Assembly: GCF_017348835.2 (NCBI RefSeq)
Contig: NZ_CP071375.1
Length of the DNA: 64,000 nt
Reading direction: 5' to 3' (one strand)
From: Escherichia coli
Lineage (GTDB): Bacteria > Pseudomonadota > Gammaproteobacteria > Enterobacterales > Enterobacteriaceae
Positions 1 to 64,000 of the stretch are shown piece by piece. The notes beneath the pieces are model-generated. The model saw only the letters and a program-made list of their open reading frames with translations, did no database searches and was not told the DNA's origin. The position numbers were made by a program, and so were the translations under genes. Each line of letters starts with the position of its first letter. Positions within the stretch are counted from its first letter, which is position 1.

Positions 1-2329
1 AGTGGCCCGTCAACGTGGATTAAGGTCAGCGGTTCTGGCAGAGAAAGATTGATGGGCGACGATAAACCCGGTTCCAGCATTTGCAGCGCGCTGCCGACCA
101 CTTCTTCCAGCGTTAACCACTCTTTCTTCAAATTAAAGCCGCCGGACTGAATTCGCGCCATATCCAGTAGATTATTCACCAGTCGGGTAGTGTTCAGCAC
201 GTGCTGACGGATCTCGCTGGCCTGGCGGGCGTGGGGTGATCCTTCGCTTGCCAGATCGAGCGTTAAGATTTCTGCCTGACCAAACAGCACCGTAAGCGGA
301 GTGCGTAAATCATGCGAAAGCGCCGCCAGCAGGGCGTTACGGATCTGTTCACGTTCGCTTGCCATCCGCGCCTGTTCTTCGCTGGCGGTCAGCGTCAGCC
401 GCTCAAGCGCATTGGCGACTAACAGCGTAAACGTCTCCAGCAGGCGCTGCTGTTCCGGGATCATCAACTGACGCAGATTCCCCGGTTCCACCACCACCAG
501 CCCGTAGGTTTTCTCACCGCTTTTTAACGGCAAAATCTGGTACGGCACGCCGGGTAACGTGTCGGTGCCCGCACCCGCAGGCAGGCCTTTATCAAAACTC
601 CACTGCGCGATGGCATCGTCCCACGGCGTCATTCCTTGCGGATGTGTTAACGGCTGCAATTTACCGTTGTCATCGGGCAACAACACCTGACTGCGGGCAT
701 GAAACGTGGAGGCAATAAATTGTTCGCTGGTGGCGGCGATGTCCTGCGGACTGCGGCCCACCGCCAGAGCTTTCGACATTTCATATAAGTGCCGTGTGCG
801 TTGCTCGCGGTAACGGGCTACCCGCGCCTGATAACGCACACCCGCAGTAAGGTTCCCGATCACCAGCCCGACGGTTAACATCACCGCGAAGGTCAGCAGA
901 TATTGCACATCAGAGACGGCGAGCGTGCCGCGTGGGGCGATAAAAAAGAGATCGAAACTCACCACATTAATGACGGTAGCAACCACCGAAGGCCAGCGTC
1001 CATAAAATAGCGCCACCACCACCACGCCAAGTAGATACAGCATCACCAGGTTGGCGGCATCAAACGCCATCAGCCACTGCATGGCAATTAAGGTGATAAC
1101 GGCGCATAACGCGGCGGCAACCACGCATCCCTGAATCTGTACCCGCCACTTGTCTTTAAAAGAGCGGCTATCCGGCGCGTTGTTAATCGTGCGGGCGGGT
1201 GGTTCATCAAGCGCGACCAGAACCTGATCGAGATCGGGGGCGATGCGCGCCAGCCGGTCAGCAAACGTTTCCCGACGCCACCAGCGGCGCGAGGCTGGGC
1301 GACCGAGAATAATCTTACCGAGATTATGTTCACGGGCATAACGCACTACCGCTTTCTCTTCCGCTGGATCAGAAAGTGTTGCCGTCTCCGCGCCCAGCTC
1401 CTGCGCCAGACGTAAGGCGCTGAGAATTGCCCGACGTTTTTTCTCCGGTAAGCGATGCAGGGCAGGGGTTTCAACATACACCGCGTGCCAGACGCTCCCC
1501 AGCCGTGACGCCAGCCGCGCCGCCGCGCGGACCAGTTTTTCGCTGCCGGTGTTATGGCCGATGCATAAAAGGATCGCGTCGCGCGTGTGCCAGACTTTCT
1601 CTTCGCCAGGATGCCCCCGCCAGGCGCGCATTTGCTCATCAACGCGATCGGCAGTACGGCGCAGTGCCAGTTCGCGCAGGGCGATCAGATTGCCTTTGCG
1701 GAAAAAATGTTCAATGGCGCGCTCCGCCTGCCCGGCAATATAGACTTTGCCTTCTTTCAGCCGCTGGCGCAGATCGTCCGGGGGCAAGTCCACCAGAACC
1801 ACGTCGTCGGCGGCATCGAAAAAAGGATCGGGCACGGTTTCCCGTACCTGAATTCCGGTGACGCCGCTGACCACATCATTCAGGCTTTCCAGATGTTGAA
1901 CGTTGACGGTAGTGAAAACATCAATACCAACTTCCAGCAGTTCTTCGATATCCTGCCAGCGTTTGGGATGACGGGAACCTGGCGCATTACTGTGCGCCAG
2001 TTCGTCCATTAAGATCAGCGCCGGGCGGCGGGCGAGGGCGGCATCGAGATCAAACTCGCTTATATGCCGCCCACGGTACGCCTGGCGTTTTAACGGCAGA
2101 ACAGCCAGCCCTTCCAGCATGGCGGCGGTATCTTTTCGCCCGTGGGTTTCTACCACGCCAACCACAATATCCAGCCCTTGCGCCCGCAGTCGCTGGGCTT
2201 CTGCCAGCATCGCCCAGGTCTTCCCGACGCCTGCGCAGGCACCGAAGAAAACTTTCAGCTTCCCCCGATGCGGCGCGGCAGTTTGTTCCAGCAGACGATC
2301 GGGGTCGGGACGTAAGGGTTCGTTATTCA
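1..2329 (-). CDS. kdpD: Sensor histidine kinase KdpD (N-terminal ~776 codons; C-terminus lies beyond the window start)
   Basis: Reverse complement at 2329 reads ATGAATAACGAACCCTTACGTCCCGACCCCGATCG = [12 protein letters not shown], the KdpD N-terminus. The frame stays open to position 1. Sits in operon context downstream of kdpC. Confidence 0.9.
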
Positions 2330-2895
2330 TCAAGTTTATCCAGCGCCAGATTGAGTTCGACAATGTTGACGATCGGCTGGCCGATATATTTCACCAGTGG
2401 TTGTTGGCTGTATTTTGCGATCAGTTGCGTGAGCTGTTCAACGCTGAGATTACGCGCTTTCGCTACGCGTGGGATCTGCCAGGCCGCCGCTTGTGGGGTG
2501 ATGTTATTGTCCAGCCCGCTTGCCGACGCCGTCACCAGTTCAACCGGAACGTTCGCGCTGGCATCCGGGTTAGTGGCCCGTAATGCAGCAACGCGTGCGG
2601 CTATTAGTTTATTCAGCTCAGGGTTACTGACTGCCAGATTGCTCCCGCCAGAAGCCTGTGGATTATAGGGCATTTCTGCCGTTGCCGACGGGCGACCATG
2701 AAAATAGCCGTTGCCGGTAAAATTCTGCCCGATTAATGCCGAACCGCGCACCGTATCACCTTCACGAATCAACGAACCATTGGCCTGCCAGGGAAACCAC
2801 CATTGCCCCAGCACGGTGGTCAGCAGCGGGTAAACGCCGCCAGTAATCAATAACAGAAAGATAAATGTCGATAATGCCGGACGTAATCCACCCAT
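2323..2895 (-). CDS. kdpC: K+-transporting ATPase subunit C
   Basis: ORF 2323..2919. Internal Met gives [27 protein letters not shown], matching the KdpC N-terminus. Overlaps the kdpD start. Confidence 0.9.
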
Positions 2896-2903
2896 GGTAA
2901 ACC

Positions 2904-4952
2904 TCACACCAGACCGCAAACGGTCAGCAGTAAATCAATGACTTTGATACCAATAAACGGCACCAGCAGCCCACCCAGACCGTAAATCCATAAGTTACGG
3001 CGCAACATGGCAGAAGCGGTAAGCGGTTTATAACTCACGCCTTTTAACGCCAGGGGAATCAAAAAGACGATAATCAAGGCGTTGAAAATAACCGCACTGA
3101 GAATGGCGGAGTCGGGCGAATGCAGGCGCATGATGTTCAGCGCATTTAACTGCGGATACGTTACCGCGAATGCCGCCGGAATAATGGCGAAGTATTTCGC
3201 CACATCGTTGGCAATGCTGAAGGTGGTCAGCGAGCCACGGGTCATCAGCATCTGTTTGCCAATATGTACCACCTCGATCAACTTGGTCGGGTTAGAGTCG
3301 AGATCCACCATATTGCCCGCTTCTTTCGCCGCCTGAGTACCAGAGTTCATCGCCACCGCGACATCTGCCTGCGCCAGCGCCGGAGCATCGTTGGTGCCGT
3401 CGCCGGTCATCGCTACCAAACGGCCTTCCGCCTGATACTGACGGATCAATGCCAGCTTGGCCTCCGGTGTCGCTTCGGCGAGAAAATCATCGACGCCCGC
3501 TTCCGCGGCAATGGCGGCGGCAGTCAGACGGTTATCGCCGGTAATCATCACCGTTTTAATACCCATTTTGCGCAGCTGGGCGAAGCGTTCTTTAATGCCG
3601 CCTTTGACGATATCTTTCAACGCAATAACGCCCAGCACACGAGAACCTTCCACCACTACCAGCGGCGTGGCTCCCTGACGCGCAACCTGATCGACTTTTT
3701 GATCAACATCGGCAGGGAAGTGACCACCGTTAGCCTCAACGTGGCGGCGAATGGCATCGACAGAACCTTTACGGATCATGCGGTTGTCGATGTTGATCCC
3801 GCTCATCCGGCTTTGCGCAGTAAACGGTACAAAGGTGGCATGGAGCGACTGCACATCGCGCTCGCGCAGGTTAAAACGCTGCTTGGCGAGGATCACAATA
3901 CTGCGGCCTTCCGGCGTTTCATCAGCCAGCGAAGCCAGTTGTGCGGCGTCAGCCAGCGTTTTTTCATCCACGCCCTGCGCAGGGATAAACTCCGATGCCT
4001 GACGGTTACCGAGCGTGATGGTGCCGGTTTTATCCAGCAGCAAGACGTCAACGTCACCCGCCGCTTCAACCGCCCGCCCGCTGGTGGCAATCACATTCGC
4101 GCCCAGCATCCGACTCATCCCGGCGACGCCGATCGCTGACAACAGGCCGCCAATAGTGGTTGGGATCAGACAGACCAGCAGCGCCACCAGTACCGTTACG
4201 CTGACTGCATTACCGCCCCACGCGGAAAACGGCCACAGTGTGGCGGTTGCCAGTAAAAAGACGATAGTCAGGGCAATCAGCAGGATGGTCAGGGCAATCT
4301 CGTTCGGCGTTTTGCGTCGCTGTGCGCCTTCCACCATCGCGATCATCCGATCCAGAAATGTCTCGCCGGGGTTAACGCTACACTCAATCACCAGCCAGTC
4401 AGAAAGAATACGCGTGCCGCCGGTGACGGAGGCAAAATCGCCGCCGGATTCACGGATCACCGGTGCCGATTCCCCGGTGATGGCGCTTTCATCGACCGAT
4501 GCGCCGCCTTCAATGACTTCACCATCGCAGGGGATAATATCGCCAGCTTCTACCAGCACGATGTCACCTTTACGCAGTTGATCGGCAGGAACTTTGTCTG
4601 CCACAGCGCCATATTTCGGTTCGCGCAGCTTGCGAGCAAAAGCAGTTTTTTTCACTCCTTTCAGACTGTTGGCCTGCGCTTTACTGCGGCCTTCTGCCAG
4701 CGCCTCGGCGAAATTAGCGAACAGTACGGTGATCCACAGCCAACCGCTAATGGCCGCGCTAAACAGCGCATTGCCGGGCATCGCACCGCTTGCCATCGCG
4801 ATGCTAATACAGGTGGTCAGCAGACTGCCGATCCAGACGATAAACATCACCGGATTGCGCCATTGCGCCTGCGGGTTTAATTTTTTCACCGCTTCTTTCA
4901 GCGCCTGAACGACAAGTGTTGGTTCGAATAGCGCCAGTTGTTTACGACTCAT
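2904..4952 (-). CDS. kdpB: K+-transporting P-type ATPase subunit B
   Basis: 682 aa; [38 protein letters not shown]-type ATPase motifs DKTGTIT and TGDN are present. Confidence 0.95.
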
Positions 4953-4974
4953 ATTCAGTGCTCACTCAATATCA

Positions 4975-6648
4975 TCAGGAGAGATATTCCGCCACCGGAC
5001 CAAGCGCTAGGGCAGGGATAAAGGTCAGTGCGCCAACCAGCAACACGGTGCCGATTAACAGGCCAACAAACAGCGGGCCGTGCGTTGGCAGCGTGCCGGA
5101 GCTGGCGGGTTGGCTCTTTTTACTCACCAGCGAACCGGCAATTGCCATCACCGGGATAATCACCCCGAAGCGACCGACAAACATGCAGAACGCCAGTAAA
5201 CAGTTCCAGAACGGAGAGTTGGCGCTTAATCCGGCAAAGGCGCTGCCGTTGTTGTTAGCGGCGGATGACACGGCGTACAGCACTTCGCTAAAACCATGCG
5301 GGCCAGGGTTGAGCATGGCGCTACGTCCGGCGTCGGTCATCATCGCCAGCGCCGCGCCCATCAGCACCAGTGTTGGAGTAACCAGAATCGCCAGTGCAGT
5401 CAATTTCATCTCACGTACGTCGATTTTTTTACCCAGATATTCCGGTGTACGACCAATCATCAGCCCGGCAATAAACACCGCCAGCAGGACAAACAGCATC
5501 ATGCCGTAAAGACCAGAACCGACACCGCCGAATACCACTTCACCAATTTGCATCAGCCACATCGGCACCATGCCACCGAGAGCGGTAAACGAATCATGCA
5601 TCGCAATCACCGCGCCACAGGAAGCCGCCGTAGTCACGACCGCAAACAGGCTACTGACCAGCACGCCGAAACGGCTCTCTTTACCTTCCATATTGATGCT
5701 GCTGTCCGCGCCCAGTGCCAGCAGATGCGGATTACCCTGAACTTCTGCCCACATCACCACGCCTACGCAGATGACAAAAATCACTGACATCGCCCACAGC
5801 AACATGCGCCCCTGGCGGCGATCGCCCGTCACTTCACCAAAGGCAAAGCACAGCGCTGTTGGGATCAAGAAGATCGCCAGCATCTGCACGAAGTTGGTCA
5901 GTGCGGTTGGGTTTTCAAACGGATGCGACGAGTTGGCATTAAAGAAGCCACCGCCGTTAGTACCGAGCATCTTGATCGCTTCCTGAGAAGCTACTGGCCC
6001 CATGGGTAACAGCTGTTGCGCTCCTTCAACGGTATTCACTGCCTGATAGGGCAGAAAGTTTTGCAGCGCACCTTGTTGAATAAAAAACAGTGCGATCAAC
6101 AACGCCACAGGGACTAGCACCCATAACGTGATGCGTAGCAGATCGACCCAGGCATTCCCGAGTGTGCTCATGCTCTGGCGAGTAAACGCACGGATGAGGG
6201 CAAAAATCACCGCAATCCCGCTGGCGGCAGAAAGAAAGTTTTGTACCGTTAAGCCCGCCATCTGGCTGAAATAGCTCAACGTGGTTTCACCGCTATAAGA
6301 TTGCCAGTTGGTATTGGTGACAAAGCTGACGGCGGTATTCAGCGCCAGATCCCACGACAGCCCCGGCAACTGCTGTGGATTAAGCGGCAGATAGTGCTGA
6401 CCGAGCAACATAAAAAAAAGCACCGCCAGCCCCAGCATGTTCAGGCCGAGAATGGCACAGAGATATTGCTTCCAGTTCATCTCATGGTCAGAGACGCCAG
6501 GTAAACGAAAGAGTACGCGTTCAACGCCCGCTGTACCGGGAAGAGATATGTCATTAATCAGCCGTGCCAGCCCGCTGCCTAAAGGGCGCGCCAGCACCAT
6601 TAACACCAGTAAAAACGTGGCGATCAGTAAGAACCCTTGCGCAGCCAT
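4975..6648 (-). CDS. kdpA: K+-transporting ATPase subunit A
   Basis: Start assigned at the internal Met [24 protein letters not shown] (KdpA N-terminus), giving 557 aa. The tracked ORF extends upstream through kdpF in another frame. Confidence 0.9.
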
Positions 6649-6737
6649 CAGAACGCCTCCGCATTGATCAGGGCATAAACCAGATAACCCAGTAATAAAA
6701 ACACCAGCAATACGCCGGCTATCACGCCTGCACTCAC
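6648..6737 (-). CDS. kdpF: KdpF, 29-aa membrane subunit of the Kdp complex (GTG start)
   Basis: GTG-AGT-GCA-GGC-GTG... = (M)[28 protein letters not shown]. Its stop overlaps the kdpA ATG. Confidence 0.8.
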
Positions 6738-6812
6738 AGTGCACCTCCAGTGGCCTAAAAGTGATACCGGAAGGGTAGAATTCTGGCTGCAAAGATTTCG
6801 CAAAAATCTGCG

Positions 6813-6838
6813 GGTGGGGTGTAAAAAAAGTATAAAAA
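6813..6838 (-). promoter_or_regulatory. kdpFABC promoter region with a T-rich KdpE operator
   Basis: Reverse complement TTTATACTTTTTTTACACCCC lies ~75 bp upstream of kdpF. Matches the remembered KdpE box of E. coli. Confidence 0.55.
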
Positions 6839-7049
6839 TGGCAAAAGCCATGATTTAACTAATGTTTAGTATTAATTTAACTTTTGTGTAACTTAATTAC
6901 AGGGTGAATGTAAATAAACCATCAATAAGCAAAAATAAGTGGTCGGATGAGTAGTAAAATTACACAAAAGGCGGTACTATTTTCATCAGATAAACAAATT
7001 CATTTTTCCGGTGCTATTCACCGGGTAGATACAAAAGGGGGAGAAAAGT

Positions 7050-7256
7050 ATGGAACTCTACAGAGAATATCCTGCATGGCTTATCTTTTTACGCCGTACT
7101 TATGCGGTTGCAGCGGGCGTTCTGGCGCTGCCTTTCATGCTTTTCTGGAAAGACCGCGCCCGCTTTTACAGCTACCTGCATCGCGTCTGGTCGAAAACCA
7201 GCGATAAACCGGTGTGGATGGATCAGGCCGAAAAGGCAACTGGTGATTTTTACTGA
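7050..7256 (+). CDS. ybfA: DUF2517 family small protein YbfA
   Basis: 68 aa [68 protein letters not shown]. Confidence 0.85.
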
Positions 7257-7285
7257 TTGCTGAGTTCTGAATACATTGAAAACCG

Positions 7286-7316
7286 CTAGTGGAAACGCTG
7301 GCGGTTTTTTTCTTTT
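7286..7316 (+). terminator. Rho-independent terminator after ybfA
   Basis: AAACCGCTAGTGGAAACGCTGGCGGTTTTTTTC: a GC stem followed by a T7 run. Confidence 0.6.
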
Positions 7317-7357
7317 CGCCGTCTACACTTACTCCTGTAAACCGTTCAGGAGCAGTA

Positions 7358-7867
7358 ATGAATCAGCAACGATTTGATGACAGCACCCTAATCCGTATCT
7401 TCGCCCTTCATGAGTTACATCGACTGAAAGAACATGGCTTAACGCGCGGGGCGCTTCTCGATTATCACAGCCGCTATAAACTCGTCTTTCTGGCTCATTC
7501 CCAGCCGGAATACCGCAAACTTGGCCCGTTCGTGGCTGATATTCACCAGTGGCAAAATCTGGATGACTATTACAACCAGTACCGCCAACGCGTAGTTGTT
7601 TTGCTTTCTCACCCCGCCAACCGACGTGACCACACCAACGTTTTGATGCACGTTCAGGGTTATTTTCGCCCGCATATTGATTCCACAGAACGCCAGCAGC
7701 TGGCTGCGCTTATCGACAGTTATCGCCGTGGCGAGCAACCGCTTCTTGCGCCGCTGATGCGTATCAAACACTATATGGCGCTTTATCCTGACGCCTGGCT
7801 TTCAGGGCAGCGTTATTTCGAACTTTGGCCGCGTGTGATTAACTTGCGCCATTCAGGAGTTTTATGA
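7358..7867 (+). CDS. ybgA: DUF1722 protein YbgA, co-transcribed with phr
   Basis: Start at ATG 7358 (MNQQRFDDSTLIRIF...) with AGGAGC RBS. 169 aa. Stop overlaps the phr start. Confidence 0.85.
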   Translation: MNQQRFDDSTLIRIFALHELHRLKEHGLTRGALLDYHSRYKLVFLAHSQPEYRKLGPFVADIHQWQNLDDYYNQYRQRVVVLLSHPANRRDHTNVLMHVQGYFRPHIDSTERQQLAALIDSYRRGEQPLLAPLMRIKHYMALYPDAWLSGQRYFELWPRVINLRHSGVL

Positions 7868-9282
7868 CTACCCATCTGGTCTGGTTTCGCCAGGATTTAC
7901 GTCTGCATGATAATCTCGCGCTGGCTGCCGCCTGCCGCAATTCGTCTGCACGCGTGCTGGCGTTGTATATCGCTACACCACGCCAGTGGGCGGCGCATAA
8001 TATGTCGCCGCGTCAGGCTGAACTTATCAATGCTCAACTGAACGGGCTACAAATCGCGCTGGCGGAAAAAGGCATTCCTTTATTGTTCCGTGAAGTGGAT
8101 GACTTTGCCGCCAGCGTCGAAATAGTTAAACAGGTGTGCGCGGAAAACAGCGTTACTCATCTTTTTTATAACTATCAGTATGAGGTGAATGAGCGGGCGC
8201 GGGATGTGCAGGTTGAGAGAACGCTGCGTAACGTGGTGTGTGAAGGATTTGATGACAGCGTGATCCTGCCGCCTGGCGCGGTGATGACCGGCAATCATGA
8301 GATGTACAAAGTCTTTACGCCTTTTCAAAATGCCTGGCTGAAACGGCTGCGGGAAGGGATGCCGGAGTGCGTCGCTGCACCAAAAGTTCGTAGTAGCGGA
8401 TCGATAAAGCCCGCGCCATCAATTACGCTGAATTATCCTCGTCAGTCTTTCGATACTGCGCATTTTCCGATGGAAGAAAAAGCGGCGATTGCGCAATTAC
8501 GCCAGTTTTGCCAGAACGGTGCCGGAGAATATGAGCAACAACGAGATTTTCCGGCAGTTGAAGGCACCAGCCGTTTGTCCGCCAGCCTGGCAACGGGCGG
8601 GTTATCACCTCGCCAGTGTTTGCATCGCCTGTTGGCGGAACAGCCGCAGGCGCTGGACGGTGGGGCCGGTAGTGTCTGGCTTAGTGAGCTGATCTGGCGC
8701 GAGTTCTACCGTCATCTGATGACGTATTACCCCTCGTTGTGTAAACATCGTCCATTTATTGCCTGGACGGATCGTGTGCAGTGGCAAAGCAATCCCGCCC
8801 ATTTAAAGGCCTGGCAGAAAGGCAAAACGGGATACCCGATTGTTGATGCCGCTATGCGTCAGCTTAACAGCACTGGCTGGATGCATAACCGGCTACGGAT
8901 GATTACAGCCAGTTTTCTGGTGAAAGATTTGTTGATCGACTGGCGCGAAGGCGAGCGATATTTCATGTCGCAGCTGATTGATGGTGATTTGGCAGCCAAT
9001 AACGGTGGCTGGCAGTGGGCGGCTTCTACGGGTACTGATGCAGCGCCGTATTTTCGTATTTTCAACCCGACAACCCAGGGCGAGAAATTTGACCGCGAAG
9101 GCGAGTTTATCCGCCAGTGGCTACCGGAACTACGCAATGTACCGGGGAAATCGGTGCATGAGCCGTGGAAGTGGGCGCAGAAAGCAGGTGTGAAGCTGGA
9201 TTATCCGCAACCGATAGTCGAGCACAAAGAGGCGAGAGTACAAACGTTGGCAGCGTATGAGGCGGCGCGGAAGGGGAAATAA
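7864..9282 (+). CDS. phr: Deoxyribodipyrimidine photolyase
   Basis: 472 aa MTTHLVWFRQDLRLHDNLALAAAC... Carries the photolyase/FAD-binding C-terminal signature WMHNRLRMITASFLVKDL. Confidence 0.95.
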   Translation: MTTHLVWFRQDLRLHDNLALAAACRNSSARVLALYIATPRQWAAHNMSPRQAELINAQLNGLQIALAEKGIPLLFREVDDFAASVEIVKQVCAENSVTHLFYNYQYEVNERARDVQVERTLRNVVCEGFDDSVILPPGAVMTGNHEMYKVFTPFQNAWLKRLREGMPECVAAPKVRSSGSIKPAPSITLNYPRQSFDTAHFPMEEKAAIAQLRQFCQNGAGEYEQQRDFPAVEGTSRLSASLATGGLSPRQCLHRLLAEQPQALDGGAGSVWLSELIWREFYRHLMTYYPSLCKHRPFIAWTDRVQWQSNPAHLKAWQKGKTGYPIVDAAMRQLNSTGWMHNRLRMITASFLVKDLLIDWREGERYFMSQLIDGDLAANNGGWQWAASTGTDAAPYFRIFNPTTQGEKFDREGEFIRQWLPELRNVPGKSVHEPWKWAQKAGVKLDYPQPIVEHKEARVQTLAAYEAARKGK

Positions 9283-9289
9283 CAGACGC

Positions 9290-9430
9290 GTCAGGCAATC
9301 GAGCCCAGATGCCGGATGCGGCGTGAACGCCTTATCCAGCCTACAAATTTGTGCAAATTCAATAAATTGCAGGAAATACGTAGGCCTGATAAGACGCGTC
9401 AAGCGTCGCATCAGGCATCGGTGCTGGCCT
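9290..9430. repeat. BIME/REP cluster (REP-type palindromic units)
   Basis: GCCGGATGCGGCGTGAACGCCTTATCCAGCCTACA and GTAGGCCTGATAAGACGCGTCAAGCGTCGCATCAGGC. Confidence 0.85.
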
Positions 9431-9431
9431 A

Positions 9432-11096
<1,665 letters not shown>

Positions 11097-11183
11097 TTAA
11101 TATGTCAAAAGATTGGCTATCGACGAACTGGCGAGGTAACGCTATGTTAACGGTGTAGCTATCAGAATACGGAAGGCGCGAAG

Positions 11184-11927
11184 ATGAAAAACACCGAACT
11201 GGAACAACTGATTAACGAAAAACTGAACAGCGCGGCGATTAGTGATTACGCGCCGAATGGTTTGCAGGTAGAAGGCAAAGAGACGGTGCAAAAAATTGTT
11301 ACCGGTGTCACTGCCAGCCAGGCTTTGCTCGATGAGGCAGTGCGTCTGGGCGCGGATGCGGTCATTGTGCATCATGGCTACTTCTGGAAAGGAGAGTCTC
11401 CGGTCATTCGCGGAATGAAGCGTAACCGTTTAAAAACGTTGCTGGCGAATGATATCAACCTGTATGGCTGGCATTTGCCGCTTGACGCACATCCTGAGCT
11501 GGGCAATAACGCACAGCTGGCGGCGTTACTGGGGATCACGGTCATGGGCGAAATTGAGCCGTTGGTGCCGTGGGGCGAACTGACCATGCCTGTGCCGGGA
11601 CTGGAGCTGGCTTCCTGGATTGAAGCGCGTCTGGGACGTAAGCCGTTATGGTGTGGCGATACCGGACCTGAGGTGGTCCAGCGCGTCGCCTGGTGCACGG
11701 GCGGCGGGCAAAGTTTTATCGATAGCGCCGCGCGTTTTGGCGTGGATGCTTTTATTACTGGCGAAGTTTCTGAACAGACCATTCATTCAGCCCGCGAGCA
11801 GGGATTGCATTTTTATGCTGCAGGTCACCATGCCACTGAACGTGGTGGTATTCGCGCATTGAGCGAGTGGCTGAATGAAAATACCGATCTTGATGTGACC
11901 TTTATTGATATTCCTAATCCTGCATAA
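11184..11927 (+). CDS. ybgI: NIF3-family metal-binding protein YbgI
   Basis: 247 aa MKNTELEQLINEKLNSAAISDYAPNGLQVEGKETVQKIVTGVTAS. Confidence 0.9.
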   Translation: MKNTELEQLINEKLNSAAISDYAPNGLQVEGKETVQKIVTGVTASQALLDEAVRLGADAVIVHHGYFWKGESPVIRGMKRNRLKTLLANDINLYGWHLPLDAHPELGNNAQLAALLGITVMGEIEPLVPWGELTMPVPGLELASWIEARLGRKPLWCGDTGPEVVQRVAWCTGGGQSFIDSAARFGVDAFITGEVSEQTIHSAREQGLHFYAAGHHATERGGIRALSEWLNENTDLDVTFIDIPNPA

Positions 11928-11949
11928 CGAATAATCAGAGGGATCGAAA

Positions 11950-12606
11950 GTGCAACGAGCGCGTTGTTATCTGATAGGTGAAACGGCGGTAGTGCTGGAA
12001 CTGGAACCGCCGGTGACGCTGGCTAGCCAGAAACGGATCTGGCGACTGGCGCAGCGTCTGGTGGATATGCCGAATGTGGTTGAAGCCATTCCCGGCATGA
12101 ACAATATCACGGTGATTTTGCGTAATCCTGAGTCGCTGGCGCTGGATGCCATAGAGCGTTTGCAACGCTGGTGGGAGGAGAGCGAGGCCCTGGAACCTGA
12201 GTCTCGCTTTATTGAAATTCCGGTGGTTTACGGTGGTGCAGGCGGACCGGATTTGGCGGTGGTCGCGGCGCATTGCGGGTTGAGCGAAAAACAGGTTGTT
12301 GAATTGCACTCCTCCGTGGAATACGTGGTCTGGTTTTTAGGTTTTCAACCGGGCTTCCCGTATCTCGGGAGTTTGCCGGAACAACTACACACGCCACGGC
12401 GCGCTGAACCGCGCTTGCTCGTTCCGGCAGGTTCTGTCGGGATCGGCGGGCCGCAGACTGGTGTTTATCCGCTGGCAACGCCGGGTGGCTGGCAGTTGAT
12501 TGGTCATACCTCACTCAGCCTGTTTGATCCGGCGCGTGACGAACCCATCTTATTACGTCCGGGAGACAGCGTGCGCTTTGTACCGCAAAAGGAGGGAGTA
12601 TGCTGA
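11950..12606 (+). CDS. pxpB: 5-oxoprolinase subunit B (GTG start)
   Basis: 218 aa (V/M)[21 protein letters not shown]. Belongs to the allophanate hydrolase subunit 1 family. Confidence 0.85.
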
Positions 12607-13532
12607 AGATTATTCGTGCGGGCATGTATACCACTGTGCAAGATGGCGGTCGTCACGGTTTTCGCCAGTCGGGTATCAGCCACTGCGGCGCACTGGATAT
12701 GCCTGCGTTACGCATTGCTAACCTGCTGGTGGGTAATGACGCCAATGCCCCCGCGCTGGAGATCACGCTCGGTCAGTTAACGGTTGAGTTCGAAACTGAT
12801 GGGTGGTTTGCTCTGACGGGTGCCGGTTGCGAAGCGCGGCTGGATGATAATGCCGTCTGGACCGGCTGGCGATTGCCGATGAAAGCAGGCCAGCGTTTAA
12901 CGCTTAAACGCCCGCAGCACGGGATGCGCAGTTATCTGGCGGTCGCGGGTGGTATTGATGTTCCGCCGGTAATGGGATCATGCAGCACCGATCTCAAAGT
13001 GGGGATTGGCGGGCTGGAAGGCCGTTTACTGAAGGATGGTGACCGACTCCCGATTGGCAAATCGAAGCGTGATTTTATGGAAGCGCAGGGCGTTAAACAG
13101 CTGCTGTGGGGCAACCGCATTCGCGCCTTGCCGGGGCCGGAATATCATGAGTTCGATCGCGCCTCGCAGGATGCATTCTGGCGTTCGCCCTGGCAGCTTA
13201 GCTCGCAAAGTAACCGCATGGGCTATCGCTTACAGGGGCAAATTTTAAAACGCACCACCGATCGCGAACTGTTATCTCACGGTTTGTTACCGGGCGTGGT
13301 GCAGGTGCCGCATAACGGGCAGCCGATTGTGTTGATGAACGACGCACAGACCACCGGTGGTTACCCGCGTATTGCCTGTATCATTGAGGCTGATATGTAC
13401 CATCTGGCGCAAATTCCGCTCGGTCAGCCGATTCATTTTGTCCAGTGTTCACTGGAAGAGGCACTGAAAGCGCGGCAAGATCAGCAACGTTATTTTGAAC
13501 AATTAGCGTGGCGGCTGCACAATGAAAATTGA
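12600..13532 (+). CDS. pxpC: 5-oxoprolinase subunit C
   Basis: 310 aa [33 protein letters not shown]. Overlaps the pxpB stop. Confidence 0.88.
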
Positions 13533-14256
13533 CCTGAACGCCGATCTGGGCGAAGGCTGCGCCAGCGACGCAGAGCTATTAACGCTGGTTTCCTCTGCCA
13601 ATATTGCCTGTGGATTTCATGCAGGCGATGCGCAAACCATGCATGCTTGCGTGCGTGAAGCAATAAAAAATGGTGTTGCAATTGGCGCTCACCCGAGTTT
13701 TCCCGACAGGGAAAATTTTGGTCGCAGCGCCATGCAGCTGCCGCCAGAAACCGTTTACGCCCAGACGCTGTATCAAATTGGCGCGCTGGCAACGATTGCC
13801 CGTGCGCAAGGCGGCGTAATGCGTCATGTCAAACCGCACGGCATGTTGTACAACCAGGCGGCGAAAGAAGCACAACTGGCAGACGCCATCGCCAGAGCGG
13901 TATACGCTTGCGATCCAGCATTGGTTCTCGTTGGGCTGGCAGGAAGCGAGCTGATTCGTGCAGGCAAGCAATATGGCCTGACAACGCGCGAGGAAGTGTT
14001 TGCCGATCGCGGTTATCAGGCTGACGGCTCGCTGGTGCCGCGAAGCCAGTCAGGCGCGTTGATTGAAAACGAAGAACAGGCGCTGGCGCAAACGTTGGAG
14101 ATGGTGCAACACGGCAGAGTCAAAAGTATCACCGGCGAATGGGCAACAGTCACGGCGCAAACGGTCTGCCTGCATGGCGACGGCGAGCACGCACTGGCGT
14201 TCGCCCGCCGACTACGCTCTGCATTTGCCGAAAAGGGGATTGTTGTCGCAGCATAA
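13522..14256 (+). CDS. pxpA: 5-oxoprolinase subunit A (LamB/YcsF family)
   Basis: 244 aa [36 protein letters not shown]. Confidence 0.9.
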
Positions 14257-14291
14257 CCCCGATTAATAAAGAATGAAAAAAGGATATCACC

Positions 14292-15083
14292 ATGCCTGAA
14301 GGCCCGGAGATCCGCCGTGCAGCGGATAACCTGGAGGCGGCGATCAAAGGCAAACCACTAACTGAAGTCTGGTTTGCCTTCCCGCAGTTAAAATCTTATC
14401 AATCACCACTTATCGGTCAACACGTTACCCATGTGGAAACGCGTGGTAAGGCGTTGTTAACTCATTTTTCCAACGACTTAACGCTCTACAGCCATAATCA
14501 GCTTTACGGCGTCTGGCGCGTGGTTGATACCGGCGAAGAGCCGCAGACCACGCGAGTATTGCGGGTAAAACTGCAAACGGTTGACAAAACCATTCTGCTT
14601 TATAGCGCCTCGGATATTGAGATGTTGAGGCCGGAACAACTGACCACGCATCCGTTTTTACAACGCGTTGGTCCCGATGTGCTGGATCCGAATCTGACGC
14701 CGGAGGTGGTAAAGGAACGGCTATTGTCGCCGCGCTTTCGTAACCGTCAGTTTGCTGGATTACTGCTCGATCAGGCGTTTCTGGCAGGACTTGGCAATTA
14801 TTTGCGGGTGGAGATCCTCTGGCAGGTTGGGTTGACTGGAAATCATAAAGCGAAAGAACTCAATGCGGCGCAACTGGATGCACTCGCACACGCGTTACTG
14901 GATATTCCTCGATTTTCCTACGCTACGCGGGGGCAGGTGGATGAGAATAAGCATCATGGGGCGCTGTTTCGCTTTAAGGTTTTTCATCGTGATGGCGAAC
15001 TGTGCGAACGCTGTGGCGGCATCATTGAGAAAACCACGCTGTCATCTCGCCCGTTTTACTGGTGTCCGGGCTGCCAGCACTAG
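14292..15083 (+). CDS. nei: Endonuclease VIII
   Basis: 263 aa [21 protein letters not shown]... The N-terminal PEGPEI catalytic motif and a C-terminal zinc finger CxxC...CxxC are present. Confidence 0.93.
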
Positions 15084-16141
15084 GCCGTACGTTTCGGCGC
15101 ATAGGTTGAAATAAACCGCGCAATGGCAGGCCCTGTCAGCAAAATACTGAACAGGCGCAGGGTTTGCATCGCCATAATGAGCGCCATATCGGCATTGCTC
15201 CCTGCGGCGATGACCGCCACGGTATCAAGCCCGCCGGGGCTGGTGGCGAGGTAGGCAGTCATAAAATCAATGTGCATAAACCGGGTCAGTCCCCACGCCA
15301 TACCCGCACAAATAGCCAGCAGAGCAAAAATCGACAGCAGGATTTGTGGTAGCGGGCGTAGTGCCCGCAGTAAGATTTGTTTATCGAAACCAAGACCAAT
15401 CCGCCAGCCAATTGCCATATACGCCATCGCCAGCAGCCATTCCGGTAGTTCGATGGTGATGAGCTGACCAGACTGGAGCACTGCGCCCGCCAGCATCGGG
15501 ATGAGCATCGTGCCGGAAGGAAGACGCAGCAGGCATCCCACTGTACCGGCAACGACCGCGAGCAAAATAGTAAGCAGGAGATTAATGCTCACTGGCGGGA
15601 ACCAGACGATATGCTGGTTAACCGCTTCAGCGTTATCACCCAGCATCATGCGAGTGACCAGAACAGCGGCCCCCGCGACGAACAGCACTCGCAGATATTG
15701 CATAAACGCCACCAGGCGAATATCTGCGCCGTAATCTTGCGCCATAGCGACCATTGCCGCCGCGCCGCCAGGAGAGGAACCCCAGGCACCGGTATTTCCA
15801 GGCAATGAGCTATAGCGCACCAATAACCAACCCACGATGGCGCTGGAAAGCAGCGTTACCAGTAAAATTGCAAGCACGATCGGCCAGTTGACGGCCAGGG
15901 TGGTGAGAATCGAACCAGTGAGGTTTTGCGCAATCATGCAGCCAAGAATGGCCTGCGCGGCGAGAAAAGCGGAGCGGGGGAGTTGCAGGATAACCCCGCG
16001 CATACTGAAGATGATCCCGGCGATCATCGGCCCAAGTAATAATGCCGCCGGGAGATGTACCGCGAGGAAACCAATAGAAAGGAGAAGTGATAGCACACAT
16101 AACATTCCCCACTGCAAAACTGGCATCCTTTGCTCCCTCAT
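15080..16141 (-). CDS. abrB: AbrB-family membrane protein (putative regulator/transporter, YbgN)
   Basis: 353-aa hydrophobic ORF. The true start may be the internal MPVLQW Met at 16126. Gene order matches K-12. Confidence 0.8.
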
Positions 16142-16274
16142 TATTTACTCTTTGGTGTATCGATACAGCATAAAGAATGCCGGGCATGGAAAAAATAACG
16201 GTAATCAATAAAAGCCGGAAAATTGGCAATTAACCGAAGAAGCCCTCTCCGGCTGGAAAGGGCAATAGGCTAAA

Positions 16275-17336
16275 TCAGTTGTAGTTAATTTTGAAAAGTA
16301 CCACTGTATCAAAGGGACCAACGTCGATGGGCGTACCCGGCGTGGATGACAATTCTGCCGTGTAGGTTTTTTCATACACTAACAGGTCGCTGGTAAAATC
16401 GGCATACTCACTGTATTTGTTGAAAGTATAGGGTGAGGCATTTTCATCCAACAATCGAAGCTTCAGGCCATTGCCAATGAGCAGTGATTTATCTTCGTCG
16501 ATAAGGGTTTCATCGGTATAAAACGAAGAGCTGACTTTAAAACCGTCGGTACACTGGTCGTTTTGTGATTTGGTTGTAGTTATTTTAAATTGCTGCGACA
16601 TCGTATGGCGACGAATATCCAGCACGTTAAATCGGCCAAAATCAACGACCTGGGTTTCAGGTGAGATAGCAAAGTTGACGCTGCAATCCAGCACGCGGAT
16701 ATTTTCCAGACCGGTAATGTGATATTTCAGATTCTTCGCGGTAGGGTCTTCGTTCACGCTGCCTGCGCCATCAAACTGTACGACGATGTAATCGCTGAGT
16801 TTGCTCTGATAATCATGGGGCGGCATGGCGCGAACTTTAACGTAAAGCCGCATACGCGCCACAAACGTCCGCGATTTGTGCATAACGGTTGGATCGCCGG
16901 AGCAAAGTTTATTTTGCCAGCCCATCGCAATGATCTGCTCCGGGGTGTAAATATCAATATTCTTACTGTCGATGCACTGATTCGTGTCGATGCGGCTTTT
17001 CCCAAGGCTTGCGTCATAGTCCACGCCTTCATAGGTTACGCCCAATTGATAATAGGGATCCTGAATACCGGGGTAAGGGTTTACCCAGGCGTAGACGTGC
17101 TCGCTTTCAAAATTACCGTTTGTGTTGTTGTCACAGTAGACCGGAATTTTTATATCGTCAGATTCCCAGATTTTATCGCCGGGTTTGGAATTGGCCGGAA
17201 CGGCGAAGGGCATAATAGCTTCCGATTTTTCTACAGCGCCGTTTGCGGTACCAAAATAGCAGTTCAGCGCCAGCGCCGCTTTTAGCGGCAAAAAAATCAG
17301 ACAGATGGCGAGCAACACGCCTTTGGCGAATCTCAT
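16275..17336 (-). CDS. ybgO: Fimbrial adhesin-like protein YbgO
   Basis: 353 aa with a signal peptide. Last gene of the chaperone-usher operon. Confidence 0.8.
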
Positions 17337-18064
17337 TTTTTATTCTCCACCGGCTGCAGGCGGCATTGCCGCTGGCAGGAGAGCGTGTTCATACGCAATG
17401 CGCCGTAGTCGTCCATGTAGCCAAGATAAAACTGCTTGCCGCTATAGCTGCCCGTGCTGGTGGTGACCGAACTGAACGGTGCGACCATCGTGCTTTTAAA
17501 GCCAGGCAGCACGCCTTTCTCATCCCGCCCAAGATAGGCAATAGTCAGATAGTATCCGGTCGGGTTTTTCAGGGTAAGCTGGTTATTCTGCTGGCTAACC
17601 TGTAGCTGTTGCTCAACATGATCGCCCATTTTTTTGCGTAATGCGGCGGGTCGCCAGAATAGCTTAATGCGACTTTGGACGGCGACTTGCAGGATCGCAT
17701 GGCCCTCGCTGCCTTCCGGGACAGGCGGAATTTCACGCAGGTTATAGTAAAAGAGAGATTCGCGATCGGTGGGTAATTTCGCGGTGGCGGCTTGTTTCAT
17801 GATCCGAACCTGCGAAGCCGCTTTTGGCTCCAGTCGCTGGATAGGCGGCAGGGCGACGAGAAATTCATCGCTTTTCTCTCCCTTTTCATTTTCTATCCAT
17901 GAATAGGCGAGGTAGGGGAGTTTATCGCTGCGGTTTTCCACGCGCAGGCTGGTTGCTTTATCTTTGCTATTAAAGATGATGCGCGTGCGGTCAGGCTGCA
18001 CTGCGCCGTGGCTGCACATACTGGCAACCAGAAGAATCAAAGGGAATCCTTTAACAAATGTCAT
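17333..18064 (-). CDS. ybgP: Periplasmic fimbrial chaperone YbgP (PapD-like)
   Basis: 243 aa [22 protein letters not shown]..., PapD fold. Confidence 0.85.
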
Positions 18065-18078
18065 CGTCTTTTCCTTAA

Positions 18079-20538
18079 TTAATGACAGGGTAAAATCAGG
18101 CGCTTAGTCACATCTTCCAGATGTTCCGGCAGATGAATGGCACACGTTTTCTGGTCGCCCCAGTGCACGGTAAATTGTTGATTTTCATCGACCCCACTCA
18201 GCCATGCGTGACCGTTTTCGCCAACCATCCCGACGCTGACACCGCCTTCAGCCTGGCGAACATCGGCACCGAGCGGCGGGAAATGCCCGTTAGCATCGCT
18301 GATAATGACGTTGAGATCTTTCCCGGCGCGGGACGCCAGCGATTTAAAGCCGATGGCGCCTTCGGTCCAGGTTTCTTTCACCACGTTTTCGGAAACGGTA
18401 ACGCCGTCAGGCAAGTCGTTCATATTGACCGCCACCGTCGTAGGCTGGTAGCTGGAAACAAACGGTACCACGGCAATACCAAAGCGGTTGGTGTAGTCAA
18501 TATTGCCCTGAATCGGAATATCGCCCACGCCGTCGGTGCTGACCATCAGGCGTGGTTCATTGGTGGAACTGCGGCGATGGAATGCCGCGCCATGTTGAGT
18601 CGCGGTAAACGAGCCGCTCCAACTGGCACTGGCGGAAGTGTAATCATTGGCGGCATAGGTTCCGGTCAGATCCCATTCCCCCGCCGAACTGAGGTGTTGG
18701 TAATTGCCGCTGACCTGCGCACCGTTATCCGGGCGATCGGATTGTATTCCAGCCGACATTCCCCAACTGTTTCGTTCATCCAGGGTATCGTTCCACGACA
18801 TGCGGTGGGTGGTACTATTACTGTTGTTCTGCATGTCATAACCCAGTCGACCACTTTCCCCAATCGGTAAGGAGATCGAAAAGTAAATCTGGTTGTCGCG
18901 ATCTTTATCTTCATAATGGGTGGTGTTGAACGAGGTCGAGACAGAAATATCTTTCCAGTCGCCAATGTCGACGTTAAAACCGGCGGTAATGTTGGCCGTG
19001 GTGGAGGTATCCGCATTCCACCAGCTCTGATGCAGGATGTTGGCGTAGAGATTAAGATTCAGCGGAGTAATAGGCTGACCGAAGGAGAGGCTGATGGTTT
19101 GCTTTTCATCCTGCGCGTCGGCGTCATTGTATTTGTGATCAATGTAGTTAGCGTAGCTGTGAAAATGGCGATCGGAGAAGCGATAGGCTGCCAATGAGAT
19201 GGTGCTGTTGGTCGCATCAACCTGTTTGCTGTAGTTAAAGCGGTAGCTGTAACCCTGCTCATCCTGTTGAGTATCAAAATGGCTGTCGGCCCAGGTCACG
19301 TCAAACGACAGCGCCCCCAGCCAGAGCATATTTTGCCCAATACCCAGCGCGCCGGAACGATAGTCATCGCCTGCGAGAAGCATGCCGCCATATAGTGAAG
19401 TGTTGGAGAGCATCCCCCAGGAGACTTCATGGCTAATGAAGGTTTCATCCTCGGTGTGGTGCGACATAGAGGAACGCGGGCGACCGGCAGCCAGTTTATA
19501 GCGCACCTGGCCCTGACGCGTCAGGAACGGGGTAGAGGCCGCTGAAACCTGGAAGTTATTCACCCGTCCATCTTCTTCGCTCACTTTGACATCCAGTGTA
19601 CCTTGCACTGACTGATTCAGGTCATCAATAATAAATGGGCCTGGCGGAACTTTTTTCTGGTAAATCACGCGACCAGAATGGCTTATCGTGACCGTGGCGT
19701 TAGTCTGTGCGATGCCGCTGATTTGCGGCGCGTAGCCGCGTAACTCCCAGGGGAGCATTCGATCGTCGCTGGCTAACGCCGCACCGGTATAGGAGAAACC
19801 ATCAAAAATGTTAGAGCTAAAATCGGTTTCGCCCAGGGTTAATCGGGAACCTATTTGCGGTAACGGGCGGAACAGGTAGGTCCGTGAAATCGCCCCGGAT
19901 TGTTCACGGTTGTCGCCGCTATCGGACTGGCTAAGCTGATAATCGCTGCGCAGACGCCATGCCCCGGCGTTGAGGCCCGTGGTGCCATAGGCGTTCAGGT
20001 TGTTGCTGCTGCTGCCGCTTTGTGGGCGATAAGTGCTGGCAAACAGGTTGTAATCCATCAGGAAGCCAGGAATACCGTTATTCCACGTTGAGGGTGGCGT
20101 CCAGTTTTCTGAATGCCACGCCAGCCATGCCTGCGGGATTGTAATATTGAGCTGTTGATTTGCCTGATCGAAAGTAAAGATGATTTCAGGGAAGACACTA
20201 AAATCGACACATTCTTTTATTGCCGGTAATTTTTTACGAAAGTCAGATTTAAGTCCGAAGAGTTCGATCAGCGATTCATTGATACAAGGAATAATTTTAT
20301 CGCCAGATTTTTGCCAGCGAATTTGTTGCCCATTACTGATTTTATTATTATTAACCGTAACACTAACAAAATAATCGCCGGGAGCTACGACGCCTTTTTG
20401 ATTGAGCAACGAAATATCAACGCTATCCCGAATCGACTTATCGAGAACGTTAAGGTTAAATTCAGCTGCCAGCGCAGGAGGGGTTACCATTGCCAGACAG
20501 GAAAGAACAGAGAGTCGATAAATATTCACGGCATCCAT
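18079..20538 (-). CDS. ybgQ: Outer-membrane fimbrial usher YbgQ
   Basis: 819 aa with a signal peptide. Size and context fit the usher family. Confidence 0.85.
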   Translation of the reverse strand: MDAVNIYRLSVLSCLAMVTPPALAAEFNLNVLDKSIRDSVDISLLNQKGVVAPGDYFVSVTVNNNKISNGQQIRWQKSGDKIIPCINESLIELFGLKSDFRKKLPAIKECVDFSVFPEIIFTFDQANQQLNITIPQAWLAWHSENWTPPSTWNNGIPGFLMDYNLFASTYRPQSGSSSNNLNAYGTTGLNAGAWRLRSDYQLSQSDSGDNREQSGAISRTYLFRPLPQIGSRLTLGETDFSSNIFDGFSYTGAALASDDRMLPWELRGYAPQISGIAQTNATVTISHSGRVIYQKKVPPGPFIIDDLNQSVQGTLDVKVSEEDGRVNNFQVSAASTPFLTRQGQVRYKLAAGRPRSSMSHHTEDETFISHEVSWGMLSNTSLYGGMLLAGDDYRSGALGIGQNMLWLGALSFDVTWADSHFDTQQDEQGYSYRFNYSKQVDATNSTISLAAYRFSDRHFHSYANYIDHKYNDADAQDEKQTISLSFGQPITPLNLNLYANILHQSWWNADTSTTANITAGFNVDIGDWKDISVSTSFNTTHYEDKDRDNQIYFSISLPIGESGRLGYDMQNNSNSTTHRMSWNDTLDERNSWGMSAGIQSDRPDNGAQVSGNYQHLSSAGEWDLTGTYAANDYTSASASWSGSFTATQHGAAFHRRSSTNEPRLMVSTDGVGDIPIQGNIDYTNRFGIAVVPFVSSYQPTTVAVNMNDLPDGVTVSENVVKETWTEGAIGFKSLASRAGKDLNVIISDANGHFPPLGADVRQAEGGVSVGMVGENGHAWLSGVDENQQFTVHWGDQKTCAIHLPEHLEDVTKRLILPCH

Positions 20539-20587
20539 ACCTGAACAATATTCGCAAAAGGCGGCTAATCAGCCGCCTTAAAAAGGA

Positions 20588-21154
20588 TTATTGGTAATCC
20601 AGAACGTAAGTTGCGTTAGCAGTAACGGCCCCCGCGGTAACCGAAACTGCGTTATCCATCTGTTCCATCCAGGCAAAGAAGTTTAACGTTTGTTCTGTTG
20701 AACTTGCCAATAAGTCAATTGTTGGCGCTTCTGTTCCCAATACAACAAATGATTCATCTTTGTTCATGAGACGTACGCCAACGCCGGTAGCCTCGCCAGC
20801 ACTGATGTTACTAAGGAGCGGCGTTGCACCTGTCGTTTTAGCTGTGCTGTCGAAGGTCACGCCTACCTTTGAGACCACGCCACCGTTGCCATCATCCCAG
20901 CCTGCAATATCACAGTTGATTAAGCGAATATTGACAGGTTTTTTCTCGCTATGATGTTCTCGATTTATGTGGGATGTGGTTACTTCACCCAAGTCAATGT
21001 TCATATCAAGGTCATTAGGGTGAATTTCACAAGGTGCTTCAATAACTTCACCTTTAAAGTGGATTTCACCAGATCCTTCATCTGCAGCAAAAACAGGTGA
21101 AGCGAATAGTAGAGATATGGCCAGGGCGGCCAGTGTTTTTTGTCCTTTAAACAT
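20588..21154 (-). CDS. ybgD: Major fimbrial subunit YbgD
   Basis: Start assigned at MFKGQKTLAALAISLLFASPVFA (signal peptide), ~188 aa. Pilin-like C-terminal beta-strand ...NATYVLDYQ. Confidence 0.8.
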   Translation of the reverse strand: MFKGQKTLAALAISLLFASPVFAADEGSGEIHFKGEVIEAPCEIHPNDLDMNIDLGEVTTSHINREHHSEKKPVNIRLINCDIAGWDDGNGGVVSKVGVTFDSTAKTTGATPLLSNISAGEATGVGVRLMNKDESFVVLGTEAPTIDLLASSTEQTLNFFAWMEQMDNAVSVTAGAVTANATYVLDYQ

Positions 21155-21540
21155 ACATGAATCCTTCATGGGCTATGATAAAGTATACTAATTATTCCGA
21201 CAGAATAGTGGTTTTTTGTTCATGTAATAATATTAATGTTGCTACATTATGTTTGAGAGTTTCTCAAAGCTCTCGAATCATAAATAAAGTGAATTAATCC
21301 TATTACGAGTTTATTTAATTGTGGGTGCTACCCAATGTATTCTACATCGATTGGCGGGATAACGGTGGTGGTGAATGAAAAATTAGGATTTTATTTAGTT
21401 GTCGGATATGTATTCTTGTAACGTGTAATTATGTATTTGTGTCCGATTACGTTTTTTTGTCGATAGACATAACTAACGAACAAAAAAAAGCCCGCCAGAT
21501 ATTCAGGCGGGCTAAACGATATATGGTTCAAATCAGATAA

Positions 21541-22824
21541 TTAATGTTTAACATCTGATTTAAAGTCTCGTTTTTCATAGCCGGTGTACAACTGGCGCGG
21601 ACGGGCGATCTTCATGCCGTCACTGTGCATTTCGCTCCAGTGAGCGATCCAGCCAACGGTACGGGCCATAGCGAAGATGACGGTGAACATGGAAGACGGA
21701 ATACCCATCGCTTTCAGGATGATACCAGAGTAGAAATCGACGTTCGGGTACAGTTTCTTCTCGATAAAGTACGGGTCGTTCAGCGCGATGTTTTCCAGCT
21801 CCATAGCCACTTCCAGCAGGTCATCTTTGGTGCCCAGCTCTTTCAGAACTTCATGGCAGGTTTCACGCATTACGGTGGCGCGCGGGTCGTAATTTTTGTA
21901 CACGCGGTGACCGAAGCCCATCAGGCGGAAAGAATCATTTTTATCTTTCGCACGACGAACAAATTCCGGAATGTGTTTAACGGAGCTGATTTCTTCCAGC
22001 ATTTTCAGCGCCGCTTCGTTAGCACCACCGTGCGCAGGTCCCCACAGTGAAGCAATACCTGCTGCGATACAGGCAAACGGGTTCGCACCCGAAGAGCCAG
22101 CGGTACGCACGGTGGAGGTAGAGGCGTTCTGTTCATGGTCAGCGTGCAGTATCAGAATACGGTCCATAGCACGTTCCAGAATCGGATTAACTTCATACGG
22201 TTCGCACGGCGTGGAGAACATCATATTCAGGAAGTTACCGGCATAGGAGAGATCGTTGCGCGGATAAACAAATGGCTGACCAATGGAATACTTGTAACAC
22301 ATCGCTGCCATGGTCGGCATTTTCGACAGCAGGCGGAACGCGGCAATTTCACGGTGACGAGGATTGTTAACATCCAGCGAGTCGTGATAGAACGCCGCCA
22401 GCGCGCCGGTAATACCACACATGACTGCCATTGGATGTGAGTCGCGACGGAAAGCGTGGAACAGACGGGTAATCTGCTCGTGGATCATGGTATGACGGGT
22501 CACCGTAGTTTTAAATTCGTCATACTGTTCCTGAGTCGGTTTTTCACCATTCAGCAGGATGTAACAAACTTCCAGGTAGTTAGAATCGGTCGCCAGCTGA
22601 TCGATCGGGAAACCGCGGTGCAGCAAAATACCTTCATCACCATCAATAAAAGTAATTTTAGATTCGCAGGATGCGGTTGAAGTGAAGCCTGGGTCAAAGG
22701 TGAACACACCTTTTGAACCGAGAGTACGAATATCAATAACATCTTGACCCAGCGTGCCTTTCAGCACATCCAGTTCAACAGCTGTGTCCCCGTTGAGGGT
22801 GAGTTTTGCTTTTGTATCAGCCAT
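21541..22824 (-). CDS. gltA: Citrate synthase
   Basis: 427 aa [35 protein letters not shown]... Confidence 0.97.
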
Positions 22825-23532
22825 TTAAGGTCTCCTTAGCGCCTTATTGCGTAAGACTGCCGGAACTTAAATTTGCCTTCGCACATCAACCTGGCTTTAC
22901 CCGTTTGTTATTTGGCTCGCCGCTCTGTGAAAGAGGGGAAAACCTGGGTACAGAGCTCTGGGCGCTTGCAGGTAAAGGATCCATTGATGACGAATAAATG
23001 GCGAATCAAGTACTTAGCAATCCGAATTATTAAACTTGTCTACCACTAATAACTGTCCCGAATGAATTGGTCAATACTTCCACACTGTTACATAAGTTAA
23101 TCTTAGGTGAAATACCGACTTCATAACTTTTACGCATTATATGCTTTTCCTGGTAATGTTTGTAACAACTTTGTTGAATGATTGTCAAATCAGATGATTA
23201 AAAATTAAATAAATGTTGTTATCGTGACCTGGATCACTGTTCAGGATAAAACCCGACAAACTATATGTAGGTTAATTGTAATGATTTTGTGAACGGCCTA
23301 TACTGCCGCCAGGTCTCCGGAACACCCTGCAATCCCGAGCCACCCAGCGTTGTAACGTGTCGTTTTCGCATCTGGAAGCAGTGTTTTGCATGACGCGCAG
23401 TTATAGAAAGGACGCTGTCTGACCCGCAAGCAGACCGGAGGAAGGAAATCCCGACGTCTCCAGGTAACAGAAAGTTAACCTCTGTGCCCGTAGTCCCCAG
23501 GGAATAATAAGAACAGCATGTGGGCGTTATTC
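22825..23532. promoter_or_regulatory. Divergent gltA / sdhCDAB-sucABCD control region
   Basis: A ~700 bp AT-rich non-coding interval between divergent gltA and sdhC. In E. coli it carries ArcA/CRP/Fnr-responsive promoters (from knowledge, not mapped base by base). Confidence 0.6.
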
Positions 23533-23922
23533 ATGATAAGAAATGTGAAAAAACAAAGACCTGTTAATCTGGACCTACAGACCATCCGGTTCCCCATCAC
23601 GGCGATAGCGTCCATTCTCCATCGCGTTTCCGGTGTGATCACCTTTGTTGCAGTGGGTATCCTGCTGTGGCTTCTGGGTACCAGCCTCTCTTCCCCTGAA
23701 GGTTTCGAGCAAGCTTCCGCGATTATGGGCAGCTTCTTCGTCAAATTTATCATGTGGGGCATCCTTACCGCTCTGGCGTATCACGTCGTCGTAGGTATTC
23801 GCCACATGATGATGGATTTTGGCTATCTGGAAGAAACATTCGAAGCGGGTAAACGCTCCGCCAAAATCTCCTTTGTTATTACTGTCGTGCTTTCACTTCT
23901 CGCAGGAGTCCTCGTATGGTAA
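23533..23922 (+). CDS. sdhC: Succinate dehydrogenase cytochrome b556 subunit
   Basis: [35 protein letters not shown]..., 129 aa. Confidence 0.95.
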
Positions 23923-24263
23923 GCAACGCCTCCGCATTAGGACGCAATGGCGTACATGATTTCATCCTCGTTCGCGCTACCGCTATCGTCCTGACGCTCT
24001 ACATCATTTATATGGTCGGTTTTTTCGCTACCAGTGGCGAGCTGACATATGAAGTCTGGATCGGTTTCTTCGCCTCTGCGTTCACCAAAGTGTTCACCCT
24101 GCTGGCGCTGTTTTCTATCTTGATCCATGCCTGGATCGGCATGTGGCAGGTGTTGACCGACTACGTTAAACCGCTGGCTTTGCGCCTGATGCTGCAACTG
24201 GTGATTGTCGTTGCACTGGTGGTTTACGTGATTTATGGATTCGTTGTGGTGTGGGGTGTGTGA
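23916..24263 (+). CDS. sdhD: Succinate dehydrogenase membrane anchor
   Basis: 115 aa [30 protein letters not shown]... Confidence 0.95.
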
Positions 24264-26029
24264 TGAAATTGCCAGTCAGAGAATTTGATGCAGTTGTGAT
24301 TGGTGCCGGCGGCGCAGGTATGCGCGCGGCGCTGCAAATTTCCCAGAGCGGCCAGACCTGTGCGCTGCTCTCTAAAGTCTTCCCGACCCGTTCCCATACC
24401 GTTTCTGCGCAAGGCGGCATTACCGTTGCGCTGGGTAATACCCATGAAGATAACTGGGAATGGCATATGTACGACACCGTGAAAGGGTCGGACTATATCG
24501 GTGACCAGGACGCGATTGAATATATGTGTAAAACCGGGCCGGAAGCGATTCTGGAACTCGAACACATGGGCCTGCCGTTCTCGCGTCTCGATGATGGTCG
24601 TATCTATCAACGTCCGTTTGGCGGTCAGTCGAAAAACTTCGGCGGCGAGCAGGCGGCACGCACTGCGGCAGCGGCTGACCGTACCGGTCACGCACTGTTG
24701 CACACGCTTTATCAGCAGAACCTGAAAAACCACACCACCATTTTCTCCGAGTGGTATGCGCTGGATCTGGTGAAAAACCAGGATGGCGCGGTGGTGGGTT
24801 GTACCGCACTGTGCATCGAAACCGGTGAAGTGGTTTATTTTAAAGCCCGCGCTACCGTGCTGGCGACTGGCGGAGCAGGGCGTATTTATCAGTCTACCAC
24901 TAACGCCCACATTAACACCGGCGACGGCGTCGGCATGGCTATCCGCGCAGGCGTACCGGTGCAGGATATGGAAATGTGGCAATTCCACCCGACCGGCATT
25001 GCCGGTGCGGGCGTACTGGTCACCGAAGGTTGCCGTGGTGAAGGCGGTTATCTGCTGAACAAACATGGCGAACGCTTTATGGAGCGTTATGCGCCGAACG
25101 CCAAAGACCTGGCGGGCCGTGATGTGGTGGCGCGTTCCATCATGATTGAAATCCGTGAAGGTCGCGGCTGTGATGGTCCGTGGGGGCCACACGCGAAACT
25201 GAAACTCGATCACCTGGGTAAAGAAGTTCTCGAATCCCGTCTGCCGGGTATCCTGGAGCTTTCCCGTACCTTCGCTCACGTTGATCCGGTGAAAGAGCCG
25301 ATTCCGGTTATCCCAACCTGTCACTACATGATGGGCGGTATTCCGACCAAAGTGACCGGTCAGGCGCTGACTGTGAATGAGAAAGGCGAAGATGTGGTTG
25401 TTCCGGGGCTGTTCGCGGTAGGTGAAATTGCCTGCGTATCGGTACACGGTGCTAACCGTCTGGGCGGCAACTCGCTGCTGGACCTGGTGGTCTTTGGTCG
25501 TGCGGCAGGTCTGCATCTGCAAGAGTCTATCGCCGAGCAGGGTGCACTGCGCGATGCCAGCGAGTCTGATGTTGAAGCGTCTCTGGATCGTCTGAACCGC
25601 TGGAACAATAATCGTAACGGTGAAGATCCGGTGGCGATTCGTAAAGCGCTGCAAGAATGTATGCAGCATAACTTCTCGGTCTTCCGTGAAGGTGATGCGA
25701 TGGCGAAAGGGCTTGAGCAGTTGAAAGTGATCCGCGAGCGTCTGAAAAATGCCCGTCTGGATGACACTTCCAGCGAGTTCAACACCCAGCGCGTTGAGTG
25801 CCTGGAACTGGATAACCTGATGGAAACGGCGTATGCAACGGCTGTTTCTGCCAACTTCCGTACCGAAAGCCGTGGCGCGCATAGCCGCTTCGACTTCCCG
25901 GATCGTGATGATGAAAACTGGCTGTGCCACTCCCTGTATCTGCCAGAGTCGGAATCCATGACGCGCCGAAGCGTCAACATGGAACCGAAACTGCGCCCGG
26001 CATTCCCGCCGAAGATTCGTACTTACTAA
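24263..26029 (+). CDS. sdhA: Succinate dehydrogenase flavoprotein
   Basis: [24 protein letters not shown]..., 588 aa. FAD-binding GAGGAG motif. Confidence 0.97.
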
Positions 26030-26044
26030 TGCGGAGACAGGAAA

Positions 26045-26761
26045 ATGAGACTCGAGTTTTCAATTTATCGCTATAACCCGGATGTTGATGATGCTCCGCG
26101 TATGCAGGATTACACCCTGGAAGCGGAAGAAGGTCGCGACATGATGCTGCTGGATGCGCTTATCCAGCTGAAAGAGAAAGATCCCAGCCTGTCGTTCCGC
26201 CGCTCCTGCCGTGAAGGTGTGTGCGGTTCCGACGGTCTGAACATGAACGGCAAGAATGGTCTGGCCTGTATTACCCCGATTTCGGCACTCAACCAGCCGG
26301 GCAAGAAGATTGTGATTCGCCCTCTGCCAGGTTTACCGGTGATCCGCGATTTGGTGGTAGACATGGGACAATTCTATGCGCAATATGAGAAAATTAAGCC
26401 TTACCTGTTGAATAATGAACAAAATCCGCCAGCTCGCGAGCATTTACAGATGCCAGAGCAGCGCGAAAAACTCGACGGGCTGTATGAATGTATTCTCTGC
26501 GCATGTTGTTCAACCTCTTGTCCGTCTTTCTGGTGGAATCCCGATAAGTTTATCGGCCCGGCAGGCTTGTTAGCGGCATATCGTTTCCTGATCGATAGCC
26601 GTGATACCGAGACTGACAGCCGCCTCGACGGTTTGAGCGATGCATTCAGCGTATTCCGCTGTCACAGCATCATGAACTGCGTCAGTGTATGTCCGAAGGG
26701 GCTGAACCCGACGCGCGCCATCGGTCATATCAAGTCGATGTTGTTGCAACGTAATGCGTAA
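26045..26761 (+). CDS. sdhB: Succinate dehydrogenase iron-sulfur subunit
   Basis: 238 aa MRLEFSIYRYNPDVDDAPRMQDYTLEAEEGRDMMLLDALIQLK. Cys clusters present. Confidence 0.97.
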   Translation: MRLEFSIYRYNPDVDDAPRMQDYTLEAEEGRDMMLLDALIQLKEKDPSLSFRRSCREGVCGSDGLNMNGKNGLACITPISALNQPGKKIVIRPLPGLPVIRDLVVDMGQFYAQYEKIKPYLLNNEQNPPAREHLQMPEQREKLDGLYECILCACCSTSCPSFWWNPDKFIGPAGLLAAYRFLIDSRDTETDSRLDGLSDAFSVFRCHSIMNCVSVCPKGLNPTRAIGHIKSMLLQRNA

Positions 26762-26900
26762 ACCGTAGGCCTGATAAGACGCGCAAGCGTCGCATCAGGC
26801 AACCAGTGCCGGATGCGGCGTGAACGCCTTATCCGGCCTACAAGTCATTACCCGTAGGCCTGATAAGCGCAGCGCATCAGGCGTAACAAAGAAATGCAGG
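26762..26900. repeat. REP/BIME repeats between sdhB and sucA
   Basis: Three REP units (GTAGGCCTGATAAGACGCGCAAGCGTCGCATCAGGC / GCCGGATGCGGCGTGAACGCCTTATCCGGCCTACA ...). Confidence 0.85.
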
Positions 26901-27061
26901 AAATCTTTAAAAACTGCCCCTGACACTAAGACAGTTTTTAAAGGTTCCTTCGCGAGCCACTACGTAGACAAGAGCTCGCAAGTGAACCCCGGCACGCACA
27001 TCACTGTGCGTGGTAGTATCCACGGCGAAGTAAGCATAAAAAAGATGCTTAAGGGATCACG

Positions 27062-29863
27062 ATGCAGAACAGCGCTTTGAAAGCCTGGTTGGACTCTTCT
27101 TACCTCTCTGGCGCAAACCAGAGCTGGATAGAACAGCTCTATGAAGACTTCTTAACCGATCCTGACTCGGTTGACGCTAACTGGCGTTCGACGTTCCAGC
27201 AGTTACCTGGTACGGGAGTCAAACCGGATCAATTCCACTCTCAAACGCGTGAATATTTCCGCCGCCTGGCGAAAGACGCTTCACGTTACTCTTCAACGAT
27301 CTCCGACCCTGACACCAATGTGAAGCAGGTTAAAGTCCTGCAGCTCATTAACGCATACCGCTTCCGTGGTCACCAGCATGCGAATCTCGATCCGCTGGGA
27401 CTGTGGCAGCAAGATAAAGTGGCCGATCTGGATCCGTCTTTCCACGATCTGACCGAAGCAGACTTCCAGGAGACCTTCAACGTCGGTTCATTTGCCAGCG
27501 GCAAAGAAACCATGAAACTCGGCGAGCTGCTGGAAGCCCTCAAGCAAACCTACTGCGGCCCGATTGGTGCCGAGTATATGCACATCACCAGCACCGAAGA
27601 AAAACGCTGGATCCAACAGCGTATCGAGTCTGGTCGCGCGACTTTCAATAGCGAAGAGAAAAAACGCTTCTTAAGCGAACTGACCGCCGCTGAAGGCCTT
27701 GAACGTTACCTCGGCGCAAAATTCCCTGGCGCAAAACGCTTCTCGCTGGAAGGCGGTGACGCGTTAATCCCGATGCTTAAAGAGATGATCCGCCACGCTG
27801 GCAACAGCGGCACCCGGGAAGTGGTTCTCGGGATGGCGCACCGTGGTCGTCTGAACGTGTTGGTGAACGTGCTGGGTAAAAAACCGCAAGACTTGTTCGA
27901 CGAGTTTGCCGGTAAACATAAAGAACACCTCGGCACGGGTGACGTGAAATACCACATGGGCTTCTCGTCTGACTTCCAGACCGATGGCGGCCTGGTGCAC
28001 CTGGCGCTGGCGTTTAACCCGTCTCACCTTGAGATTGTAAGCCCGGTAGTTATCGGCTCTGTTCGTGCCCGTCTGGACAGACTTGATGAGCCGAGCAGCA
28101 ACAAAGTGCTGCCAATCACCATCCACGGTGACGCCGCAGTGACCGGGCAGGGCGTGGTTCAGGAAACCCTGAACATGTCGAAAGCGCGTGGTTATGAAGT
28201 TGGCGGTACGGTACGTATCGTTATCAACAACCAGGTTGGTTTCACCACCTCTAATCCGCTGGATGCCCGTTCTACACCGTACTGTACTGATATCGGTAAG
28301 ATGGTTCAGGCACCGATTTTCCACGTTAACGCGGATGATCCGGAAGCCGTTGCCTTTGTGACCCGTCTGGCGCTCGATTTCCGTAACACCTTTAAACGTG
28401 ATGTCTTCATCGACCTGGTGTGCTACCGCCGTCACGGCCACAACGAAGCCGACGAGCCGAGCGCAACCCAGCCGCTGATGTATCAGAAAATCAAAAAACA
28501 TCCGACGCCGCGCAAAATCTACGCTGACAAGCTGGAGCAGGAAAAAGTGGCGACGCTGGAAGATGCCACCGAGATGGTTAACCTGTACCGCGATGCGCTG
28601 GATGCTGGCGATTGCGTGGTAGCAGAGTGGCGTCCGATGAACATGCACTCTTTCACCTGGTCGCCGTACCTCAACCACGAATGGGACGAAGAGTACCCGA
28701 ACAAAGTTGAGATGAAGCGCCTGCAGGAACTGGCTAAACGCATCAGCACGGTGCCGGAAGCAGTTGAAATGCAGTCTCGCGTTGCCAAGATTTATGGCGA
28801 TCGCCAGGCAATGGCTGCCGGTGAGAAACTGTTCGACTGGGGCGGCGCGGAAAACCTCGCTTACGCCACGCTGGTTGATGAAGGCATTCCGGTTCGCCTG
28901 TCGGGCGAAGACTCCGGTCGCGGTACCTTCTTCCACCGCCACGCGGTGATCCACAACCAGTCTAACGGTTCCACTTACACGCCGCTGCAACACATCCATA
29001 ACGGCCAGGGCGCGTTCCGTGTCTGGGACTCCGTACTGTCTGAAGAAGCAGTGCTGGCGTTTGAATACGGTTATGCCACCGCAGAACCACGCACTCTGAC
29101 TATCTGGGAAGCTCAGTTCGGTGACTTCGCCAACGGTGCGCAGGTGGTTATCGACCAGTTCATTTCCTCTGGCGAACAGAAATGGGGCCGGATGTGTGGT
29201 CTGGTGATGTTGCTGCCGCACGGTTATGAAGGGCAGGGGCCGGAGCACTCCTCCGCGCGTCTGGAACGTTATCTGCAACTTTGTGCTGAGCAAAACATGC
29301 AGGTGTGCGTACCGTCTACCCCGGCACAGGTTTACCACATGCTGCGTCGTCAGGCGCTGCGCGGGATGCGTCGTCCGCTGGTCGTGATGTCGCCGAAATC
29401 CCTGCTGCGTCATCCGCTGGCGGTTTCCAGCCTCGAAGAACTGGCGAACGGCACCTTCCTGCCAGCCATCGGTGAAATCGACGAGCTTGATCCGAAGGGC
29501 GTGAAGCGCGTAGTGATGTGTTCTGGTAAGGTTTATTACGACCTGCTGGAACAACGTCGTAAGAACAATCAACACGATGTCGCCATTGTGCGTATCGAGC
29601 AACTCTACCCGTTCCCGCATAAAGCGATGCAGGAAGTGTTGCAGCAGTTTGCTCACGTCAAGGATTTTGTCTGGTGCCAGGAAGAGCCGCTCAACCAGGG
29701 CGCATGGTACTGCAGCCAGCATCATTTCCGTGAAGTGATTCCGTTTGGGGCTTCTCTGCGTTATGCAGGCCGCCCGGCCTCCGCCTCTCCGGCGGTAGGG
29801 TATATGTCCGTTCACCAGAAACAGCAACAAGATCTGGTTAATGACGCGCTGAACGTCGAATAA
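27062..29863 (+). CDS. sucA: 2-oxoglutarate dehydrogenase E1
   Basis: 933 aa [38 protein letters not shown]. Confidence 0.97.
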
Positions 29864-29877
29864 ATAAAGGATACACA

Positions 29878-31095
29878 ATGAGTAGCGTAGATATTCTGGT
29901 CCCTGACCTGCCTGAATCCGTAGCCGATGCCACCGTCGCAACCTGGCATAAAAAACCCGGCGACGCAGTCGTACGTGATGAAGTGCTGGTAGAAATCGAA
30001 ACTGACAAAGTGGTACTGGAAGTACCGGCATCAGCAGACGGCATTCTGGATGCGGTTCTGGAAGATGAAGGTACAACGGTAACGTCTCGTCAGATCCTCG
30101 GTCGCCTGCGTGAAGGCAACAGCGCCGGTAAAGAAACCAGCGCCAAATCTGAAGAGAAAGCGTCCACTCCGGCGCAACGCCAGCAGGCGTCTCTGGAAGA
30201 GCAAAACAACGATGCGTTAAGCCCGGCGATCCGTCGCCTGCTGGCTGAACACAACCTCGACGCCAGCGCCATTAAAGGCACCGGTGTGGGTGGTCGTCTG
30301 ACTCGTGAAGATGTGGAAAAACATCTGGCGAAAGCCCCGGCGAAAGAGTCTGCTCCGGCAGCGGCTGCTCCGGCGGCGCAACCGGCTCTGGCTGCACGTA
30401 GCGAAAAACGTGTCCCGATGACTCGCCTGCGTAAGCGTGTGGCAGAGCGTCTGCTGGAAGCGAAAAACTCCACCGCCATGCTGACCACGTTCAACGAAGT
30501 CAACATGAAGCCGATTATGGATCTGCGTAAGCAGTACGGTGAAGCGTTTGAAAAACGCCACGGCATCCGTCTGGGCTTTATGTCCTTCTACGTGAAAGCG
30601 GTGGTTGAAGCCCTGAAACGTTACCCGGAAGTGAATGCTTCTATCGACGGCGATGATGTGGTTTACCACAACTATTTCGACGTCAGCATGGCGGTTTCTA
30701 CGCCGCGTGGCCTGGTGACGCCGGTACTGCGTGATGTCGATACCCTCGGCATGGCAGACATCGAGAAGAAAATCAAAGAGCTGGCAGTTAAAGGCCGTGA
30801 CGGCAAGCTGACGGTTGAAGATCTGACCGGTGGTAACTTCACCATCACCAACGGTGGTGTGTTCGGTTCCCTGATGTCTACGCCGATCATCAACCCGCCG
30901 CAGAGCGCAATCCTGGGTATGCACGCTATCAAAGATCGTCCGATGGCGGTGAATGGTCAGGTTGAGATCCTGCCGATGATGTACCTGGCGCTGTCCTACG
31001 ATCACCGTCTGATCGATGGTCGCGAATCCGTGGGCTTCCTGGTAACGATCAAAGAGTTGCTGGAAGATCCGACGCGTCTGCTGCTGGACGTGTAG
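29878..31095 (+). CDS. sucB: Dihydrolipoyl succinyltransferase E2
   Basis: 405 aa [29 protein letters not shown] (lipoyl domain). Confidence 0.97.
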
Positions 31096-31099
31096 TAGT

Positions 31100-31330
31100 T
31101 TAAGTTTCACCTGCACTGTAGACCGGATAAGACATTATCGCCTTCTCCGGCAATTGAAGCCTGATGCGACGCTTAACGCGTCTTATCAGGCCTACGGGAA
31201 GCACCGATGTAGGTCGGATAAGGCGCTCGCGCCGCATCCGACAAGCGATGCCAGATGCGACGCTTACACGTCTTATCAGGCCTACGGGTGACCGACAATA
31301 CCCGGAAGCGATACGAAATATTCGGTCTAC
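31100..31330. repeat. REP/BIME cluster between sucB and sucC
   Basis: Multiple GCCTGATGCGACGCTTA.CGCGTCTTATCAGGCCTACG units. Confidence 0.85.
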
Positions 31331-31370
31331 GGTTTAAAAGATAACGATTACTGAAGGATGGACAGAACAC

Positions 31371-32537
31371 ATGAACTTACATGAATATCAGGCAAAACAA
31401 CTGTTTGCCCGCTATGGCTTACCAGCACCGGTGGGTTATGCCTGTACTACTCCGCGCGAAGCAGAAGAAGCCGCTTCAAAAATCGGTGCCGGTCCGTGGG
31501 TAGTGAAATGTCAGGTTCACGCTGGTGGCCGCGGTAAAGCGGGCGGTGTGAAAGTTGTAAACAGCAAAGAAGACATCCGTGCTTTTGCAGAAAACTGGCT
31601 GGGCAAGCGTCTGGTAACGTATCAAACAGATGCCAATGGCCAACCGGTTAACCAGATTCTGGTTGAAGCGGCGACCGATATCGCTAAAGAGCTGTATCTC
31701 GGTGCCGTTGTTGACCGTAGTTCACGTCGCGTGGTCTTTATGGCCTCTACCGAAGGCGGCGTGGAAATCGAAAAAGTGGCGGAAGAAACTCCGCACCTGA
31801 TCCACAAAGTTGCGCTTGATCCGCTGACTGGCCCGATGCCGTATCAGGGACGCGAGCTGGCGTTCAAACTGGGTCTGGAAGGTAAACTGGTTCAGCAGTT
31901 CACCAAAATCTTCATGGGCCTGGCGACCATTTTCCTGGAGCGCGACCTGGCGCTGATCGAAATCAACCCGCTGGTCATCACCAAACAGGGTGATCTGATT
32001 TGCCTCGACGGCAAACTGGGCGCTGATGGCAACGCCCTGTTCCGCCAGCCTGATCTGCGCGAAATGCGTGACCAGTCGCAGGAAGATCCACGTGAAGCAC
32101 AGGCTGCACAGTGGGAACTGAACTACGTTGCGCTGGACGGTAACATCGGTTGTATGGTTAACGGCGCAGGTCTGGCGATGGGTACGATGGACATCGTTAA
32201 ACTGCACGGCGGAGAACCGGCTAACTTCCTGGACGTTGGCGGCGGCGCAACCAAAGAACGTGTAACCGAAGCGTTCAAAATCATCCTCTCTGACGACAAA
32301 GTGAAAGCCGTTCTGGTTAACATCTTCGGCGGTATCGTTCGTTGCGACCTGATCGCTGACGGTATCATCGGCGCGGTAGCGGAAGTGGGTGTTAACGTAC
32401 CGGTCGTGGTACGTCTGGAAGGTAACAACGCCGAACTCGGCGCGAAGAAACTGGCTGACAGCGGCCTGAATATTATTGCAGCAAAAGGTCTGACGGATGC
32501 AGCTCAGCAGGTTGTTGCCGCAGTGGAGGGGAAATAA
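31371..32537 (+). CDS. sucC: Succinyl-CoA synthetase beta subunit
   Basis: 388 aa [39 protein letters not shown]. Confidence 0.97.
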
Positions 32538-33406
32538 TGTCCATTTTAATTGATAAAAACACCAAGGTTATCTGCCAGGGCTTTACCGGTAGCCAGGGGA
32601 CTTTCCACTCAGAACAGGCCATTGCATACGGCACTAAAATGGTTGGTGGCGTAACTCCAGGTAAAGGCGGCACTACCCACCTCGGCCTGCCGGTGTTCAA
32701 CACCGTGCGTGAAGCTGTTGCTGCTACTGGTGCTACCGCGTCTGTTATCTACGTACCAGCACCGTTCTGCAAAGACTCCATTCTGGAAGCCATCGACGCA
32801 GGCATCAAACTGATTATCACCATCACTGAAGGTATCCCGACGCTGGATATGCTGACCGTGAAAGTGAAACTGGACGAAGCAGGCGTTCGTATGATCGGCC
32901 CGAACTGCCCAGGCGTTATCACCCCGGGTGAATGCAAAATCGGTATCCAGCCGGGTCACATTCACAAACCGGGTAAAGTGGGTATCGTTTCCCGTTCCGG
33001 TACACTGACCTATGAAGCGGTTAAACAGACCACGGATTACGGTTTCGGTCAGTCGACCTGTGTCGGTATCGGCGGTGACCCGATCCCTGGCTCTAACTTT
33101 ATCGACATTCTCGAAATGTTCGAAAAAGATCCGCAGACCGAAGCGATCGTGATGATCGGTGAGATCGGCGGTAGCGCAGAAGAAGAAGCTGCTGCGTACA
33201 TCAAAGAGCACGTTACCAAGCCAGTTGTAGGTTACATCGCTGGTGTGACTGCGCCGAAAGGCAAACGTATGGGCCACGCGGGTGCCATCATTGCCGGTGG
33301 GAAAGGGACTGCGGATGAGAAATTCGCTGCTCTGGAAGCCGCAGGCGTGAAAACCGTTCGCAGCCTGGCGGATATCGGTGAAGCACTGAAAACTGTTCTG
33401 AAATAA
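32537..33406 (+). CDS. sucD: Succinyl-CoA synthetase alpha subunit
   Basis: 289 aa [45 protein letters not shown]. Confidence 0.97.
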
Positions 33407-33505
33407 ATATCTGTAATAAGAAATAGCCCTCGCCGCTTCCCTCTACAGGAATGGCGAAGGGCTGTCGGTTTCGACATGGTTGGCCATCGTATGATGGCCT
33501 TTTTT
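33407..33505 (+). ncRNA. sdhX: sucD 3'UTR-derived sRNA (SdhX/RybD-like) ending in the sucD terminator
   Basis: Two stem-loops directly after the sucD stop: AGCCCTCGCC...GGCGAAGGGCT and GGCCATCGTATGATGGCC followed by TTTTTT. Position and structure match the known SdhX sRNA of E. coli/Salmonella. The exact 5' end is not determinable from sequence. Confidence 0.5.
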
Positions 33506-34012
33506 ATGCCTTAAACGGTTAACCACGGTCGAAATCTGACTGCAGGCTTGACTGCATGACCACAGCCACTGTGGATTGTCGCAACCGACCGCAAGCCACG
33601 AATAAGAACGACGGCGAATTTCGAATCGTTACCTGATGCACTGGCTTCCCAGCGTTTGACCGTAGCGTTAAGTAAATCAACAAAAGCGATGTTCACCGCT
33701 TTTCGTCAAGTCGTGCCATTTGTCAGCCAGGATCGGGTCTTTACCCCGGATATTGCAGCATCGCAAAAATTCTTAGAGGGATATGCTATAAATCAAAAAT
33801 AAAATCTTTGTTGATTGTTTATCATAATATCCACAGATATGATAAATGATATCAATTTAATAATTTTCACTTAATGTGATTCCGGATAATTCGAAAGGCG
33901 CTGTGCTTTTCGGATTATTATTATCTGATTAAGATATTTGTCACGCCAGGCTTACTGGTTTATAAATGTCAATCATGATTCTTATAAATTATTTATTGCT
34001 GCTTTGGTTACC

Positions 34013-34032
34013 ATTACTTCGTAATAAGTAAT
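34013..34032. promoter_or_regulatory. LysR-type operator (T-N11-A palindrome) upstream of the island LysR gene
   Basis: ATTACTTCGTAATAAGTAAT is a perfect inverted repeat of ATTACTT, 40 bp upstream of the LysR start codon. It sits inside a 350-bp AT-rich leader. Confidence 0.5.
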
Positions 34033-34072
34033 GTATTTTTGATTGTTTAAACTATTTTTAAGGGACGGCATT

Positions 34073-34978
34073 ATGCGAGGGAAAATACCTAAAACGGAAC
34101 TGCTGGTGACTTTTGAGGTCGTCGCACGTCATGAAAGTTATACCAGAGCGGCAGAGGAGTTAGCGTTAACCCAAAGTGCAGTATTCAGACAAGTAAGTGC
34201 GCTGGAGGAATTTTTACGTACTCCGTTATTTTCACACTCTAAAAAACGTATTTTTCTTAATGATGCAGGGAAGTATTACCTGGGGATAGTAAAAGAAACA
34301 TTAAATAAGCTGGAACGCGATACCAATACCATTATGACCTGGCAGCCTACGGTTCAGGTTATTGAACTTGCCGTTAATCCTACTTTTAGTACCCACTGGT
34401 TAATCCCAAATTTACATGAATTCACAAAGTTACATCCCGATATTATTGTTAATATTCATTCTTTAGCTAATAACGGCGATTTTCTTAATCGGGAGTACGA
34501 TGCTGTCATTATGCGCGAAAATTTTTGCGCGCCCTGGGCGGAAGTAGAATATCTCTTTGATGAGGAGATTTTGCCGGTATGCAGCGGCAGTTTGCTTGCA
34601 ATGTCCGATCAAAAACTGTCAGTGGCAGAACTGCTTACTGAGTTACCGCTTCTGCATCAAAGCACCCGTATTACTGGCTGGGAAGAGTGGTTTGCTTTAT
34701 CTGGCGTTAGCAGTCCGCTGGTCAATAACGGACCACGTTTCGATTTGCTATCAATGCTGATTGCCGCCGTGCGCTCTAATCTCGGCGTGGCGCTGTTACC
34801 ACGTTTCGCTATTCAACATGATTTGGATAGTGGCGATATGGTGATCCCCTGTGATGTGCCTATTCGTACCGGTAATCGTTTTATTATGACGTGGCAGGAA
34901 GAGAAGTCTGACTCACCGCACTTGCAGCAATTTCGTGAATGGTTGCTGGTGAAATCGGTCGTACCGCAGGAGATGTAA
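34073..34978 (+). CDS. LysR-family transcriptional regulator (island-encoded)
   Basis: Start at MRGKIPKTELLVTFEVVARHESYTRAAEELALTQSAVFRQVSALEEFL (HTH) with AAGGGA RBS. ~301 aa. The tracked ORF begins 30 nt earlier at 34043. Confidence 0.85.
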   Translation: MRGKIPKTELLVTFEVVARHESYTRAAEELALTQSAVFRQVSALEEFLRTPLFSHSKKRIFLNDAGKYYLGIVKETLNKLERDTNTIMTWQPTVQVIELAVNPTFSTHWLIPNLHEFTKLHPDIIVNIHSLANNGDFLNREYDAVIMRENFCAPWAEVEYLFDEEILPVCSGSLLAMSDQKLSVAELLTELPLLHQSTRITGWEEWFALSGVSSPLVNNGPRFDLLSMLIAAVRSNLGVALLPRFAIQHDLDSGDMVIPCDVPIRTGNRFIMTWQEEKSDSPHLQQFREWLLVKSVVPQEM

Positions 34979-34983
34979 AACCT

Positions 34984-35010
34984 GCGCCTGGCGGGATGCC
35001 AGGCGCAGTT
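34984..35010. terminator. Bidirectional hairpin between the convergent LysR gene and the btuR-like gene
   Basis: CCTGCGCCTGGCGGGATGCCAGGCGCAGG: a perfect 12-bp stem. Confidence 0.6.
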
Positions 35011-35011
35011 A

Positions 35012-35614
35012 TTACCAGTCGATACCCGGCTGGGCCTGAATGCCGTTATCAAAAGCATGTTTGACGGGGCGGATTTCGCTTACCGTATCCGCCATTTTTA
35101 ATATCTGACTGTGGCAACCGCGTCCGGTGACAATGACACTTTGTTGTGCCGGGCGGTTTTGCAGAGAAGCGATCACTTCTTCGGTATCCAAATAATGGTA
35201 AGCCAGCATATAGGTCAGCTCATCAAGCACCACTAAGTCGTAACGCTTGTCAGCCAGCATCCGTTTGCTTTCCGACCAGACCTCTTTCGCCGCGTCGATA
35301 TCCGCTTGCCGGTTCTGTGTCTCCCAGGTAAAACCAGTTCCCATAATATGAAACTCAACCCCCAGCGGCTGGAGAAGGTTGTATTCGCCGTTGTCCCATT
35401 GCCCCTTGATGTACTGCGCAACCCCCACCGTTTTGCCATGACCCACCGCGCGCGTCACAGTACCAAACGCGGCAGTGGATTTCCCTTTGCCGTTGCCGGT
35501 GAAAACAATCAAGATCCCTTTTTTCTCTATCGCCGCTGCGACGCGCGTATCGACCTGTTCCTTCAATTTCTGTTGGCGCTGCACATGCCGTTCAGTTGAA
35601 ATTCGCGCTTCCAT
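35012..35614 (-). CDS. ATP:cob(I)alamin adenosyltransferase, BtuR/CobA-family paralog
   Basis: 200 aa ...GILIVFTGNGKGKSTAAFGTVTRAVGHGKTVGVAQYIKGQWDNGE...DLVVLDELTYM... Near-collinear with E. coli BtuR (P-loop GNGKGK[ST]T, LDE motif). Lies 10 bp downstream of fumD. Confidence 0.85.
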   Translation of the reverse strand: MEARISTERHVQRQQKLKEQVDTRVAAAIEKKGILIVFTGNGKGKSTAAFGTVTRAVGHGKTVGVAQYIKGQWDNGEYNLLQPLGVEFHIMGTGFTWETQNRQADIDAAKEVWSESKRMLADKRYDLVVLDELTYMLAYHYLDTEEVIASLQNRPAQQSVIVTGRGCHSQILKMADTVSEIRPVKHAFDNGIQAQPGIDW

Positions 35615-35623
35615 TCATTTTCC

Positions 35624-37276
35624 TTAATGTCCCGCAGGGCAACTGGCGCAGCGATGTTGCTGCTCAAACTGACTAAAGAAATTATTGCCTTTATCATCTA
35701 CCAGGATGAATGCGGGCAGATTTTCCACTTCCATCATCCACACCGCTTCCATACCCAGCTCCGGATATTCCAGGCAACGCAGACTTTTGACATATTCTTG
35801 CGCCAGTAACGCAGCTGCACCGCCAATACTTCCCAGATTGAAGCCGCCATGTTTGTGACAGGCATCGGTGACCTGCTGGCTGCGGTTACCTTTCGATAAC
35901 ATCACCAGACTGCCGCCAGCCGCCTGGAAGGTATCGATATAACGGTCCATTCGACCGCCCGTGGTTGGACCCAGTGAACCGCAGGCCATGTTCTCCGGTG
36001 TTTTCGCCGGGCCAGCGTAATAGACAATATGATGCTTCAGGTACTCCGGCATCGATTCGCCGCTATCCAGCCGCGCTTTTATTTTGGCGTGGGCGATATC
36101 GCGCGCCACTACGATGGGACCACTTAACGACACGCGGGTGCCTACCGGTAATCTGGCGAGATCCAGCATCACGTCACGCAACGGACGGTTTAGATCCAGT
36201 TGTACATGTTGCGCGTGATTTTCTTCCCGCAATGAGGCTGGAATATATTGCCCCGGATTGTGTTCGAGTTTTTCCAGCCAGATACCGTGTTTGTTAATTT
36301 TTGCTTTGATATTGCGATCGGCAGAACAGGAGAGCGCCATAGCTATCGGGCAAGAGCCACCGTGACGCGGCAGACGAATGACGCGAATATCATGAGCGAA
36401 ATATTTCCCCCCAAATTGTGCACCAATACCAAATTGCTGACTGGCCTCGAGCAACACTTTTTCCAGCTCAATATCACGGAATGCTTGTCCCTGCTCGTTT
36501 CCGCTGGTGGGCAAATTGTCGTAATATTTCGTTGAGGCCAGCTTGGCAACTTTTAAGGTTTGATCGGCTGAAAGCCCTCCGACGGCAAAGGCGATGTGGT
36601 AAGGCGGGCAGGCAGCGGTGCCCAGCGATTTCATTTTTTCGATTAAAAATGCGGTCAGTTTTTCTGGTTGCAATAAGGATTTGGTTTCCTGATAAAGCGC
36701 GGCTTTATTGGCAGAGCCGCCTCCTTTATTAACACAGAGGAAATGGTACTCATCACCAGCGACAGCGCTGATATCAATCTGCGCCGGGAGATTGGTTTGC
36801 GTATTGACTTCGGTATACATATCCAGCGGCGCATTTTGTGAAAAGCGCAGATTATTTTCCTGGAAAGTACTGTAAATGCCTTTACTTAAGGCTTCGGCGT
36901 CGTTACTTCCGGTCCATATCTGTTGCCCTTTACTGGCAACAATAGTTGCGGTGCCGGTATCCTGACAGTTGGGTAATACCCCTTTTGCTGAGACTTCAGC
37001 ATTACGTAATAACTGCAACGCAACGTATTTATCATTACTACTGGCCTGCTGATCGTTAAGAATGCTGGCGACCTGTTGCAAATGAGTGGAACGTAAGAAA
37101 AAAGAGGCTTCATAAAATGCCTGCCGGGCAAGCAGCGTTAATGCTTCAGGAGTGATTTTTATCACTTCTTCGCCGTCTAATTCCGTTACTGTAATATGTT
37201 GATCGCTAATTAATGTATATTCTGTACCGTCTTTATTTTGTAGAAACGGTTCTTGCCAGATAAATGGTTTGGACAT
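35624..37276 (-). CDS. fumD: Class I (Fe-S) fumarate hydratase family enzyme with fused alpha/beta domains; mesaconase/fumarase FumD-type
   Basis: 550 aa. The C-terminal end of the ORF carries the C...CASCPAGH cysteine-cluster region and [13 protein letters not shown], typical of the FumA/FumB/L-tartrate dehydratase family. Sits in a methylaspartate-pathway gene cluster, as described for E. coli O157:H7 FumD. Confidence 0.8.
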
Positions 37277-37383
37277 ATTTCACTTTTCACCTTAAACGTT
37301 AGTGTTACTTAATTGCCGTCTAACTTCATGATCCGGCTTATAAAAATGCGTAGTCATTGGCTTCAGATTGCTTAAGAGCCCCC

Positions 37384-38664
37384 TCAGGGCAGAGCAACGT
37401 TCGATTCATTGGTTTTTAATGCTTTACCCCGACAGCCCTCGCCGAAATGTTCGCCTTCCCACCGACTCACCATCGCAGCGCCCATTGCGTTACTCATGAC
37501 GTTTGTCGCGGAACGCCCCATATCAAGGAACGGATCAACGCCCATCAGCAAGATCAGCCCCGCTTCCGGAATATTGAACTGGTTGAGCGTGGCGGCGATA
37601 ACCACCATTGAGGCGCGTGGTACGCCAGCCATTCCTTTCGAGGTCAACATCAGGATCAACAGCATGGTGATTTGCTCACCGATGGATAAATGGATATTGC
37701 AGGCCTGGGCGATGAAAACTGTGGCGAAGGAGCAGTAGGCCATTGATCCAACGAGATTAAATGAGTAGCCAATGGGTAAGACAAAGCTGGCAATTTTGGG
37801 GGAAACGCCAAATTGCTCCAGTTTTTCAAGCGTTCCCGGAAAAGCCGCTTCAGAACTGGATGTGGTAAATGCCAACAGGGCGGGTTCCGAAAGGGCGCGG
37901 GTCAGGCGTCTGATGCAGGGGCCGACATAAACGATGGCCAGACCGATAAGCAGCACCCAAAGTAATAACATGGTGAAATAAAATTCACCCATAAAGATCC
38001 CGGCGCTCACCATAACGGCCAGTCCTCGTTCAGCAATCAATGCTGAAATAGCGGCGAATACGGTCAGGGGAGCGAAGAGCATGACGTAGCCAGTGAGCTT
38101 TAACATGGCATGTGCCAGCGAATCTAAGGCGTGAACGATGGCGCTGCCTTTCTCGCCAATCGCCGTCAGGCTACAGCCGAGGAAAATTGAGAACACCACG
38201 ATTTGCAAAATTTCATTGTGCGCCATGGCATCGACAATGCTGGTGGGGAAAGCATGCGAAATAAATACTTTTAGCGTAAAGGGTTCTGCCGCGACCACTC
38301 CGGTGGTTTCGGCACCGTGTGCAACAAAATTAATTCCTGTACCTGGCATGAAGAAATTTACCGTTATCAAGCCTAAGGCAATTGACAGCAATGAGGCGCA
38401 AATAAATAAAAAGAGTGTTTTAGAAAAAATACGACCAAGGGCTTTAGCATCGCCCATTTTAGCAATACCTACCACCAGGGTAGAAACCACTAACGGAGCG
38501 ATAATCATTTTTATCAGTCGTAAGAAAATCGTCGTGAATATCGATATTTCTTGCGCATAGAGTTTTGCTGTTTCCGGTGAAGCAGTGTTATTGAGCACTA
38601 CGCCGATAATCATTCCAAGTACCAGCGCCAAAAGAATCATCGTGGTTAAACTTATTTTCTTCAT
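37384..38664 (-). CDS. Dicarboxylate/amino acid:cation symporter (DAACS; GltP/DctA family)
   Basis: Start at MKKISLTTMILLALVLGMIIGVV (GGAGG RBS). ~426 aa polytopic protein with DAACS-like hydrophobic repeats. Substrate (glutamate, mesaconate or a C4-dicarboxylate) not decidable. Confidence 0.8.
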   Translation of the reverse strand: MKKISLTTMILLALVLGMIIGVVLNNTASPETAKLYAQEISIFTTIFLRLIKMIIAPLVVSTLVVGIAKMGDAKALGRIFSKTLFLFICASLLSIALGLITVNFFMPGTGINFVAHGAETTGVVAAEPFTLKVFISHAFPTSIVDAMAHNEILQIVVFSIFLGCSLTAIGEKGSAIVHALDSLAHAMLKLTGYVMLFAPLTVFAAISALIAERGLAVMVSAGIFMGEFYFTMLLLWVLLIGLAIVYVGPCIRRLTRALSEPALLAFTTSSSEAAFPGTLEKLEQFGVSPKIASFVLPIGYSFNLVGSMAYCSFATVFIAQACNIHLSIGEQITMLLILMLTSKGMAGVPRASMVVIAATLNQFNIPEAGLILLMGVDPFLDMGRSATNVMSNAMGAAMVSRWEGEHFGEGCRGKALKTNESNVALP

Positions 38665-38710
38665 TTTTTCCTCCATCAGGTGCACGGCGATAAATCAGAA
38701 TCAGGAGAAG

Positions 38711-38742
38711 TAGATGCCTGAATAGAGATTCAGGCATCTACC
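38711..38742. other. Perfect 14-bp-stem hairpin in the intergenic region between the DUF4387-like gene and the transporter gene
   Basis: GTAGATGCCTGAATAGAGATTCAGGCATCTAC. No flanking T-run on either strand. Confidence 0.5.
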
Positions 38743-47867: not shown

Positions 47868-49436
47868 ATGTTAGATATAGTCGAACTGTCGCGCTTACAG
47901 TTTGCCTTGACCGCGATGTACCACTTCCTTTTTGTGCCACTGACGCTCGGTATGGCGTTCCTGCTGGCCATTATGGAAACGGTCTACGTCCTTTCCGGCA
48001 AACAGATTTATAAAGATATGACCAAGTTCTGGGGCAAGTTGTTTGGTATCAACTTCGCTCTGGGTGTGGCTACCGGTCTGACCATGGAGTTCCAGTTCGG
48101 GACTAACTGGTCTTACTATTCCCACTATGTAGGGGATATCTTCGGTGCGCCGCTGGCAATTGAAGGTCTAATGGCCTTCTTCCTCGAATCCACCTTTGTA
48201 GGTCTGTTCTTCTTCGGTTGGGATCGTCTGGGTAAAGTTCAGCATATGTGTGTCACCTGGCTGGTGGCGCTCGGTTCAAACCTGTCCGCACTGTGGATTC
48301 TGGTTGCGAACGGCTGGATGCAAAACCCAATCGCGTCCGATTTCAACTTTGAAACTATGCGTATGGAGATGGTGAGCTTCTCCGAGCTGGTGCTTAACCC
48401 GGTTGCTCAGGTGAAATTCGTTCACACTGTAGCCTCTGGTTATGTGACTGGCGCGATGTTCATCCTCGGTATCAGCGCATGGTATATGCTGAAAGGTCGT
48501 GACTTCGCCTTCGCTAAACGCTCCTTTGCTATCGCTGCCAGCTTCGGTATGGCTGCCGTTCTGTCTGTTATTGTTCTGGGTGATGAATCCGGCTACGAAA
48601 TGGGCGACGTGCAGAAAACCAAACTGGCTGCTATTGAAGCTGAGTGGGAAACGCAACCTGCGCCTGCTGCCTTTACTCTGTTCGGCATTCCTGATCAGGA
48701 AGAGGAGACGAACAAATTTGCTATCCAGATCCCTTACGCGCTGGGCATCATTGCAACGCGTTCCGTGGATACTCCAGTTATCGGCCTGAAAGAACTGATG
48801 GTGCAGCATGAAGAACGCATTCGTAACGGGATGAAGGCGTACTCTCTGCTTGAGCAACTGCGTTCTGGTTCTACCGACCAGGCGGTTCGTGACCAGTTCA
48901 ATAGCATGAAGAAAGACCTCGGTTACGGTCTGCTGCTGAAACGCTATACGCCAAACGTGGCTGATGCGACTGAAGCTCAGATTCAACAGGCAACCAAAGA
49001 CTCCATTCCGCGTGTAGCGCCGCTGTACTTCGCGTTCCGTATCATGGTGGCGTGTGGCTTCCTGCTGCTGGCAATCATCGCGCTCTCTTTCTGGAGTGTC
49101 ATCCGCAACCGCATTGGCGAGAAAAAATGGCTGCTGCGCGCCGCGCTGTACGGTATTCCGCTGCCGTGGATTGCTGTAGAAGCGGGCTGGTTCGTGGCTG
49201 AATATGGCCGCCAACCGTGGGCTATCGGTGAAGTGCTGCCGACAGCTGTGGCGAACTCGTCACTGACCGCAGGCGATCTCATCTTCTCAATGGTGCTGAT
49301 TTGCGGCCTGTATACCCTGTTCCTGGTGGCAGAATTGTTCTTAATGTTCAAGTTTGCACGCCTCGGCCCAAGCAGCCTGAAAACCGGTCGCTATCACTTT
49401 GAGCAGTCTTCCACGACTACTCAGCCGGCACGCTAA
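47868..49436 (+). CDS. cydA: Cytochrome bd-I ubiquinol oxidase subunit I
   Basis: [38 protein letters not shown]... (522 aa from the second Met). Confidence 0.97.
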
Positions 49437-49451
49437 GACAGGAGTCGTCAA

Positions 49452-50591
49452 ATGATCGATTATGAAGTATTGCGTTTTATCTGGTGGCTGCTGGTTGGCG
49501 TTCTGCTGATTGGTTTTGCAGTCACTGACGGTTTCGACATGGGGGTGGGCATGCTCACCCGTTTCCTCGGTCGTAACGACACCGAGCGTCGAATTATGAT
49601 TAACTCCATTGCACCACACTGGGACGGTAACCAGGTTTGGCTGATCACCGCAGGCGGCGCACTGTTTGCTGCCTGGCCGATGGTCTATGCCGCTGCGTTC
49701 TCCGGCTTCTATGTGGCGATGATCCTCGTGCTGGCGTCTTTGTTCTTCCGTCCGGTCGGTTTTGACTACCGCTCCAAGATTGAAGAAACCCGCTGGCGTA
49801 ACATGTGGGACTGGGGCATCTTCATTGGTAGCTTCGTTCCGCCGTTGGTGATTGGTGTAGCGTTCGGTAACCTGTTGCAGGGCGTACCGTTCAACGTTGA
49901 TGAATATCTGCGTCTGTACTACACCGGTAACTTCTTCCAGCTGCTTAACCCGTTCGGCCTGCTGGCAGGCGTGGTGAGCGTAGGGATGATCATTACTCAG
50001 GGCGCGACTTATCTGCAGATGCGTACCGTGGGCGAACTGCACCTGCGTACCCGTGCAACGGCTCAGGTGGCGGCACTGGTGACACTGGTCTGCTTCGCAC
50101 TAGCTGGCGTATGGGTGATGTACGGTATCGATGGTTATGTCGTGAAATCGACAATGGACCATTACGCAGCCTCTAACCCGCTGAATAAAGAAGTGGTTCG
50201 TGAAGCTGGCGCATGGCTGGTTAACTTCAACAACACGCCAATTCTGTGGGCTATTCCGGCACTGGGTGTGGTTCTGCCGCTGCTGACCATCCTGACTGCA
50301 CGTATGGATAAAGCCGCGTGGGCGTTTGTGTTCTCCTCCCTGACGCTGGCCTGCATCATCCTGACTGCCGGTATCGCAATGTTCCCGTTTGTGATGCCGT
50401 CCAGCACCATGATGAACGCAAGTCTGACAATGTGGGATGCAACTTCCAGCCAGCTGACACTTAACGTCATGACCTGGGTTGCGGTGGTTCTGGTACCGAT
50501 CATTCTGCTCTACACCGCCTGGTGTTACTGGAAAATGTTCGGTCGTATCACCAAAGAAGATATTGAACGTAACACCCACTCTCTGTACTAA
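49452..50591 (+). CDS. cydB: Cytochrome bd-I ubiquinol oxidase subunit II
   Basis: 379 aa MIDYEVLRFIWWLLVGVLLIGFAVTDGFDMGVG. Confidence 0.97.
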   Translation: MIDYEVLRFIWWLLVGVLLIGFAVTDGFDMGVGMLTRFLGRNDTERRIMINSIAPHWDGNQVWLITAGGALFAAWPMVYAAAFSGFYVAMILVLASLFFRPVGFDYRSKIEETRWRNMWDWGIFIGSFVPPLVIGVAFGNLLQGVPFNVDEYLRLYYTGNFFQLLNPFGLLAGVVSVGMIITQGATYLQMRTVGELHLRTRATAQVAALVTLVCFALAGVWVMYGIDGYVVKSTMDHYAASNPLNKEVVREAGAWLVNFNNTPILWAIPALGVVLPLLTILTARMDKAAWAFVFSSLTLACIILTAGIAMFPFVMPSSTMMNASLTMWDATSSQLTLNVMTWVAVVLVPIILLYTAWCYWKMFGRITKEDIERNTHSLY

Positions 50592-50605
50592 GTAAGGAGC
50601 TAAAA

Positions 50606-50719
50606 ATGTGGTATTTCGCATGGATTCTGGGAACGCTTCTTGCCTGTTCGTTTGGGGTAATCACCGCGCTGGCGCTTGAGCACGTCGAATCAGGCAAAGC
50701 CGGTCAAGAAGACATCTGA
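50606..50719 (+). CDS. cydX: Cytochrome bd-I accessory small subunit CydX (37 aa)
   Basis: AGGAGC RBS then ATG; MWYFAWILGTLLACSFGVITALALEHVESGKAGQEDI. Absent from the ORF track (<60 aa). Confidence 0.85.
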   Translation: MWYFAWILGTLLACSFGVITALALEHVESGKAGQEDI

Positions 50720-51012
50720 TGAGTAAGATTATCGCAACCTTGTATGCGGTAATGGACAAGCGCCCCCTGCGGGCGCTTTCCTTCGTGATGGCGCTTCTGT
50801 TAGCAGGATGTATGTTTTGGGACCCATCTCGTTTTGCCGCGAAGACCAGTGAACTGGAAATCTGGCATGGTTTATTGCTGATGTGGGCCGTCTGTGCTGG
50901 TGTGATTCACGGCGTGGGCTTTCGTCCGCAGAAGGTTCTTTGGCAAGGGATTTTTTGCCCATTGCTTGCCGATATTGTTCTCATTGTCGGGCTGATTTTC
51001 TTCTTCTTTTAA
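50719..51012 (+). CDS. ybgE: Inner membrane protein YbgE (cyd operon)
   Basis: 97 aa MSKIIATLYAVMDKRPLRALSFVMALLLAGCMFW... ATG overlaps the cydX stop (TGATG). Confidence 0.88.
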   Translation: MSKIIATLYAVMDKRPLRALSFVMALLLAGCMFWDPSRFAAKTSELEIWHGLLLMWAVCAGVIHGVGFRPQKVLWQGIFCPLLADIVLIVGLIFFFF

Positions 51013-51029
51013 ATCAGAATTCTCTTTAA

Positions 51030-51065
51030 AAAATTATGGGCCGCTCCAGGCCCATAAATTTTTAC
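51030..51065 (+). terminator. Terminator after the cyd operon
   Basis: AAAAAATTATGGGCCGCTCCAGGCCCATAAATTTTTA. Confidence 0.6.
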
Positions 51066-51161
51066 GCTCCCTTAACTTGCCCTCATTCCCAAACCTCAAT
51101 CGCGCGCGTATAGTAGCAGCGTTTAAAAGCTCTAACTTTTGTTGCATTACCGGGATGTAAA

Positions 51162-52255
<1,094 letters not shown>

Positions 52256-52258
52256 GCC

Positions 52259-52687
52259 ATGGCCAGAGCGCGTGGACGAGGTCGTCGCGATCTCAAGTCC
52301 GAAATCAACATTGTACCGTTGCTGGACGTACTGCTGGTGCTGTTGCTGATCTTTATGGCGACAGCGCCCATCATCACCCAGAGCGTGGAGGTCGATCTGC
52401 CAGACGCTACTGAATCACAGGCGGTGAGCAGTAACGATAATCCGCCAGTGATTGTTGAAGTGTCTGGTATTGGTCAGTACACCGTAGTGGTTGAGAAAGA
52501 TCGCCTGGAGCGTTTACCACCAGAGCAGGTGGTGGCGGAAGTGTCCAGCCGTTTCAAGGCCAACCCGAAAACGGTCTTTCTGATCGGTGGCGCAAAAGAT
52601 GTGCCTTACGATGAAATAATTAAAGCACTGAACTTGTTACATAGTGCGGGTGTGAAATCGGTTGGTTTAATGACGCAGCCTATATAA
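52259..52687 (+). CDS. tolR: Tol-Pal system protein TolR
   Basis: 142 aa MARARGRGRRDLKSEINIVPLLDVLLVLLLIFMATAP. Confidence 0.97.
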   Translation: MARARGRGRRDLKSEINIVPLLDVLLVLLLIFMATAPIITQSVEVDLPDATESQAVSSNDNPPVIVEVSGIGQYTVVVEKDRLERLPPEQVVAEVSSRFKANPKTVFLIGGAKDVPYDEIIKALNLLHSAGVKSVGLMTQPI

Positions 52688-52751
52688 ACATCTGCGTTTC
52701 CCTTGCTTGAAAGAGAGCGGGTAACAGGCGAACAGTTTTTGGAAACCGAGA

Positions 52752-54017
52752 GTGTCAAAGGCAACCGAACAAAACGACAAGCTCAAGCGGGCGATAATTA
52801 TTTCAGCAGTGCTGCATGTCATCTTATTTGCGGCGCTGATCTGGAGTTCGTTCGATGAGAATATAGAAGCTTCAGCCGGAGGCGGCGGTGGTTCGTCCAT
52901 CGACGCTGTCATGGTTGATTCAGGTGCGGTAGTTGAGCAGTACAAACGCATGCAAAGCCAGGAATCAAGCGCGAAGCGTTCTGATGAGCAGCGCAAGATG
53001 AAGGAACAGCAGGCTGCTGAAGAACTGCGTGAGAAACAAGCGGCTGAACAGGAACGCCTGAAGCAACTTGAGAAAGAGCGGTTAGCTGCTCAGGAACAGA
53101 AAAAGCAGGCTGAAGAAGCCGCAAAACAGGCCGAGTTAAAGCAGAAGCAAGCGGAAGAGGCGGCAGCGAAAGCGGCGGCAGATGCTAAAGCGAAGGCCGA
53201 AGCGGATGCTAAAGCTGCGGAAGATGCAGCGAAGAAAGCGGCTGCAGATGCGAAGAAAAAAGCAGAAGCAGAAGCCGCCAAAGCCGCAGCCGAAGCGCAG
53301 AAAAAAGCCGAGGCAGCAGCTGCGGCGCTGAAGAAGAAAGCGGAAGCGGCAGAAGCAGCTGCAGCTGAAGCAAGAAAGAAAGCGGCAACTGAAGCTGCTG
53401 AAAAAGCCAAGGCAGAAGCTGAGAAGAAAGCGGCTGCTGAAAAGGCTGCAGCTGATAAGAAAGCGGCAGCAGAGAAAGCTGCAGCCGACAAAAAAGCAGC
53501 AGAAAAAGCGGCTGCTGAAAAGGCAGCAGCTGATAAGAAAGCAGCGGCAGAAAAAGCCGCCGCAGACAAAAAAGCGGCAGCTGCAAAAGCAGCAGCTGAA
53601 AAAGCCGCTGCAGCAAAAGCTGCCGCAGAGGCAGATGATATTTTCGGTGAGCTAAGCTCTGGTAAGAATGCACCGAAAACGGGGGGAGGGGCGAAAGGGA
53701 ACAATGCTTCGCCTGCCGGGAGTGGTAATACTAAAAACAATGGCGCATCAGGGGCCGATATCAATAACTATGCCGGGCAGATTAAATCTGCTATCGAAAG
53801 TAAGTTCTATGACGCATCGTCCTATGCAGGCAAAACCTGTACGCTGCGCATAAAACTGGCACCCGATGGTATGTTACTGGATATCAAACCTGAAGGTGGC
53901 GATCCCGCACTTTGTCAAGCTGCGTTGGCAGCAGCTAAACTTGCGAAGATCCCGAAACCACCAAGCCAGGCAGTATATGAAGTGTTCAAAAACGCGCCAT
54001 TGGACTTCAAACCGTAA
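52752..54017 (+). CDS. tolA: Tol-Pal system protein TolA (GTG start)
   Basis: 421 aa (M)SKATEQNDKLKRAIIISAVLHVILFAALIWSSF..., with a long Ala/Lys/Glu-rich domain II and the C-terminal domain III. Confidence 0.95.
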   Translation: MSKATEQNDKLKRAIIISAVLHVILFAALIWSSFDENIEASAGGGGGSSIDAVMVDSGAVVEQYKRMQSQESSAKRSDEQRKMKEQQAAEELREKQAAEQERLKQLEKERLAAQEQKKQAEEAAKQAELKQKQAEEAAAKAAADAKAKAEADAKAAEDAAKKAAADAKKKAEAEAAKAAAEAQKKAEAAAAALKKKAEAAEAAAAEARKKAATEAAEKAKAEAEKKAAAEKAAADKKAAAEKAAADKKAAEKAAAEKAAADKKAAAEKAAADKKAAAAKAAAEKAAAAKAAAEADDIFGELSSGKNAPKTGGGAKGNNASPAGSGNTKNNGASGADINNYAGQIKSAIESKFYDASSYAGKTCTLRIKLAPDGMLLDIKPEGGDPALCQAALAAAKLAKIPKPPSQAVYEVFKNAPLDFKP

Positions 54018-54149
54018 TCGCGATGTTGACTGTTCCGACGGTCAACATCAGGCACCGGTTGCCACGGGGTTCTGGTAGTTTTGTGTATTTTAGTTTGTTA
54101 ACATTCTGCTAAATTATCGTGGGCCATCGGTCCAGATAAGGGAGATATG

Positions 54150-55442
54150 ATGAAGCAGGCATTACGAGTAGCATTTGGTTTTCTCATACTGTGGGCATCA
54201 GTTCTGCATGCTGAAGTCCGCATTGTGATCGACAGCGGTGTAGATTCCGGTCGTCCTATTGGTGTTGTTCCTTTCCAGTGGGCGGGTCCTGGTGCGGCAC
54301 CTGAAGATATTGGCGGCATCGTTGCTGCCGACTTGCGTAACAGCGGTAAATTTAATCCGTTAGATCGCGCTCGTCTGCCACAGCAGCCGGGTAGTGCGCA
54401 GGAAGTACAACCAGCTGCATGGTCCGCGCTGGGTATTGACGCTGTAGTTGTCGGTCAGGTCACTCCGAATCCGGATGGTTCTTACAATGTTGCTTATCAA
54501 CTTGTTGACACTGGCGGCGCACCGGGTACTGTACTTGCTCAGAACTCGTACAAAGTGAACAAGCAGTGGCTGCGTTATGCTGGTCATACCGCCAGTGATG
54601 AAGTGTTTGAAAAACTGACCGGCATTAAAGGTGCGTTCCGTACCCGTATTGCCTACGTTGTTCAGACCAACGGCGGTCAGTTCCCGTATGAACTGCGCGT
54701 ATCTGACTATGACGGTTACAACCAGTTTGTCGTTCACCGTTCACCACAGCCGCTGATGTCCCCGGCGTGGTCACCAGACGGTTCTAAACTGGCTTATGTG
54801 ACCTTCGAAAGCGGTCGTTCCGCGCTGGTTATCCAAACGCTGGCAAACGGCGCTGTACGTCAGGTGGCTTCATTCCCGCGTCACAACGGTGCGCCTGCAT
54901 TCTCGCCAGACGGCAGCAAACTGGCATTCGCCTTGTCGAAAACCGGTAGCCTGAACCTGTACGTAATGGATTTGGCTTCTGGCCAGATCCGCCAGGTGAC
55001 TGATGGTCGCAGTAACAATACCGAACCGACCTGGTTCCCGGACAGCCAGAACCTGGCATTTACTTCTGACCAGGCCGGTCGCCCACAGGTTTATAAAGTG
55101 AATATCAACGGCGGTGCGCCACAACGTATTACCTGGGAAGGTTCGCAGAACCAGGATGCGGATGTCAGCAGCGACGGTAAATTTATGGTAATGGTCAGCT
55201 CCAACGGTGGGCAGCAGCACATTGCCAAACAAGATCTGGCAACGGGAGGCGTACAAGTTCTGTCGTCCACGTTCCTGGATGAAACGCCAAGTCTGGCACC
55301 TAACGGCACTATGGTAATCTACAGCTCTTCTCAGGGGATGGGATCCGTGCTGAATTTGGTTTCTACAGATGGGCGTTTCAAAGCGCGTCTTCCGGCAACT
55401 GATGGACAGGTCAAATTCCCTGCCTGGTCGCCGTATCTGTGA
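54150..55442 (+). CDS. tolB: Tol-Pal system periplasmic protein TolB
   Basis: [30 protein letters not shown]... (430 aa from the second Met). Confidence 0.97.
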
Positions 55443-55452
55443 TAATAATTAA

Positions 55453-55998
<546 letters not shown>

Positions 55999-56007
55999 GA
56001 GAATTGC

Positions 56008-56799
56008 ATGAGCAGTAACTTCAGACATCAACTATTGAGTCTGTCGTTACTGGTTGGTATAGCGGCCCCCTGGGCCGCTTTTGCTCAGGCACCAATCAGT
56101 AGTGTCGGCTCAGGCTCGGTCGAAGACCGCGTCACTCAACTTGAGCGTATTTCTAATGCTCACAGCCAGCTTTTAACCCAACTCCAGCAACAACTCTCTG
56201 ATAATCAATCCGATATTGATTCCCTGCGTGGTCAGATTCAGGAAAATCAGTATCAACTGAATCAGGTCGTGGAGCGGCAAAAGCAGATCCTGTTGCAGAT
56301 CGACAGCCTCAGCAACGGTGGTGCAGCGGCGCAATCAACCAGCGGTGATCAAAGCGGTGCGGCGGCATCAACGACGCCGACAGCTGATGCTGGTACTGCG
56401 AATGCTGGCGCGCCGGTGAAAAGCGGTGATGCAAACACGGATTACAATGCAGCTATTGCGCTGGTGCAGGATAAATCCCGCCAGGATGACGCAATGGTGG
56501 CATTTCAGAATTTCATCAAAAATTACCCTGATTCAACTTACCTGCCAAACGCCAATTATTGGCTGGGTCAGTTAAACTACAACAAGGGTAAAAAAGATGA
56601 TGCGGCGTACTATTTTGCTTCGGTAGTGAAAAACTATCCGAAGTCACCAAAGGCTGCAGATGCGATGTTTAAAGTCGGCGTCATCATGCAGGACAAAGGT
56701 GACACCGCAAAAGCGAAAGCCGTATACCACCAGGTTATCAGTAAATACCCTGGTACTGATGGCGCTAAACAGGCACAAAAACGTCTGAACGCGATGTAA
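56008..56799 (+). CDS. cpoB: Cell division coordinator CpoB (YbgF; TPR)
   Basis: 263 aa MSSNFRHQLLSLSLLVGIAAPWAAFAQAPISSVGSG... Confidence 0.95.
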   Translation: MSSNFRHQLLSLSLLVGIAAPWAAFAQAPISSVGSGSVEDRVTQLERISNAHSQLLTQLQQQLSDNQSDIDSLRGQIQENQYQLNQVVERQKQILLQIDSLSNGGAAAQSTSGDQSGAAASTTPTADAGTANAGAPVKSGDANTDYNAAIALVQDKSRQDDAMVAFQNFIKNYPDSTYLPNANYWLGQLNYNKGKKDDAAYYFASVVKNYPKSPKAADAMFKVGVIMQDKGDTAKAKAVYHQVISKYPGTDGAKQAQKRLNAM

Positions 56800-56963
56800 T
56801 GCATAACACACGACCAGAAGTCGCATTATTTCTGGTCGTGTCGTGCGAATCATAAGCAGTTGAGTGATCTACATCGAAATTTTTGTTGCGCTCAAGTCTG
56901 AAATCAGTAATATATGCCGCCGTTGCCACGGGATATCAAACAAACCGAAAGCAACGAAAAAGT

Positions 56964-57039
56964 GGGTCGTTAGCTCAGTTGGTAGAGCAGTTGACTTTTA
57001 ATCAATTGGTCGCAGGTTCGAATCCTGCACGACCCACCA
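56964..57039 (+). tRNA. lysT: tRNA-Lys (UUU)
   Basis: GGGTCGTTAGCTCAGTTGGTAGAGCAGTTGACTTTTAATCAATTGGTCGCAGGTTCGAATCCTGCACGACCCACCA. Confidence 0.95.
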
Positions 57040-57074
57040 CTAACCTAGTTAGTTGTAGTATCCAGCGTAGTATC

Positions 57075-57150
57075 GGGTGATTAGCTCAGCTGGGAGAGCA
57101 CCTCCCTTACAAGGAGGGGGTCGGCGGTTCGATCCCGTCATCACCCACCA
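57075..57150 (+). tRNA. valT: tRNA-Val (UAC)
   Basis: GGGTGATTAGCTCAGCTGGGAGAGCACCTCCCTTACAAGGAGGGGGTCGGCGGTTCGATCCCGTCATCACCCACCA. Confidence 0.95.
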
Positions 57151-57152
57151 CC

Positions 57153-57228
57153 GGGTCGTTAGCTCAGTTGGTAGAGCAGTTGACTTTTAATCAATTGGTC
57201 GCAGGTTCGAATCCTGCACGACCCACCA
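57153..57228 (+). tRNA. lysW: tRNA-Lys (UUU)
   Basis: Identical to the lysT sequence. Confidence 0.95.
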
Positions 57229-57279
57229 TTAATTACGGTGGGTTCGGTGGAAGTAGTTTGTAGTATCCAACGCAGTATC

Positions 57280-57355
57280 GGGTGATTAGCTCAGTTGGTA
57301 GAGCAGTTGACTTTTAATCAATTGGTCGCAGGTTCGAATCCTGCACGACCCACCA
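57280..57355 (+). pseudogene. Chimeric Val/Lys tRNA gene: tRNA-Lys(UUU) body with Val-type positions 5-6 and Val-type upstream spacer. The acceptor stem has two mismatches.
   Basis: GGGTGATTAGCTCAGTTGGTAGAGCAG...ACGACCCACCA. The 5' strand GGGTGAU is Val-like, while the 3' strand ACGACCC is Lys-type, so 5:68 is G-G and 6:67 is A-C. The upstream spacer GTAGTATCCAACGCAGTATC mirrors the spacer in front of valT. Confidence 0.6.
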
Positions 57356-57435
57356 ATTTTAACATCAAACTCAGATGTTAAGCGTGAAGGATAACGTTGC
57401 GCCAGCAACGGCCCGTAGGGCGAGCGAAGCGAGTC

Positions 57436-57453
57436 ATCCTGCACGACCCACCA
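57436..57453 (+). pseudogene. Orphan 3' fragment of a tRNA-Lys gene (T-arm/acceptor 3' strand + CCA)
   Basis: ATCCTGCACGACCCACCA is preceded by unrelated sequence (GCGCCAGCAACGGCCCGTAGGGCGAGCGAAGCGAGTC) and a short hairpin TTAACATCAAACTCAGATGTTAA. Confidence 0.6.
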
Positions 57454-57501
57454 ATCTTAAAGATTGGCCCCGAGTAAAAATCTTTCAGGTAACACCCGTA
57501 T

Positions 57502-57577
57502 GGGTCGTTAGCTCAGTTGGTAGAGCAGTTGACTTTTAATCAATTGGTCGCAGGTTCGAATCCTGCACGACCCACCA
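57502..57577 (+). tRNA. lysZ: tRNA-Lys (UUU)
   Basis: Identical to the lysT sequence. Confidence 0.9.
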
Positions 57578-57610
57578 TCCTGAATGATTAAAGCAGCATA
57601 ATCCCGCAAG

Positions 57611-57686
57611 GGGTCGTTAGCTCAGTTGGTAGAGCAGTTGACTTTTAATCAATTGGTCGCAGGTTCGAATCCTGCACGACCCACCA
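57611..57686 (+). tRNA. lysQ: tRNA-Lys (UUU)
   Basis: Identical to the lysT sequence. Followed by terminator GAAAGCGCCCTAAAGGCGCTTTTTTGC (57692-57718). Confidence 0.9.
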
Positions 57687-57873
57687 ATGTAAGAAAGCGC
57701 CCTAAAGGCGCTTTTTTGCTATTCAGGCATCCCTCAATTTAACTTTGTAAACCTGATGACATAGTCAGAGCTTACTGTGCAAGCAACTCTATGTCGGTGG
57801 AATTAGGCGTAAAATGACGCATCCTGCACATTAGGCGTAATTCGAGTGACTTTTCCCCACCATTCGACTATCT

Positions 57874-57891
57874 TGTTTAGCATATAAAACA
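57874..57891 (+). promoter_or_regulatory. NadR (NAD box) operator in the nadA-pnuC promoter
   Basis: TGTTTAGCATATAAAACA approximates TGTTTA-N6-TAAACA, ~70 bp upstream of the nadA start. Confidence 0.55.
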
Positions 57892-57963
57892 AATTACACC
57901 GATAACAGCGAATATGACGCTTATGTCGGTTTTAACGTTAAGCCTGTAAAACGAGATGGTAAG

Positions 57964-59007
57964 ATGAGCGTGATGTTTGATCCAGACACGGCGATTTATC
58001 CTTTCCCCCCGAAGCCGACGCCGTTAAGCATTGATGAAAAAGCGTATTACCGCGAGAAGATAAAACGTCTGCTAAAAGAACGTAATGCGGTGATGGTTGC
58101 CCATTACTATACCGATCCCGAAATTCAACAACTGGCAGAAGAAACCGGTGGCTGTATTTCTGATTCTCTGGAAATGGCGCGTTTCGGTGCAAAGCATCCC
58201 GCTTCTACGTTGTTAGTCGCTGGGGTGAGATTTATGGGAGAAACCGCCAAAATTCTCAGTCCGGAAAAAACAATTCTGATGCCGACACTTCAGGCTGAAT
58301 GTTCACTGGATCTCGGCTGCCCTGTTGAAGAATTTAACGCATTTTGCGATGCCCATCCCGATCATACTGTCGTCGTCTACGCCAACACTTCTGCTGCGGT
58401 AAAAGCGCGGGCAGATTGGGTGGTAACTTCAAGCATTGCCGTCGAACTTATTGATCATCTGGATAGTTTGGGTGAAAAAATCATCTGGGCACCCGACAAA
58501 CATCTGGGGCGTTACGTGCAAAAAAAGACGGGCGCAGACATTTTATGCTGGCAGGGTGCCTGCATTGTGCATGATGAGTTTAAGACTCAGGCGTTAACCC
58601 GCTTGCAAGAAGAATATCCGGATGCTGCCATACTGGTGCATCCAGAATCACCACAAGCTATTGTCGATATGGCGGATGCGGTCGGTTCCACCAGTCAACT
58701 GATCGCTGCTGCAAAAGCATTGCCTCATCAGAGGCTTATTGTGGCAACCGATCGGGGTATTTTCTACAAAATGCAGCAGGCGGTGCCAGATAAAGAGTTA
58801 CTGGAAGCACCAACCGCAGGTGAGGGCGCAACCTGTCGCAGCTGCGCGCATTGTCCGTGGATGGCCATGAATGGCCTTCAGGCCATCGCAGAGGCATTAG
58901 AACAGGAAGGAAGCAATCACGAGGTTCATGTTGATGAAAGGCTGCGAGAGAGGGCGCTGGTGCCGCTCAATCGTATGCTGGATTTTGCGGCTACACTACG
59001 TGGATAA
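57964..59007 (+). CDS. nadA: Quinolinate synthase A
   Basis: 347 aa [49 protein letters not shown]. Confidence 0.97.
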
Positions 59008-59044
59008 CGAATAATAAGGCGTAACGTTACGCTTTGGGGGAAAG

Positions 59045-59764
59045 ATGGATTTTTTTAGTGTGCAGAATATCCTGGTACATATACCAATAGGGGCAGGCGG
59101 TTATGATCTCTCATGGATCGAAGCGGTAGGCACGATCGCCGGGTTGCTGTGTATTGGCCTTGCCAGTCTGGAGAAGATCAGCAACTACTTCTTTGGCCTG
59201 ATCAACGTCACCTTGTTTGGCATTATTTTCTTTCAGATTCAGCTGTATGCCAGCCTGCTATTACAGGTGTTTTTCTTTGCCGCGAATATTTACGGTTGGT
59301 ATGCGTGGTCGCGACAAACCAGTCAGAACGAGGCGGAGTTGAAAATTCGCTGGTTGCCATTGCCGAAGGCGCTAAGCTGGTTGGCGGTTTGCGTTGTTTC
59401 GATTGGTCTGATGACGGTATTTATCAATCCGGTGTTTGCATTTTTGACCCGCGTGGCAGTCATGATCATGCAAGCATTAGGATTACAGGTTGTGATGCCT
59501 GAACTGCAACCGGACGCTTTCCCGTTCTGGGATTCATGCATGATGGTGTTATCTATCGTGGCAATGATTCTGATGACGCGTAAGTATGTGGAAAACTGGC
59601 TGTTGTGGGTGATTATTAACGTGATTAGCGTCGTTATTTTTGCACTTCAGGGCGTTTACGCCATGTCTCTGGAGTACATCATCCTGACCTTTATTGCGCT
59701 CAACGGCAGCCGGATGTGGATCAACAGCGCACGTGAAAGAGGCTCACGCGCGCTGTCCCATTAA
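59045..59764 (+). CDS. pnuC: Nicotinamide riboside transporter PnuC
   Basis: 239 aa [51 protein letters not shown]. Confidence 0.95.

Positions 59765-64000: not shown

Follow-up and report, generated by a model that had tools for sequence, protein, structure and literature searches.

The window analyzed here is a 64,000-nt stretch of an Escherichia coli genome, and the region of interest within it is the interval between cpoB (ybgF) and nadA, in which ARAGORN calls six tRNA genes; these genes and the other elements of the array lie on the + strand. The array begins with three intact genes: lysT, encoding tRNA-Lys(UUU), at 56964-57039 (ARAGORN; 79.2 bits on the Rfam tRNA model), valT, encoding tRNA-Val(UAC), at 57075-57150 (ARAGORN; 65.9 bits), and lysW, a second tRNA-Lys(UUU) gene at 57153-57228 that lies 2 nt 3' of valT (ARAGORN and Rfam). 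A spacer at 57229-57279 then leads into a gene at 57280-57355 that combines the 5' end of a tRNA-Val gene with the body of a tRNA-Lys gene and is designated here valZ'–'lysY. It is followed by a repeat unit of the RtT family at 57356-57453 and by two intact tRNA-Lys(UUU) genes, lysZ at 57502-57577 and lysQ at 57611-57686 (both ARAGORN and Rfam), so that four Lys genes and one Val gene of the operon remain intact. The order Lys, Val, Lys, hybrid, and two further intact tRNA-Lys genes, read from the letters in an earlier note on this DNA, is the one called by ARAGORN. A hairpin with a T-run after lysQ, at 57691-57717 (inverted repeat AAGAAAGCGCC/GGCGCTTTTTT), is the Rho-independent terminator of the operon; it was missed on the + strand by the terminator scan and recovered only as an inverted repeat, and it is homologous to the terminator of the K-12 operon, which is removed by RNase P (PMC4176162). 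A promoter scan of 56780-57980 found no promoter, and no integrase, foreign DNA, or coding sequence was found between cpoB and nadA.

Some other features of the window and of the corresponding loci may be recorded here. At 57220-57250, a 9-bp stem with one bulge can form between CGACCCACC, the 3' end of lysW, and the sequence GGTGGGTTCG a few bases downstream in the spacer; it was seen by eye and missed by the repeat search, and the same motif is present in K-12, after the RtT unit. A sub-threshold match to the Rfam YrlA (Y RNA-like) family at 57522-57662 (44 bits, compared with a gathering score of 69) spans lysZ and lysQ and is almost certainly an artefact of the tRNA-likeness of two adjacent tRNA genes. 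The Rfam CpoB_ybgF thermometer (RF02782) is matched with 142 bits at the pal–cpoB junction of both K-12 (positions 250-388 of the extracted locus, L001) and E. coli PE164 (150-288 of L003), extending from the end of pal into the start of cpoB. Farther away, an island between sucD and cydA, at about 34073-47062, encodes, by annotation transferred from PE164, a methylaspartate mutase (glmS/glmL/glmE), methylaspartate ammonia-lyase, an AtuA-family protein, a DUF4387 protein, a dicarboxylate symporter, a class I fumarase, cobO, and a LysR regulator; among the best matches, these genes carry names in O157:H7 and in a few others.

The hybrid gene starts with GGGTGAT, as the Val genes do, whereas the four other Lys genes start with GGGTCGT; Val and Lys genes can be distinguished at their 5' ends by positions 5 and 6 only. 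From position 7 to position 76 (70 nt), the hybrid is identical to tRNA-Lys, including the 3' acceptor strand ACGACCC and the anticodon UUU, and the 51-nt spacer upstream is a leader of the valZ type, the same as the spacer that precedes valZ in PE164 and in E. coli F2_81. The earlier description of a Val-type spacer and 5' end on a tRNA-Lys(UUU) body therefore holds, with the refinement that positions 5 and 6 are the diagnostic ones. The gene is thus composed of Val nucleotides 1-6 and Lys nucleotides 16-76, joined by the 9-nt sequence TTAGCTCAG at 57286-57294 (tRNA positions 7-15), which is common to both parents and anywhere within which the crossover point can be placed. Because the exact matches to the two parental genes extend over 57 nt and 70 nt, a chance origin of the hybrid is ruled out. 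Since the Val-type 5' bases face a Lys-type 3' acceptor strand, pairs 5:68 and 6:67 of the acceptor stem are broken, being replaced by G5•G68 and A6•C67; these are the mismatches previously noticed by inspection, and the Rfam tRNA model flags exactly these two pairs as non-standard, with a decrease in score from 79.2 to 68.0 bits.

The second unusual feature, an isolated 18-nt tRNA-Lys 3' end located exactly 80 nt past the hybrid (ATCCTGCACGACCCACCA, 57436-57453, an exact match), is indeed present as the earlier note described it, but its assignment there to the same rearrangement is not supported, because it is the 3' end of an RtT unit (RF00391) that occupies the same position in PE164, F2_81, and K-12. 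The unit at 57356-57453 scores 54.4 bits on the RF00391 model, for which the gathering score is 45, and the orthologous units in K-12 and PE164 give the same score of 54.4 bits. It lies downstream of a Lys-type gene, in the lysY–lysZ spacer, where it is a normal component of the operon, ends in the exact 18-nt tRNA 3' end with CCA, and, except for its first base, is identical to the unit between lysY and lysZ of K-12 (1984-2081 of L001). The unit folds into an outer stem, CGTGAAGGAT/ATCCTGCACG, around two small inner hairpins (z = -3.55); no covariation was available among the six RtT copies. The RtT RNA family was first described from repeats downstream of tyrT. As is usual in that family, the unit in the window directly follows a tRNA gene and uses the copy of the tRNA 3' end in its outer stem, but it carries a tRNA-Lys-type 3' end in place of a tRNA-Tyr-type one. 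We note that the Rfam alignment of RtT takes the 5' strand partly from the upstream tRNA, whereas the real 5' strand, CGTGAAGGAT, is inside the unit. One copy, after lysQ, is annotated by NCBI PGAP as "RtT sRNA", and stretches of this kind have been treated as long spacers cleavable by RNase E (PMC4176162).

The array was compared across seven alleles, with mismatches allowed. The order given in the earlier note for the seven tRNA genes of K-12, Lys-Val-Lys-Val-Lys-Lys-Lys, is correct, and with RtT units (r) included, the K-12 array reads K-r-V-K-r-V-K-r-K-r-K-r, that of PE164 K-V-K-V-K-r-K-K, and that of the window K-V-K-X-r-K-K, where X is the hybrid. K-12 thus contains five copies of the orphan 18-mer in the operon, with one RtT unit after each Lys gene and five RF00391 matches. 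The K-12 lysT operon resembles that of the window in its flanking genes, promoter-proximal region, gene order, tRNA sequences, and terminator, and the lysY–lysZ spacers are identical at 145 of 146 nt; four of the five RtT units are, however, absent from the window, including the unit that follows lysT in K-12 and the extra unit carried by the K-12 version of the lysW–valZ spacer. This compact haplotype is common to PE164 and F2_81, but the fusion of valZ and lysY by a 79-bp deletion is found in the window alone. Strains differ in which RtT units they carry, the differences falling exactly at the 18-nt repeat, and they differ as well in how many Lys genes they have; the tRNA array between cpoB and nadA is, on these alignments, modular, with tRNA-Lys genes and RtT units that come and go at 18-nt repeats. 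The orphan 3' end is the end of a standard RtT-type module, variable in copy number, that follows tRNA-Lys genes in this operon, and it is unrelated to the deletion. In the allele of UID2309220033, the array contains only six tRNA genes, and valZ (1531-1606 of L005) carries a C16→T substitution, a Lys-type D-loop base that lengthens the stretch shared by Val and Lys from 9 to 13 nt.

The origin of the hybrid can be traced by comparison with close relatives. The window is collinear over 64 kb with PE164, from which it differs by two single-nucleotide substitutions (at 8698, C/A in phrB, and at 45591, T/C, intergenic in the island between sucD and cydA) and one 79-bp deletion, with no other indel. 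When the whole cpoB–nadA intergenic region, 1.2 kb in length, was aligned with those of PE164 (from a pig in China) and F2_81 (from a pig in Australia), the sole difference was a 79-nt gap flanked by TTAGCTCAG. The 79 nt present in PE164 and F2_81 start within the D-loop of valZ, run through its CCA end and a CTC spacer, and include six bases from the 5' end of lysY; TTAGCTCAG is the longest common substring of valZ and lysY, and both edges of the gap lie inside it. The window allele is therefore exactly the undeleted allele minus one copy of the repeat and the intervening DNA. Both valZ and lysY are intact in PE164, F2_81, UID2309220033, K-12, WP5-S17-ESBL-10, and 2013C-3264, that is, in close relatives and in outgroups, and since the two genes are separate in K-12 and in the other resolved E. 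coli loci among those compared, the hybrid is the derived state. The deletion must be very recent because the intact allele is present in genomes only about two substitutions per 64 kb away.

These observations make it likely that a single recent deletion of 79 bp joined valZ to lysY, that the resulting hybrid gene is weak or non-functional, and that the orphan 3' end has no connection with the event; the earlier proposal of a rearrangement inside the seven-gene lysT operon, giving a Val/Lys hybrid with a defective acceptor stem, is to this extent supported. The deletion would have brought together the TTAGCTCAG copies of the neighboring genes valZ and lysY, 9-bp direct repeats 79 bp apart, probably by replication slippage or another short-homology process, a mechanistic step that we infer from the form of the junction. 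Lost with it were valZ from the D-loop on, the CUC spacer, and 6 nt at the start of lysY. The product would be a gene, transcribed as part of the operon, that has its leader and 5' acceptor strand from Val and its body from Lys. Slippage assisted by secondary structure is unsupported, the DNA fold of the deleted valZ–lysY interval being not significantly more stable than those of shuffled sequences (z = -1.5). Classical deletions between short homologies were reportedly described in lacI by Albertini et al. in 1982, with further work said to have come from Lovett and colleagues. As in such slipped-misalignment deletions, the window allele has lost one repeat copy and the sequence between the repeats, with endpoints that fall in the longest microhomology nearby and with <100 bp separating the repeats; nothing appears to set it apart from the classical cases.

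The functional consequences were assessed from the sequence and predicted structure of the hybrid. The gene is recognized as a tRNA, scoring 68.0 bits on RF00005 (gathering score 29), which is higher than the 65.9 bits of genuine Val genes, and ARAGORN calls it Lys(ttt). The identity elements of tRNA-Lys, U34-U35-U36 and A73, are present. Lysine identity resides in the anticodon and A73, and valine identity requires A35 and C36 (PMC9976931); because the hybrid keeps UUU and A73 and is without A35 and C36, no change of identity is expected, and the altered aminoacylation raised as a possibility in the earlier note is unlikely. The alternative offered there, that the gene is a pseudogene, fares better. 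The acceptor stem is not intact, with the two flagged mismatches and a weaker cloverleaf, whose energy is -18.4 kcal/mol, compared with -26.4 kcal/mol for the wild type, a difference of about 8 kcal/mol for the unmodified sequences, for which the probability of the acceptor pairs also falls from ∼1.0 in the wild type to ∼0.2 in the hybrid. In the minimum-energy fold of the hybrid, there is a register shift in which G2-G5 pair with C72-C75 and the CCA end is buried. Two adjacent mismatches would leave the acceptor stem with a 4-bp helix end and favor this register-shifted fold, in which CCA is sequestered. Most likely, the folding model suggests, the hybrid is poorly processed, unstable, or inactive, and it is best read as a probable pseudogene or weak gene, although modifications and tertiary contacts might still hold the molecule in an L-shape. 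In K-12, there are five identical Val1 genes and six identical Lys genes (PMC4176162); by these counts, and given the predicted defect, the strain is in effect short of one Val(UAC) gene out of five and one Lys gene out of six. Such a loss should be tolerated because both tRNA families are multi-copy; K-12 cannot do without the complete operon (PMC11480407), but four intact Lys genes and one Val gene remain in that of the window.

There is some chance, although not a large one, that the deletion is real but that the hybrid is still a working tRNA-Lys that is processed, lysylated, and used, possibly being retained because it trims the Val/Lys dosage. The retention of the UUU anticodon and A73 is in keeping with this, as are the intact D, anticodon, and T arms and the score of 68 bits on the tRNA model. 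A naturally occurring lysT with a single A6•C67 mismatch is also known from E. coli 2013C-3264 (NZ_CP027544.1, 1501-1576 of L010), in which a G6→A substitution (GGGTCATTAGC...) affects the first gene of the operon. It must be set against these points that two mismatches next to each other in an acceptor stem of 7 bp carry a penalty of about 8 kcal/mol, that the predicted ensemble is mostly without an acceptor helix, and that a private allele only about two substitutions old has left no time for selection. The remaining argument for function is that Enterobacteriaceae bacterium LSJC7 (AMFN01000003.1) has an identical 76-nt hybrid, apparently of independent origin, where another Val gene meets a Lys gene. 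Like that in the window, the LSJC7 gene is preceded by a Val-type spacer, but it belongs to a different species and a different operon, in which it ends a Val-Val-Val-Lys array next to ypeB/ligA, and its Val and Lys genes share 20 nt, compared with 9 nt for valZ and lysY. This longer identity makes a fusion likelier in LSJC7, but it likewise makes a mis-join likelier in the assembly of a draft scaffold, so that the reality of the LSJC7 hybrid is uncertain. Immediately upstream of that hybrid (212-287 of L008) is a gene with a Val(UAC)-type body and the anticodon TCC, which is called Gly by ARAGORN; it represents either an anticodon-shift mutation or an error of the draft assembly.

The extent to which the hybrid occurs elsewhere bears on a further alternative, a slightly less probable one still, in which the isolate has intact valZ and lysY genes and the gap was made by an assembler or polisher. 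The identical arrangement was sought in reference genomes and found in none of 5426 complete E. coli genomes: a 71-nt junction query gave no match among them at E <= 1e-20, and at a loose threshold the only matches of full coverage came from three genomes with the spacer haplotype of the window, where the query had matched valZ and lysY, two separate genes, in two pieces. The junction coverage reported by megablast is misleading in this respect because separate Val and Lys pieces are joined into one place; the ambiguity was settled by the strict E-value cut-off and by a 33-nt query that seeds only on a true hybrid. This query matched one genome of the 5426, in which the matching sequence is the G6→A point variant of lysT and not a hybrid. 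The junction pattern had no match in metagenome contigs, and when the upstream spacer was included, it had none in species-representative genomes; a shorter junction pattern gave one match among 185,579 species-representative genomes, which is the LSJC7 gene discussed above. As judged by these searches, the hybrid allele is private to the lineage of the window.

This uniqueness among the complete genomes is compatible with an error of assembly, as is the repeat-rich character of the array, which contains five identical 76-nt genes as well as 18-nt repeats, and a public "complete" genome, that of UM146, shows a clear collapse of the same locus. However, the window contains no ambiguous bases and no other indel relative to PE164 in 64 kb, and it resolves the truly identical repeats (four Lys genes and one RtT unit) in the way that PE164 does. 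The junction lies within only 9 nt of identity between genes that otherwise differ; since this overlap is shorter than any assembler k-mer, a mis-join would need reads that carry the junction, and a collapse would instead be expected between identical Lys copies. The UM146 collapse also looks different from the junction in the window. In UM146 (NC_017632.1, 504-705 of L009), the array is reduced to one tRNA-Lys and a "tRNA-OTHER", and cpoB is annotated as frameshifted; the "tRNA-OTHER" has N at every position that distinguishes Val from Lys, which identifies it as an assembly collapse. The circumstantial evidence thus favors a real deletion.

If the deletion is real, effects beyond the loss of two genes may also be considered. 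RNase P is reported to work along this polycistron stepwise from its 3' end, releasing the tRNAs one after another (PMC4176162), and, speculatively, because the enzyme works from the 3' end first, a poorly recognized hybrid in the middle of the operon could slow the release of the three tRNAs upstream. It is conceivable, but rather improbable, that the hybrid, if its mismatched acceptor stem is a poor substrate for RNase P, acts as a roadblock that lowers the output of lysT, valT, and lysW, or that it yields a lysylated tRNA with a Val-type 5' strand, and that Val→Lys fusion, in view of the LSJC7 hybrid, is a recurrent and tolerated route to altered dosage in enterobacteria.

Two other origins that had been suggested in the earlier note can be set aside, each having a negligible probability. 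Gene conversion, by which the 5' end of a Lys gene would have received a short copied tract of Val sequence without any DNA being lost, would suit the restriction of Val-type bases to positions 5 and 6, and the Lys-type T at position 16 of valZ in UID2309220033 hints at exchange between Val and Lys genes, but it is refuted by the alignment with the nearly identical sister genomes PE164 and F2_81, relative to which the window is exactly 79 nt shorter, has six tRNA genes and not seven, lacks the whole of valZ, and has the Val-type leader directly joined to the hybrid. The other proposal, an old integration or excision scar in which the tRNA-Lys 3' duplicate is the former att site of a mobile element, draws on the fact that integrases commonly duplicate tRNA 3' ends, and the 18-nt copy, a direct repeat of the tRNA 3' end downstream of the gene that includes CCA, has the appearance of such a duplication; unlike an att site, however, it is accompanied by no mobile element, there being no integrase or foreign DNA between cpoB and nadA, and it lies only 80 nt away, enclosing a structured and conserved unit that matches RtT, is found five times in K-12, once per Lys gene, and is present beside intact valZ and lysY genes in PE164 and F2_81, both of which are without the hybrid. 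A nearly identical copy of the spacer that bears the RtT unit is present at >=80% coverage in 75% of the complete E. coli genomes (4065 of 5426); the RtT match, the K-12 copies, and this prevalence effectively refute a scar, and the event that made the hybrid, with two substitutions per 64 kb separating the window from the intact allele of PE164, is very recent and not old.

The finding has little significance beyond this strain, but it provides a clean and datable example of a short-homology deletion that has created a hybrid tRNA gene, with the ancestral allele kept in near-identical genomes. It also warns against taking the orphan tRNA 3' ends of this operon for integration scars. To annotation pipelines the hybrid will look like a normal tRNA-Lys, so that the count of Lys genes is inflated by one and the loss of a Val gene goes unnoticed. 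For the biology of tRNA maturation, the isolate, if it can be obtained, would be a natural setting in which to see what RNase P and tRNA quality control make of a double acceptor mismatch in a polycistron.
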